This document shows, one piece after another, positions 1 through 64,000 of a DNA stretch of 64,000 bases (positions are counted from its first letter, which is position 1; each line of letters opens with the position of its first letter). Position numbers and translations under genes: made by a program. This stretch comes from an uncultured cyanobacterium (GTDB lineage Bacteria > Cyanobacteriota > Cyanobacteriia > Cyanobacteriales > Nostocaceae). The notes beneath the pieces are model-generated. The model made no database searches, had not been told where the DNA came from, and saw only the letters and a list, made by a program, of their open reading frames with translations. The stretch covers positions 320,001 to 384,000 of the forward strand of contig OY970166.1 in NCBI GenBank assembly GCA_963706595.1, read 5' to 3'.

Positions 1-828
1 GAAATTCTCTGGACGGCGATCCCAGCAATTATCGTTCTCGGTATTTCTGTTTATAGCTTTGAAGTGTACAACGACATCGGCGGCTTTGATCCTCACTCTG
101 TTCATGAAGCCCCGATGACTCAGGAATCCATGACAATGCCGGGATCTGCGATCGCCGCAACTTTAAGCGATACCCCTCCCAGCACAGGCTCCAACCTGAA
201 TCAGGAAAAGTCTGATCAGGCAATGGAAGACCCAGCCACCGCAGCAGTCCGCAATGCTGACCAAATTCCCCAAAAACGCAATGCGCCTGGGGTGGGTAGT
301 GTGGCTCCCACAATTGGGGGTAGTCCCGAAAGAGCAGGTTTACCACCAGAATTACGAGTTAATATCACTGGTTTACAATATGCGTGGATTTTCACCTATC
401 CTGATACAGGCATAACTACAGGTGAGATGCACGTTCCCGTGGGTCGGGAAGTCCAAATTAACATGACCGCCAATGATGTTATCCATGCTTTTTGGGTTCC
501 AGAATTCCGCTTGAAGCAAGATGCTATCCCCGGTAGACAAAGCGAAATTAGATTCACCCCCAGAATAGCTGGTACTTACGACCTGATTTGTGCTGAACTT
601 TGTGGCCCTTACCACGGAGCGATGAGAAGCCAAATAGTGGTAGAAACCCAAGAAGCTTATGACGCTTGGATGACAGAACAATTAGTTGCTAGCGGCGAAA
701 CACTAAATCAAGCCGTGGCTGTAAATTCTGCGGATTTATCCCCAGATGAATTTCTAACTCATTACACTAAGGACATGGGGATTAAACCAGAAATGCTACA
801 TCATATGCACCAAATGAGTGTGGAGTAA
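1..828 (+). CDS. coxB: Cytochrome c oxidase subunit II (aa3-type), 5' truncated by window edge
   Basis: Frame open from base 1 (EILWTAIP); CuA motifs DVIHAFW and CAELCGPYHGAM; first gene of coxBAC. Confidence 0.97.
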   Translation, partial: EILWTAIPAIIVLGISVYSFEVYNDIGGFDPHSVHEAPMTQESMTMPGSAIAATLSDTPPSTGSNLNQEKSDQAMEDPATAAVRNADQIPQKRNAPGVGSVAPTIGGSPERAGLPPELRVNITGLQYAWIFTYPDTGITTGEMHVPVGREVQINMTANDVIHAFWVPEFRLKQDAIPGRQSEIRFTPRIAGTYDLICAELCGPYHGAMRSQIVVETQEAYDAWMTEQLVASGETLNQAVAVNSADLSPDEFLTHYTKDMGIKPEMLHHMHQMSVE

Positions 829-865
829 AAAGTGCTGCTAGCTGAGTTAGGGGTTAATCTCTGAC

Positions 866-1045
866 CGAAAAAATGGGATACAAGCCCCGTCTTTTTAAGA
901 CGGCTTTCTGGTCAAATATGTATAGTCGCCATAGGGCATTGGGAGACTTTAAACGAACGTCGAGGGATGGTAAGACTATTTCGATAGCACAACCCAATGA
1001 AGCGTTAAGGAATCCTCTCTCCTTCAGGAAGAGGAGGTATGTCAC
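866..1045 (+). mobile_element. Non-autonomous IS200/IS605-type mini-element, family A copy 1
   Basis: Near-identical to 30079-30285; left hairpin CCGTC-TTTTTAA-GACGG, right hairpin CCTCTCTCCTTCAGGAAGAGG followed by TATGTCAC; preceded by CTGAC; no TIR or TSD. Confidence 0.8.
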
Positions 1046-1171
1046 TACGCTGACAATACCAAGCAAAAAATTCATGGTCATTCAGTCCTGAGAAACAACT
1101 AGGGAACACCAAAAAATTAATTTCCCGAATGACTAATGACCAATGACTAATGACTAATGACTAATTAACTT

Positions 1172-2866
1172 ATGACACAAACTCAGTTAGAAAAAACTGC
1201 CAATATCCCGCCTCATATAGAAGAACCAGAAGAAAGACATTGGCTAGACTTCTTTGGTTTCAGCACCGATCACAAGGTAATTGGAATTCAATACCTAGTT
1301 ACTTCTTTTGTTTTCTACTGCATTGGCGGCGTAATGGCTGACTTGGTGCGAACAGAACTACGCACCCCGGAAGTAGATTTTGTTACCCCAGAAATTTATA
1401 ACAGTCTATTTACACTGCACGCCACAATCATGATTTTTTTGTGGATTGTGCCAGCCGGGGCTGGATTTGCTAATTATCTGATTCCCCTGATGATTGGGGC
1501 GAGAGATATGGCATTTCCGCGCTTGAATGCTGTGGCTTTTTGGATGATCCCCCCGGCTGGTGTGTTGCTCATCGCTAGTTTAGCTCTGGGTGATGCGCCT
1601 GATGCTGGTTGGACTTCCTACCCTCCTTTGAGCTTGGTAACAGGTCAAGTGGGTGAGGGCATTTGGATTATGAGTGTCCTGCTGTTGGGTACATCGTCGA
1701 TTTTGGGAGCGATTAACTTTCTAGTTACGATTCTCAAAATGCGTGTTCCTAGCATGGGCGTTCATCAAATGCCTTTGTTTTGCTGGTCGATGTTGGCAAC
1801 TTCGGCTTTAGTGTTGCTATCTACACCAGTTTTAGCAGGGGCGCTGATTCTGCTGGGCTTTGATTTGTTAGCAGGGACAACATTTTTTAACCCCACTGGC
1901 GGGGGTGATCCGGTGGTTTACCAGCATATGTTCTGGTTCTATTCTCATCCGGCGGTATATATCATGATTTTGCCGTTCTTTGGGGCAATTTCGGAAATTC
2001 TGCCAGTTCATGCCCGTAAGCCGATTTTTGGCTATAAGGCGATCGCCTATTCATCTCTAGCAATTAGTTTCTTAGGGCTAATCGTCTGGGCGCACCACAT
2101 GTTTACCAGTGGTGTCCCCGGTTGGTTACGAATGTTTTTTATGATCACCACCATGATCATTGCTGTACCCACTGGAATTAAAATTTTTGGTTGGTTAGCA
2201 ACTATCTGGGGTGGCAAAATCAGTCTGAATAGTCCGATGATCTTTGCGATGGGCTTTTTAAGTACCTTCGTAATTGGCGGGATCAGTGGTGTAATGTTAG
2301 CCGCAGTTCCCTTTGATATTCACGTTCATGATACATATTTTGTAGTCGCACACTTGCACTACGTCCTGTTTGGTGGTAGCGTCTTAGGAATTTTTGCTGC
2401 TATTTACCACTGGTTCCCGAAAATGACGGGACGGATGATGAACGAATTTTGGGGTAAAGTTCATGCTGTATTAACCATTGTTGGTCTGAATATGACCTTC
2501 TTACCCATGCACAAGCTAGGGCTGATGGGAATGAACCGCCGAATTGCCCAATATGACCCGAAATTCACCTCATTGAATGAAATCTGCACCTACGGATCAT
2601 ATCTTTTGGCGATTTCGACATTACCCTTTATCATCAATGCTGTTTGGAGTTGGTGGTATGGCGAAAAAGCTGGTGATAATCCTTGGCGGGGACTCACCCT
2701 AGAATGGATGACTACCTCACCACCAGCCATTGAGAATTTTGATCCACTCCCGGTATTAGCTACTGGCCCTTACGACTATGGCGTAAGTAACAAAGAAGTG
2801 GATATTCAGGAGGTTTTAAATATCGAACCTGGCGAACCATACCCAACTATTGAGTCTGGCGCTTAA
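1172..2866 (+). CDS. coxA: Cytochrome c oxidase subunit I
   Basis: STDHKVIG, WFYSHPAVY, WAHHMF and HLHYVL heme-copper oxidase motifs. Confidence 0.98.
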   Translation: MTQTQLEKTANIPPHIEEPEERHWLDFFGFSTDHKVIGIQYLVTSFVFYCIGGVMADLVRTELRTPEVDFVTPEIYNSLFTLHATIMIFLWIVPAGAGFANYLIPLMIGARDMAFPRLNAVAFWMIPPAGVLLIASLALGDAPDAGWTSYPPLSLVTGQVGEGIWIMSVLLLGTSSILGAINFLVTILKMRVPSMGVHQMPLFCWSMLATSALVLLSTPVLAGALILLGFDLLAGTTFFNPTGGGDPVVYQHMFWFYSHPAVYIMILPFFGAISEILPVHARKPIFGYKAIAYSSLAISFLGLIVWAHHMFTSGVPGWLRMFFMITTMIIAVPTGIKIFGWLATIWGGKISLNSPMIFAMGFLSTFVIGGISGVMLAAVPFDIHVHDTYFVVAHLHYVLFGGSVLGIFAAIYHWFPKMTGRMMNEFWGKVHAVLTIVGLNMTFLPMHKLGLMGMNRRIAQYDPKFTSLNEICTYGSYLLAISTLPFIINAVWSWWYGEKAGDNPWRGLTLEWMTTSPPAIENFDPLPVLATGPYDYGVSNKEVDIQEVLNIEPGEPYPTIESGA

Positions 2867-2875
2867 GAAGAAGCA

Positions 2876-3045
2876 GGGGAGCGGGGAGCAGGGAGCAGGG
2901 GGGAATAAGAGGCAGGGGGGCAGGGTGCAGGGTGCAGGGGGGAAGAGGTGGCCTTATACCCACAATCCCCAGTCCCCAGTCCCAGTCCCCAGTCCCAGTC
3001 CCCAGTCCTCAGTCCCCAATTCCCAATTCCCAATTCCCAATTCCA
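2876..3045. repeat. STRR-type short tandem repeats (GGGAGCA / CCCCAGT / CCCAATT)
   Basis: Visible 6-7-mer tandem tracts between coxA and coxC. Confidence 0.9.
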
Positions 3046-3069
3046 ATTACAATACATTTTTAAAGATTC

Positions 3070-3690
3070 ATGCAAAGTCAAATAATTGACCCAGCGAAAA
3101 CTGAACTGAATCATCATGCTGCAACAGCAGATGCTCATCACGAAGCACATCCAGATCATCGTCTGTTTGGGCTAGTGGTATTTCTCATCGCTGAAGGAAT
3201 GCTTTTTTTGGGGATGTTCGGAGCTTATTTAGCTTTCCGTGCTACTTTACCTGCATGGCCTCCAGAAGGCACGCCGGAATTAGAACTATTGCTACCCGGA
3301 ATTAATACTATCAATCTGATTGCTAGTAGTTTTGTGATGCACAATGCTGATACCGCCATCAAAAAAAATGATGCCAAGGGTATGCAGATTTGGTTGACAA
3401 TTACAGCCTTAATGGGTGCTACTTTCTTGGTGGGTCAGGTTTATGAATATGCTCACCTGGAATTTGGTCTGACTACCAATTTGTTTGCTAGTTCATTTTA
3501 TGTGTTAACTGGCTTTCACGGTCTGCACGTTACTATCGGTGTTTTGGCCATTGTGGCTGTGTTGTGGCGATCGCGCGTTCCCGGTCACTACAGTAACGAA
3601 AAGCACTTCGGTATCGAAGCGGCGGAAATCTATTGGCACTTTGTTGACGTAATTTGGATTATTTTGTTCGGATTACTGTACTTACTGTGA
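3070..3690 (+). CDS. coxC: Cytochrome c oxidase subunit III
   Basis: TGFHGLHV and YWHFVDVIW motifs; third gene of the operon. Confidence 0.97.
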   Translation: MQSQIIDPAKTELNHHAATADAHHEAHPDHRLFGLVVFLIAEGMLFLGMFGAYLAFRATLPAWPPEGTPELELLLPGINTINLIASSFVMHNADTAIKKNDAKGMQIWLTITALMGATFLVGQVYEYAHLEFGLTTNLFASSFYVLTGFHGLHVTIGVLAIVAVLWRSRVPGHYSNEKHFGIEAAEIYWHFVDVIWIILFGLLYLL

Positions 3691-3733
3691 GTATTAATTA
3701 TAAGTTATTCACTCCACGCGAATAACTCCCTAA

Positions 3734-3753
3734 GCTCCCATCCGGGGGCTTTT
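3734..3753 (+). terminator. Probable intrinsic terminator of coxBAC
   Basis: GCTCCC-ATCC-GGGGGC hairpin followed by a T run. Confidence 0.5.
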
Positions 3754-4053
3754 CTCATGGCTTTTAGTCTCAAGTCTAGCGTGAAAGCCTTACAAACACT
3801 AAGTAAACTGACATTTCATACTTCCGAGCAAAGACCTTTCTCTGTCATGTTGCAGAAATCGATCAAGTTGTATTAAGCTATGCGGGAGCTGATGTAGATG
3901 AAGTACATAAAGCTATTCATACATCAGTAATACTGGGTGTTCCATGTCATATCAACGGCTCATGCATCTTGGAAAAAGAATCCCACAAGCTTGATTTCTT
4001 GAAACCAGTTCCCTTGCGAAGGCAAGGTAAATAATTCCACGGAGGAAGTCTGT

Positions 4054-4575
4054 ATGTTAAAGCAACTTTTGAAAGGTAGCTCTGTTTTGGCTTTTTTGTT
4101 CGCAGGAAATCTTTCAGTTCTCGCCCAAGCTCCAGAATCAAAACCTCAAATTCAACCGTCTCAATTGCTACAGGGACAACTTCAACTATCTCAAGCACAA
4201 ACGACTGTGAGCCAGGAAGAATTGCAACAATTTGCCAGCGTTATCCCAACGTTGCAGGAAATTGGTCAAACATCTCAACAGAGGTCTGCACAACTTATTG
4301 AGCAATCAGGCCTGAGCGTAGAGCGATTTCAAGAGCTTTCCGAAGCACAGTCCCCTGGAGCTACACCATCTTCACCAGCAACTCCAGAGGAACAACAATC
4401 TTTTAATCAAGTAGCCCCTGAAATCCAGTCAATCCGAGAGGAAACACTGGCACAACAGCAGGAAGTCGTGCGGGCTGGGGGTTTAGAACCAAACCGCTTC
4501 GATGAGATATTGGTCGCCATTCAGCAAGACCCAGCTTTGCAACAGCAGATACAGCAGCTGATGCAGAACAATTAG
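4054..4575 (+). CDS. Secreted Gln-rich protein, DUF4168-like
   Basis: N-terminal signal peptide; VSQEELQQFA and GLSVERFQE / GLEPNRFDEI repeated helical motifs. Confidence 0.7.
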   Translation: MLKQLLKGSSVLAFLFAGNLSVLAQAPESKPQIQPSQLLQGQLQLSQAQTTVSQEELQQFASVIPTLQEIGQTSQQRSAQLIEQSGLSVERFQELSEAQSPGATPSSPATPEEQQSFNQVAPEIQSIREETLAQQQEVVRAGGLEPNRFDEILVAIQQDPALQQQIQQLMQNN

Positions 4576-4595
4576 CGAAGTTTAGCTAAAAATTG

Positions 4596-4667
4596 TAGGT
4601 TGGGTTGACGTAACCAAACCCAACATCATTGGCAGCGTTGGGTTGCGCTACGCTTAACCCAACCTAC
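4596..4667. repeat. GTAG-type REP-like palindromic doublet
   Basis: GTAGGTTGGGTT...AACCCAACCTAC inverted ends; second copy at 62982-63077. Confidence 0.8.
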
Positions 4668-4790
4668 TTGATATTTCGTTTATATACCGAGATTTTTCTG
4701 TATTTTAGGCATATTTCATTAAAATAAAGAATATCATAGTGAAGGTAACTATATTTACCAAGTAGCTCAAACTTAAAAAACGTAATACCC

Positions 4791-4823
4791 AGATCCCCGA
4801 CTTCTTTGAGAAGTCGGGGATCT
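4791..4823. repeat. REP palindrome AGATCCCCGACTTCT-N3-AGAAGTCGGGGATCT (copy 1 of 5)
   Basis: Perfect 15-bp stem with TTG loop; other copies at 8867, 8968, 9069 and 9739 have a CAA loop (opposite orientation). Confidence 0.9.
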
Positions 4824-4873
4824 AAACCTCGTCTAGGTTGACCTACGTACTTAAATAGCGGTAGCTTTTAACT

Positions 4874-7800
4874 ATGCCTCTTACCTTCACTTTTACTCTC
4901 AGCCAAAACCAAACCTTTGAGCTGCGCTGTGACTACGGTACGCGCCGTCTCGATACTAATGAATTAGGTAGTCTGATTAATCTGTGTGAAGAAAGATACT
5001 ATTCTCAAGAAGAAGATGACACCGCACAGTTACGGAGTATCGGCTGTCAGTTGTATTCGTGGTTGGATGGTAAAGAAGGATGGTTACGCCAAGCTTTAAA
5101 TGCAGAAAATCACGGCACAATATATTTAGATTTAATTCAAACCAGTGAAGCTCAAGGTTTAAACCCCCAAACTCAAAAAGTGGCGTTGGGTTTAGCACAT
5201 TTGCCTTGGGAATTATTACACAACGGCACAGTATTTTTACATAAAGTTTTACCAGTCAGAGCAGTCCAGCAACAAAATAACCCAGTTATTTCCCAGCAAA
5301 ATCGCCCGTTGCGGCTGTTGTTTATGGCGACTTCACCAGAACACCCAGGAATTGCATCTCTACAATTTGAGCAGGAAGAAGCGAATATTCTCAAAGCCAC
5401 ACAAGAGCAGCCTTTGGCGTTGATTGTGGAGGAAAGCGGCTCGGTGGCTGAGTTGGGCAATTTAGTTCAGTCCTATCCCCCAGATTATTTTGATGTGTTC
5501 CATTTGACTGGGCATGGTGTTATTTATACAGTTAGGCAGTTTGGGGGCTATCTGCCGCCAGGTCGGAAAATTCACGATTATACTCCCTGCTTCATTACCG
5601 AGGATGAAGTGGGAGGTGTACAATTTACTACCGTTGATGATTTAGCGAAAGCCTTTCGGGGACGCTTTCCCCGTGTGGTGTTTCTCTCTGGCTGTCACAC
5701 TGGGCAACTTGCTAATAAAGGCACAGTTCCCTCAATGGCGCAGGCTTTGGTGAAAGCGGGTGTGGGTGTGGTTTTGGGCTGGGCGCGTCCGGTGTTTGAC
5801 AGGACAGGTATTATTGCTGCACAAGCGCTGTATCAAGCTTTGGCTACGGGGGCGACGGTGGAAGATGCGGTAAAAACGGCACAGCAGGAAATGATTACTC
5901 AGGAATGTTCCGACTGGCATTTATTGCGGATTTATCGGGATACTCGCCAGATTCAGGAGTTAGTCACACCACAGAATACGATAAAACGCGAAAGGCTGAG
6001 ATTTACACCACCTGAAAGTGAATTTCTCGATGAAAACAATATTGTCAAAGTTGCCAGTCAGGGGGAATTTTTCGGACGCAGAAGAGCTTTGCAGCGTGGG
6101 ATGTTGGCTTTGCGGGCAACTAGCGACCATATCGGCGTGTTTTTGGCGGGAATGGGCGGTTTGGGTAAAAGTTCTCTGGCGGCGCGGTTATGTACACGGG
6201 TGCAGTCGCAACGCCCCAATTTTCAGCGCGTGGTGTTGATTGGGCCTGTAAACGAGGTGGGTTTAATTAACAAGCTGGCGAGTAAGTATGAACGGTTTGC
6301 AGGTGTGCCGGCTTTGTTAAATCAGCCGGGAATTTCTTTTAAAGGGCGATTGCAAAACTTTTTTGAGGCCATAGAAGAGACACAGGATCAGCCTTTGTTG
6401 TTGGTTTTGGATGATTTTGAGCAAAATATCCCCCAAGGGAATATAGCAGATGGTAGTCTGCGGATGACTGCGGAAGCTTACGAGGTTTTAGCAGCTTTGT
6501 GTGCAGCTTTGGCTGAGAATCAAGCGGAAAGTCGGTTAATTGTTACCTGTCGCCATCTGAAGGAAGATACTCTTCCACCCCATCGCTTACATTTGGAAAG
6601 TTTGAATAAAATGGGTGAGGCGGATATTAATAAAATATTTTGGCAATTGGATCAGGATGTGAGGTTGCAAGTGAAAAAGCAGCGCCTCCTGACAATTGCT
6701 GATGGAAATCCGCGCTTGTTGAAGTGGCTGGTGGAAATTGTGCAGTTACCAGATTTGGCTACAGATGAGTTGCTGACAAAGTTGGAGGGTGTGCAACTCA
6801 AGTTTCGGGAAGATATTTTGGCGGAAGTTTTGTTAAATGCTTTGGAGGATGAGGAAAAAAAGTTTCTGGCTAGGTTGAGTGTGTTTCGTCTCCCGGTGAC
6901 GGAGGAAATAATTAAGAACCTCTCCCCAACCCCTCTCCTACGAGGAGAGGGGCTTCAAACTTCCACTTTAGGGGTTGGGGGGTTAGGTTTCCTGCCCAAA
7001 TTAATTAGTCTCAGTTTAGTGGAGTCAGCGACAACTTACGCCCAGCAAATTGCCGAATATCGGGTGACGACGATTTTAGAACCGTTGTTGGAATCGATAT
7101 TAACTGAGGAAGAATGGCAAACTACGCGCCAAGCTGCTACACGTAAAATTTATCAAACTTGGTGGGAAGCAACGGATAAGCGCTACACAGAAGAACAAGG
7201 GCGAGAAATTGTCAGATTGGCGGTGTTGGGACAGGAAAAAGAAATCGCCGTCACTTTGGGCGATAGCATTGCAATTCATTGGCTGGATAACAGCCGATAT
7301 GTGGAAGCACGGGAAATATGCCGAGAAATTCTGCAATTGGGTGAAGATTATCGAATTTTGGGGACTATCGCTAGTGCGGAACATACTTTGGGTTTTGTTA
7401 AGGAAGCGTTGACGCATTATGAACAAGCTTTAAAACTTTGCCCACTAGACGATTTAATAAAAAAAGCCGCCACGCTACACAATATGGCTCGATTAAAAGC
7501 TCAACAGGGAGATATCGCTGCTGCAAGCGTTCTGTTCCAGCAATCTTTAGATATCAATGAAAGCATCAACAATTTTAGAGATAGAGCTGCGACGCTACAA
7601 GAAATAGCTCATTTAAAAGCCCAACAGGAAGATTTACCAGATGCGATCGCACTTTTACGGCAATCTTTGGATATCTATGAAAGCATCAACTATGTCAAAG
7701 GCATAGCTACCACGCTACATAACATGGCTTATTTAAAAGACCAACAGGGGGATATATCTGGTGCAAGCGTTCTGTTCCAGCAATCTTTAGATATCTATGA

Positions 7801-8839
7801 AAGCATCAACGATGTCCGAGGTAAAGCCGCCACGCTACACCAAATGGCTCGATTACAAGCTCAACAGGGGGATATATCTGGTGCAAGCGTTCTGTTCCAG
7901 CAAACTTTGGATATTGAAGACAGCATCAACAATGTCCGAGGTAAAGCCGCCACCCTACACGAAATGGCTGTATTAAAAGCCCAACAGGGAGACATAGCCG
8001 GAGCGATCGCACTTTTCCAGCAAACTTTGGATATTGAAGACAGCATCAACAATGTCCGAGGTAAAGCCGCCACCCTACACGAAATGGCTGGATTAAAAGC
8101 CCAACAGGGAGACATAGCCGGAGCGATCGCACTTTTCCAGCAAACTTTGGATATTGAAGACAGCATCAACAATGTCCGAGGTAAAGCCACCACCCTACAC
8201 GCAATGGGGGGATTAAAAGCGCAACAGGGAGACATAGCCGGGGCGATCGCACTTTTCCAGCAATCTTTGGATATTGAAGACAGCATCAACGATGTCGGAG
8301 GTAAAGCCGTCACATTGGCAAATTTGGCTTATTGTGAAGGAGAAAGGGGAAATAAAACCAAGCAGTTAGAATTCTACCTGCTAGCAGCCCAACTACTCGG
8401 ACAAGTCCGCGCTTACGTATATTTACAGCAAGTTTTAAAGAATTTAGGCGTTACTGATGAAACGAAGGGAATCATCTACCTTGCTCAAGCTGTATGGCTG
8501 TGTATGCGAATTGAAGTACCTTTAATTAATATGATAAATACCCTTGAAGCTATGTACAATTGCATACCCCAAGGGGATGAAATGGAAGCTTTACTGGGTA
8601 CAGTTGCTGTGTATTTCTGCCAAATTCGCGGCACAGGACATCCCCAGTTAGAGGATTTACAACAGCGCAGTTTGAATATTTTATCCGGTTCTGCTGCTGC
8701 ACAGGGGATTGAAAACCAGAAAGCATCTGCTACTTGGTTTGTGCAGCAACGGTTGAATGACCCTGAATATTTTATACCGCAACTCAAGCAACGGTTAGAG
8801 GCGATTGTTGGGGATGAGTGGCTATTTGAGCGATTTTAA
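4874..8839 (+). CDS. CHAT (caspase-like protease) - STAND/NB-ARC NTPase - TPR protein
   Basis: LAHLPWELL, FHLTGHG (His) and FLSGCHT (Cys) CHAT motifs; Walker A GMGGLGKS, Walker B LLLVLDDFE, GNPRLL; 40-aa TPR-like repeats. Confidence 0.9.
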   Translation: MPLTFTFTLSQNQTFELRCDYGTRRLDTNELGSLINLCEERYYSQEEDDTAQLRSIGCQLYSWLDGKEGWLRQALNAENHGTIYLDLIQTSEAQGLNPQTQKVALGLAHLPWELLHNGTVFLHKVLPVRAVQQQNNPVISQQNRPLRLLFMATSPEHPGIASLQFEQEEANILKATQEQPLALIVEESGSVAELGNLVQSYPPDYFDVFHLTGHGVIYTVRQFGGYLPPGRKIHDYTPCFITEDEVGGVQFTTVDDLAKAFRGRFPRVVFLSGCHTGQLANKGTVPSMAQALVKAGVGVVLGWARPVFDRTGIIAAQALYQALATGATVEDAVKTAQQEMITQECSDWHLLRIYRDTRQIQELVTPQNTIKRERLRFTPPESEFLDENNIVKVASQGEFFGRRRALQRGMLALRATSDHIGVFLAGMGGLGKSSLAARLCTRVQSQRPNFQRVVLIGPVNEVGLINKLASKYERFAGVPALLNQPGISFKGRLQNFFEAIEETQDQPLLLVLDDFEQNIPQGNIADGSLRMTAEAYEVLAALCAALAENQAESRLIVTCRHLKEDTLPPHRLHLESLNKMGEADINKIFWQLDQDVRLQVKKQRLLTIADGNPRLLKWLVEIVQLPDLATDELLTKLEGVQLKFREDILAEVLLNALEDEEKKFLARLSVFRLPVTEEIIKNLSPTPLLRGEGLQTSTLGVGGLGFLPKLISLSLVESATTYAQQIAEYRVTTILEPLLESILTEEEWQTTRQAATRKIYQTWWEATDKRYTEEQGREIVRLAVLGQEKEIAVTLGDSIAIHWLDNSRYVEAREICREILQLGEDYRILGTIASAEHTLGFVKEALTHYEQALKLCPLDDLIKKAATLHNMARLKAQQGDIAAASVLFQQSLDINESINNFRDRAATLQEIAHLKAQQEDLPDAIALLRQSLDIYESINYVKGIATTLHNMAYLKDQQGDISGASVLFQQSLDIYESINDVRGKAATLHQMARLQAQQGDISGASVLFQQTLDIEDSINNVRGKAATLHEMAVLKAQQGDIAGAIALFQQTLDIEDSINNVRGKAATLHEMAGLKAQQGDIAGAIALFQQTLDIEDSINNVRGKATTLHAMGGLKAQQGDIAGAIALFQQSLDIEDSINDVGGKAVTLANLAYCEGERGNKTKQLEFYLLAAQLLGQVRAYVYLQQVLKNLGVTDETKGIIYLAQAVWLCMRIEVPLINMINTLEAMYNCIPQGDEMEALLGTVAVYFCQIRGTGHPQLEDLQQRSLNILSGSAAAQGIENQKASATWFVQQRLNDPEYFIPQLKQRLEAIVGDEWLFERF

Positions 8840-9102
8840 GTTTTTTCTGTTCCCTAGCGAGGGTTCAGATCCCCGACTTCTCAAAGAAGTCGGGGATCTA
8901 AAGGGATATGGGAGCATGGAAGCTATTTGAGCGATTTTAAGCTGTTTCTGTTCCCTAGCGAGGGTTCAGATCCCCGACTTCTCAAAGAAGTCGGGGATCT
9001 AAAGGGATATGGGAGCATGGAAGCTATTTGAGCGATTTTAAGCTGTTTCTGTTCCCTAGCGAGGGTTCAGATCCCCGACTTCTCAAAGAAGTCGGGGATC
9101 TA
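8821..9102 (+). repeat. 101-bp tandem repeat (about 2.8 copies), each containing the REP palindrome
   Basis: Units start at 8821, 8922 and 9023 with GCTATTTGAGCGATTTTAAG. Confidence 0.95.
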
Positions 9103-9110
9103 TGCTTAAG

Positions 9111-9683
9111 CTAATCATCTAGCAGTAGTGGCTGTAAGTCTCTGCTAATTTGTAAATTAGGATCTACTAAAAATTGCTGATATGCTGATTCTCCGTCAAT
9201 GTGCATCTTGATATATTGTGTATTGGGTAATTTTCCTGCTCTTAATCCTGCATATTCCAAATAACTGGAAAACTCCCATTCTTCTGGTTGCTTTACCAGT
9301 CCTGCTTTGACGGGATTGAGATGAATATAACGAGAGAGATTTATCAGATAATCAGTGTGTGAAATGTGGATACTTTGAAACCTTCCCTGAAACAAGACTC
9401 CAGAACGATTAAACCGTTTATTAATTGCTTTTGTATAGGCGAGTGAGAGAGATTTCATGGCATCAGAGAGGGTTTCATCTCTGAGATATACTAAAAAATG
9501 ATAATGATTGGGCATTAAACAGTAAGCAACGATATCTACTGCTTTAGTGATGAGATGTTCTTTTACTAACCTCAAAAAATAAATATAATTCTCACGCTCA
9601 AAGAAAATATTTTGCCGATTGTTCCCTCGATTGTAGACGTGATAAAAGTTTCCAGTATACAACGGAACTGCTCGTCGCGGCAT
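9111..9683 (-). CDS. REP-associated tyrosine (Y1/HUH) transposase (RAYT)
   Basis: YHVYNRGNNRQNIF, CLMPNHYH (HUH), LFQGRF, SRYIHLNP (catalytic Tyr), WEFSSY; REP palindromes on both sides. Confidence 0.9.
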   Translation of the reverse strand: MPRRAVPLYTGNFYHVYNRGNNRQNIFFERENYIYFLRLVKEHLITKAVDIVAYCLMPNHYHFLVYLRDETLSDAMKSLSLAYTKAINKRFNRSGVLFQGRFQSIHISHTDYLINLSRYIHLNPVKAGLVKQPEEWEFSSYLEYAGLRAGKLPNTQYIKMHIDGESAYQQFLVDPNLQISRDLQPLLLDD

Positions 9684-9738
9684 AGGTGAGAATATAATGT
9701 GTTGCTTTTAGTATTCCCTAAAAAAGTGCGATTTATTC

Positions 9739-9771
9739 AGATCCCCGACTTCTCAAAGAAGTCGGGGATCT
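9739..9771. repeat. REP palindrome (copy 5) upstream of RAYT
   Basis: AGATCCCCGACTTCT-CAA-AGAAGTCGGGGATCT. Confidence 0.9.
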
Positions 9772-9782
9772 AATCCTGTGAG

Positions 9783-10853
9783 CTATTTGCTGGTTGGTGG
9801 AATTCCCCAAATAGTCACTTTGCCGTCAAAACTACCACTGGCGAGGGTTTGACCATCTGGACTAAAGGCGATCGCACTTACCCAGTCTGAAGTCCCTAAT
9901 AGTGTATTTTGTAACTCCCCTGTAGTTAAATTCCACATTTTTACGCCATCTCTGCCGGCACTGGCTAGGGTTTGTCCATTGGGATTGATGGCGATCGCAT
10001 TCACCCAATTATTATGTCCTGTGAGAGTACGTACTGGCTCGTTAGAATTTTGACTCCAAATTTTAATAGTGCGATCGCGGCTAGCAGTGATCACATTTGA
10101 CCCGTCTGGCGTGAAAGCCAGAGTAGTCACTATCTGGGAATGTGCCGTAAATTCACGGATTAATTCCCCAGTCTTCAAGTTCCACAGCTTAACTACACCC
10201 TTGTTATCACCACTAGCTAAAGTCTGACCATCAGAACTCATTGCCAGTGTATATATAGAATTATCAAAGCGGACTAAAGTACTCAGTGGACGCTGTTGTA
10301 ACAAATCCCACGTCCGAATTCCATCTAAAGCACCACTGACTAGAACTCGACTATCGGGAGACACAGCCAAAGACATCACATTACTGCTATGTCCCACAAA
10401 AGAACGACGAAACCGATTATTTTTCAGATTCCAAAGATTAATTCTATTATCGCTGCTACAGCTAATTAAAGTTTGACCGTCTGGTGAAATTGCTAAAGAC
10501 TGCACCCCAGTTTTGTGTGCTTTCTTGATCTGCCCTGATCTTTGCCCTGTGACGGGATTCCACAATTGGATGATGCCATCATTATTACCACCACCACTGA
10601 CCAAAAGTTTGCTATTGGGACTAAAGGCTAAAGATTTAACGCTTCCTCTATGTCCTAAGAGGGTGTGAAGCAGTTGGGGGTTGGTAATCGCAGTTTTAAC
10701 TTGAGAGTTTGGTCTTAATTCCACAGCAGCGTGAACAGCCGGAATATTTGACCCTTGCCAGACAGTTATCGGCAGAGCGATCGCTGCCATAAATGCCATA
10801 ATAATATACGGGCGCAGTACACATTTGTTTCCAGGGCTTACCTCACTCCGCAC
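9783..10853 (-). CDS. WD40-repeat protein with N-terminal hydrophobic segment
   Basis: Seven GH...LAFSPDG...IKIW repeats; start codon uncertain. Confidence 0.92.
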   Translation of the reverse strand: MRSEVSPGNKCVLRPYIIMAFMAAIALPITVWQGSNIPAVHAAVELRPNSQVKTAITNPQLLHTLLGHRGSVKSLAFSPNSKLLVSGGGNNDGIIQLWNPVTGQRSGQIKKAHKTGVQSLAISPDGQTLISCSSDNRINLWNLKNNRFRRSFVGHSSNVMSLAVSPDSRVLVSGALDGIRTWDLLQQRPLSTLVRFDNSIYTLAMSSDGQTLASGDNKGVVKLWNLKTGELIREFTAHSQIVTTLAFTPDGSNVITASRDRTIKIWSQNSNEPVRTLTGHNNWVNAIAINPNGQTLASAGRDGVKMWNLTTGELQNTLLGTSDWVSAIAFSPDGQTLASGSFDGKVTIWGIPPTSK

Positions 10854-10904
10854 TGTTTTGCCTCACTTTTTAGGATAGATTTCGTCTTCAGCACTGCGAA
10901 CTTC

Positions 10905-11198
10905 TCATCGGCGTGGTTTTTTCTTAGCAATAGTCAGAATTGGCAGAGTCGGACTAGATGATTGGGAAGGCAAATAATGTTGTACGACAGGCTGTTCTGG
11001 GAGGGTTTGCCGTTGCTGGATGCGCCACAACTTAAAAGCTAAACTTATCCCTGCTGTCCCCAACCCGACAGCAAATAATGACCAACTATCATTCAGTCCC
11101 CCAATCAGGGAATCTACCATGCCTACCGTCATCAAGACACTGATTATCGGGTCTCTTCTGTAGGCTGACTTTAAAAAACGAGGTAATACAGCATTCAT
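10905..11198 (-). CDS. Conserved cyanobacterial small membrane protein
   Basis: Two hydrophobic segments; likely start MNAVLPRF within the 131-aa track ORF. Confidence 0.7.
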   Translation of the reverse strand: MNAVLPRFLKSAYRRDPIISVLMTVGMVDSLIGGLNDSWSLFAVGLGTAGISLAFKLWRIQQRQTLPEQPVVQHYLPSQSSSPTLPILTIAKKKPRR

Positions 11199-11379
11199 CA
11201 CGGCTTGGTTTGTCCAGATTACCTTATGTTTGACACTCCCCCACTTTTTGACTGCGGTTTTTGCAAGGGAGTTCGCAATTAGTAGATATTGCTCTGTCAA
11301 AACCAGCTAGTTGTTCCAGCTGGTTCAAACACTTCTAATTACTAGCTTACAACTTCAAATTTTATGCTTATTAGCAGGA

Positions 11380-11550
11380 CTATTTCAGGCCTAGCCATGA
11401 TAGCACACCTTGATTAGTGAAATACTCGATCACCACCATCAGTAAAAAGCCAACCATTGCAGCTCTACCGTTTAAGCGTTCAGCATATTCATTAAAGCCA
11501 AATTTAGGATCTTCTAATTTGGGGGTAATTGTTGGTTGTGATTGTGTCAT
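11380..11550 (-). CDS. hli: High-light inducible protein (Hli/Scp)
   Basis: FGFNEYAERLNGRAAMVGF chlorophyll-binding motif; 56 aa from MTQSQ. Confidence 0.95.
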   Translation of the reverse strand: MTQSQPTITPKLEDPKFGFNEYAERLNGRAAMVGFLLMVVIEYFTNQGVLSWLGLK

Positions 11551-11964
11551 TTTCCTAGAACCTCTTTTTGGCAAACGGGAGTTAAAACAGTGAACAGGTA
11601 ACAATTATCAGGGTTTCAGATGGCATTGAGAACCAGACCAAAACCAACTTCTTTCACAAGTGAGAGAGTGTGACTTTCCATTTGATGATTGCTAACTGAT
11701 GGGGGAGATGGAGGTGCTTGAATGCCAGCATCTCTGAGAGAATCGGCTACAGCGTCCCAAAAAAATCCTACCAATACTATTTTAACAATTTGTAATGATT
11801 TTTTATATATTGTAGAAATACTGCGGCAATAGTCAAGGGTAGGAGTTTCATCGCTTGTGAGTGGGGTTGAAAAAACTAGGTTAGTAGTTAGTTATCCCTA
11901 ATACGGAAGTGCAAGCCGGATACTGGCAGGCTAAAGTTGAATAAAAAATCATTAGAGGCGGAAC

Positions 11965-13056
11965 ATGGAAATCGGCGTTCCTAGAGAGTCTAAGGATCAA
12001 GAATTTCGGGTAGGGTTGAGTCCTTCTAGTGTGCGAGTCCTGCGGGAAAATGGTCATGCCATTTTTGTTGAGACTCAAGCAGGTAGTGGCGCGGGATTTA
12101 CAGACGATGACTATCAAGAAGCTGGTGCTGAAATTGTTTCCACACCCGAAAAAACTTGGAATCGGGAGTTAGTTGTCAAAGTTAAAGAGCCTCTAATTAG
12201 TGAGTATAACTTTTTACAAAAAGGTCAAATATTATTTACTTATCTGCATTTAGCGGCTGATCGGAAATTGACCGAGCATTTAATTGATTGTGGCACTTGT
12301 GCAATCGCCTACGAAACCGTAGAACAACCCGGTGCTAACAAACTACCACTGCTGAGTCCCATGAGCATCATTGCAGGTAGGCTAGCAGTACAATTTGGAG
12401 CCAGATTTCTAGAACGCCAACAAGGTGGTAGAGGAGTTCTTTTAGGTGGTGTCCCCGGAGTCAAAGCCGGAAAAGTCGTAATTTTAGGCGGCGGCGTTGT
12501 TGGTACAGAAGCCGCTAAAATTGCCGTAGGTATGGGTGCGGCTGTGCAAATCTTAGATGTGAGCGTTGAGCGCTTATCTTACTTAGAAACCCTATTTGGT
12601 TCTAGAGTTGAATTGGTGTACAGTAACTCTGCTCACATCCAAGCCGCTATCACAGAAGCCGACTTACTGATTGGTGCAGTTTTAGTCCCAGGACGCAGAG
12701 CGCCCATATTAGTATCGCGTGAATTGGTCAAACAAATGCATCCCGGCTCAGTCATTGTAGATGTTGCAGTTGATCAAGGCGGTTGTGTGGAAACACTACA
12801 CGTCACATCACATACTAATCCTGTCTATGTTGAAGAAGGTGTAGTGCATTATGGTGTTCCTAATATGCCAGGTGCAGTACCTTGGACAGCAACACAAGCA
12901 CTAAATAACAGTACATTACCTTACGTTGTGCAGTTAGCCAATCTAGGCATTAAAGCATTAGATGTTAACCCAGCATTAGCTAAAGGCTTGAATGTCCAAA
13001 ATCATCGCTTAGTACATCCGGCTGTACAAGAGGTTTTCCCAGATTTAGTAAATTAA
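11965..13056 (+). CDS. ald: Alanine dehydrogenase
   Basis: MEIGVPRESKDQEFRV, YLHLAA, GGGVVG, DVAVDQGGC, NMPGAVP. Confidence 0.97.
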   Translation: MEIGVPRESKDQEFRVGLSPSSVRVLRENGHAIFVETQAGSGAGFTDDDYQEAGAEIVSTPEKTWNRELVVKVKEPLISEYNFLQKGQILFTYLHLAADRKLTEHLIDCGTCAIAYETVEQPGANKLPLLSPMSIIAGRLAVQFGARFLERQQGGRGVLLGGVPGVKAGKVVILGGGVVGTEAAKIAVGMGAAVQILDVSVERLSYLETLFGSRVELVYSNSAHIQAAITEADLLIGAVLVPGRRAPILVSRELVKQMHPGSVIVDVAVDQGGCVETLHVTSHTNPVYVEEGVVHYGVPNMPGAVPWTATQALNNSTLPYVVQLANLGIKALDVNPALAKGLNVQNHRLVHPAVQEVFPDLVN

Positions 13057-13096
13057 TAATTTCGTGATTCCTTCAGACTGAAATCTGAAAACACAT

Positions 13097-13128
13097 AAAA
13101 AAAGCCTGCTTATGCAGGCTCAATTTTT
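13097..13128. terminator. Probable bidirectional terminator between ald and vapC
   Basis: A run, AGCCTGC-TTAT-GCAGGCT hairpin, then T-rich tail. Confidence 0.65.
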
Positions 13129-13368
13129 TCTAGTTAATTAACCACAATTCATCTAATTTTAAGGTATAATTAATTGTCATAAAAAATAATTTTATCTTGA
13201 TAGCTAGTTAGTAGCATCGACTAACAAAAATGAAACCTGTATGTTCGCAAATACCAAAACAAATAGACAAAGACAATTTTATGGGTATAATTTTCCAATG
13301 CTTCGGAATATCACCCAACCACTCAACACCAGAATCTTTATACTTTTGATAACCCTGATACTTACCCA

Positions 13369-13788
13369 TTATTCCCCTTCCCAATCTTCTATTTTTAACC
13401 CCTCAACTCGGCTAAATTCTCTAACATTATGAGTCACTAATATCAAATCAGTTGCTAAAGCAATAGAAGCAATTTGGATGTCATTTGAGCCAATAGGAGT
13501 TCCAGCTTTTTCTAAATCAGCCCGAATTTTACCATAAATTTCAGCACAGTAATCATCAAATGATAGAGATACAAATTGCCTGACAAACATCTTTTGAACA
13601 GTTAGAGCTTTTTGAGGATTGTTACTACGCATAGACCCATAAAATAACTCAGCCTTGACTACAGAACAAACCGCAATTTTTTCAGGTTCTAGGTTATCAA
13701 GATGATTATTAATGCTCAGTGAACGACCCTTTAGATACATAATACAAACATTTGTATCTAGTAAATAAATTAAAGAAGTATTACTCAT
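13369..13788 (-). CDS. vapC: VapC PIN-domain toxin
   Basis: YLLDTNVCI, AEL.YG, D..IASIA, LVTHNVREFSRV. Confidence 0.93.
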   Translation of the reverse strand: MSNTSLIYLLDTNVCIMYLKGRSLSINNHLDNLEPEKIAVCSVVKAELFYGSMRSNNPQKALTVQKMFVRQFVSLSFDDYCAEIYGKIRADLEKAGTPIGSNDIQIASIALATDLILVTHNVREFSRVEGLKIEDWEGE

Positions 13789-14098
13789 CAAAAACCCCAA
13801 TCAAATCATCGTCTATTTCAGGAGACATACCTAAATCATCCATTGCAAAATCAATATCAGCACAAGCACCATATAAATTTATTAACCCCCTAGAATGAAG
13901 TATATTTTTTTGTTTCAAAAATTCCCTGAGTTCAGCATCAGAAGCAAAATTTAGTAAATCCTTTAGTTCATCAAAATCAATTAACTGTTCTCGGAAAGCC
14001 TCTAAGACAATATTATTTAGGATTTTTTCTGGTAAATTACCCCATTTTCTTTGGATCTTTTCTGTCAATTTATCTGGTAAATCAATTGTTACTTGCAT
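13781..14098 (-). CDS. Putative cognate antitoxin (UPF0175-like)
   Basis: MQVTIDLPD N-terminus, acidic C-terminus, overlaps the vapC start. Confidence 0.75.
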   Translation of the reverse strand: MQVTIDLPDKLTEKIQRKWGNLPEKILNNIVLEAFREQLIDFDELKDLLNFASDAELREFLKQKNILHSRGLINLYGACADIDFAMDDLGMSPEIDDDLIGVFDE

Positions 14099-14356
14099 AA
14101 TTTGAAAATCTCCTAACTCTATATTTATATATTAGTCCTTAGAGGATGTTTTAAAAGTCTTATTGTCGTATGATGTTTGTGATTTTCCTCTTCCTGTAAA
14201 TATACGGAAAAATTTCGGTAATTTTTCCAAGGCTCAAGACAAAAATAAACTTTTTCTTACATTTTGGCAACATTGCCGAAAAATCAATTATAAAGATTTT
14301 GTGTATCGACATTAGCCTTTATCCTCAAGATGATGGCTAACTCAAGGAGAACATTT

Positions 14357-15802
14357 GTGGAATTTTTATCCAATTCAGTGGTGTTATCACGGATGCAGTT
14401 TGCATTCACTGCACTATTTCACATGATATGGCCTGTCCTGACTACAGGGATGGGGATTTATCTAGTGATAGTTGAAGGAGTATGGCTAAAAACTCGTAAC
14501 CCTGATTACTACCTTCATGCTCGTTTTTGGTCAAAGTTTTACGTCCTCAATTTTGGGATTGGTGTAGCAACTGGTATCCCGATGGAATTTCAATTTGGTA
14601 CGAATTGGGGACCTTTCTCGGAAGCTGTAGGTAACTTTTTTGGTAGCGTTATCGGTTTTGAGGCTTCTTGGGCATTTATGCTAGAAGCAGCATTTTTAGG
14701 TATTATGTTATTCGGCTGGGAACGTGTTAATCCCGCCATTCATTATCTTTCAACAATTTTGGTAGCTTTTGGCGCGAACCTATCAACTCTCTGGATTTTG
14801 ACAGCAAATTCTTGGATGCAAACTCCTGCGGGTGGAGCAATGGTTGATGGTAAATTTGTTGTCAGTGATTACTTTCAGGCAATTTTAAATCCCTTCATGG
14901 TCAATAGTGTGCTGCATATGTTTTTTGCCACACTGGAAACTTCTTTATTTGTGATTGGTGGAATTAGTGCTTGGTATATTTTGAAGCAACGCCACCAAGC
15001 TTTTTTTACTCGGTCTTTAAAGATTGCTTTAGCAGCTGCGATCGCAGTCGCACCATTACAGATATATATTGGACACTTAAGCGGCGAACAAGTTTATCAC
15101 TATCAACCTACCAAACTCGCAGCAATGGAAGCCCAATGGGAATCTTCCCCAGCTGGACAACCTGCTGATTGGAGTTTGCTAGCTATACCCAACGAAAAAG
15201 CCCAAAAAAATGACTGGGAAATCACCGTTCCCAATGCGCTGGGCTACATTCTGGAATTTAAGCAAAACCTTTCGGAACCGTTACGCGGTTTAAAAGAGTG
15301 GAAACCAGAAGATCGTCCTCACATGGTGGGTTTAATTTATTACGCCTTCCGCACAATGATCGCCATTGGCTTTTTCTTAGCCGGCTTAATGCTGTTAAGT
15401 ACATTGCAATGGTTGCGCGGTAAGCTTTCAGCCGAAAATATTATACAGCAACGTTGGCTGATGCGAGCTTGGATCTTAGCCGCACCACTAGGATATCTAG
15501 CCATAGAATCAGGCTGGATTGTGCGCTGTGTAGGTAGACAACCCTGGACACTTTACGGACAAATCCGCACAGTTGATTCTGCTTCTAATGTACCTGCTAG
15601 CAATGTTTTAGTTTCACTCAGTAGCTTTGTCATAGTCTACAGTTTGTTATTTATTGCAGCTATATATTTCGGTAGTCGCATTATTCGTCAAGGGCCAAAT
15701 CTTGACTTACCAATCCCCGGAGTAGAAATTACTAAACCAGCAATAGAAACTTCCCCTGGAGAGTTTATACCCGATGAACGTCCTGTAGAAGCACAACAAT
15801 AA
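14357..15802 (+). CDS. cydA: Cytochrome bd quinol oxidase subunit I
   Basis: SRMQFAFTALFH, EFQFGTNW, QPTKLAAME, GRQPW; GTG start after AGGAG. Confidence 0.97.
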   Translation: MEFLSNSVVLSRMQFAFTALFHMIWPVLTTGMGIYLVIVEGVWLKTRNPDYYLHARFWSKFYVLNFGIGVATGIPMEFQFGTNWGPFSEAVGNFFGSVIGFEASWAFMLEAAFLGIMLFGWERVNPAIHYLSTILVAFGANLSTLWILTANSWMQTPAGGAMVDGKFVVSDYFQAILNPFMVNSVLHMFFATLETSLFVIGGISAWYILKQRHQAFFTRSLKIALAAAIAVAPLQIYIGHLSGEQVYHYQPTKLAAMEAQWESSPAGQPADWSLLAIPNEKAQKNDWEITVPNALGYILEFKQNLSEPLRGLKEWKPEDRPHMVGLIYYAFRTMIAIGFFLAGLMLLSTLQWLRGKLSAENIIQQRWLMRAWILAAPLGYLAIESGWIVRCVGRQPWTLYGQIRTVDSASNVPASNVLVSLSSFVIVYSLLFIAAIYFGSRIIRQGPNLDLPIPGVEITKPAIETSPGEFIPDERPVEAQQ

Positions 15803-15809
15803 GAAAATT

Positions 15810-16110
15810 CTCAACCTCACCCCAACCCTCTCCTTGGTAAGGAGAGGGAGCAGGAATATTTTTTGCGTGTTCATCTGTGGTTTTAAATATCTTGCAACAG
15901 ATGAATTGGGAAAAGTCTTAACCTCACCCCAACCCTCTCCTTAGTAAGGAGAGGGAGCAGGAATATTTTTTTGTGAGTTCATCTGTGGTTGTAAATATTT
16001 TGCAACAGATGAATTGGGAAAAGTCTCAACCTCACCCCAACCCTCTCCTTAGTAAGGAGAGGGAGCAGGAATATTTTTTTGTGAGTTCATCTGTGGTTGT
16101 AAATATTTTG
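15810..16110 (+). repeat. About 107-bp tandem repeat (about 2.8 copies) with CCCTCTCCTT-N3-AAGGAGAGGG hairpin
   Basis: AACCTCACCCC recurs at 15813, 15920 and 16028. Confidence 0.92.
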
Positions 16111-16148
16111 AATCTGTATTTTGGTAAAAAATCTCAACAGGAAATTCT

Positions 16149-17162
16149 ATGGAGACACTTGAATATTTTCTTCCCCAAGTATGGTTTGTAATTTTGGCTC
16201 TGTTCCTCTTACTCTATGTAATGCTAGACGGATTTGATTTAGGGGTAGGGATATTATCTCTCACTTCTACTGATGAGGAACGCCGGGGAATTTTAATGAC
16301 CAGTTTGAGTAACATTTGGGATGCGAATGAAACATGGCTTGTTCTCTTAGGAGGCGGGCTTTTTGGTGCATTTCCCTTAGCTTATGGCACAATTTTTACT
16401 GCGTTATATATTCCCCTACTCACAATGGTGTTTGGGTTTATTTTTCGGGGTGTAGCCTTTGAATTTAGGGAGTTATCCAACCGCAAAATTTTCTGGAATT
16501 TCGCCTTTGGGGCGGGGAGTTTTACCGCCGCACTCGGTCAAGGTTTCGCTTTGGGTGCTGTACTCAAGGGTATTAAAGTTGATCAAGCCGGACACTTTAT
16601 TGGTACAACTTGGGATTGGCTGAGTATTCCCTCTGTGTTGGTGGCTTTAACTTTGATTCAAGGATACGTGTTGATTGGTTCCACTTATCTTATCTGGAAA
16701 ACTACGGGAGAATTACAAGCTACTCACTTTAAAACTGCTAAAATCGCAGCTTGGACAACTTTAATCGGTGCGGTTTTCATTACCGTTACCACACCAATCA
16801 TTTATGAAACTGCTAGATCCCGCTTATTTCAACAACCCCTAGTTTATATCTTTGCCGTCATTCCTGTGTTAGGAGTGCTGCTAATTTGGCAACTTCTCAG
16901 AAGTCTTAACCGCAGAGAAGAAAGAGCGCCTTTTGTGTGGACGATTCTTTTGTTTGTGCTGACTTTTCTAGGTTTAGGATTAATTGTTTTTCCGTATATT
17001 ATTCCTAATCAAATCACCATTTATCAAGCTGCTGCTGATCCGAGTTCGCTGGTAATCATGATTATTTTTATCGGCTTTCTGATTCCAGTGATGTTGTTTT
17101 ACAACCTTTACCAATACATTGTGTTTAGAGGTAAGGTGACTGGTGAGCAGTATGGGGAATAA
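16149..17162 (+). CDS. cydB: Cytochrome bd quinol oxidase subunit II
   Basis: LDGFDLGVG, WDANETWLV, FRGVAFEFR. Confidence 0.97.
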   Translation: METLEYFLPQVWFVILALFLLLYVMLDGFDLGVGILSLTSTDEERRGILMTSLSNIWDANETWLVLLGGGLFGAFPLAYGTIFTALYIPLLTMVFGFIFRGVAFEFRELSNRKIFWNFAFGAGSFTAALGQGFALGAVLKGIKVDQAGHFIGTTWDWLSIPSVLVALTLIQGYVLIGSTYLIWKTTGELQATHFKTAKIAAWTTLIGAVFITVTTPIIYETARSRLFQQPLVYIFAVIPVLGVLLIWQLLRSLNRREERAPFVWTILLFVLTFLGLGLIVFPYIIPNQITIYQAAADPSSLVIMIIFIGFLIPVMLFYNLYQYIVFRGKVTGEQYGE

Positions 17163-17269
17163 TTGAGTTTTTGTTGGTAGTAAACATTTCTAGATCCCCC
17201 TAAATCCCCCTAAACCCCTTCGGGGATGCGCTTTCGGCGTAGAAAAAGGGGGATTTTAATCTATGTTCT

Positions 17270-17511
17270 TTTGGTGTCCCCTTGTGGGGAATTAGTTATA
17301 GGTAACAAGGTTCTATCTCACTTTGGAAGAATCAATCCGATAACGAAAACGCGTTTCCGTCCCCTTGCGGGGAATTGGTTATAGGTAATGACAATTCACC
17401 ACACGCCACGCTACATTTAATTCATGTTTCCGTCCCCTTGCGGGGAAGTGGTTATAGGTAACTTGCAGAGGCACAGCTTACTATCCAAGAACAGATTGCA
17501 CAGTTTCCATC
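17270..17511 (+). CRISPR. Orphan mini CRISPR array: 37-bp repeat GTTTCCGTCCCCTTGCGGGGAATTGGTTATAGGTAAC
   Basis: Repeats at 17270-17306 (degenerate 5' end), 17353-17389, 17426-17462 and a stub GTTTCCATC at 17503; unique spacers of 46, 36 and 40 bp; CCCC/GGGG hairpin; no cas genes in window. Confidence 0.85.
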
Positions 17512-17789
17512 TACAGCTTGCTCTAGCTTGCAGCGACAAAATCAAAGCTAGCTTTACAATCCGTTACAATTTGCCCAGCTACCGCCCAATCTTGATTTAA
17601 CCGTGTTTTGTCTGCTGTGATTCCTAGCTGTGGGATAAATTGTGTGTACGTCGTAGCGTACCAAGGAGGGAAACCGAAAATTAAGGATAAAGTGACGGAA
17701 GGTAGCCAAGCGATCGCCTGACTTCCACACTACTCATCTACAATAGAAATAGAATTGTTGAGATTTGTATAGTTAGAGTTTAAGCTGTC

Positions 17790-18809
17790 ATGGCTCCTGC
17801 CGTTTTAATTGAAAAGCTACAAAAGAGCTACGGTAAAGTAGTCGCTGTCAAAGATGTCTCCTTTCAGGTAGAACAGGGAGAAATCTTTGGTTTACTCGGT
17901 CCTAACGGGGCTGGGAAAACTACGACTCTGCGTGCTTTATGTACTCTCACTACACCGGATGCTGGCAAAATTGAAGTATCTGGTATCTCCGTTATCGATA
18001 ACCCCAGAATCGCCCGCCAAAAACTGGGCTATGTAGCGCAAGAAGTCGCATTAGATAAGGTGCTGACTGGGAAAGAACTACTGCAATTGCAAGCCGCCCT
18101 TTATCATATCCCCCGTGCTGTAGCTAAACAGCGTATTGATATGGTACTAGATTTGCTCGGTTTACAGGAATACGCTAATAAAAAATCTGGAACCTACTCC
18201 GGCGGTTTACGCAAGCGTTTAGACTTAGCAGCTGGTTTACTCCACGCCCCAGATGTTTTGGTGTTGGATGAGCCTACTGTGGGGCTTGACATAGATAGCC
18301 GCTTTGTGGTATGGGAATTTCTGCGACAACTACGCGCCTCTGGGACAACAGTATTAATTACCAGCCATTATTTAGAAGAAATTGATGCCTTAGCGGATCG
18401 TGTGGCAATTATTGACCGTGGTGTGGTGATTGCGGCTGGTACACCTTCTCAATTAAAGGATAAAGTTGGAGGCGATCGCATCACTTTACGAATCCGCGAA
18501 TTTTCCCCCATTGAAGAAGCCGAAAAAGCCAAGCACCTCTTGCAAGATTTACCTTTTGTGCAAGAAATAATTATCAATAACGCTCAAGGTAATTCCCTCA
18601 ATTTAGTAGTCACACCCCAAAGTGATGCCCTCATTACCATCCAGCAATCCCTAAACACCGTCGGCTTACCCACCTTTGGCATTGCCCAATCTCGCCCCAG
18701 CCTCGATGACGTTTACCTCGCCGCCACCGGACGCACCTTACTGGATGCAGAACTCGCCGCAGTCAGCACCCGCGATCCCAAAGCCGAGAAAAAGCAAAAC
18801 ATGAGATAG
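17790..18809 (+). CDS. ABC exporter ATP-binding subunit (DrrA-like)
   Basis: GPNGAGKTT, YSGG, VLDEPT, TSHYLEE. Confidence 0.95.
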   Translation: MAPAVLIEKLQKSYGKVVAVKDVSFQVEQGEIFGLLGPNGAGKTTTLRALCTLTTPDAGKIEVSGISVIDNPRIARQKLGYVAQEVALDKVLTGKELLQLQAALYHIPRAVAKQRIDMVLDLLGLQEYANKKSGTYSGGLRKRLDLAAGLLHAPDVLVLDEPTVGLDIDSRFVVWEFLRQLRASGTTVLITSHYLEEIDALADRVAIIDRGVVIAAGTPSQLKDKVGGDRITLRIREFSPIEEAEKAKHLLQDLPFVQEIIINNAQGNSLNLVVTPQSDALITIQQSLNTVGLPTFGIAQSRPSLDDVYLAATGRTLLDAELAAVSTRDPKAEKKQNMR

Positions 18810-18911
18810 TCATTGGTCATTAGTCATTAGGAAGTTACCATCTTCTCCCCACACCTCCCACACTCCCCACTCCCTACTCCCTACTCCCTACTCCCTACTC
18901 CCTAAATTCCT

Positions 18912-19799
18912 ATGAGTGTTAGTCCTAAAGTGAAATGAATTGGCAGCAATTAGCATCACCAGAAGCTAGATGTGAATGCAGCCCCCAATTTTTTCGGTGA
19001 CTTAGTACAAGAGACGCTGGCTTTAACTCGTCGCTTGTTTATTCAATTACAACGCCGTCCCTCGACGTTAGTCGCCGGAATTATTCAGCCGGTAATGTGG
19101 TTAGTGCTATTTGGCGCTTTATTCCAAAATGCCCCCAAAGGTTTGTTTGGAACTAGTGGAAACTACGGTCAATTTTTAGCGGCTGGCGTAATTGTTTTTA
19201 CAGCCTTTGCCGGGGCGCTAAATGCCGGTTTACCTGTGATGTTTGACCGGGAATTCGGCTTTTTAAATCGTTTGCTGGTAGCACCTTTAGCATCGCGGTT
19301 TTCCATTGTCTTCGCTTCCGCCATCTTTATTATTAGCCAAAGTTTGTTGCAAGCAGCCGTGATTGTAGCAGCAGCAGCCTTTCTAGGGGCGGGGCTACCG
19401 GATGCAGCAGGTTTAGGTGCGATCGCCTTAATCGTCTTTTTACTGGCATTGGGTGTAACCGCCATTTCTCTTGGTTTGGCTTTTACCTTACCCGGTCATA
19501 TCGAATTAATTGCAGTCATCTTTGTTACCAACCTGCCCCTGCTGTTTGCAAGTACCGCCTTGGCTCCTTTATCCTTCATGCCTCAGTGGTTACAAGTTGT
19601 CGCTACCCTCAATCCTCTCAGCTTTGCCATTGAACCAATACGCTATCTTTATCTTCACAGCGATTGGGGACTAGATAGCGTAGTGATGACAGCGCCTTGG
19701 GGTAATGTTACCTTTGGTGGAGCGCTGCTGGTGTTGTTTGGCTTTGCCCTTGTCGCTTTATTGAGCATTCAACCCCGACTGCGGCGAACTCTGGCGTAA
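18912..19799 (+). CDS. ABC-2 type permease; 5' end appears disturbed by compensating indels
   Basis: DREFGFLNRLLVAP and NPLSFA motifs; ATG 18912 is in frame but followed by TGA at 18936; open frame from 18972. Confidence 0.85.
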
Positions 19800-19843
19800 G
19801 ATCACAACTGAATTCGTTACAGCAATTTAAGGGTTAAAACTCT

Positions 19844-20194
19844 ATGAAAAAACCATTTTTATCAGTTACTAAACTTTCAGCGATAACTGTCGCAGGAATT
19901 GGCTTCGCTTCCTTATTTATGGCTGAACCCAGTTTGGCTCAATTCAACTCAGTGGATCGTGGTACAAACCAGAATACTGATCCCTTTGCTGCCCCAAACT
20001 CAGGTGATTTAAATATGATGGATATGATTCATCGGGCAAATATGGGAAGTATCAACTGGAATGCTAATCAGCAACAAGAACAACTAGAATCAACCGCAGC
20101 CGACTTTAGAGCTAGGCAACAAAAAGCTTTTCAAGAACAGCAACAGTCAAATACAGAGTCACCCACAGAACCTCAAGAAACTCAATTGCCGTAA
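19844..20194 (+). CDS. Secreted hypothetical protein
   Basis: Signal peptide ending PSLAQ; Gln-rich tail. Confidence 0.7.
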   Translation: MKKPFLSVTKLSAITVAGIGFASLFMAEPSLAQFNSVDRGTNQNTDPFAAPNSGDLNMMDMIHRANMGSINWNANQQQEQLESTAADFRARQQKAFQEQQQSNTESPTEPQETQLP

Positions 20195-20432
20195 ATTTTA
20201 TCTCAAAACCTCAACCCCGAAACCCATAAGAGTCGGAGTTGAAAAAGAGGCAAGGGAGCAGGCTTGCCCTGAGCGCAGTCGAAGGGGAGCAGGGAGCAGG
20301 GGGGAAAGTCCAGATGGGGACTCAGACCCATGTTCTGCTCCGCTTCACGGCAGGAGGAAGGGGTCATTTCCCCCTGCTAGAAAGCCCACTTACCCCTGCC
20401 TCTTCGTTGAGGTTAAATTTAAAATCTCAAAA

Positions 20433-20870
20433 CTACAGACCAAGTGCAGCTAAAACATCACTGGCATGAGTAGTAGTATTTACACTAGCGTCAACATGAA
20501 CGATTTTGCCGCTAGGGTCAATTACGTAAGTGACACGCTTGGCATAACCACCGCCATCGACATCATAAGCTTTGATTAAACTTTGGTTAGTGTCAGCTAG
20601 TAGTGGAAAGTTCAGATTATATTTTTGGGTGAACGCCTGATGAGAAGCTTCATCATCCGCGCTGACTCCCAACACGACTACATCTTTACCTAAATATTGA
20701 GGTTGGGCATCCCGAAAGCTACAAGCTTGTTTGGTGCAGCCTGGAGTGTCATCTTTGGGGTAAAAATACAAAACAACTGTTTTTCCAGCAAAACTAGATA
20801 ATGAAACGGTGTTGCCGTTAGTATCTTTGACGGTAAATGCAGGTGCATCTGTACCAACTGCTAGAGGCAT
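20433..20870 (-). CDS. bcp: Peroxiredoxin (BCP/PrxQ family)
   Basis: YFYPKDDTPGCTKQAC motif. Confidence 0.95.
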   Translation of the reverse strand: MPLAVGTDAPAFTVKDTNGNTVSLSSFAGKTVVLYFYPKDDTPGCTKQACSFRDAQPQYLGKDVVVLGVSADDEASHQAFTQKYNLNFPLLADTNQSLIKAYDVDGGGYAKRVTYVIDPSGKIVHVDASVNTTTHASDVLAALGL

Positions 20871-20967
20871 AATGAACCTTTCCTGTTTTAAATCGTGACT
20901 TTGAAATTTTACAATAATTTACAATATTTAAGTGATTAACTAGAGAAAGTATTACTTGGGAGTGAGG

Positions 20968-21119
20968 AGAAGAAGCAGGGGAGCAGGGTGCAGGGTGCAG
21001 GGGGGAGAAGAGGCAGGGGAGCAGGGTGCAGGGTGCAGGGGGGAGAAGAGGCAGGGGAGCAGGGTGCAGGGTGCAGGGGGGAGAAGAAGCAGGGGAGCAG
21101 GGAGAAGGGTGCAGGGGGG
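20968..21119 (+). repeat. Four tandem copies of a 38-bp G-rich unit
   Basis: AGAAGARGCAGGGGAGCAGGGTGCAGGGTGCAGGGGGG at 20968, 21006, 21044 and 21082. Confidence 0.9.
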
Positions 21120-21166
21120 AGAAGAGGGTAACTTCCCAATGACTAATGACTAATGACCAATAACTA

Positions 21167-21580
21167 ATGACAAAAATGCCTACTATTAATTTCCCAAAAC
21201 GGAAAACCTTTTTCTATACTCGTAGCACAGAAGAAAGGGCGAAGCGATCGCTCGTATGTTCTCCCTTCAATCTTGTTTTATTTGAAGCCATGCGTCAGCA
21301 GAGTGTAGCATTAGGTGCGATCGCCATGGAAAATGGTGTCAAGCATAGTTATACCAAACGCCCTTTGTCAGAATTGGCGTGCGATAATGATTTGGGCTGG
21401 CTGATTCAAGTCGGTGTTTTGCGGCGAGAAGTCGATGGTCAAGGAATTACCGATGGTTTTCGCCTAACTCCTTTAGGACATCAGTTGGTAGAAAAATTTC
21501 AGGGCGAAAATTGGCCTAGTCCTTCGTGGAGCGATCGCCTGTACAATGCACTAATTTACTGGTTTAGGCTACCTTTTTAA
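21167..21580 (+). CDS. Conserved cyanobacterial protein (Npun_F0494-like)
   Basis: WLIQVGVLRREVDGQGITD..RLTPLG motif; upstream of cobQ. Confidence 0.8.
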   Translation: MTKMPTINFPKRKTFFYTRSTEERAKRSLVCSPFNLVLFEAMRQQSVALGAIAMENGVKHSYTKRPLSELACDNDLGWLIQVGVLRREVDGQGITDGFRLTPLGHQLVEKFQGENWPSPSWSDRLYNALIYWFRLPF

Positions 21581-21704
21581 TGATGAATTACTATCGCCAA
21601 AGATCCGCTAACCCGCCGTAGCGTGCAGTGGTCTAATATTACTCTGGCTAGCCTGCGGTCGGCTAAATTACGAATTACGAATTACGAATTACGAATTATA
21701 AATT

Positions 21705-23181
21705 ATGAAAGCAATTATGGTAGTGGGAACAACATCCCACGCAGGGAAATCACTGATAAGTACAGCTATCTGTCGCATTTTATCGCGCCGTGGTTGGCGA
21801 GTGGCTCCCTTTAAAGGTCAAAATATGGCTTTGAATGCTTATGTCACTGCTAATGGGGGAGAAATTGGTTATGCTCAAGCAGTGCAAGCTTGGGCGGCTG
21901 GAGTGATTCCTTCGGTAGAAATGAACCCGATTTTACTCAAACCCCAAGGAGATATGACATCCCAAGTCATTATCAAAGGTAGAGCTGTAGGCAGAGTCAA
22001 AGCTTCTGATTATTACGAACAATACTTTGATATTGGTTGGCAGGCAATACAAGAATCTCTCAAACATTTATCCACAGAGTATGATTTGCTAGTTTGTGAA
22101 GGCGCAGGTAGTCCGGCGGAGATTAACCTCAAGCACCGCGACTTGACCAATATGCGGATAGCAAAATATTTGAATGCACCAACTATATTAGTAGTTGATA
22201 TTGACCGTGGTGGCGCTTTTGCCCATGTCGTCGGGACTCTAGAGTTACTAGAACCAGAAGAACGCGAATTAATTAAAGGTATAGTAATTAACAAATTCCG
22301 GGGACAGCGATCGCTCTTAGAACCGGGAATCAAATGGTTGGAAGAACGGATTGGTATCCCTGTTGTTGGTGTTATTCCTTATTTTCAAGAAGTATTTCCC
22401 GCAGAAGACTCTCTTGACTTGCTAGAACAGTAAGTCATCAAAAACCAATAGTGAACTCAATATCACCGTCATTCGCTTACCAAGAATTGCCAACTTTACT
22501 GATTTTGACCCCTTGGAATCAGAACCAACTGTCTCAGTCAAATATATTAGTCCCAAACAAGATTTAGGACATCCTGATGCCGTGATTATTCCAGGGTCAA
22601 AAACCACAATTAATGACTTGCTATTGATGCAAAAAACTGGGATGGCAGAAGCGATTCAAAATTATGCAGCTTCTGGTGGTACAGTCTTGGGTATTTGCGG
22701 TGGCTACCAAATGCTGGGGCAAATTATCGCTGATCCCGAAGGGGTAGAAGGACAAGCCGGGAGATTTCAGGGATTAAATCTCTTACCCATTAGAACCGTA
22801 ATTACCGGCCAAAAAATCGCCCGCCAGCGCCAAGTTAGCTCAAATTTTCCCCAGATGGGCTTACCAGTGAATGGGTTTGAAATCCACCAAGGGCGATCGC
22901 GTCTAGAACAACAAGAAAATACCCAAGCTTTCCAACCTTTATTTGATGATGCTAATTTAGGGTTAGTCGATAGCTGTCAATCTATTTGGGGTACATATCT
23001 CCACGGACTTTTTGATAACGGACCTTGGCGACGTGCTTGGTTAAATCGCTTACGTCAACAACGAGGCTTGAAATCTTTACCCACTGGTGTTGCTAACTAT
23101 CGGGAACAGCGAGAACAAATTTTAGACCACCTCGCCACAGAAGTTGAAACCCATTTAGACTTAAAGCCCTTTTTACCTTAG
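21705..23181 (+). CDS. cobQ: Cobyric acid synthase, split by a +1 frameshift near 22429 (error or pseudogene)
   Basis: GTTSHAGKS, PFKGQNMALN, EGAGSPAEINL in part 1; IANFTDFDPL, GICGGYQML, GTYLHG in part 2; removing one base gives 491 aa. Confidence 0.93.
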
Positions 23182-23199
23182 TTAGATAGACTATTATTC

Positions 23200-23439
23200 A
23201 TGACTATTCGCGTCCGCTTTTTACCCGATGATGTTACTGTTGATGCCGAAGTGGGAGAACCCCTGTTAGATGTAGCAGAACGGGCTGGGGTGTTTATTCC
23301 CACCGGTTGTCTCATGGGTTCTTGTCACGCTTGCACAGTAGAACTGCAAAATGGAGATGTCATTCGCGCTTGTCTTTCATCAGTATCACCAGGGCGCGAA
23401 GAAATCACAATTAATTTGTATAGTGACCCAACTTGGTAA
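23200..23439 (+). CDS. Small 2Fe-2S ferredoxin-like protein
   Basis: GCLMGSCHAC...C motif. Confidence 0.9.
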   Translation: MTIRVRFLPDDVTVDAEVGEPLLDVAERAGVFIPTGCLMGSCHACTVELQNGDVIRACLSSVSPGREEITINLYSDPTW

Positions 23440-23492
23440 TGTTTTAATATCTGTTTACGTTTGGATAAATATCTATCCAAATTATTAAAACA

Positions 23493-23705
23493 ATGGCCAA
23501 GAAAATTCGAGAACTTAAGCAAATGCTTCGCCAAGGTGGTTTTACAGAAATCCCAGGCAAAGGAAGTCATACTAACTGGGTGCATCCCTTATATACTGGA
23601 AAAATCACGATTTCAGGCAAAGACGGAGCCGATGCTAAACGCTACCAAGAGAAGGAAGTAAAACAAGCAATTGAGAAAGTCGAAGGGAAAAAACAAGATG
23701 AATAA
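23493..23705 (+). CDS. hicA: HicA-family toxin
   Basis: GF...GKGSH motif, 70 aa, basic. Confidence 0.88.
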   Translation: MAKKIRELKQMLRQGGFTEIPGKGSHTNWVHPLYTGKITISGKDGADAKRYQEKEVKQAIEKVEGKKQDE

Positions 23706-23916
23706 TCTCAAATACCAAATGGTTATTCAATGGTCAGAGTCAGATAATTGCTTTTTGGTAGCATTCCCAGATTTTCCCGGACAAGAATGGCGAACTCATG
23801 GGGAAACTTACCAAGAAGCAGTAGCCAACGGCATTGAAGCCTTAGAATCTCTGATTATTGCTTATGAAGCTACGGGCGATACACTACCAGAACCAACAGT
23901 GTGTAACGCCGCATAG
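23698..23916 (+). CDS. hicB: HicB-family antitoxin
   Basis: Y..VI.WSE.D..F.V.FPDFPG...THGETYQEA; overlaps the hicA stop. Confidence 0.88.
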   Translation: MNNLKYQMVIQWSESDNCFLVAFPDFPGQEWRTHGETYQEAVANGIEALESLIIAYEATGDTLPEPTVCNAA

Positions 23917-23949
23917 CTGCAAATTGCAAAAGGTAGTTAGATAACAGTC

Positions 23950-24396
23950 TTAACTATTAGACTTGACATTCAAAGCATATTCTTTGAACCTTTCTAAGTC
24001 AGCTTGAATAGTAGACTCTACTACCCGACCCAAAAACAAATTATCCATAATTTTGCCAATCAGCCCAGGAATAGCATAGGAAATAGTCATTTTAACAATG
24101 CTACTACCGTGGCGATCGTAAAAGCGAATTGCTCCCTGATTCGGCAAACCATCAACCGATTCCCATTGAATAATTTGCTGTTTGACAACTTTCAACATCC
24201 GGGATTTCCACTTAAATTCCAGACCATTAGTGCTGAGTTTCCATAAAGATATATCTGGATTCTCTGGCGAAATCTTCACCGAATCAATCCACTTCATCCA
24301 ACGGGGCATTTGCTCTAAATCAGACCACAGACCCCATACTAATTCTATGGGAGCTTCTACTTCAATCTGCACACTATGCTCTAACCACTCTGCCAT
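23950..24396 (-). CDS. SRPBCC/polyketide cyclase family protein
   Basis: EHSVQIEVEAP...W..WSDLE.MPRWM; downstream of zds. Confidence 0.85.
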   Translation of the reverse strand: MAEWLEHSVQIEVEAPIELVWGLWSDLEQMPRWMKWIDSVKISPENPDISLWKLSTNGLEFKWKSRMLKVVKQQIIQWESVDGLPNQGAIRFYDRHGSSIVKMTISYAIPGLIGKIMDNLFLGRVVESTIQADLERFKEYALNVKSNS

Positions 24397-24437
24397 TTTA
24401 TTTTCCTTTGCTTGGTGTGTGTGCCTAGTGCGGTTGG

Positions 24438-25901
24438 TTATTTCTTCACCCTTCGACTACGCTCAGGGTCAACGTTCTCTAAAATCACTTTTGCCGCACG
24501 TCGTCCAGATATAGTTGCTCCTTCCATGCTGTCGATGTAATCTTGCTGAGTATAACTACCTGCTAAAAAGAAATTATCCACTGGCGTTTTTTGGTCAGGG
24601 CGGAAAAGGTCCATCCCTGGCGCTTCCCGGTAGAGAGATTTCGCCAGTTTTACGACACTATACCAAGTCATGTTCAGTTCTCGCGATGAAGGGAACAGTT
24701 CATGAACTTGTTTAAGGACGTGTTGCGCGATCGCCTCATTACTTTGTTTAATAAAAGGATCTCCCGGTGTGAGTACCAGCTGTAACAACGATCCTTCGCC
24801 GGGGCGATAATAATCACTGGGACTAGCCAAAGCCAAATCAGCAAAACAAGAAAAATCAGCATCGGCGGTATAAAGCAAATTATCTATCCCCGCCGCATGA
24901 TTTAACTGTTTGCGTTGCGCTTCATCTTGCAGTTCCGTCACCCAGCCATCAAATCGCAGTTGTACTGTGGCGACTGGAACGGCATCCAATTTATAAATAT
25001 TGTCAAATTCTGACCATTTACGCCACTCTTGGGGTAATATGCGCTGAATCCCTGGGACATCACAAGCAAAGACGTAAGCATCAGCCGTAATAATTTCTGT
25101 GGTGTCACCTTGGGCAACTGCTATGCCAGTGACGTGAGTTTGTTCGCCTGATTCGGTGAATTGAATTTCCCGGACTTGGCGACGCGTATAAACTTGAGCG
25201 CCTCTAGCTTCTAAATATTTGAGAATAGGCTGGTGCAAATACTCATTCGGGGAACCCTCCAGCATTCGCATAATTGAGGCTTCAGTTTTACACGCAAAAA
25301 ACTGGAAGATTGTCAACATACAACGGGCAGAAATATGATCACAATCAATAAATCCCAAAGCATAAGCAATGGGATTCCACATTCGTTTAATGCTGCCTTC
25401 ACTACCGCCGTGACTGCGGAACCATTGGGCAAAACTAACGTTATCTAAGGTGCGGATAATTTTCATTGCCCCGTTGAAGTCTACTAACCCCCGAACTATG
25501 GGGCTAGTACCCAAGGCGATCGCATTTTGTAGTTTATCTTGTAATGACAGTTGAGAAGTTGTAAAAAATGCCTTTAATCCATTGAAAGGCGCACCGGTAA
25601 AGAAGCGAAAATCTAATGTCCCGGTGCGTCCTCCTTTATTAATAAAGGTGTGGGTATGTTCTTTCAGGCGTAAATTTGACAACGCCCCCACTTTTTCCAT
25701 TAACTCAAATAGCTGGTAGTAGCACCCAAAAAATACGTGCAACCCCATTTCAATATGGTTGCCATCATCATCCACCCAACTACTGACTTTACCACCAACA
25801 AATGGACGGGACTCAAAAATTTGGACTTCACAGCCAGCATCAGCCAAATCTACTGCGGTTGCTAGCCCAGCCAGTCCCGCACCCACTATTGCAACACGCA
25901 T
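24438..25901 (-). CDS. crtQ: Zeta-carotene desaturase
   Basis: [36 protein letters not shown]. Confidence 0.95.
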
Positions 25902-26188
25902 TATTCCATCTTACCTTTTCAGTTTCTTTACAGATTGTAACTGGGTTAGCGTCGGAATTGGCTATTGATATCAAGTTCACTATTGCGTCAAGCCACAACA
26001 GCGTCATGCCATCTGGTGATAGGTTTACCTTTATTCATCCTGGGAATTTTGGCAACTCACTAGATAAACTTGTGCCAAAGCGTTTTTACTTGGAATACAA
26101 ACTTTAGTCAGTGAATATTGACTAAAGAAACATAACAAGTCTATTTTGCTGATCAATTGATCATCTACGAAGCAGTAAAACTAGATCC

Positions 26189-26359
26189 CTACTTGTTTGC
26201 TTCCTTACTGTCATCTGATACATTTAGCCCTCTAATTAGTTCGCGAATTACATCTGTAGCCGGTCTACCTGTTTGCTGACAATATTTTTCTAGTTTTTCT
26301 GCTTCCTGTGTTGCTAAATTAACAGTTATACGTTTTACGGCCCATTTTTTATTAGTCAT
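26189..26359 (-). CDS. Small ribbon-helix-helix (CopG-like) DNA-binding protein, 56 aa, below the ORF-track cutoff
   Basis: Manual translation MTNKKWAVKRITVNLATQEAEKLEKYCQQTGRPATDVIRELIRGLNVSDDSKEANK*. Confidence 0.82.
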   Translation of the reverse strand: MTNKKWAVKRITVNLATQEAEKLEKYCQQTGRPATDVIRELIRGLNVSDDSKEANK

Positions 26360-26515
26360 TATCATGCAATCTGCTGTATGTTGACACCATCAAAAAGAAC
26401 AATTAACTCAAGATTAAGACGATAAGATTATCAGAGTTTGTGTCAAGAAACAAGCAATGCCATTAGCACTAAAAAAGTCATCTTTGTTAAATGTCTTGAT
26501 CATTGCCTAATGAAA

Positions 26516-26665
26516 TATAGTAATCCGATTTGATTTCTGTTCGCGTAGCGTGGCGTAGCCATATTTATTTGCGTAGGTGGGGAGTGGGGAGTGGCGAGTG
26601 GGGAGTGGGGAATAACCTTTTTGTGTTATGCCGAGATTGTTTAAAAATCACATAGGAGTCCTATA
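26516..26665. mobile_element. MITE with imperfect TIRs, containing STRR and a short dispersed repeat
   Basis: TATAGTAATCCGATTTGATTT ... AAATCACATAGGAGTCCTATA ends. Confidence 0.65.
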
Positions 26666-27684
26666 TAAGATTAGAATTAGCATGGTGACAGCAGAGATAT
26701 CTCAAACTCTGTGATCAACACACAAGGTCTTCATCAAAACCTGACTAAATAGTTCCACACGCTTATGTAATCCGTCATTAACAGGATACAAGGCAGCCCC
26801 AACTGATCACAACTACCGAATTACGTAAAGCCTGCTACATATTTCGGCTGAAAGCTAAAGCTCCGCTAACACTTAGTGTGCTGGAGGCATAAGCTCCTCG
26901 CTCTTCGGAGCTTTCCGCAGAAAAAGGAACATTATCAATTACAAATTACTGTAGCTATTATCCTGACGTTTTTGATAAATTCGCTGAGTGTTTTTTATTT
27001 TTAGCTGCGGATAATAGCTTGTTTAATCCCAGCATTCTGTCGCTTCATCATCTTAATTACATTGGATTGATTACCCATAATATTATCTTTCATACTTAAT
27101 CGTTACATAAACTTGATCAATTTCCTAAAACTTTATGCTTACCACAAGTGGAACAAGTGTAAATTTATGATCAAAGTCCTCCTTAAGTAGGACGAAGCTT
27201 TTTTGTGAATAAGTTCCCTTTTAAAAGAATGTTGGCTGTATTTTTTGTATGGTACGGCTATTATAACCATGAATTTTATACTTTCAATAAACTTTATCGC
27301 CAGATGATTAAAGTAAATTTTTAGGGTTTATAAAAAAAACATGAAGAAAAAGTATGATATCTAAATTTTTACTTAATTCTGTTGACTGATTATGCTCGGT
27401 AATTGCTAAAAAATCAGCCAAAACAACTTTTTGGTTGAGCATTCAACGGTTTTTACGCAACTTAATTTGCTGATAAATCAACCAAAAGATATAACAAGAT
27501 ACGTAGTTTATGAAATTATGATAAAGTAACAAATTATATATGCCCCAAGCTTTGGACGTATCTGGTTACAGCATCTAAAAATTAGCTGGGAATATGTACT
27601 CTAGTGATCATGAAAAACCACAGATAAATCACAAATAACCGCGATTGAGAGAAAATTTATTTTTATCTGTGGTGATGGCTGCAT

Positions 27685-29325
27685 TTAAAGTTGTGGCATG
27701 AGTTGGAGAGTGCCGAGACCTAAATCTTGAGGTGAAAGCGATCGCACTTCAAATAAAGCCATCATATCTCGCAATTGGGGATTACCACGGTACGCTCCTG
27801 TTAGTCCTTTGGCAATAATCAAACCACAGTAGCCCTTGGTATTTTTACAGCGCTGATTCCATTTTTTGCGGGCTTCTCGATGAGTCGGATCATCATCCGA
27901 AAATTCACCGAACAAGAACAACTCATCATCTTCAGTTTGCAACAAACCCAAATCGTAGCGATCGCCATCAAAAGGATCAGCACCTGGATTAAAACAAATT
28001 GCCTTGAGTCCGCCGGCTGCGGCAATATTTTCAATCACTGTTTTCGCCTTCGGTCGCGAGGTTTGAATTAAAATTACTGGTAATCCGTCACCAACTTTTG
28101 CTATTTCACCAGCTTGATGAGTTTGCACACTCTGACGCAAGGAATCTAGCATTTCCCAAGATATTACTCCCAAACTGAGAAACGCATCTTCTGGGATTAA
28201 GTCGTCTCGCAAGGAAGAAAAATCAGATGAGTCTTCCTCTCCCATTTCTAGCTCTTCGAGATCAAAACCTGCCATTTCCTCTAATTCTGCTGCTAAATCC
28301 GGCATAGTAGAGACAGTCACAGACAAAGGTTTAATTGATTCTGACTCTGATTTAGGAGGAGAAATGCGATAGCGACGGCTCAAATGAGGAAAAGTCTCAC
28401 TATCCAACTGGCTGTGGTAATCGCGGATAAAGCGGTTCAGACTCTCTAAAGCCACAAAGACTGCAAGTGCCTCTTCCTCATATAAAACAGAGCGCAAACC
28501 TTCTAAAGGGTGGATATTACCGAAACTTGGCTCAATCTCCGATATGGGCAGATCGGTTAAATCTTCATCTTCATCCATTTCATCCTCGTCCATTTCATCT
28601 TCACTTTCAAAAGTCAGAAACAGACAATCTTGTTTGAGAAAAGCTTCTTCTAAATTTCCTTGTAATTCATCGTCCTGTAAAACTGCTGCCCGAAACTGCT
28701 TCAGTGAATCTTCTGAGCGATAAAATAAAATCCCATACTCCATGCCTAGCATCCCCATTACCGAGGCGTAGAGTGTACCCACATCCCAATTGTTAATTTC
28801 TATTGATAAGATTTGCTGTTCTTCTAAAAATTCCCAAGGAGCAGTCTGCCAAAGAGCCAAGGCTTTATCATGCAAAGCTTGTGCATACTGGGGAGGTAAA
28901 TCGGGAACTTGGTTTTCCAAGATTTCCGTAAACCCCCGAAATAGTTCATCAATTAAGGGCAGTTCGGGAACGTAATCAATGGCAATATCCAAATCTTGCA
29001 GCACACCGCGCAGGTAAAACTGAATTTCCCGGTCTTTGACGACAATCTTTTGGGGTCTGGCGGGTTTACCAGGACTGTGGGGATGCTCCATTGCGCGCAT
29101 TAAGGTGCGAACAATTGCTTCTGGGCCTGTTTCAGGAGATACCACGTCCATGCTGCGGACAACCCCCTGTGAACCATCTACCCAAAGGATACATTCACCC
29201 TGGGAGTCCGAGTCTGTATCCTGGGTGGGTGATGATGACATTGGACGGCGATCGCCCTCCCATACAGAAGGAATTTGAGTTAATGTCTTCAACCGACGAC
29301 TGGTAGAGCGATTAAAACTTGTCAT
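27685..29325 (-). CDS. Conserved cyanobacterial hypothetical protein (acidic, DUF6930-like)
   Basis: 546-aa ORF; WEGDRR, PARPQKIVV, YASVMGMLG; function not recognised. Confidence 0.8.
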   Translation of the reverse strand: MTSFNRSTSRRLKTLTQIPSVWEGDRRPMSSSPTQDTDSDSQGECILWVDGSQGVVRSMDVVSPETGPEAIVRTLMRAMEHPHSPGKPARPQKIVVKDREIQFYLRGVLQDLDIAIDYVPELPLIDELFRGFTEILENQVPDLPPQYAQALHDKALALWQTAPWEFLEEQQILSIEINNWDVGTLYASVMGMLGMEYGILFYRSEDSLKQFRAAVLQDDELQGNLEEAFLKQDCLFLTFESEDEMDEDEMDEDEDLTDLPISEIEPSFGNIHPLEGLRSVLYEEEALAVFVALESLNRFIRDYHSQLDSETFPHLSRRYRISPPKSESESIKPLSVTVSTMPDLAAELEEMAGFDLEELEMGEEDSSDFSSLRDDLIPEDAFLSLGVISWEMLDSLRQSVQTHQAGEIAKVGDGLPVILIQTSRPKAKTVIENIAAAGGLKAICFNPGADPFDGDRYDLGLLQTEDDELFLFGEFSDDDPTHREARKKWNQRCKNTKGYCGLIIAKGLTGAYRGNPQLRDMMALFEVRSLSPQDLGLGTLQLMPQL

Positions 29326-29659
29326 AGAGTAGGTTAATCAAAAAGAAGCAATTTGGCAGTAAACTAGGAGGAATAACTAGCACAGATCGGCGTAAAATCT
29401 TCTTGGCTACACCTGAAGAGTGATTGCAACTGGTGCTTGCCACAAGGCTTAAACTCCAAAAATACCGAATCCCTAAATACACCGAATCTCTCAATTCTAG
29501 AATAAAAAGTCTTGGCTGCTTTTGACCAAGTATTTACAATTTGGCAACTAACGATCTCAATATCGCTAGAATTAAAACAAAAACTAAAGGGTGCAGCAAC
29601 GATAATCAAAAACCTCACCCAGACACCGGTTAGACCACTTAAGGAGTTGAAACAGCAAA

Positions 29660-30016
29660 ATGACACAAGTAACTCAGTCCCAAAAACGTGGAATTCAACT
29701 TAGCCAATCAGCTTTGCTCCAGGTAAAATCCTTGCAACAAAAGCAAGGTAACGAACTATGCTTACGAGTCGGAGTCCGTCAAGGTGGTTGTTCGGGAATG
29801 TCTTACATGATGGACTTTGAGGATACCAGCAAGATCACTCCCCAGGATGAAGTTTTCGATTACGATGGCTTCAAAATTGTTTGTGATGGCAAAAGCTTAT
29901 TATACCTCTATGGTTTAATGCTCGATTATAGCGATGCCATGATTGGCGGTGGTTTCCAATTCACTAACCCCAATGCTGCCCAAACCTGTGGTTGCGGCAA
30001 GTCCTTTGGAGTGTAA
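29660..30016 (+). CDS. iscA: Fe-S cluster A-type carrier (HesB/IscA family)
   Basis: GGCSGMSY and [12 protein letters not shown]. Confidence 0.93.
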
Positions 30017-30078
30017 TATGATCAGTGGTCGGTTGTCAGTTGTGAATTACTCTTGATGACTGACTGCTAACTATTGAC

Positions 30079-30285
30079 CGAGAATAACGGGATACAAGCC
30101 CCGTCACTTCGACAAGCTCAGTACAAGCCTTTTAGGACGGCTTTCTGGTAAAATTGGAATATAGTCGCCATAGGGCATTGGGAGACTTTAAACGAACGTC
30201 GAGGGATGGTAAGACTATTTCGAGAGCATCGACCCAATGAAGCGTTAAGGAATCCTCTCTCCTTCAGGAAGAGGAGGTATGTCAA
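30079..30285 (+). mobile_element. Non-autonomous IS200/IS605-type mini-element, family A copy 2, with a 23-bp insert in the left hairpin
   Basis: Near-identical to 866-1045; preceded by TTGAC; ends TATGTCAA. Confidence 0.82.
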
Positions 30286-30309
30286 TATATAACTATTAAC
30301 TGATTTGCT

Positions 30310-30729
30310 ATGGCTCAAACAGTAGAATTCCTGTTTGATACAGGTTTGGAACGCTATAAAGCTGGCGAAGCCACCGAAACTTTGATACCTGTATTTAAAG
30401 AAGTGTGCGATCGCGCCCCCAAAACAAGTTCAGCTTGGATTTGTTTATCTTGGTTGTATTTACTAGAAGACAAACCCAACTTGGCTTACAAAGCGGCACA
30501 GAAGGCTGTAAAGTTAAATCCACAAGACCCACAAGCCAGAATTAATTTGGCTATGTCTATGTTGGAAACAGGTCAAAAAGGTTTGCGAGAACATATTGAA
30601 TTCGCCAAACAGTTAATTTTTGTCAACGAAGAATGGGAAAAAGACATAAAAGATAGCATTGCCGATGGTTTCAGCCGAAAACCAGATTGGCAGAGTTTGG
30701 CAAAAGTCAAAACCTGGCTATTTGAATAA
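30310..30729 (+). CDS. TPR-containing protein
   Basis: AWICLSWLYLL...AAQKAVKLNPQDPQARINLA. Confidence 0.85.
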   Translation: MAQTVEFLFDTGLERYKAGEATETLIPVFKEVCDRAPKTSSAWICLSWLYLLEDKPNLAYKAAQKAVKLNPQDPQARINLAMSMLETGQKGLREHIEFAKQLIFVNEEWEKDIKDSIADGFSRKPDWQSLAKVKTWLFE

Positions 30730-30915
30730 CTAAACCCAGGAGTTAGGAGCTACTCCCTACTCCCCAGAAGAAGCAGGGGCGCACCGGAGCAGGGAGCAAG
30801 GGGGAGTAAGAAATTACTTTAAACTTCCGGTTACTTAACAACCGTTCCTCTTCTCCCCTGCTCCCTCCCCCTGCACCCGTTCCTCTTCTCCCCACTCCCC
30901 ACTCCCCACTCCCTG

Positions 30916-31158
30916 ATGAAAGAAAAATTATTAAACTGGCTAAACCTAGTTTTAGTGGCTGATGTATTTTTAGTTTTATTTGGCTTTATCTGGCTGGCGA
31001 TCGCGGCCATTGGCGATGCTGCGGGAGTAAACTTAGGTTTAGATTTATGGCATCAACTTTGGATGCCTGTGTTTAACCCCGCAATTGGCATCCTCATGGG
31101 TGGCGCTCTTCTTAGCGGTTTAGTCAGTTGGGTTTCTCGCAAATTCCAAGCTGAGTGA
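30916..31158 (+). CDS. Small conserved membrane protein
   Basis: Two TM segments, PVFNPAIGILMGGA; stop codon lies in the adjacent mini-element end. Confidence 0.8.
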   Translation: MKEKLLNWLNLVLVADVFLVLFGFIWLAIAAIGDAAGVNLGLDLWHQLWMPVFNPAIGILMGGALLSGLVSWVSRKFQAE

Positions 31159-31471
31159 CATACTCCTACACTGATGCAAGCATACAGTGTAGGCTTCTCA
31201 GCGACTCTTCTATGAAGACATTGACTGAGCTTTGTTTTAAGTCCACGAGAAGCCCCTCCGCAGACTATGCAATTTCTTACCTTGTACCCTACAAATTTTA
31301 CTGTCCTGGATGAGATGCTGGCTTATTCGCGCTATAGGACAAACCCGGAGGTGATCTGTATTAATCAAGATGTGCCTACTTGCTTCTATGCTGTGCAACG
31401 GAGTCGCTTACCAATAATCGTAATGCTATTGGACAGAGGCTTATCAGACACCAATATGGGTGAAGTCAACC
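31155..31471 (-). ncRNA. Putative omegaRNA-like structured RNA (about 315 nt plus flank-derived guide)
   Basis: Extended -10 TGGTATAAT at 31478-31486 (minus strand); several long-range complementary segments. Confidence 0.5.
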
Positions 31472-31625
31472 AAATCGATTATACCAAATTTAAAATATTT
31501 TGCTCGTTTCCTCCGTGTCTCCCTTCCTCGCTGTCGCATTGGTCGGGAGACTGTCGTCAATTCACGCGCAATTCATCTCATCACTTCCGCTATCGTGTTA
31601 AGTGAGAGGCTTCTTGCTGTTTAAG
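31155..31625 (-). mobile_element. Non-autonomous IS200/IS605-type element, family B, 471 bp, with structured ncRNA cargo
   Basis: Right-end hairpin CCTACACTG-N11-CAGTGTAGG then AGTATGTCAC; left-end hairpin TCACTT..AAGTGA; preceded by TTAG; excision restores ...CAA GCT GAC TAA. Confidence 0.78.
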
Positions 31626-31708
31626 CTAAAAGTTTGTAGTGAGGACTTTAGTCCTCTGTTCTTCTGTATTTAAAGCCACAGCTTCAGCACATAAATATCC
31701 GCAGAACT

Positions 31709-32629
31709 TCACCTAATAATTTGTGACAACGCTGGCAGTAAATCAGTGTATTCATACTTAAACCCGGCCTCTAAAGTCCGCTTAGGCATGACCTGTTGAC
31801 CTTCTAAAACTACCATCGCTCCATCTCCTAACAGCGCTTCCAGAGCAAACCCAGGAACAGGTAACCAAGAAGGACGCTGCATTACTTGTCCCAAAGTTTG
31901 GCTTAACTCTGCCATGGGGACAGGATGAGGGGCAGTAGCATTATATACGCCTTCCATTTTTGGGTTAGTTAAAGCCTGTAAAATTAAGTTTACTAAGTCA
32001 TCTAAGTGAATCCACGATAACCACTGCCGACCACTACCAAGGGGTCCACCTGCAAAAAGTTTGAAAGGTGTAATCATTTTGCCCAAAGCGCCACCATTTC
32101 CCAGGACAATACCCAAACGCAGAATCACCAGACGCACACCAGCATCTTTGACTTTTTGGGCTTCTGCTTCCCAGGCTTGACAGACTTGAGCTAGAAAATC
32201 GTTTCCAGATGAACTTGTTTCATCAAAGGTAGCTGTTTCACTGGTTCCATAATAACCAACAGCTGAAGCATTGACTAACACAGAAGGCTTAGGATCAGCT
32301 TTGGCTATTGCTTCGACTATTTTCTGTGTACCTAACTGGCGGCTATTGAGGATTTTCTGCTTTTGTTCTGGTGTCCAGCGTTCTTCGGCGATGGGTTCTC
32401 CGGCGAGATTAACGACACCATCACAACCAGCGATCGCATCTTGCCAAGAACCAGATATTGTGGGTGTATAGTCCTGAATTTCTACATTAGGAAAAGCCCC
32501 GGCTGGAAAAACTTTTTGAGCAGAGGAAGTGTTACGAGTTAACACTAATATTCTATGACCATCTTTGTGCAGTCTTTGCACCAGACGACTGCCGACAAAT
32601 CCTGTGGCCCCAGTAATGGCTACTTTCAT
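31709..32629 (-). CDS. thyD: TIGR01777-family NAD-dependent epimerase (ThyD-like)
   Basis: ITGATGFVG, VVNLAGEPI, ASAVGYYG, WIHLDDL. Confidence 0.85.
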   Translation of the reverse strand: MKVAITGATGFVGSRLVQRLHKDGHRILVLTRNTSSAQKVFPAGAFPNVEIQDYTPTISGSWQDAIAGCDGVVNLAGEPIAEERWTPEQKQKILNSRQLGTQKIVEAIAKADPKPSVLVNASAVGYYGTSETATFDETSSSGNDFLAQVCQAWEAEAQKVKDAGVRLVILRLGIVLGNGGALGKMITPFKLFAGGPLGSGRQWLSWIHLDDLVNLILQALTNPKMEGVYNATAPHPVPMAELSQTLGQVMQRPSWLPVPGFALEALLGDGAMVVLEGQQVMPKRTLEAGFKYEYTDLLPALSQIIR

Positions 32630-32669
32630 AATGCAAATGCACCTCAAGCAAACCCCTATTTTAACTTGG

Positions 32670-33107
32670 TTAATCTTCTATATCTTCATCTTCCGCCATT
32701 CCCGGATTTATTAGCGTAATATCATACTCGCTATCATCCGTTTGTCTGGATACGTGAGTATCTTGTAATAAATAATAAATAGCACGTATCTGAGGACCAA
32801 AGACTATCTCATCTTCATTTTTGAGATCGTGAGATGGCATTTTACGTCCATTAACTATCATACCGTTAGCACTAGGCTTTCCTTTAGCATCACCATCGAC
32901 AATCCGATAATAATAACTATTACGACTATGCTCTCGTGGCATTCTCACTAATGTGGCATGGCGACGGGAGACAAACTGAGACATTAAACGAATATCACAC
33001 TCTCGGTCTCTGCCAATAGAGTAGATAGTTTGTTCGAGAGGAATTTCCTTGCGGCCTTGGTCATCCTCAATAATCAGTAGATGGCTTTGATTATTTTCCG
33101 TTACCAT
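32670..33107 (-). CDS. FHA-domain protein
   Basis: IGR, VSRRHA and SANG motifs. Confidence 0.92.
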   Translation of the reverse strand: MVTENNQSHLLIIEDDQGRKEIPLEQTIYSIGRDRECDIRLMSQFVSRRHATLVRMPREHSRNSYYYRIVDGDAKGKPSANGMIVNGRKMPSHDLKNEDEIVFGPQIRAIYYLLQDTHVSRQTDDSEYDITLINPGMAEDEDIED

Positions 33108-33365
33108 TGATATATCTTTATTACAATCGGTTAAAGTTTAAGTAATTAAAATTAACGTAGTATATTATTTCTGACTCTTTGTGAAGTAGTCTGAAAAAAA
33201 CTGTTAAGTTTGTACCTCAGCAGATAAGAAAATGTTACATCGTTTTCTGCCATTCTTACCCATTAAAGTTTTGGAGTAATGAGTTTGATCAGCATGGCAT
33301 TTTACTTGAAAGTGTTCTACAGACTCAGTGGTACTGTTGCTCCAAAAGGAGCTGCAATCAGTCTT

Positions 33366-33399
33366 GGTTACACTTAAGTATCGATACTTAAGTGTAACC
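33366..33399. repeat. Perfect 34-bp palindrome
   Basis: GGTTACACTTAAGTATC|GATACTTAAGTGTAACC. Confidence 0.9.
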
Positions 33400-33457
33400 T
33401 GAGATGGATAAAAAACAGTATTTGATTGACAATATGGATTGTTTTCAATAGCAGTTT

Positions 33458-35983
33458 TTACAGGCGATGAGCTAGTCTCCTCAATAAAATCGAGTTGGTA
33501 ACAACACTAACAGAGCTAAAAGCCATTAATGCTGCTGCTCCAGAAGGACTGAGGACAAAACCAAAATTTGGTAACAATACGCCTGCTGCTAAAGGAATGC
33601 CGGTGGTATTATACGCAAATGCCCAGAACAAATTTTGGCGAATTTTGTTGAAGGTGGCACGACTAAGCTGAATTGATGCCACAACATCATTTAAGCGATC
33701 GCGCATCAAGACAATTTCCGCAGTTTCCATGGCCACATCTGTTCCGGAATACAAAGCAATTCCCACATCAGCTTGGGATAAAGCTGGCGCATCATTAATT
33801 CCATCGCCAACCATGGCGACAACTGAGTGGGAAGTGGGGAGTGGGGAGTGGGGAGTGGGGAGTGGGGAGTGGGGAGTGGGGAGTGGGGAGTGGGGAGTGG
33901 GGGATTGTGATCTTCCTTGTAGCTGGAGAGATTTGATCACATCTGCTTTTTTGGCTGGGAGAACTCCGGCCATCACATCAGCGCTATCTAGTCCTAATTG
34001 TTTAGCTATAGCGTGAGCTGCTTCTAATCTATCGCCACTAAGTAGTATTACCCGTAAACCCATCTCACGTAACTGGTTGACTGTCGCCTCAGCATCCGGT
34101 CTGAGGGTATCTTGAACAGCAATTAGTCCGGCTAAATTCCCCTCAACGGCTACACCCACCACCGTTTTACCATCTTCTGCCAGATGTTGAGCCATTTGTT
34201 GTGCAGCGTCATCAGCAAAAACTCCGTGCTTACTCAACCAGTCCCAGTTACCTAAAAGTACAGACAAACCCTCAACAATGGCAGATACGCCTAATCCAGG
34301 TTCTGTGTGAAAGTCCACAGCATCAGGAATAAATAACTTTTGCTCCTGCGCGGCTTGTTGAATGGCTTTAGCTAGGGGGTGATAAGTACCGCTTTCTACG
34401 GCTGCTGCTAGTTGCAGGAGAGAGTAAGGTTGATGATCATCCCATTCCGCAAAGGGTAGACAATCAGTAACGGTGGGATTGCCTGTAGTCAGAGTGCCTG
34501 TTTTATCAAATACAACTGTATCTAACTGGTGTACTCTTTCCAAGACATCGCCACCTTTGATTAACAAACCTCGTTCAGCACCGATGGCGGTTCCCACGAG
34601 AATTGCTGTGGGTGTAGCCAGTCCTAAAGCACAGGGACAAGCCACAACCATGACGGCGATCGCCAGTTTTAAGCTCGTCAGCACGGGGCTTGCCGTGAGC
34701 GTAGCCGAATGGGAATGGGTCGAAACGCCATCCATCGCCTCTGGAGTAGAAAGTGGCGCGTGACTCATCATATCCATGCCACCAGATACAGTGATATCAG
34801 TCCAGATATGAGTGCCAAAAAAGAACCAAAAAACAAATGTCAACACAGAAGCCGTCAACACACCATAAGTAAAGTAACCGGCGACTGTATCGGCTAATTT
34901 TTGGACTGGGGCTTTCCGGGTTTGGGCTGTTTCTACTAAAGTTACGATTTGTGCCAAAGTAGTATCGCTACCAGTTCGAGTTGCGACTATCGCGATCGCA
35001 CCTGACTGATTCAGAGTTCCTGCGGCTACCAAATCCCCTGGCTGCTTCATCACTGGTACTGCTTCCCCAGTCAGCATCGACTCATTCACCGTGGTTTGCC
35101 CAAACCGCACCTCACCATCAACGGGAATTTTATCTCCTGGTAGTACCTGCAACCATTCGCCAACGCGTACCTTTTCCGCAGGAATCTCCACAATATTTGT
35201 TCCCAAACCTAATTTTTCCGGGTTTGGATTGGGAATCAAGCGGGCTATTTGTGGTTGGAGTGACAGCAATTCCCTAAAAGCGGCTGAGGCTCGACCTCTA
35301 GCTTGTTGCTCTAAAGTCCTACCCAAGAGAATAAAACCCAGCATCATCACCGGTTCATCAAAGAAACATTCCCAACCCATTTGCGGGAACAGTAATGCGA
35401 TTAAACTCGCAGTGTAAGCTGTCAGCGTTCCCAATCCCACGAGGGTATTCATATTAGGCGCATTGCGTCGCCATCCCCGCCAACCATCGACTAAAATTGG
35501 ACGACCAGGAATTAATATTGCCACTGTTGCCAATCCACAGTGAAACCAGATGTTATTCAAAATTGGCAGGATTTGACCACCCATGCTGCCAAAATGTCCA
35601 ATTCCCGACAACACCAGCAATACCCCAGCAATAATTAACTGCCTAAATGAAGAACGCATTTCTCGGCGCTTGCGTTCTTCGGCATCTGGGAGGGTAGATT
35701 CGCCTGCTACTTTTTGGCTAGCTTGACGCGGTTGAGCAGGAAATCCAGCTGATGTCAATCGCTGTGCTAGTGCATCTTGGTCTACCTCACCAGGTTCTGT
35801 GTCTACCACTGCTACCTCCGTAGCCAGATTCACACAGGCGCTTTTGACTCCTGGATATTGCATTAGCTGTCGTTCTACAGCGCTTACACATCCAGCACAT
35901 TTCATCCCCCCAACATCTAGGATAATTTTTTCGGAAGTCGGGGCTGGTTCTGGAGTAAGCTGAGTTTTCGGGGCAAGTTGCAT
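33458..35983 (-). CDS. ctaA: Cu(I)-transporting P1B-type ATPase (CtaA-like)
   Basis: GMKCAGC metal-binding domain, TGE, CPC, DKTGT, HP, GDGINDAP, YN and MAFSS. Confidence 0.92.
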   Translation of the reverse strand: MQLAPKTQLTPEPAPTSEKIILDVGGMKCAGCVSAVERQLMQYPGVKSACVNLATEVAVVDTEPGEVDQDALAQRLTSAGFPAQPRQASQKVAGESTLPDAEERKRREMRSSFRQLIIAGVLLVLSGIGHFGSMGGQILPILNNIWFHCGLATVAILIPGRPILVDGWRGWRRNAPNMNTLVGLGTLTAYTASLIALLFPQMGWECFFDEPVMMLGFILLGRTLEQQARGRASAAFRELLSLQPQIARLIPNPNPEKLGLGTNIVEIPAEKVRVGEWLQVLPGDKIPVDGEVRFGQTTVNESMLTGEAVPVMKQPGDLVAAGTLNQSGAIAIVATRTGSDTTLAQIVTLVETAQTRKAPVQKLADTVAGYFTYGVLTASVLTFVFWFFFGTHIWTDITVSGGMDMMSHAPLSTPEAMDGVSTHSHSATLTASPVLTSLKLAIAVMVVACPCALGLATPTAILVGTAIGAERGLLIKGGDVLERVHQLDTVVFDKTGTLTTGNPTVTDCLPFAEWDDHQPYSLLQLAAAVESGTYHPLAKAIQQAAQEQKLFIPDAVDFHTEPGLGVSAIVEGLSVLLGNWDWLSKHGVFADDAAQQMAQHLAEDGKTVVGVAVEGNLAGLIAVQDTLRPDAEATVNQLREMGLRVILLSGDRLEAAHAIAKQLGLDSADVMAGVLPAKKADVIKSLQLQGRSQSPTPHSPLPTPHSPLPTPHSPLPTSHSVVAMVGDGINDAPALSQADVGIALYSGTDVAMETAEIVLMRDRLNDVVASIQLSRATFNKIRQNLFWAFAYNTTGIPLAAGVLLPNFGFVLSPSGAAALMAFSSVSVVTNSILLRRLAHRL

Positions 35984-36089
35984 GACAAGTGTTGGGTTCG
36001 CTACGAAACTTCAACGCTTCAATAAAAGCGTCTCTCATTTGAGCGTAGGCGAAATTCGGAACTATGACAGAACGTCAATGATATTAATT

Positions 36090-36296
36090 TTATAAATTTA
36101 TGGCCTTGGGTTGAGTTTTACTGCGGCTGCCTCTGAGATAAGTCATGTAAATCACAGATCCAACTTGTATGGGCGCGATCGCAATCAGACTTTTGACAAA
36201 ATAATTAATGTCTAAAATAGACACTGTGTGGAAATAACCCATACCCACCAGCAGGAAAAACACCCAAATAAGATATTTTCGTTTAATTTTTAGCAT
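36090..36296 (-). CDS. Small membrane protein
   Basis: Two hydrophobic segments; downstream of the TM2 gene. Confidence 0.55.
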   Translation of the reverse strand: MLKIKRKYLIWVFFLLVGMGYFHTVSILDINYFVKSLIAIAPIQVGSVIYMTYLRGSRSKTQPKAINL

Positions 36297-36352
36297 AGCC
36301 GTCAAAATGAATTACCAGCACGCATTCAGGAATCATCCTATGAAATAAATTT

Positions 36353-36628
36353 CTAGAACCAGCCCTGCTTATTCACAAAGTAGGTATTAACAAACTCTTC
36401 AGGGGACTTGTTCAAGTAGATCATGCCTTCAATTAACCCCACAAGTTGCATAATTAACAAACTAATGCCGTAGGTAAAAAACCCGCCAACTAAAGCAATA
36501 AGCAGCATGATAAAGCCTTCTGGGGCATATCCTAGAATAAATTTATGCGCTCCAATTCCTCCGAAAATAATGCCGCAGTAACCAGCAAGAAGTTGTTTGG
36601 TTGGTTGACTAGAATTTAAATTAGCCAT
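36353..36628 (-). CDS. TM2-domain membrane protein
   Basis: GIIFGGIGAHKFILGY...GLIEGMIYL. Confidence 0.88.
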   Translation of the reverse strand: MANLNSSQPTKQLLAGYCGIIFGGIGAHKFILGYAPEGFIMLLIALVGGFFTYGISLLIMQLVGLIEGMIYLNKSPEEFVNTYFVNKQGWF

Positions 36629-37324
36629 ATTAGTTTTACTCCTCGGAAAATGGTGATAAAATTTTAATTTTAGTGACAACAAAAATTGTCAAATATATTT
36701 GTTTCGTAAATATATTTTGAATTTTCTGTTATGAGAATTTCGCCCCAATATCTATAGATAAAGCAGTCTGTATACTTTAAAAGCAAAATCAACAATATAA
36801 TACAGAGGAACTATTACTCAGTATCTTTGAAAATATTGTGCTATTTGCTAACTCCTTTAAACTATAAAAAGGCTACTTTAACTAGGTTTTGTCCAGATTT
36901 TCAGCTAAGGTATATTTTCCACTTAGCCCTGATAATTAAAAATCGCACATTTGTTGCTGCTAACTAAAACACTGTTTAATTAAAATTACTTGTATTATTT
37001 GTAGATGCATTTCCTTTTTGGTGAGGAAACAAATTTTACAAGCACAGCAGTAGTTCAGAATTAGAGGAGAATTGCATGGAGTCACAATAGGATTTGTAAC
37101 ACAATGATTACTGCCAAAATGGCAAATAAATACAATAGGTATCTCAGCGATTGCTGAAGTTACCCAGATAATACTCGATGTTTAGCTAAACATTTTGTAA
37201 TTGATTTGACAATATTGCTGGACTGATATTTGCCAGCAGAATTTTTCTGCTCAACACAATATTTATAATCTATAAAGATGTAAGCAAATAATTTTAATAT
37301 TCGCAACCGTATTATGAAATTATA

Positions 37325-38893
37325 TTAATTACCACTACCTAAAATGAATAGACTGAGTAGGGTTCCACTATTCCAGAGACTATGAAGCAGCATGGGAGCC
37401 AAGAGATTGCGCGATCGCGTGTAAACTACACCTAAAACCATCCCCAACGCTGTCAGGGGCAGGATTTCCGATAAACTCAGGTGAGCGATCGCAAACAACA
37501 AACTACTCAAAATAATTGCAGGCCAAACAGGGACATAACGAGTCAGAGAGGGCAGTAAAAAGCCCCGAAATAGCAGTTCTTCAAAAATAGGAGCTGCGAT
37601 CGCCGCAGTAAAGAAAAACAGCCCCAGAGCCACAGTATCTTGGCTTTCCAGCGCCAACTGTAACAAAGGATTACTACCACCCTGACCTTGCCATAATTGT
37701 TGATTAACCAACGACACCACCACCACTATTGGTAAAGCAGCGCAATAACCCCCGAATCCCCATAAAATCCAGCGATCCTGCAAACGGAAGCGAAACCAGT
37801 TTTCTGGTAGCGGAAAAAAGCGCTTGAGCGATAAATAAAGCACCAACAGCGCCCCTGAAGCCACCATCATGTAACTCACTAAAACAGACAAAGCCTGAAG
37901 TCGGACATTCACAATAGGGCGAGGGATGGGAAGCAGCATCACCAAAACAGGTACAAACAGTTGCCCCATAAAGAAAAAGCCGACCACAAAAACCTGTAAA
38001 ATCGTTTCTGCACCCCAAGGCGTTGACCAAGGCAAATCACCATTTTGAGCCAAGATAGCTGATTTCCCCTTGATCAAACGCTGACCAATCAAGACAACCA
38101 GTAATATCAGACCAGTTAATGCCGTAACAGTGGGAATTGTGGCAATTAAAGCTAATTTCACCACAGCTTGGGTCGCAGCTTCTTGTTGTTCCGCCTTAAC
38201 TGTTGATAAAGCTTCTTCTCGTTGCTGGAGTTGGTAAAGTTGAATTAAAGAAGTATAGCGAAACCAGCCATCTAAATTTTTATTAATCAGCTGTTGGGAA
38301 TTAGGTAAAAGTCGAGCAGGATCACGCCATATTCCACTCAACACAGCCGCAGTTTCCCGAAATTCGGGATTAATTTGAGAGCCTTGCGCTAATTCACCCC
38401 AAATCTTGATAGCTGTATCGGTTTTTTCTTGCTTTGCTTGTAAAATTCCTAGACGTAAATCTAAATCAGCCTGTAATTTTTGCAGTTGTTGGAGAGATTT
38501 CTGCAACTTTCCCTGCTGTTCCTGACGCGAAGCTTTAGTGTCAGGAGGCGCATCTGGCAAAGGTTTTGGGGGTATGGGAAGAGCCTGAAATTGAGTCAGT
38601 TGTTTTTGAGCTTTGTCCAAATTAGTTTCAACTGACTGACGCACCTGCTGATATTGCTTTGTAGCACTTTCTAGGGGTTTCTCTCCCAGAATCGCAGCTT
38701 GAATTACTGATAGATTTTCGTCATTACTATCTTCTGGCTGCCAAGCTTGCGCTTGTAGAGCAATATTAGTTTGGTACAATTCCAACGTCGTCTGGAACTG
38801 CGGCTCTTGCAAAGTACCAAATAAAGACGAAACTGACAACAGGATTGCTATCGGCGTTAGGACAAAAAATAAAATCAACCGCTTAATCGTCAT
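37325..38893 (-). CDS. CPBP/Abi family intramembrane metalloprotease
   Basis: EELLFRG, FAIAH and HSLWN motifs. Confidence 0.92.
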   Translation of the reverse strand: MTIKRLILFFVLTPIAILLSVSSLFGTLQEPQFQTTLELYQTNIALQAQAWQPEDSNDENLSVIQAAILGEKPLESATKQYQQVRQSVETNLDKAQKQLTQFQALPIPPKPLPDAPPDTKASRQEQQGKLQKSLQQLQKLQADLDLRLGILQAKQEKTDTAIKIWGELAQGSQINPEFRETAAVLSGIWRDPARLLPNSQQLINKNLDGWFRYTSLIQLYQLQQREEALSTVKAEQQEAATQAVVKLALIATIPTVTALTGLILLVVLIGQRLIKGKSAILAQNGDLPWSTPWGAETILQVFVVGFFFMGQLFVPVLVMLLPIPRPIVNVRLQALSVLVSYMMVASGALLVLYLSLKRFFPLPENWFRFRLQDRWILWGFGGYCAALPIVVVVSLVNQQLWQGQGGSNPLLQLALESQDTVALGLFFFTAAIAAPIFEELLFRGFLLPSLTRYVPVWPAIILSSLLFAIAHLSLSEILPLTALGMVLGVVYTRSRNLLAPMLLHSLWNSGTLLSLFILGSGN

Positions 38894-39067
38894 CTATTCC
38901 CCTTAAAAAATTCACCAGAGTAACGCGTACCCTTTAGAAATTATCTCAATAAAAAGCCAAAGCTTGATCAATATCTTAATATAGCGGTATGCACTTGAAT
39001 CAAGTACATCATAGCCCCCTCCTCGCTTCCACCGGAGGGGGTTGGGGGTGGGGTTGTATCTCACTTA

Positions 39068-40651
39068 GGGACTTCCAAGGAATAAAATCCCCAACTACTA
39101 ATAATGATAATCATTGTAGAGGGGAGAAGTCAGGGCTACCGTTCGGTAGCCCTGACTTCCCTTTTTGTAGTAAATTCAATGATGTTAGGTACAATTTTTC
39201 GAGGAGCTAAGAGTGTCAATTGAATTAACTGATTCGCTCTCAAGTTTGCTTAAAGAAACAGCAACTCAATTGAAAAGTGCAGCCAGACGGCGTTTCCAAG
39301 CGCAAACTGTGATGTCTTTAGGCTACGGAGGACAACTACTAGCTCAAAAAGAATTAGGATGGGATAGAAAAACTATTCGCAAAGGTATTAAAGAATTAAC
39401 TAGTGGGATGACCTGTATCGATAATTATTCGGCGAAAGGGCGTTACAAAGCAGAAGAACATTTACCAAACCTTTTAGAGGATATCAAAAAATTAGTTGAT
39501 TCCCAAAGCCAAACTGACCCAAGTTTTAAAAGCCAAAGACTATATACACGCCTCACAGCAAGTCAAGTAAGAAAGCTGTTGATAGAGAAATTTAGTTATA
39601 GTGATGAAGAATTACCCACATCAGAAACAATTCGCATCAAATTGAATTATTTAGGTTATCGACTTAAACGGGTAGCAAAAGTACTTCCTCAAAAAAAATC
39701 CCCGAAACGGATGCAATTTTTGAGCAATTAGCAATAGTTAATCAATCGGCTTTGAATGACAAGAGCATTTTACGTTTAAGTCTTGATGCCAAAGCTCGTG
39801 TCAATATTGGCGCTTTTGACCGAGGTGGTAAAAACAGGACTCCAACTGAAACTGAAGACCATGATTATCATCCGAAAACAACTGTGACTCCTTATGGGAT
39901 ATTCCTTCCAGAACTAGATGAGCTATTTTTATATTTTACCGAATCCAAAGTAACGAGTGATTTTATTGTTGATGTATTAGTAGACTTTTGGAAAACACAG
40001 AGTAAGCGATTTCCTCTAATTAAAACACTTATTCTTAATCAAGATAACGGTGGAGAGAACAGTTCTCGACGTACCCAGTTCATGAAACGTATAATTGAGT
40101 TTGCTCAGGAATATCAGTTAAACATACGTTTAGCTTATTATCCACCCTATCATAGTAAGTACAATCCAATTGAAAGAACTTGGGCAGTCCTAGAGAACTA
40201 TTGGAATGGTAGTATTTTGGATGAAGTAGAAACGGCGTTAAATTTTGCTCAAAATATGACATGGAAAGGTAAGCATCCTCTTGTTAAATTAGTAACTCGA
40301 ACTTACGAAAACGGAGTTAAGCTTACTAAACAAGCTATGTCAGAAATTGAGAAACAAATCGAGCGACTCACCAATTCTAACTCTGAACACTTCCCGAATT
40401 TAGGTAAGTGGTTTATTGATATCTGTTGCGCGCCAACTTAATGTTGGTCAAGGAATAGTTAAATTATTACTTTGATAAATTGATTTTCACTGCACCCTAC
40501 AGCCCTTAGAGTGTAGATATTTTTCATGCTGATTTTTTCAGAGAAAGTGCTTGCCGACGGCAAGCACTTTCTCTTCCCCTAGCAATGATTATCATTCTCC
40601 AAAAAACATTTTCTCTTAAGTTTTTTGGGTAATTTATTATTTGGAAGTCCC
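39068..40651 (+). mobile_element. ISAzo13-family insertion sequence, 1584 bp
   Basis: TIRs GGGACTTCCAA / TTGGAAGTCCC; TTA target duplication (39065-39067, 40652-40654). Confidence 0.88.
39213..40441 (+). CDS. ISAzo13-family DDE transposase in two frames joined at an A8 tract (39691-39698)
   Basis: DPSFKSQRLY; a -1 shift gives PQKKIPETDAIFEQL; SLDAKA, DNGGEN, YYPPYHSKYNPIER. Confidence 0.88.
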
Positions 40652-40807
40652 TTAACTGATTAACCGCTATATTTTGAGTCTGTTAGTTGTGAATCAGAAT
40701 ATGCCGGGGTCATGGTTAGCGATCGCCACTGGAATCGATACAATGGTAATATCATGACTCAGTAAGCAATAGCGCCATCTGGGGCTAACCCTAAAATTCT
40801 GGTTTTA

Positions 40808-41485
40808 ATGAGCAGCGATATTCAACTCAACCTCTTCGATGACACCAACTCGAACCCACGAGATTTAATCCCCACAAACGCAAAAATCCCTATTAAACCC
40901 GGAACATACAACAATATGACCGAGTTGACACAGGATTGTAATCAGTGCCATCGTTGTGGCTTGGGAGACAATCGGACTCATGCTGTTGTCGGGCGCGGTC
41001 ATCTCCAAGCACCAATTATGCTCATTGGAGAAGCACCCGGTCAAAACGAAGATGAAACCGGTTTACCATTTGTAGGTAGATCAGGACAATTGCTAGAGAA
41101 CATATTAGCATCTGTGAATCTGAGTACCGAACACGATATATATATTGCCAATATTAATAAATGTCGCCCACCAAAAAACCGAGCGCCCAACCCTGATGAA
41201 ATGGCGGCTTGCATACCCTACTTACTAGAACAAATTCGCCTTGTTGACCCGAAAATCATCTTACTCACAGGTGCAACTGCGGTCAAAGGTATCACTGGCG
41301 ACAAGCGAGGAATTACAAAAATTCGCGGTCAGTGGTTAGAGTGGGAAGGGCGTTTATGTATGGCAATTTTTCACCCCTCTTACCTGTTGCGTAATCCTTC
41401 TAAAGAAGTTGGTAAGCCTAAATGGTTGATGTGGCAAGATATCCAAGCAGTGCGTGCCAAGTTGGACGAAATCACTATGAACTAG
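40808..41485 (+). CDS. Uracil-DNA glycosylase, family 4
   Basis: CHRC, GEAPG, PFVGRSG, KCRPP, HPSYLLR. Confidence 0.93.
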   Translation: MSSDIQLNLFDDTNSNPRDLIPTNAKIPIKPGTYNNMTELTQDCNQCHRCGLGDNRTHAVVGRGHLQAPIMLIGEAPGQNEDETGLPFVGRSGQLLENILASVNLSTEHDIYIANINKCRPPKNRAPNPDEMAACIPYLLEQIRLVDPKIILLTGATAVKGITGDKRGITKIRGQWLEWEGRLCMAIFHPSYLLRNPSKEVGKPKWLMWQDIQAVRAKLDEITMN

Positions 41486-41497
41486 GAAAAGTAAAGA

Positions 41498-41735
41498 ATG
41501 TACACAGAAGATCGGTTAAAACAAAAGCTATAGGAAAAAATTAGCCGGTTGTCTCCTGAACACATTTTGCTAGTTACCGACTTTATAGACTCTTTAGATC
41601 AGCCAAATTCAGACCGAATTTTTACTTTAGCAGACTGCAAAGCTTTCTGAGCCAGCTTTGCAAAAAGTCGAGGATAACCCTGATGATGCTGAATATGATC
41701 AACTATGAATTTGGCGATGTTGTTTTAGTTATTCT
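41498..41735 (+). pseudogene. Decayed antitoxin plus N-terminal fragment of a PemK/MazF-like toxin
   Basis: MYTEDRLKQKL*EKISRLSPE...DFIDSL, frameshift, KLSEPALQKV.DNPDDAEYDQL*; overlapping MINYEFGDVVLV then lost. Confidence 0.65.
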
Positions 41736-41907
41736 TCAGTTGCAAATACAACATTTTCATAGAGAAGTTTAATGGGAAACTCAAATTCGATACTTGATAG
41801 AGTGATAATTTCAGACTGGCTTCAATTTAGCCAAATGATCAAATCTGGAATAGCGGCTGAAAGAACTGTAGTTAATACAGGGAATCGGTTAGCACAGGAG
41901 AAAAAAT

Positions 41908-42243
41908 ATGTGGGACTTAATTATATTTTTAGTATGTGTTTTCGGAGCTTTGTTCGGCGCAATATATCTTTATATTAATTCTGCTTCATCTGCTAAAAAG
42001 AAAAAACGTCATCGTTATCGAGAAATTACTCGCCACAATACTCGCAACAATAATAGTGTTTGGAGTAGCTCAAATATCCCCGATTATGGTAGCTATAACT
42101 CTAGTAGCAGCAGTGGTTATGGCGACAGCAGTAATTGCGATAGTAGTGGATATAGTAGCAGCAGTAATTGCGATAGTAGTGGTTATGGTAGCAGCAGTAG
42201 TTGCGATAGTGGTGGTTCTGACGGCGGTAGTAGTTGTGATTGA
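41908..42243 (+). CDS. Small membrane-anchored protein with Ser/Gly/Cys repeat tail
   Basis: N-terminal TM, basic KKKKRHR, repeated CDSSGY; AGGAG RBS before GTG. Confidence 0.65.
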   Translation: MWDLIIFLVCVFGALFGAIYLYINSASSAKKKKRHRYREITRHNTRNNNSVWSSSNIPDYGSYNSSSSSGYGDSSNCDSSGYSSSSNCDSSGYGSSSSCDSGGSDGGSSCD

Positions 42244-43082
42244 CGCATCCGCACACTACCCGCCTGACAATCTCGCAACCAAGTTTTAACTGCTTGGGCA
42301 ATTACACCCTTGCTACTATCCCTGGGGGGCGATACTACTTGTTGTTGTTGAGGATAAGCACCAATTTGGGTAAACATCATTACTAAACGCCACCCAGAGT
42401 TTGTTTTTGTTAATAGAAGCCAGTGAAACTGTTGCGATTCAACGATTTTACCAGCTATATACTGCCGTTCTAAAGTAGTAAAGAAAACTTGCTCTATTCC
42501 TGTTGCTTTACTTTTCTGCTCATCGGCGTTGTATCCACCAGAGTTAATGGGTAGGGGCTGAAACTCTGGTTTTCCTGCTAGTATCACATAACTGTAAATA
42601 TCACTGCTACGACTGCGACGGCGGGCGCGTTGAGTAACACGGTTTGCATAACTTGGTAAATCTTGCAATAGCTGAGTAGTTAATAATTCTAAACTTTGTT
42701 CAGAACAAGTCGAACTTAAGCCATTTTTAACTGCTTGACTCTGAGTTAGGAAAACAGGTGTATTGGCCTCACTGTTCACGGGATATGGAAAAACCAACGC
42801 GAAACCTAACCCCCTAGCCCCCTTCCCTACCAGGGAAGGGGGAAAAGTCAAAGCCTCTCCCCTTGTAGGGGAGAGGTTTGGAGAGAGGTTTTCTAGATGC
42901 CGTGAAAAGTCAGGTGTATTGGCAAATGCTGAGTTATTGATGCTATTTGCCGCTACTAGCCACAAGCCGAAAGCGCAAAGCCATAAGCCATAATTTTTGT
43001 TTTTGACAAATCCAAAATCCAAAATCCTCAAGCCCCTAGATTTATCTGTGGAATCAATCAAAATCCAAAATCCAAAATCCAA
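42183..43082 (-). CDS. Conserved hypothetical protein with in-frame MITE; true start uncertain
   Basis: LLQDLPSYANRV, QVFFTTLERQY, PPRDSS...WLRDC; 5' part of track ORF is STRR-derived. Confidence 0.7.
   Translation of the reverse strand: MDFGFWILIDSTDKSRGLRILDFGFVKNKNYGLWLCAFGLWLVAANSINNSAFANTPDFSRHLENLSPNLSPTRGEALTFPPSLVGKGARGLGFALVFPYPVNSEANTPVFLTQSQAVKNGLSSTCSEQSLELLTTQLLQDLPSYANRVTQRARRRSRSSDIYSYVILAGKPEFQPLPINSGGYNADEQKSKATGIEQVFFTTLERQYIAGKIVESQQFHWLLLTKTNSGWRLVMMFTQIGAYPQQQQVVSPPRDSSKGVIAQAVKTWLRDCQAGSVRMRQSQLLPPSEPPLSQLLLLP
42768..42913. mobile_element. 146-bp MITE with 10-bp target duplication
   Basis: TIRs CTCACTGTTCACGG / CCGTGAAAAGTCAG; GTGTATTGGC at 42758-42767 and 42914-42923. 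Confidence 0.88.
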
Positions 43083-43119
43083 AATCTAAAATCTAAAATT
43101 GTGTAGTTAACTGATACTT

Positions 43120-44409
43120 TTAACCGAGACATTCTCCGACATTTGAGATATCGTGAACATCCAGTACAACATCACCAACTGAGTCAGTGAAGGTGGTATC
43201 CCACATTGCCTTGAGGAAAATCCCCACGGCTCCATTAAAATCACGCGGTATTTCATAACCACAATTAGGGCAAAAAAAGTTCTTAGAACTACCAAGTTTT
43301 CTATGAGTGTTACCGCATTTAGTGCAAGTCTTCGATGTATATTCTTCAGTTATCCTTACCAATTTGGAACCGTAGCGGTTACACAAATGCTCAAGGGTTT
43401 GAGAGAACTGATAGAATGCCCAAGTCATCATCGCACGGGAAGTCTTATTTCTTAACTTCCGCTTCTTTTTAACAACCATTTGGGAAGTTTCAAAGGTGGG
43501 AAGTACAATCACATCGTAGTTTTTAGCTAGATATGACCCGACTTGTTTATGGCACTCAGAGCGTAGATTCTTGATTCTGGTTCTGAGTCTTTCCATCCCA
43601 AGTCTTATTTTGTATCTCAGACGCTTAAACTTATTTCCAACGCTACTATCATGTCTTGATTTTAGTTTATCCAGGTGTGAGCAAAGTTTAGCTATTTTGC
43701 TGAAATCCCCATTGCCAAACTCCAAGAAATCGCTACCGTCAAAACCAGTCATAAAAGTTCTAATGCCGGGATCAAGTGCGATTACTTTATTTGTCACACT
43801 TACCGTTTGCTCCAATTCTACGGGGAAGTGAGCGAACCAACGACCTTTGTTATAGGTCAATTCTGTTGACCCATCAGTTAGAATGCAAAAGTCTTGTCCT
43901 CTAAATTCAGGTGGTGGTAGATGTTTGGTAGTTGACACCATCCACCTACCATTTTTGTAAGCAGTAGGGTCAAACTGAATGGTTAATTTCTGGTCACGAA
44001 TACTTCGGAATTTGGCAATTTTTAGTCCGGCTTGAGGATGTGGTTTTTTATCTTGACCCTTACCAATAGTCTTTGGATTCTTAGCCGTTTCTGACCATGC
44101 TTTGTACGCTTCCATTGAAGCGTTGTCTAGTATCTTAGAAACGTTTAAGTCTAAACACCATTGGGGTATTAATCCAGAACCTTTAAGCATGGTTCTAAAC
44201 CCCATCTTTCCACCTTTCTTGCCTACTTTACTAAAACCTTGATTTTCGTTCAGATAGGCGATTGAGATGTTATAAACTTTACGAACAGCAGCAACCCATT
44301 TCTTCCAAATAATCTCAAGTTCCTTTACTGGGTATACTCGGTAGCTCACTGTCTTCAGCAACTTGTTTTTTGTACTTTCTAAGCCCGTACAATCGACAAC
44401 TGAAGACAT
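43120..44409 (-). CDS. tnpB: IS607-type TnpB RNA-guided nuclease (start approximate)
   Basis: YRVYP...RKVYN, ALDPG (RuvC-I), TEEYTSKTCTKC..CPNC zinc finger, RDFNG (RuvC-III). Confidence 0.9.
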   Translation of the reverse strand: MSSVVDCTGLESTKNKLLKTVSYRVYPVKELEIIWKKWVAAVRKVYNISIAYLNENQGFSKVGKKGGKMGFRTMLKGSGLIPQWCLDLNVSKILDNASMEAYKAWSETAKNPKTIGKGQDKKPHPQAGLKIAKFRSIRDQKLTIQFDPTAYKNGRWMVSTTKHLPPPEFRGQDFCILTDGSTELTYNKGRWFAHFPVELEQTVSVTNKVIALDPGIRTFMTGFDGSDFLEFGNGDFSKIAKLCSHLDKLKSRHDSSVGNKFKRLRYKIRLGMERLRTRIKNLRSECHKQVGSYLAKNYDVIVLPTFETSQMVVKKKRKLRNKTSRAMMTWAFYQFSQTLEHLCNRYGSKLVRITEEYTSKTCTKCGNTHRKLGSSKNFFCPNCGYEIPRDFNGAVGIFLKAMWDTTFTDSVGDVVLDVHDISNVGECLG

Positions 44410-44925
44410 GGATAATGGCAAGGATATCTTCGACCATTTCCCGTTCTGGGCTGAGGTTCGTTTGGTTGAGAACCAATATCTCAGTCTGCTGCCTAGCACA
44501 ATCCATGAGATAAGATCGAACCCAAAGCGACAAAGCCGATCTTTGTGGGCAATGACAACAAGTTTGCAAGTGTTTGTGAGAACTCTGTCCAGTAAGGTTT
44601 GAAGACCTTTTCGTTTGAAATTGAGTCCGCTTCCGATGTCGGTGATGATTTCTGCGTCGGGGTAACGAGCAGCAAGAAACTCAATTTGTTGAGAGAGGTC
44701 GTTTTTCTGACCGCGACTTGAAACCCTGGCATATAAAAGGGTAGCTCGTTCATCTGCGGGATTACCGCGTCGAACAGGGATAACTGAATCGAGGTTATAT
44801 CTTCTTTGCCCCCCCTGAGTGAAGATACCTTCAATTTTCCCGTCTTCAAGCCACCTTTCGAGCGTTTTGGTGCTGACTCCCAGTCTGGTAGCAGCGACTC
44901 TTGGAGGTACATAGTTTATTGGCAT
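44315..44925 (-). CDS. tnpA: IS607 serine recombinase TnpA with a -1 frameshift near 44500
   Basis: HTH LGVSTKTLERW, YARVSS, DIGSGLNFKRKGL, DRLCRFGF; C-terminus EMVEDILAIIHVFSCRLYGLRKY in another frame; adding one base gives 203 aa. Confidence 0.88.
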
Positions 44926-44984
44926 GGACTAAGTTTGTTACTTGTCCTACTATACCACAAAATGTCTGGGTATGTCTGACTATG

Positions 44985-45734
44985 TTAGGGTAAATTAAGT
45001 CCTATTTTTAACTCCTCAATAATCTTATTCCAGGCTAACTCAGGTTCAGCCGCCGCAGTGATGGGACGACCAATTACGAGGTAGTCTGCACCGGCTTTGA
45101 TAGCTTGGGCGGGGGTAAGCGATCGCCTTTGATCTCCCTTATCTGCCCATGAGGGGCGCACACCTGGACAAACGAGCAAAAAGTCATCTCCACAAGTTTG
45201 GCGTAACTGTGCAACCTCCTGGGGTGAGCAAACAGCCCCATTCAACCCGCATTCCTGCGCCATCAGGGCCATTTCTAAAGCATATTCTGGTAATTCCAGA
45301 GGAACTTTCAAATCAAAAGCCAGTTGTCTCGAAGAAATACTCGTCAGCAGGGTAATGGCAATTAATTGCGGTGGTTTAACGCCCGCTTGGGTTGCCCCTA
45401 CCTGTACCGCTTCAGTTGCCGCTTTCAGGGCATCTTTGCCAGCCGTGGCGTGAATCGTGAGTAAATCCACCCCGTAACTAGCAGCACTACGACAAGCCCC
45501 CGCTACAGTATTGGGAATATCGTGAAACTTTAAGTCTAAAAATATCCGTTTTTGCCGGGATTTTAAAACTTCCAGGATTGTGGGACCAGAACTAGTAAAT
45601 AATTCTAAACCCACTTTCCAGAAACTTACTTGCGGCAATTGATCTACAAGCGCGATCGCACTTTGTAGATCCGGTACATCTAAAGGCACAATTATTTGGT
45701 CATTAGCCCTTCGGCTACGCTCAGGGTAAATCAT
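44985..45734 (-). CDS. pyrF: Orotidine-5'-phosphate decarboxylase
   Basis: [31 protein letters not shown]. Confidence 0.96.
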
Positions 45735-45747
45735 TGGTCATTAGTTA

Positions 45748-46947
45748 TTAGTTCTTTACCAGTCGGACAAACTTATTTTTACCAACTTGCAGCACACGCC
45801 CGTGTAATTCACTAGACTGCTCAAAAGTGGTATCAAGATCAGTGATGCGATCGCCATCGAGACGCACCCCACCTTCTTGAATTTTGCGTTTACCTTCCCC
45901 TGTACTTTTGCACAAACCAGTGACATTGAGAAGATACGCTAACTTCACAGGAAACTCTGACACTTCAGTTAGGGAAAACTCTGGAACTGCGCCTTCCTTC
46001 CCGCCGCTTTTTGCAGCTTCCTTAGCCTCATTAGCGGCTGTCTCACCGTTGTAATGTTTAACGACCTCATAAGCTAAAAGCATTTGGCGATCGCGGGGAT
46101 TTTCTGGCAATTTTTCCAAAGGTAAATCCGTCAACAATTCAAAATACTGAGACAGCAAATTATCAGGAACACCTTGTAACTTCTGATATTTTTGGGCAGG
46201 GTGTTCTGACAAGCCCACATAATTACCCAGGGACTTAGACATTTTTTGCACACCATCTGTACCGATTAAAATCGGTAGCAGCAGCCCAAACTGGGGCTTT
46301 TGTCCAAAATGGCGTTGCAAATCTCGCCCCACAGCGATGTTAAACTTCTGATCAGTTCCCCCTAATTCCACATCTGCCTCGACAGCCACAGAATCATAGC
46401 CCTGCATCAATGGATATAGGAACTCATGGATAAAAATAGGATTCTCTTTTTTATAACGTTCAGCAAATCCCTCCTTAGCCAACATCTGCCCCACCGTCAT
46501 CGTCGAGAGTAACTCCAGAATCTTCCCTAAATTCAGCCCGGAAAGCCATTCAGAGTTATAACGCACCTCCAAACGTCCTGGTGTGTCAAAATCCAGAATA
46601 GGGCGCACTTGGTCAAGATAAGTTTGAGCATTTTGTGCCACATCTGCCTCTGTTAGCTGACGGCGTACCTCAGATTTACCTGTAGGATCGCCAATACGAG
46701 CTGTAAAATCACCAATAATGAGAACTGCTGTATGACCAGCATCTTGAAACGCGCGCAGTTTGCGTACTGGTATGCTATGACCAAGATGAATATCAGATCC
46801 TGTCGGGTCAATTCCCAATTTGATCCTTAAAGGTCGGTTCGTAGTTACCAAGCGCTTCTCTAAACTGTCAGTTTCACTATCAGCATCAATTGGTTGGGGA
46901 AAAATTTCTACTATTCCACGATGTAGCCAAGAAAAATTTTGCGTCAT
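45748..46947 (-). CDS. tyrS: Tyrosine--tRNA ligase
   Basis: [29 protein letters not shown]-terminal S4 domain. Confidence 0.97.
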
Positions 46948-47120
46948 ACTCAGAGATTCGCTATTAACTACGCTTTTTACTTTATAAGTTGGGTTGGTTA
47001 TATTCACTGGCAATTTGTCCGTACTCTAATCTACCGAATTAATATAATTGCCAAAAACTAACCGCCTGACTTCATTGAATTAATTACAGTTATATTTACC
47101 AGTGAGGAAGTAAGAACGCC

Positions 47121-49046
47121 GTGTCGTCTTCTAGGACTTTTACAAATAAGCAGCCACAACGTCAGGCTTCATCGGGTTTTGAGTTTTTGAAAGGAGTAGG
47201 CCAAGTAACGGGCGGTACTCTGCTATCAATCACAATGCTGACAAGCTCTATTGTAGCCGGAGGGCTGGTTGGTCTGGCTATTAGTTTCCGTAATTTACCA
47301 GATGTCAGACAGCTACGTAACTTTTTGCCATCAGAAACAACTTACATTTATGACATTAATGGCAAACTGTTAACAAGTCTTCACGGTGAAGCCAACCGAG
47401 AAGTCATACCCCTAGATAGAATTTCCCCAAATCTGAAACGGGCAGTATTAGCCAGCGAAGATAGTCATTTTTACGACCATCACGGCATCAATCCCAGTGG
47501 TGTCGGACGGGCTTTAATCGTTAACTTGGTAGCAGGTAGGGTGCGAGAGGGCGGCTCTACCATCACCATGCAGTTGGTGAAAAATTTGTTTTTATCTCAA
47601 AAACGTGCCTTTACTCGGAAGTTAGCGGAAGGAGTACTGGCAATTCGATTAGAGCAAATTCTCAGCAAAGACCAAATTTTAGAAATGTACCTCAATCAAG
47701 TTTATTGGGGTCATAATAATTATGGTGTACAAACGGCAGCACGCAGCTATTTTGACAAATCAGCAGAAATATTAACCTTGGCTGAGTCAGCAATGATGGC
47801 GGGTTTAATCCAAGCGCCAGAAGAATTCAGTCCCTTTGCGAGTATGGAATTGGCAAGACGCAAACAAAGGGAAGTTTTGGGGCGGATGCTGGAATTGAAG
47901 TGGATCAGCCAGCAAGAACATGATGATGCTCTCAAACAAGAGATCAAATTTGGTCGCATCAGGTCATTCCAAGGTAGTGCCTTACCTTATGTCACTAATA
48001 CTGTGTCTCAAGAATTAGTCCAAAAATTTGGGCGTGAGGCGTTGATTAAAGGTGGAATGCGTGTGCAAACCACTGTTGATGCGGAATTCCAAACGATGGC
48101 GGAAAAAACTGTCACTAAGTGGCAGTAACAACTTGAGCCGTCAAGGGTTGCGTGATAATCAAATTGCTCTGGTAGCCATTGACCCCCGCACACATTTTAT
48201 CAAAGCACTGGTAGGCGGTGTAGACTCTAAAACTAGCGAATTCAACCGTGCCACCCAAGCCCAGCGTCAACCCGGTTCTGCTTTTAAACCCTTAGTATAT
48301 TATGCTGCTTTTGCTACTGGTAAATATACACCAGACAGCACAGTACAAGATTCGCCAGTCAGTTATCGAGATGGTAGCGGTTGGTACAGTCCGAGAAACT
48401 ACGACGGTGGCTTTCAAGGAGCAATATCAATACGGTCAGCCTTAGCCCAGTCTCGCAATATCCCGGTGATTAGGTTGGGTAGAGCTATAGGCATGAATAA
48501 AGTCGTAGAAACCTCCCGTACCTTGGGAATCATGAGTCCGATGGCACCTGTAACTTCCTTACCACTGGGAGCTATAGGCATTACACCCCTGGAACTAGCT
48601 AGTGCTTACGCTACCTTTGCTAATTATGGCTGGCAATCACCAGCCACAGTGATTGCTCGTGTTACCGATAGTAGTGGTAATGTCTTGCTAGATAATACAC
48701 CCAAACCCCAGTTAGTTCTAGATCAATGGGCATCAGCAGCAACTATCGATGTGATGCGTTCCGTAGTCACTTCGGGGACTGGTAAAGGTGCAGATATTGG
48801 TCGTCCCAGAGCGGGTAAGACAGGCACAACTTCATCGGAAAAAGATATTTGGTATGTCGGTACTGTGCCACAGTTGACAACTGCTGTCTGGATAGGTAGA
48901 GACGACAACAGACCATTATCTAGAGGTGCAACAGGTGGCGGTATGGTAGCTCCCATCTGGAAAGATTTTATGCAGCAAGCTCTCAAAGGTGTACCTTCAG
49001 AGAACTTTAAACCACCTTCTGGGTTTGCGCCCCAAACCCTAAATAA
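47121..49046 (+). CDS. Class A penicillin-binding protein, with frameshifts near 48125 and 49030
   Basis: EDSHFYDHHG, GGSTITMQL, RKLAE (transglycosylase); SAFK, SRN, KTGT (transpeptidase). Confidence 0.9.
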
Positions 49047-49103
49047 GAAGGGATTTTGGATTAACTGCCCATCCAAAATCCCTCACATAAAATTCATAAT
49101 TCA

Positions 49104-49427
49104 CTATTGCTGTTTTTCTAGTTCGGTTTTCATCCGCTGTAGGGTAAGATTCATTTGCTCAAACATCTGTTGCGGAGTCACACCGAATTGACCTAATTGT
49201 GTCTTGAGTTGCTGCACAGTCATCTGCGCCATAAAATCTTCTGACAGCTCGAATCGCTTCATAAAGACGCGATAGCGATCCATCATAGTTTCCATTTGCT
49301 CAATAAACAGCTTTTTGCCCTCGCGATCAAACTTGCCGTAGTTATTGCCAAGATTGATTAGGGCTTGATAATCTTCAAACAGCTGTTTTGCTTCTTGCTG
49401 AACTATATCAGAGTCAAAGAATCCCAT
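49104..49427 (-). CDS. DUF1825-family protein
   Basis: MGFFDSDIVQQEAK...YGKFDREGKK..RFELSED. Confidence 0.85.
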   Translation of the reverse strand: MGFFDSDIVQQEAKQLFEDYQALINLGNNYGKFDREGKKLFIEQMETMMDRYRVFMKRFELSEDFMAQMTVQQLKTQLGQFGVTPQQMFEQMNLTLQRMKTELEKQQ

Positions 49428-49667
49428 TTTACTTATATTCAACTGAGTATTGAGACTCAGCAGCTTAATATTTTTGCCTCTGTCACTATTTTAGTCTAGG
49501 GAATTCATCTAGGGAACAAGTTTCGGTTTCAGTACGGTTTTTTACCGGAATTTCAACACTTGACTGGGGGAGAAGAAGCAGGGGAGCAGGGAGCAGGGAG
49601 CAGGGGGGAGGAAGCAGGGGAGCAAGGGGAGGAAAGATTTTGACTTCCTATTTCCAATAATTAATGA

Positions 49668-50093
49668 CTAATGATTAATGAAATCCAACATGATGCGCTG
49701 ATGTATAGTACCTAAAGGTCGGATTTCATCGGCGATGGGTGAATAACACTTACCTTGGCGAATGTCTTCGGGCGTTAATAATCCCATGTCCCAGCCTTCG
49801 TTTAAAACAAGTTGGTTTAATTCTAGTAGGAGTGGTGCATGAAAGACATGACGAACAACAGCATCATCTTCATAACAAGCGAATTTTACAAATGATGGTA
49901 GGGTGTAGCCGATTTCTTCGATAACTTCTCGCTTCACTGCTACATCGGGCGTTTCACCAAGTTCGATATGTCCACCGAATAGCCCCCAGTAACCAGGGTA
50001 GAGAATACCAGGGATATTGTCTCGCAGTTGCATGAGAAACTTGTCTTCTTGGTAAAGAATTGCGATCGCCACATGGACTGGTTGCTCATTCAT
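49668..50093 (-). CDS. NUDIX hydrolase
   Basis: GGHIELGETPDVAVKREVIEEIG Nudix box. Confidence 0.93.
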   Translation of the reverse strand: MNEQPVHVAIAILYQEDKFLMQLRDNIPGILYPGYWGLFGGHIELGETPDVAVKREVIEEIGYTLPSFVKFACYEDDAVVRHVFHAPLLLELNQLVLNEGWDMGLLTPEDIRQGKCYSPIADEIRPLGTIHQRIMLDFINH

Positions 50094-50124
50094 CAATTTA
50101 TACTAGTAATTTATCTTTAAAATC

Positions 50125-50526
50125 TTAACTTTCCTCTATGTAGGCTTCCCCAAACTCTTGGTCAGCTAAGGGAATACTTTTGTAGCGAACTTTACCCTTA
50201 ATTACTACTTGCTCCCCCTCTTTGAGATTGGGTTGGTTAGTAATCACCCAAATTTTACCAGTAGAGTCATTAATTTGATATGCCCATTGCTTAACTAAGG
50301 GAACTTGTTTTTCTACCTTACCTTGGACGTAAACTATAGTTTCCTGGTCTGTTTCTGGTTTAATTTCCTGTATCAGGGTGACATTACTACCAATAGTGAA
50401 TTTACCGACGTTTAAGCTCGGTGTTTTCCAGGAACTACAACTATAAAGTCCCGCTACAAGTAACAAAGCCATCCCTACGCGGTAAGGAATAATACTGTCA
50501 AGGTGAAATCTTTTTGTTGGTTTCAT
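50125..50526 (-). CDS. Putative lipoprotein with OB-fold
   Basis: Lipobox-like LYSC; YQINDSTGKIWV, V.IKGKV. Confidence 0.7.
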   Translation of the reverse strand: MKPTKRFHLDSIIPYRVGMALLLVAGLYSCSSWKTPSLNVGKFTIGSNVTLIQEIKPETDQETIVYVQGKVEKQVPLVKQWAYQINDSTGKIWVITNQPNLKEGEQVVIKGKVRYKSIPLADQEFGEAYIEES

Positions 50527-50784
50527 GAAGTCAGTTCCCTTTCGTAAATTTAAGGGGGATTATTCCCCATTCCCCATTACCCTTTATATTTCATTCCTTC
50601 GCTGTTCAGATGAGGCTGTTGATCTGAGAAGATAAACAATATGAGTATAGTCTTGTGAATAGAACGACGCTAAGGCACTAAGCAGCAAGGCCTTCATAGT
50701 CAATAGGCAAAAGTTATTTACGACTGTTGACTCGGCTGCAAAGACAGCAAATGTGAATTAAAGGCGAGTCTTGTAGGGATTCTC

Positions 50785-51660
50785 ATGGAAACAAAAACTG
50801 CCAAACTTCTCGATGGTAAAGCTTTAGCTGAAAAAATTCATCAGGAACTTTCAGCTATGACTACCCAAACACAAGCAAAAATTGGGCGATCGCCTGGTTT
50901 AGCTGTATTAATGGTGGGGGATAACCCAGCCTCAGCTGCTTATGTACGCAACAAAGAACGAGCTTGCGCTAAAGTCGGTATTACTTCTTTTGGCCAGCAT
51001 TTTCCCACAGAAACCACCCAAGGGGAACTAGAATCAGTCATTGCGGCACTCAACCAAGATGAACGTGTGGATGGTATTCTCGTCCAGTTACCTCTCCCTA
51101 GCCACTTGGATGCGGTAGCCCTGTTGAATAAAATCGACCCAGACAAAGATGCTGATGGACTGCATCCAGTTAACTTGGGGCGCTTAGTGCGGGGAGAGGC
51201 TGGTTTACGCAGTTGTACACCCTATGGTGTCATGCGGCTATTGCAGGAATATGAAATTTCTTTGCCGGGAAAACACGCTGTGGTGGTGGGACGCAGTATT
51301 TTAGTAGGCAAACCAATGGCATTGATGCTACTGGAAGCTGATGCGACTGTTACCATTGCTCACTCGCGATCGCTCAACCTTGGTAAGATCACGAAGAATG
51401 CTGATCTGATCATTGCAGCTGTCGGTCGCCCAGGATTAATTACTGGCGAGATGGTAAAATCAGGCTCCGTTGTGGTAGATGTGGGGATGAATCGTGTAAC
51501 AGATGCCAGTGGCAAAAGTCGCTTAGTCGGTGATGTTGACTGGGAATCAACGGCTGGTGTAGCGGAATATATCACTCCAGTTCCTGGTGGTGTTGGTCCG
51601 ATGACTGTTGCCATTTTATTGCAAAATACCGTCGCCAGCTATTTGAAAAAGGCGAAGTAG
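50785..51660 (+). CDS. folD: Bifunctional methylene-THF dehydrogenase/cyclohydrolase
   Basis: [41 protein letters not shown]. Confidence 0.97.
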
Positions 51661-51914
51661 TTGTGAGTTGTGAGTTATGAATTCTAAATTTTTAACTCCT
51701 CACCCCTCACTCATGACCAATAATGGCTTAATGGTACAAGCCACCAGATTTATGTGTGGAATCAATCGAAAATCCTCAAGCCCCTAGATTCTAAATCCAA
51801 AATCCAAAATCTAAAATCTAAAATTGTTTGACTTTTTCTGTGCCAGAGCATCTTAAAATTGTGACGGATCAGATAAACAGCCAAACGTCCCTAGAAATTG
51901 AAGGAATTTTAAGA

Positions 51915-52844
51915 ATGGTAGCAGCTGATAACCTCCAGAAACTCAAAGAGGAAGCCACCTTTAACCTAGCCGCCTATCTCAAAGAGCGGCAAAAGCTTTG
52001 TGAAACTGCTCTGGATCAGGCTATTCCGGTCATTTATCCAGAAAAGATTTATGAATCCATGCGCTACTCGCTATTAGCTGGAGGTAAGCGTCTGCGCCCC
52101 ATTCTCTGCCTTGCTACCTGTGAAATGATCGGCGGCACAATTGAAATGGCCATGCCCACAGCCTGTGCAATGGAGATGCTCCATACAATGTCGTTAATTC
52201 ACGACGACCTGCCAGCGATGGATAATGATGATTACCGTCGTGGGAGGTTGACAAATCACAAGGTTTATGGTGACGATATTGCAATTTTAGCTGGAGATGG
52301 CTTGTTGGCTTATGCTTTTGAATTTGTTGCCACTCAAACCCCTGAAAACGTTTCTAGAGAGCGAGTGTTGCAGGTGATAGCTCGTCTCGGCAAAGCCTTG
52401 GGGGCTGCTGGCTTGGTGGGCGGTCAAGTGGTTGACTTAGACTCAGAAGGTAAGACAGATATTCCTCTAGAAACCCTGAATTTTATTCATAACCACAAAA
52501 CGGCGGCTCTTTTAGAGGCTAGTGTTGTTTGTGGGGGCGTAATCGCCGGAGCATCTTCAGAAGATGTGCAACGACTTTCTCGCTATTCTCAAAACATTGG
52601 TCTGGCATTTCAGATCATAGATGATATTCTGGATATCACTGCTACACAGGAGCAATTAGGTAAAACTGCTGGTAAAGACCTCATCGCTAAAAAAGTTACC
52701 TACCCCAGCCTTTGGGGAATTGAACAATCACGCTCCAAAGCTCAACAGCTAGTGGAAGCAGCCTGTAAAGAATTAGAAACATTTGGTAAATTAGCACAGC
52801 CACTCAAAGCGCTGGCTCACTTTATTACCAGTCGCAATCACTAA
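51915..52844 (+). CDS. crtE: Geranylgeranyl diphosphate synthase
   Basis: [31 protein letters not shown]. Confidence 0.95.
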
Positions 52845-52933
52845 ATCAAACCTGGATTTGGGATTTTGGGTTGCATTGAAATATTTCCTCAGAAAATAAT
52901 TGCTGCTAAATTTACTCACCGAACCAAAACACC

Positions 52934-53389
52934 ATGCAGGACATAGGCCACATTTTAGATAACCGGGTGCTGTTGGTTGCTCTGGTAGCTTGTTTAATTG
53001 CTCAAGTATTGAAACTTGTAGTTGAGGTAGTCAAAAATCGGAAACTGAATGTCCGTGTTTTAGTGACAACTGGAGGTATGCCCAGCGCCCATTCAGCTTT
53101 GGTGACAGCTCTAGCAGCTGGTGTAGGACAAAGTCTTGGTTGGGCATCGCCTGAGTTTGCTTTGGCTACAGTTTTTGCCATCATCGTCATGTACGATGCC
53201 GCCGGAGTCCGTCAAGCTGCTGGTAAACAAGCGCGAATTCTCAATCAAATGATTGATGAATTATTCCATGAAAAACCAGACTTTAGCCAAGACCGTCTCA
53301 AGGAATTATTGGGACATACACCAGTGCAGGTGATAGCTGGTTCAGCTTTGGGTATAACCATCTATTGGTTAGCTCGGTCTGCGTACTAG
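52934..53389 (+). CDS. Divergent PAP2 (DUF212) family protein
   Basis: GGMPSAHS, YDAAGVR, LKELLGHTP. Confidence 0.9.
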   Translation: MQDIGHILDNRVLLVALVACLIAQVLKLVVEVVKNRKLNVRVLVTTGGMPSAHSALVTALAAGVGQSLGWASPEFALATVFAIIVMYDAAGVRQAAGKQARILNQMIDELFHEKPDFSQDRLKELLGHTPVQVIAGSALGITIYWLARSAY

Positions 53390-53483
53390 TACAGTTCAGC
53401 CTAAATAGCACAACCGTTTGAAACCAATGAAAAGTCTATAGAATCAGCTGTTTGACTTTTGACTTCCGCCCTGCGGTGCTAGT

Positions 53484-54140
53484 CTATAAACGCACAGATG
53501 ACCGCAGTAAAACTACCCTACTGCCATCTACTAGAACCGCAAAAAAACCGCGTTCGGTCAGCCTTTGTAGGGTTTTGTATGCTTCTTGTTGGTTGCCAGT
53601 ATAAACTGCCAATAAGTAAGGGCGTTGTCCGTAGGAAGCAAAACCTATGTTACCTCCTACTACTTGTTGGACACTATTGACCAACTCTGGTTTGTTAAAA
53701 TACTCTACCAATACAGCATAACCATCTCCTAGTACTTGGGGATTAAAGCTGATTGTCTGAGATGGATTTGGTGCTTGTGTGACATTACCTGCCGTTGGTC
53801 TTGTCGTGATGATGGCAGATAAACCGACAATATTATTGACATATCTCGCCCAACGATTAGCATCGTCAATGCTGTTAAATCCTCCTATCCGCGTCACTGT
53901 ATCAGTGAGATATTGGCAAGTTGTAGCTTGAATTTGGTTGGGTAAGGCACTACGTAGCTGTTTCTGACTATTGGCTGTGGGACTAACTACCAGCAAAAGA
54001 TATTCCCCAGGGCGGGGTTGTTGACAAACGGGAATATTTTGTTGGGCAGTGACATTGGTCATGCTACCTATCAAGCCTGCTGCTGTAAGTGCTAATGCAC
54101 TAGATAAAGTATCAAATTTCTGCACAGAATTGGGACGCAT
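53484..54140 (-). CDS. Secreted hypothetical protein
   Basis: Signal-like segment; CQQPRPGEYLLLV; GYAVLV. Confidence 0.7.
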   Translation of the reverse strand: MRPNSVQKFDTLSSALALTAAGLIGSMTNVTAQQNIPVCQQPRPGEYLLLVVSPTANSQKQLRSALPNQIQATTCQYLTDTVTRIGGFNSIDDANRWARYVNNIVGLSAIITTRPTAGNVTQAPNPSQTISFNPQVLGDGYAVLVEYFNKPELVNSVQQVVGGNIGFASYGQRPYLLAVYTGNQQEAYKTLQRLTERGFFAVLVDGSRVVLLRSSVRL

Positions 54141-54451
54141 AAATTGGATTTTTTCCAAAGATTTTAAAAATGCCTTTTTTGTTCCCCTACTTTCAGGACA
54201 GGTTAAAAACCTGCCCCAAATTGTCCTCGCTGGCGAAGTTGATGATTTCTGACTTCGTGTTGAGGGTTTGTAGTCAGCACTTTAGTGCTTAACACAAAGA
54301 AAGAAACGGTAAGCTGTTGAACATTCAAATTGCACAATTTGCAGGGGACAGATGCCCATCCCACAAGAGTTTTATTTAAAATGTTGTGCAAAATCAGGTT
54401 TTTCAGCCTATGAGAAGATCAGGACTAAAGTCCTGACTAGGAAGTAGTATA

Positions 54452-54781
54452 TTAAGAGACTGAGGTCAGAGATGCTAAAGGATCTGAGATTGTCTGGGAA
54501 GGAGCCTGAAATTCTCCTGTAATCACATACTCTAATCGCAGTTTAAGCCAGGTAATAAATTGGGAATTGGTGGAAATAATAGCGGCGGCTGGTTTAGGAC
54601 ACTGCGCTTTTACCTCTGACATCTCAGGTGATTCTAAAAAAGCTGGCTGCTTCACTAACCAAAAATCAATTTCTTTTTCTTGTTCATGGTAGTGACGAGT
54701 GCGTTCTTTGAGGATTTCTGCGGTTGGTTCTTCTTGTATCAGGAATTTTTGACTTGCCAAAGCGTAATAGTATGTTTTCAT
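54452..54781 (-). CDS. ycf54: Ycf54, MgPME cyclase accessory protein
   Basis: YYYALASQKFL.EEP..E.LKER, DFWLV..PAFL, WLKLRL. Confidence 0.92.
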   Translation of the reverse strand: MKTYYYALASQKFLIQEEPTAEILKERTRHYHEQEKEIDFWLVKQPAFLESPEMSEVKAQCPKPAAAIISTNSQFITWLKLRLEYVITGEFQAPSQTISDPLASLTSVS

Positions 54782-54862
54782 TTTTTTAACCTTTGTTTAC
54801 TATTCAATAATTTAAGGGTACAGAGCTACATCATGTACCCCTAAAAAATAATTAAACCAGAA

Positions 54863-55645
54863 TTACCTGATCAAAGCACTGAAAGGACAAGCACTGGTTT
54901 TTGCTTCGCCCGTGCTAGGTTTTTCTTGCCAATGCCATAATTGTGCGAAAAAACTCCAAAAATTTGGTTGTTTCTGCTTTTGTTCAGCAGTTTCTTGTTT
55001 TCCGCTTGCTGTCAGCTTCTCTAAGAACTTGGTGTTGTCATAGTAGTGTTCCAAGGAAAGGATTTTCAAGTCCTCGGTAACGTGGGCAACGCTCATGCCA
55101 ATCACTTCTATTGTCTCTCCTGTGGGGGCGTTGTTTTTGTATGCGCCCTTAAAATGTCCCCAATGCCGCCACTTAAAGGCTACGGTGGGAGGGGCTGAGA
55201 ACACTTCTAGAACTTCCCACAGAAATCCGTCAGGAAATGCTGTATGGAAGAGGCTTGTGGATGTTTCAAAGTTTTCTTCAGCAGCTTTGTAATGTTGGGT
55301 ATTGCCAATTAAGAGTTTGTAAGTCCCTGACTCGACTACATCTGATATTGTGTAGCTAGGACCTCCATTGGTACTCATGCGGAACTTTTCATTTACAACT
55401 GATATCCACTGCTGGGGGTTGGTTTTGAAGTTCGCTTCTACATCGAAGGTTCTCACCAAGTTCTGAACTATGGCTTCTAGTGAGTCTTGGGGATGATTAC
55501 GTGTACTTTCTTTGGCTAGGTTTTCGTTGGAACGGGTATAATCGGGAAATTTGCCATAGCGCCATTCGATATCGGTACTCTGTTCTAGTACTTTATCTCT
55601 GTGCTGTACCCAAAGGGGTAGGTTGTTAGACTCTGTTGAGGTCAT
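54863..55645 (-). CDS. SnoaL/NTF2-like protein (plant pathogen-related protein-like)
   Basis: WRYGKFPDY, LEAIVQNLV, F..AFPDGF.WEVLEV, FKWRHWG. Confidence 0.75.
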   Translation of the reverse strand: MTSTESNNLPLWVQHRDKVLEQSTDIEWRYGKFPDYTRSNENLAKESTRNHPQDSLEAIVQNLVRTFDVEANFKTNPQQWISVVNEKFRMSTNGGPSYTISDVVESGTYKLLIGNTQHYKAAEENFETSTSLFHTAFPDGFLWEVLEVFSAPPTVAFKWRHWGHFKGAYKNNAPTGETIEVIGMSVAHVTEDLKILSLEHYYDNTKFLEKLTASGKQETAEQKQKQPNFWSFFAQLWHWQEKPSTGEAKTSACPFSALIR

Positions 55646-55719
55646 AGCAGTTTTTACTGAAAGATTTAACTCCAAATTTCTGGATTTCGCAGTTACAACC
55701 CCTCTGTTTTGAAAGTCTT

Positions 55720-55778
55720 TAGACGCGATAAATCGCGTCTCTACAAGAGTTTTTAGACGCGATGAATCGCGTCTCTAC
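55720..55778 (-). repeat. Two GTAG-type REP palindromes (GTAGAGACGCGATTYATCGCGTCT)
   Basis: Direct pair; the second overlaps the pdxJ stop codon. Confidence 0.8.
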
Positions 55779-56491
55779 AAGTGTATGGCTTGTTTCATTT
55801 CGCGGACGGCTCTTTCTATGCCTACTAATGCGGCGCGACTGATTATGGTATGACCAATGTTCAGTTCTTCCATTCCTGGTAGTGCAGCTACGGGATAAAC
55901 GTTCCAGTAGGTGAGTCCATGACCTGCGTTGACGCGTAAGCCTGCTTTTATTGCTTGTTCACATCCTTGAGCTAATACGGCTAATTCTTGCTGGCGATGG
56001 GTTTCGTTTTTAGCCTCAGCGTACTGTCCGGTGTGCAGTTCAATAAATTGCGCTTTTACCTTGACAGATGCTTCAATTTGTGCTGGCTGTGCGTCGATAA
56101 ATAAACTAACGGGAATACCAACGCTCTGCAATTTATCTACTATCTCACCTATTCTAGCAATTTGTCCGACAATATCTAATCCGCCTTCTGTGGTGACTTC
56201 TTCGCGCTTTTCGGGGACTAAGGTCACATAATCTGGTTTAATATCGAGAGCGATCGCTAACATTTCGTCTGTAGCGGCCATTTCTAAATTGAGATGCGAT
56301 CGCACTGTCTGACGCAAGAGTTGCACATCTCTGTCTTGAATATGTCGCCGATCTTCCCGCAGATGCACTGTAATACCATCTGCACCCGCTAATTCTGCTA
56401 GTACCGCCGCCGCTACGGGGTCTGGTTCCACTGTCCGCCGCGCTTGGCGAATGGTGGCGATGTGGTCAATGTTAACGCCAAGTGTAGGCAC
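55775..56491 (-). CDS. pdxJ: Pyridoxine 5'-phosphate synthase
   Basis: [38 protein letters not shown]. Confidence 0.97.
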
Positions 56492-56617
56492 CCTTGTATC
56501 TCCCTATCTATAATCCCTAAGTTTTGATTTTAAAGGATTTTAGAGACTGCTTCAGCAAATTTGAATCGATGCAATTTATAGTGGTGCGATCGCCAATAGT
56601 AATTAAGTCACTTAACC

Positions 56618-57400
56618 TTAACTCGAAGCACTGGTATAAAAACGTAGGGCAAACCGCCAAAAACCACTGGAAACCCAGAACAGCACCACAGCTAAAACTC
56701 CAGCACCTATTGTCCAATTAATTTGACCCCGACCCAGCATCGCTTCTGCTGGTATAGTTGTTAAAAATGCCACTGGGACTACAAAAGTGAAGAAAAAACG
56801 GTAAGCCGTCGGATAGGCTACCATGGGATATCTGCCAGCTTCTAACAAACCCCGTAAAACTTCAGTGGCGTTGTATATTTTGACAAACCAAATGCTAGTT
56901 GCACCCAGCATAAACCACAAGCTATAAAGAATTACCAAGCCGAATAATAACGGCAATGCACTCATGAGGTAATTATTGATTGCCAAACCCAGGTTTGTAC
57001 CTGCATAGCCGATGATTATACTGCCAAAAACTAAATCTGGCAGTCCCCAAGGTGACAAGGTATGAGTGGAAAGCCAAAATTGACTGCGGATAGGTTTAAG
57101 TAAGACGAAATCTAATGTACCTTCTTGGACGTGGCGAACAATGCGATTTAAGTTGGGGGCGAGAAAGGTAGCTGCAAAGCCTTGTAACAATGTAAAAATT
57201 CCCAGAACCAACAAAGCGGCTGACCATGACCAGCCGGTAAAGGTGTAACCAGTACGGTAAAATAAGAATAATCCAAAAAGACTGCCTGCGAGATTACCCA
57301 CACTGCTGAGGGTAGCTATGAGAAAATTGAGGCGATACTCCATCTCAGCTGCGATCGCAGTACTCCAGAATAGCTTTAAGACTTGCCAATATCTTCTCAT
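56618..57400 (-). CDS. ABC-2 family permease (DUF990-like)
   Basis: EYRLNF, GTLDFVLLKP, GRYP, YTSASS. Confidence 0.88.
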   Translation of the reverse strand: MRRYWQVLKLFWSTAIAAEMEYRLNFLIATLSSVGNLAGSLFGLFLFYRTGYTFTGWSWSAALLVLGIFTLLQGFAATFLAPNLNRIVRHVQEGTLDFVLLKPIRSQFWLSTHTLSPWGLPDLVFGSIIIGYAGTNLGLAINNYLMSALPLLFGLVILYSLWFMLGATSIWFVKIYNATEVLRGLLEAGRYPMVAYPTAYRFFFTFVVPVAFLTTIPAEAMLGRGQINWTIGAGVLAVVLFWVSSGFWRFALRFYTSASS

Positions 57401-57518
57401 CTTGCACCCTGAACCCAATATATTGTCAGCATAGCTAATCACCGGCAATCTTGGCCATACGATCAACTATTCAACCTAAAATGAAAGTATCGTGCATAAA
57501 GTGAATTCCCAAGTTTAA

Positions 57519-57701
57519 ATGATCAAACTCGACCAGTTTTTAAAGTTTATGGGTGTAGCCTCAACTGGAGGACAAGCCAAACTGATAATTATTGATGGTG
57601 GCGTAAAAGTCAATGGTGAAGTTGAAACCCGACGCGGACGAAAATTAGTATTAGGTGACAAAGTAACAGTAGAAGGAAAAACTTTCGAGGTCGATCTATA
57701 A
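57519..57701 (+). CDS. S4-domain RNA-binding protein (YaaA/YbcJ-like)
   Basis: IKLDQFLK...TGGQAK..I.DG.VKVNGEVETRRGRKL. Confidence 0.92.
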   Translation: MIKLDQFLKFMGVASTGGQAKLIIIDGGVKVNGEVETRRGRKLVLGDKVTVEGKTFEVDL

Positions 57702-57976
57702 TCTAAAGCTTCCCTCCACAAATATATCCTTAACACCCTACCCGGCTTTTGGCTAGCGCCAAGCTTACCTTTTCCACTAACGGGTAGGGTTCGGAGTATG
57801 ATAATTAATGCACCGAATATGATCAGCGAAAAACATCTGGTTTGCAGCTTTAAATTACATTAAACTGTTATGGAAAGGGCAAAGATGCCCGCCTATATTA
57901 TGCCAATCAAATGGCGATTAGCTTATGAATTATTTAACATTTACTTTTAAATTGAAAATTAAAAACTATATTTGTT

Positions 57977-57992
57977 TGTAACTGATATTACA
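57977..57992. promoter_or_regulatory. NtcA-binding site upstream of the ARTO operon
   Basis: TGTA-ACTGATAT-TACA matches the GTA-N8-TAC consensus. Confidence 0.6.
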
Positions 57993-58474
57993 AAATCATA
58001 ATTTACGAATGTTCCATGTTGGACATTCAAAGCTTTTCATGTATGCAATATATGATAAATGCAAGCTAGTTTACATTATGAAAATATTTTTTTGAATTTT
58101 ATAAGCATTTTTAAAAGTTTATCTTAATTTTTTTGACAATTCGTAAAAAAATCTTTAAGCTAAAAGATAGGTTACACAAATCCAACAGAATATAGCAATT
58201 TTGTTAGATAAATTAAAAATTGCTGTTGTAGATGATCGACATGAACAAATGAATTGAACTAAATCATTGATGATAAATAGTAACTGCATCGTGTTGATCT
58301 ACAAGTAAAGACCTAGCAGTGCTATATCTTGACATTGACCGGATTTCGCCACATATATCTGATAGCCTGCGTGGCGTAGCCATACAAATTCCGGTCAAGT
58401 GCAAATAATTGTAGTGGTGTGAGGGCTGTCAATATTGACGATTGAGGTGCAATAGATATGTCCAGGAGAACACA

Positions 58475-58975
58475 ATGCTTGAGTATCTGACATCATTGAA
58501 TGACCATAATTTGCCGTATCCAGATACGATGCACCCCATCGTTGTCCACTTCGTAATTGCGATGGTATTGTTTGCATTCTTCTGCGATATACTAGGGTAT
58601 TTTACTGGTAGAACTCATCTTTATGAGGTGAGTTGGTGGAATATGTTTGTGGCGACAATCGCTATCTTCGTGGCGATTATTTTTGGTCAATTTGAAGCAG
58701 GTTTAGCACAACCTTACGACTTAGTTAAATCAGTGTTGAATGTACATACATTAGTGGGTTGGTCTCTGTCTGGAATTATCGCTTCAATTACAGCTTGGCG
58801 CTATGTGATTCGTAGCCGCAACCCTTACAAATTGTCGATTCATTATATGTTAGCTGGGTTGTTTTTAACCGTGATTGTGGGCGTGCAAGTATATCTCGGA
58901 GATCAACTGGTTTGGGTATATGGACTGCACACAGTACCAGTTGTTGAAGCAGTCAAGGAAGGTATCTTGCCATGA
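58475..58975 (+). CDS. DUF2231 membrane protein
   Basis: HPIVVHF, H..VGW, LGDQLVWVYG; AGGAG RBS. Confidence 0.85.
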   Translation: MLEYLTSLNDHNLPYPDTMHPIVVHFVIAMVLFAFFCDILGYFTGRTHLYEVSWWNMFVATIAIFVAIIFGQFEAGLAQPYDLVKSVLNVHTLVGWSLSGIIASITAWRYVIRSRNPYKLSIHYMLAGLFLTVIVGVQVYLGDQLVWVYGLHTVPVVEAVKEGILP

Positions 58976-59577
58976 ACTCTGAACTCATTGATCAATTAAG
59001 CGGACAATTGGGCGCAAATGGATTACCTTACTCCATTCCCATTCATCCCAACTTAGTCCATCTGACTTTGGGTTTGTTCATCATTGGAATTACCTTTGAT
59101 ATTGTCGGGATGCTGTTCCCCTCCCAAAAATGGATCTTCAAGTTTTTGGCGATTCCTGTAGAACGTGCCAACTTCTTTGATGTGGGTTGGTACAACATGA
59201 TAGGCGCGACTATCATTACTATTTTCACAGTAGCCGCAGGTTTTTATGAAATGCTGCTGGCCACCCCACCAGCCGACGTGAAAAGTGCCTGGGGAATGCA
59301 GGCAATGGAAACGATGCTTTGGCATGGTGTTGGTGGCGTATTCTTACTAGCGCTGATTTCTGGCATGACCATTTGGAGAGGATGGCAGCGCTTCGTTTGG
59401 AGTGAAGACGCAGACCAACAAGTGCAGTGGAGTTATCTCGCCACAGGTATCGCAGTGATGTTAATCCTGTACGTCCACGGCACACTAGGGGCGCAAATGG
59501 CGGCTGAGTTTGGCATCCATAATACAGCAGATAGCTTGTTGCGCTTGGGCGAAGACCTCAACACAATGCTGAAATAA
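58972..59577 (+). CDS. DUF2231 membrane protein
   Basis: HPNLVHL, WHGVGG, HGTLGAQMAAEFG; ATGA overlap with the previous gene. Confidence 0.85.
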   Translation: MNSELIDQLSGQLGANGLPYSIPIHPNLVHLTLGLFIIGITFDIVGMLFPSQKWIFKFLAIPVERANFFDVGWYNMIGATIITIFTVAAGFYEMLLATPPADVKSAWGMQAMETMLWHGVGGVFLLALISGMTIWRGWQRFVWSEDADQQVQWSYLATGIAVMLILYVHGTLGAQMAAEFGIHNTADSLLRLGEDLNTMLK

Positions 59578-59635
59578 CCAATGTTGGTCATTTTCGATGA
59601 ATGACTCATGACTAACAACTAAATGACGAACAATT

Positions 59636-60562
59636 ATGGAAGTGCGGAAGATTTTAAATATTTTCACCGTGTTTGTGGGTGCAATCATCGTGACTGTCAT
59701 CAGTCTCTGGATAGGACATCAGGCTTATACCTGGCTTCCACCCCAAGCAGCAGCAGAGTCAGTGCTAATTGATGATTTGATTAGCTTCTTAGTTACCCTG
59801 GGGGCGTTCATTTTCTTGGGCGTAACCAGCACTCTGATGTATTCCCTGATTTTCCATCGGGCGGAAAAAGGCGACCTCACAGATGGCCCCCACATTGAGG
59901 GTAATATCGCCTTAGAAGTTGTCTGGACAGCCATTCCGATTATGTTGGTGTTGTGGATTGCTAGCTATAGCTACCAAGTCTACGAACAAATGGGAATTCA
60001 AGGGCCGATGGAATTGGTACATTTGCATAATCCTGTGGGCATGGAATCGGCTTATGCAGCCCCAAAAGATGAACCAGTACCAGCCTTGGGCGAACCTGTA
60101 GAAAAAATTGACGTATTGGCTAAACAATGGGCGTGGGTGTTTCACTACCCTGAAAGAAACGTTACCAGTACCGAATTGCATTTACCAAGCGATCGCCGGG
60201 TACGTTTAGCACTAACATCAGAAGATGTGCTGCATGGCTTCTATATTCCTGCATTCCGCCTCAAGCAGGATATAATTCCCAACCACACCATAGACTTTGA
60301 ATTTACCCCCATCCGTGCGGGACAGTATCGGTTAACCGACTCCCAATATAGCGGTACATACTTTGCGACCATGCAAGCCAATGTAGTCGTGGAATCTCCC
60401 GAAGATTACCACCAATGGCTATCCCACGCTGCAACCCAACAACCCACAGCAGCACACAATCAAGCAGCCTCCGAGTATGCCCAAGCAGCTAGTCAGTCAG
60501 TCAAAACTGGTTGGACTACCGTAGCACCTGCGGCATCTCCTGTAGTCAATTATCCTGGTTAA
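59636..60562 (+). CDS. coxB: Alternative respiratory terminal oxidase (ARTO/Cox3-type) subunit II
   Basis: QWAWVF, DVLHGF; CuA CxExCGxxH motif replaced by DSQYSGTYF. Confidence 0.92.
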   Translation: MEVRKILNIFTVFVGAIIVTVISLWIGHQAYTWLPPQAAAESVLIDDLISFLVTLGAFIFLGVTSTLMYSLIFHRAEKGDLTDGPHIEGNIALEVVWTAIPIMLVLWIASYSYQVYEQMGIQGPMELVHLHNPVGMESAYAAPKDEPVPALGEPVEKIDVLAKQWAWVFHYPERNVTSTELHLPSDRRVRLALTSEDVLHGFYIPAFRLKQDIIPNHTIDFEFTPIRAGQYRLTDSQYSGTYFATMQANVVVESPEDYHQWLSHAATQQPTAAHNQAASEYAQAASQSVKTGWTTVAPAASPVVNYPG

Positions 60563-60576
60563 TAGGAAACTCACCG

Positions 60577-62238
60577 ATGACAAATATCCCTCTCGCAGGC
60601 ATCAGTCACCCTGGTGAGAAGCCAGGCGGCTGGAAAACATACTTCAGCTTTAGCACCGACCATAAGGTAATAGGTATACAGTACCTTGTCACCTCATTCA
60701 TCTTCTTTCTCGTCGGCGGTATCTTCGCAATGGTAATTCGGGGAGAACTAATTACACCCGAATCAGACTTAATTGACCGCACCGTATACAACGGAATGTT
60801 CACCATGCACGGCACTATCATGCTGTTTTTGTGGACATTTCCCTCCCTAGTCGGCTTTGCTAACTATCTAGTACCCCTAATGATTGGGGCGCGAGATATG
60901 GCATTTCCCCGACTTAACGCCGTTGCTTTTTGGATGGTGCCGGTAGTCGGAACACTGTTAATGGCCAGTTTCTTAGTTCCTGGTGGCCCCGCCCAAGCAG
61001 GTTGGTGGTCTTATCCCCCAGTTAGTCTGCAAAACCCCACAGGTAACTTAATTAATGGACAAGTGCTGTGGTTGCTAGCAGTAGCCATATCCGGCGTATC
61101 CTCAATTATGGGGGCAGTTAACTTTGTCACCACCATTGTGAAAATGCGCGCCCCAGGTATGGGCTTCTTTCGGATGCCTTTATTTGTCTGGGCAGTATTT
61201 AGCGCCCAAATTATCCAATTATTTGGACTACCTGCACTGACAGCCGGTGCAGTCATGCTGTTACTAGACCTCACAGCTGGCACAGCCTTTTTCAACCCCA
61301 GTCAAGGGGGTAATCCAGTCATGTTTCAGCATTACTTCTGGTTTTACTCCCACCCAGCCGTTTACGTGATTATTCTGCCCATCTTTGGTATTTTCTCAGA
61401 AATCTTCCCTGTCTACTCCCGTAAACCATTGTTTGGCTACAAAGTAGTTGCCATTTCCTCAATGTTAATTGCCGTAGTCAGTGGTATTGTCTGGGTACAC
61501 CACATGTATGTCAGTGGTACACCAGGCTGGATGCGGTTGATATTCATGCTAACCACCATGTTTGTTTCCGTACCCACAGGCATTAAAGTATTTGCTTGGG
61601 TAGCCACCATTTGGGGCGGAAAACTGCGGTTAGATACAGCCATGCTGTTTTCCCTCGGTGCTTTGGTGATGTTCGTCTTTGCAGGCATCACAGGCATTAT
61701 GCTGTCCTCCGTACCTGTAGACGTTCACGTAAACAATACATACTTTGTAGTCGGTCACTTTCACTACGTTCTCTTTGGCACAGTGACAATGGGCTTATAT
61801 TCTGCCATCTACCACTGGTTCCCCAAAATGACCGGCAGAATGTACTACGAAGGCTGGGGTAAACTACACTTTTGGTTAACATTTATTGGCACTAACCTCA
61901 ACTTTTTGCCCATGCACCCATTAGGGTTGCAAGGAATGTTACGCCGAGTTTCCTCCTACGCCCCAGAATACGAATTTTGGAACATTATCGCTAGCTTAGG
62001 CGCTTTCCTCTTAGGAATGTCTACCCTACCCTTCATTTTCAATATGGTAGTTTCCTGGATGCAAGGCGAAAAAGCCCCCGATAATCCTTGGCGCGCCATT
62101 GGACTAGAGTGGATGGTTTCTTCACCACCCCCAGTAGAAAACTTTGAACAAATTCCCATCATCATCTCTGAACCCTACGGCTACGGCAAAACAGAACCCT
62201 TAACAGCCAACAACCCCGCATTAAAAAACGCAGACTAA
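60577..62238 (+). CDS. coxA: ARTO subunit I
   Basis: STDHKVIG, WFYSHPAVY, WVHHM, HFHYV. Confidence 0.95.
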   Translation: MTNIPLAGISHPGEKPGGWKTYFSFSTDHKVIGIQYLVTSFIFFLVGGIFAMVIRGELITPESDLIDRTVYNGMFTMHGTIMLFLWTFPSLVGFANYLVPLMIGARDMAFPRLNAVAFWMVPVVGTLLMASFLVPGGPAQAGWWSYPPVSLQNPTGNLINGQVLWLLAVAISGVSSIMGAVNFVTTIVKMRAPGMGFFRMPLFVWAVFSAQIIQLFGLPALTAGAVMLLLDLTAGTAFFNPSQGGNPVMFQHYFWFYSHPAVYVIILPIFGIFSEIFPVYSRKPLFGYKVVAISSMLIAVVSGIVWVHHMYVSGTPGWMRLIFMLTTMFVSVPTGIKVFAWVATIWGGKLRLDTAMLFSLGALVMFVFAGITGIMLSSVPVDVHVNNTYFVVGHFHYVLFGTVTMGLYSAIYHWFPKMTGRMYYEGWGKLHFWLTFIGTNLNFLPMHPLGLQGMLRRVSSYAPEYEFWNIIASLGAFLLGMSTLPFIFNMVVSWMQGEKAPDNPWRAIGLEWMVSSPPPVENFEQIPIIISEPYGYGKTEPLTANNPALKNAD

Positions 62239-62306
62239 ACTCCCTCCGCGCACCTTTGCGCTTCCCTTCGCGTTCCTCTGCGTTTAAAAAAGGAGAATTC
62301 CCCTCA

Positions 62307-62918
62307 ATGGACAGTTCCATCAACCCAGACGAATTACAACTACCTCATCACACAGGGGTTGAACACGAACACGACGAAGAAGGCAACAAAATGTTTGGCT
62401 TCATCGTGTTCCTCCTCTCAGAAAGCGTCATCTTTCTCAGCTTCTTCGCCGGCTATATCGTCTACAAAACCACAAGTACCAATTGGCTACCAGCCGGAGT
62501 TTCCGGACTAGAAATCAGAGAACCTGCAATCAACACAGTCATACTGGTTTCCAGTAGCTTTGTAATTTATTTGGCAGAACGCGCCCTGCAAAACCACAAC
62601 TTAAAGGGTTTTCGCATATATCTTGCCGCCACAATGGCAATGGGTAGCTACTTTTTAGTAGGACAAGGAATTGAATGGAGTAACCTAGAATTTGGCTTTA
62701 CTTCCGGGGTATACGGTGGAATGTTTTACCTGCTAACTGGTTTTCACGGTTTGCACGTTTTCACCGGTATTCTGTTGCAGTCAATTATTTTTGTCCGTTC
62801 TTTTTTCCCTGGGAACTACGATTCCGGTCACTTTGGCGTAAATGCCACCTCGTTATTTTGGCACTTTGTCGATGTGATTTGGATTGTTTTGTTTATCCTA
62901 ATTTATCTTTGGCAATAA
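62307..62918 (+). CDS. coxC: ARTO subunit III
   Basis: TGFHGLHV, FWHFVDVIW; AGGAG upstream. Confidence 0.94.
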   Translation: MDSSINPDELQLPHHTGVEHEHDEEGNKMFGFIVFLLSESVIFLSFFAGYIVYKTTSTNWLPAGVSGLEIREPAINTVILVSSSFVIYLAERALQNHNLKGFRIYLAATMAMGSYFLVGQGIEWSNLEFGFTSGVYGGMFYLLTGFHGLHVFTGILLQSIIFVRSFFPGNYDSGHFGVNATSLFWHFVDVIWIVLFILIYLWQ

Positions 62919-62981
62919 ATTTTTGGGGATGCTTCGATGGTGTCCCCAATTCTTTAACTTAGATTAATCACTGATAATTAA

Positions 62982-63077
62982 AGTAGGTTGGGTAGAGGAA
63001 CGTTAACGTAGTTTGCCGAAGGCGTAACCCAACATTTTCACGAATTTGTTGGGTTTCACTTTGTTCAACCCAACCTA
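62982..63077. repeat. GTAG-type REP-like doublet, same family as 4596-4667
   Basis: GTAGGTTGGGT...ACCCAACCTAC. Confidence 0.8.
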
Positions 63078-63198
63078 CAAAAATATATTTTATGATCAGA
63101 AAATTAACCAGTAGTGGCGTGGCAAGCTTAAATTATTGACGGTGCGTTGCGCTGCGCGACAACACACCCTACACTCATTTGTCTTTACATGAGTATTA

Positions 63199-64000
63199 TT
63201 ATTCACCCCAACGATGCCATTGGCGAAAATTAGATCCAGCACTTACTGCCAAACCAATCTGATGCTGTGATGATAGTTCATCGTGACCGCCTTCGTTAGC
63301 GCCAATGTAATACATTCGGAAACTACCATCATCCATTGGCACTACACAAGGCGTACCGACTGCCCGTGCATCCCAATAACCAGAACCTTTTTCAGCATGG
63401 GAAAAGACGGGGACATCTGTATCTTTTTGCCAATGAATACCATCCTCAGAAATGGCTAAACCAATGGAGTGATAACCACTGTTATTCACACCTTCATAAA
63501 ACATTAAATATTGTCCTTTGATTTTTAAGACATGGCGAGTACCAATACCTCTCTCATCAAAACTCCCAGACTCGCCCGCCCCTAAAATCTGACCAACTTT
63601 TTCCCAACGCAAACCATCGGTTGATACTGCTAAACCGACTAAAAAACCTTTTTCTGGGTTGAGGGTGTGGTAGTATAATTTCCAAGTTCCATCATCATCG
63701 TGCAATACTTGCGGCCAAGCACAGAATAGGGCATCAAATTCACCATCTTTCCCTACATCGAGAATTGCCCCTTGGTAAGCACCTTCCAGCCGCACCCAAT
63801 TTATGCCATCACGGGAAATAGCACAGCCAGGGCGCATCTGTAAACCTTTAGCTGAAAATTTACCGATATCGACAACGGTGTGGTTCCCGCCAAAGTACCA
63901 CATCCAATAAAGACCGTCGTGAAAGTTGACGTTACTGACACCAACATGGGCAGAATCAAAGCGGTGAGTATCCGGGTGAGGTTCCAACACAGAACCCATT
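63199..64000 (-). CDS. Five-bladed beta-propeller glycosidase-like protein (GH32/43/130-like), 5' truncated
   Basis: Repeated FD...P.V....W.MYY.G...IGLA.S.DG..W blades. Confidence 0.75.
   Translation of the reverse strand, partial: MGSVLEPHPDTHRFDSAHVGVSNVNFHDGLYWMWYFGGNHTVVDIGKFSAKGLQMRPGCAISRDGINWVRLEGAYQGAILDVGKDGEFDALFCAWPQVLHDDDGTWKLYYHTLNPEKGFLVGLAVSTDGLRWEKVGQILGAGESGSFDERGIGTRHVLKIKGQYLMFYEGVNNSGYHSIGLAISEDGIHWQKDTDVPVFSHAEKGSGYWDARAVGTPCVVPMDDGSFRMYYIGANEGGHDELSSQHQIGLAVSAGSNFRQWHRWGE

Follow-up and report, generated by a model that had tools for sequence, protein, structure and literature searches.

Insertion site, ends, and copies of the element

The window analyzed is a stretch of 64,000 nucleotides from an uncultured cyanobacterium of the family Nostocaceae. 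It contains a mobile element without a protein gene, inserted at the end of a short ORF. The features at the insertion site are as follows.

30916..31158, plus strand: host ORF of 80 aa, without a Pfam family; its final residue is changed from D to E, and its TGA stop is supplied by the element
31155..31625, minus strand: nonautonomous IS200/IS605 element of 471 bp, without a protein gene, recognized from its copies, empty sites, and homology searches
31501..31625, minus strand: left end with a subterminal hairpin (about 31577-31608, read from the sequence)
31626..31629, minus strand: target/TAM tetranucleotide TTAG, which reads TTTAG at all eight copies in the source genome

The element has subterminal hairpins at both ends and is inserted 3' of a short motif, without target duplication. 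TTAG precedes 21 of the 22 family loci that have a recognized left end. The source genome (G000) contains eight copies with 99.4 to 100% identity, and the right flank is different in each. To judge from these near-identical copies with different flanks, the element has clearly been mobile. The junctions are clean in seven of the eight copies, and copy c8 (G000:C1:839035, L036) has a 9-nt overlap. The left end of copy c8 lacks its first bases and starts TTTAG-TGTGACAGC. These 9 nt are identical to its own guide, a microhomology junction, and this junction may record repair instead of a clean TnpA insertion.

The site was empty in all 11 relatives examined, and the ORF ends in D-stop in each (nine FQAD-stop, one FSAD-stop, and one FQVD-stop). 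The element-bearing ORF now ends FQAE-stop; the insertion alters the last residue only. An earlier note on this DNA had predicted that excision restores FQAD-stop, and the empty sites bear this out. The features it had listed were confirmed as well: the TTAG target (31629-31626), the element (31625-31155), TGGTATAAT at 31486-31478, the terminal hairpin at 31165-31193, and GTCAC at the end. It had further called the element mobile on its own. The element has no transposase, and the genome encodes an intact Y1 TnpA at another locus, in an element whose left end is 98% identical; the gene-less element is therefore not mobile by itself.

Named relatives are filamentous cyanobacteria. The plasmids and phages searched gave end fragments or nothing, and viral scans gave one, one, and zero loci. 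A diverged copy (73%) without a left end is present at G000:C1:4143348-4143619 (L022). It was considered as a domesticated gene and rejected, as its site is empty in 10 of 10 congeners.

TnpB profiles and tblastn detected no TnpB or TnpA homology in the element beyond the last seven tnpB codons. A degenerate tnpB remnant was rejected: nothing upstream of these codons matched, and gaps break the frame. An antisense ORF of 112 aa (31267-31605) was also rejected as a gene. It has no Pfam family, and the longest antisense frame varies from 41 to 106 aa across homologues. The earlier note had supposed that longer family members encode a protein. None was found between the ends in the loci examined, which were 88 oriented loci (flanks of 1.5 to 4 kb), 34 further loci, and 46 core loci. 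The 88 oriented loci include one unrelated TnpB, 2.7 kb off and on the opposite strand. In one family member (L104), an insertion of 2.4 kb that carries an ORF of 571 aa separates the core from the right end.

A shorter ORF-less IS200/IS605-type element lies at 30071-30290 on the plus strand of the window. It ends GGTATGTCAA, has a TGGTAAAAT box, and lacks the leader core described below. It has 10 other blastn matches in G000, four of them at 96 to 97%. The window also contains 120-nt tandem repeats within a gene at 7449-8313, which looks TPR-like by eye, and an intergenic tandem repeat of 108 nt at 15803-16110, with copies elsewhere.

Promoter and transcription

31478..31486, minus strand: extended -10 box TGGTATAAT, a conserved hexamer, with a predicted transcription start at about 31471

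In 57 of the 58 rows with a located start, a TANNNT hexamer precedes the RNA by 6 nt (by eye), and it stands behind unrelated upstream sequences. A two-hexamer promoter scan of the element gave nothing and no -35 box, so the promoter call rests on the extended -10 box and its conservation.

Sixteen RNA runs contain part of the stretch. In four RNA libraries from four studies, contigs start at 31459, 31485, 31396, or 31398, reach the right end, and continue beyond GTCAC into other flanks. The contigs carry no strand or end information, have no DNA control, and differ in their four starts; they are consistent with transcription of the element and are not proof of it, so that transcription is weakly supported. 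Run X1 leaves the left-end half of the element without cover, and this was not counted as evidence. It contains a piece nearly identical to the L022 copy.

Conserved structure of the RNA

The predicted RNA is 317 nt long, from about 31471 to the right end. The interior is 298 to 347 nt long among homologues and is preceded by one of at least two types of left end, or by no left end. The earlier note described an unusually long omegaRNA, and 317 nt falls inside the range of 79 to 466 nt that the accessible part of PMC10278001 gives for processed omegaRNAs.

A pattern scan retrieved 65 stretches, 55 of them homologous. The other 10 were noncyanobacterial and without blastn support, and they were discarded as chance hits. 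Alignment A1 contained 49 rows after near-duplicates and three rows with insertions were removed. A 72-pair structure was 93.7% paired on A1 (slid controls, 33 to 46%), with the helices chosen by hand on the alignment that was scored. Two-sided changes were present in 31 pairs versus 12.8 in shuffles (reached in 0 of 500), where about 20 of the 49 rows represent one ycf4 lineage. The first ~215 nt have two-sided changes in 15 of 40 pairs. The single-sequence fold was no better than shuffles (minimum free energy [MFE] z, -0.05). The region is noncoding, with 34 of 37 distinct gap runs not multiples of 3. By these comparative measures, it is a conserved, covarying, noncoding RNA structure.

The earlier note had suggested a comparison by covariance and with Rfam and HEARO. 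Covariation was found among the 49 homologues, but neither Rfam nor HEARO gave a match. Nothing in the window reached the Rfam gathering score (one irrelevant match at E 10), and 14 related loci gave only repeat-driven or unrelated matches, which lay off the RNA (E ≤ 1). HEARO/IscB omegaRNA and the Rfam IS605 motifs did not match the element RNA.

Four complementary blocks had been read from this copy. All of them exist here, but only 31302-07/31336-41 is conserved among the 49 rows (five pairs kept in 43 to 49 rows and the sixth in 29). The central pair of 31200-07/31401-08 is kept in only 8 of 49 rows, and this 8-bp block is complete only in 8 rows with the 3' end swapped for another tnpB end. 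Block 31221-26/31464-69 has letters on both sides in only 6 to 8 sequences at four of its six positions. Block 31255-60/31346-51 is kept in 10 to 34 of 49 rows.

The omegaRNA module and its predicted guide

31155..31265, minus strand: canonical TnpB omegaRNA module of about 110 nt, with the same elements at 27 aligned tnpB 3' ends
31157..31254, minus strand: pseudoknot of loop 31254-31250 with 31161-31157 (AUGUC), with covariation over 85 distinct ends
31135..31154, minus strand: predicted guide, which is the donor flank (antisense to the final part of the upstream ORF); the empty site would be its target

The module contains a hairpin (31265-31241), a UUAAA linker, a GCUCA/UGAG stem, the right-end hairpin (31193-31165), and the GUCAC end. 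Column pair 269/304 of A1, within the module, is paired in 49 of 49 rows with six pair types. By its sequence and pairing, the 3' ~110 nt is shown to be a TnpB omegaRNA; the genome encodes two intact TnpBs of the clade to which it belongs, and both share the TTTAG target. The 3' module has 1 difference in 47 nt from the tnpB end of L196 (by reading), and such modules are evidently exchanged with tnpB elements. The stand-alone omegaRNA gene of the earlier note holds for this last ~110 nt, but the remaining first two thirds are an added leader.

The same note had also proposed a pseudoknot. One is present, but it pairs loop 31254-31250 with 31161-31157 and not 31221-26 with 31464-69. The loop reads GGCUU here instead of the consensus GGCAU, and there is therefore one U-U mismatch in this subfamily (9 of 85 ends); four of the five pairs are formed in this copy. 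The free positions are paired in 76 and 84 of 85 ends versus shuffled maxima of 75 and 77. The changes are G-C/A-U swaps, and the covariation spans tnpB and gene-less ends; within A1 alone it is not significant. An alternative pseudoknot of ACAU (31373-31371 region) with AUGU was set aside, as it is invariant and uninformative.

For 11 guides, no second TTAG-adjacent target beyond a 9-nt seed was found in G000. The predicted guide would be just the donor flank, which points to homing over antisense regulation.

According to the accessible part of PMC10097598, a scaffold of ~116 nt suffices in the ISDra2 omegaRNA, and the 5' region is tnpB coding, disordered, and dispensable. The RNA described here resembles it in its stem 1 pseudoknotted to the 3' tail, the stems that follow, and the flank-derived guide. 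Unlike in that account, its 5' region is noncoding, structured, and conserved.

The leader and sister elements

31377..31471, minus strand: 5' RNA domain, helices 1 to 4, with two-sided changes in 10 of 19 pairs
31270..31376, minus strand: leader core, with two-sided changes in 5 of 21 pairs and a degenerate boxA

The leader occupies ~215 nt upstream of the omegaRNA module and has no tnpB homology. The core contains, in order, CUUG, a 7-bp helix, GGGUU, a 6-bp helix, GUAAAA, and GUA-CAAG. The 5' RNA domain may be a second portable module. Its inner hairpin is wholly deleted in the ycf4 lineage. At L141:1481-1716, the 5' domain of the family (CUGAUAAGCCUCUG ... CGUUGCAC) stands on a different omegaRNA end, without the core.

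Sister gene-less elements have the same omegaRNA module with other 5' hairpins. Between the 5' hairpin and the omegaRNA they carry a core in which 11 of 15 pairs covary. Model R3 was built from 17 sisters with the target family excluded and has a helix-GGG-helix-GUAAAA-helix topology. It matched 72 of 151 genomes of the order and 24 of 151 of the phylum. We read 46 of these loci. An IS200/IS605 right end, of varied types, lay within ~120 to 260 nt in 45 of them (by eye), and none had a tnpB inside the core-bearing element. On 31376-31270, R3 formed all pairs with a weak score that is not significant by itself (10.7 bits; E, 2.3; second of 10 matches). It aligned to the corresponding site of 20 of 21 family loci, again with weak scores (E, 0.03 to 7; best, 0.031). 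The leader core of the family is probably a distant homologue of a portable boxA-leader module.

The accessible part of PMC13753749 describes boxA as an antitermination motif of rRNA operon and CRISPR array leaders. The sister core likewise opens with a GAACCUUGAAAAC-type boxA, which is present at 8 rRNA and 6 CRISPR leader/spacer sites of G000. The boxA-bearing CRISPR leaders are at positions 531607, 900125, 1038247, 2284709, 3998007, and 4495600 of G000:C1. Unlike those leaders, this family has a degenerate, partly base-paired motif that does not match the host rRNA/CRISPR boxA. The median boxA matrix score was -13.9 in the 49 family rows versus 12.4 in the 17 sisters and 26.7 at the training sites. 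NusB is present in G000. No Rho was detected above the cutoff in G000, and anti-Rho antitermination therefore cannot be the role of the leader.

Further observations were made on the sisters. The K-A-E-N-A-G codons of tnpB have unusually conserved silent sites in 27 tnpB genes (L193-L222), and the 5' hairpin of one sister RNA type is the same 17 to 19 nt. In a profile search, the core of a second gene-less element was found at G000:C1:1678180-1678275, joined to an unrelated GTCAA-type right end. That element (L253, C1:1678060-1678440) sits upstream of a RecQ-like ORF, and a second copy (74%) is present at C1:5140077-5140332. Sisters L155, L163, L175, L181, and L261-L264 contain a small divergent ribbon-helix-helix-like ORF (by eye); in these, the RNA stands in the usual place of tnpB.

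Candidate helper proteins in the source genome

G000 contains an intact tnpA-tnpB element at C1:4056074-4057931. It matches the left end over 131 nt at 97.7% and has the same GAGTATGTCAC end. It encodes a Y1_Tnp protein and, at C1:4056130-4057329, an OrfB_IS605/Cas12f1-like_TNB protein, the first cognate TnpB. Another TnpB from this clade is encoded at G000 4679666-4680859. Both cognate tnpB elements are preceded by TTTAG, both TnpBs have the RuvC D-E-D motifs (on reading), and the omegaRNA profile matches the 3' ends of both genes. The ends, target, and copy number of the gene-less element fit, on sequence grounds, peel-and-paste movement by the Y1 TnpA elsewhere in the genome. The main proposal of the earlier note is supported: an ORF-less element carries a promoter and a structured RNA with a TnpB omegaRNA at its end, and G000 encodes compatible intact TnpBs at other loci.

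The TnpB clade was detected at E ≤ 1e-120 in 21 of 27 RNA-bearing genomes versus 27 of 121 genomes of the order. This co-occurrence is only suggestive, because the RNA-bearing genomes are kin and not independent. The other six RNA-bearing genomes had no TnpB match at this threshold, and three of these also had none at 1e-60.

The copy upstream of ycf4

In the genus of G254 (such loci are labeled Nostoc), a family copy occupies the psbD-ycf4 interval, ~30 nt upstream of the ycf4 start. By hand count among the matches listed, it is whole in at least 64 of 127 genomes and split or partial in at least 11, or about 75 of 127. The remaining ycf4 genomes among the matches listed have ycf4 alone or a 3' remnant. 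The resident copies (L093, L127, and L223-L252) supply ycf4 with a structured leader of 300 nt and a promoter-like TTGAGT..TAAAAT. Their "guide" is the native leader of ycf4, which is present in G000 without the element.

Divergence was compared in a set that included the 30 best matches to G254. In 28 distinct ycf4 loci, the TCAC end survives in 8 and is decayed in 20. The left end is unrecognizable, with a length of 136 to 432 nt and a distance of 0.227. The RNA is 299 to 318 nt long, with a distance of 0.100. For comparison, four-fold ycf4 sites had a distance of 0.164, and the native upstream stretch had one of 0.048. These values amount to moderate constraint on the ycf4-resident RNA, with frequent loss.

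Proposed mechanism

On balance, the evidence leans toward a parasite of two helpers that homes by way of TnpB in trans and has a leader for expression and stability. The element would be a minimal selfish IS605 derivative that borrows TnpA and TnpB. The promoter would produce an RNA of ~317 nt plus flank, which TnpB would load in trans to cut TTTAG plus flank. That sequence would exist only once the element has been excised, or on a sister chromosome that lacks it, and repair templated by the filled copy would then restore the element, as in the model of Meers et al. We consider this homing step, by itself, likely.

For the role of the leader in expression and protection, we are nearly evenly divided and lean slightly against it. 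The 5' ~215 nt would replace the translated tnpB mRNA, the normal source of omegaRNA. The leader would descend from a boxA-type leader, a recruiter of Nus factors, that the sister elements have in common with rRNA and CRISPR leaders. In the family described here, boxA would have decayed, while the helices were retained and a further 5' domain was gained.

Gene-less guide elements are already known. OmegaRNA-bearing, PATE-like IS200/IS605 elements of Geobacillus stearothermophilus are in print (Meers et al., bioRxiv 10.1101/2023.03.14.532601). As far as the accessible part of that paper goes, those elements are similar in having no protein gene, ends common to autonomous elements, and a proposed use of the omegaRNA in trans by the TnpB of other elements, with homing to the donor joint. 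Unlike them, the present element has a dedicated promoter followed by ~215 nt of conserved, covarying, non-tnpB RNA ahead of the omegaRNA. The stand-alone omegaRNAs known from OMEGA systems are mobilized, effector-less, and reported to be active in trans (Altae-Tran et al. 2021, via PMC10691335), and the accessible part of PMC10691335 calls their role unknown. The present loci are likewise effector-less and mobilized, with compatible effectors in the genome, as read from the sequence. That account, in its accessible part, describes neither a leader module nor an exchange of 3' modules between TnpB clades, both of which are found here. A literature search, with subscription papers and bioRxiv supplements outside its scope, found no description of the RNA or the leader. 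The added feature is the conserved ~215-nt leader upstream of the omegaRNA.

Alternative explanations

The leader core might have a biochemistry of its own, as a self-processing ribozyme or a protein-binding site, with the omegaRNA as one of several grafted modules. It contains invariant unpaired GGG, GUAAAA, and GUAC between covarying helices (11 of 15 pairs), and the same core stands on at least four unrelated right-end types. It is kept in this family despite the decay of boxA, and the RNA is kept at ycf4 after decay of the TCAC end in 20 of 28 loci. We nevertheless consider this explanation unlikely. The RNA matches no Rfam family at E ≤ 10 and the sisters match none at E ≤ 1, no protein gene travels with the family, and the core was always seen beside a transposon end, save in one truncated case.

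In a plain MITE or PATE, the DNA ends alone would matter, and the interior would be a passenger from an older functional RNA. The movement of IS200/IS605 elements requires only the element ends. The pseudoknot of this subfamily has a U-U mismatch, the MFE is no better than that of shuffles, and ~52 of 127 ycf4-genus genomes among the matches listed lack most of the RNA at the site. Against this explanation, the RNA keeps its length and helices across exchanges of the left end and across insertions in the pre-promoter spacer, the -10 box stays at a constant distance, and the ycf4 RNA divergence (0.100) is below that of four-fold sites (0.164) and of the left-end remnant (0.227). This explanation is quite unlikely.

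A dead TnpB with a regulatory guide, or an antisense RNA that acts on the neighbor gene, is a variant of what the earlier note proposed, and we regard it as very unlikely. The flanks differ across all eight copies, as in any transposon, although the flank is antisense to the upstream ORF here and the fixed ycf4 copy has a constant flank. That constant ycf4 "guide" is the native leader, also found at the element-free site of G000. Unlike the case of TldR-type repressors, the cognate TnpBs look catalytically intact (on reading), and the 11 guides have no TTAG-adjacent off-site targets in G000.

An IStron-like group I intron fused to IS605 ends would give a large structured RNA between such ends at the end of a gene, but its probability is negligible, as no intron family was detected in Rfam at E ≤ 10, the RNA strand ends in C and not in the terminal G of group I introns, and the element has its own promoter and is antisense to the host ORF here.

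Implications

A broader idea can be stated, which we would sooner doubt than accept. A portable RNA domain of ~100 nt, common to cyanobacterial gene-less guide elements and with its own function, might free any TnpB guide scaffold as an independent gene, by recruiting the rRNA/CRISPR elongation machinery of the host or by processing itself. In this family, a derived form, boxA would have been lost and a second domain acquired, and one genus would have kept it as the ycf4 leader. If this is true, these elements would be a living intermediate between the omegaRNA and the stand-alone tracrRNA or leader-driven CRISPR RNA of Cas12 systems. The departure of the guide RNA from the tnpB mRNA is a step proposed for the origin of tracrRNA, and a leader common to TnpB clades makes it testable what a guide RNA needs after leaving that mRNA. 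The leader could serve as a natural cassette for expressing TnpB guides in cyanobacteria. At ycf4, the resident copy is a candidate for a transposon promoter and structured leader adopted by a photosystem I assembly gene.
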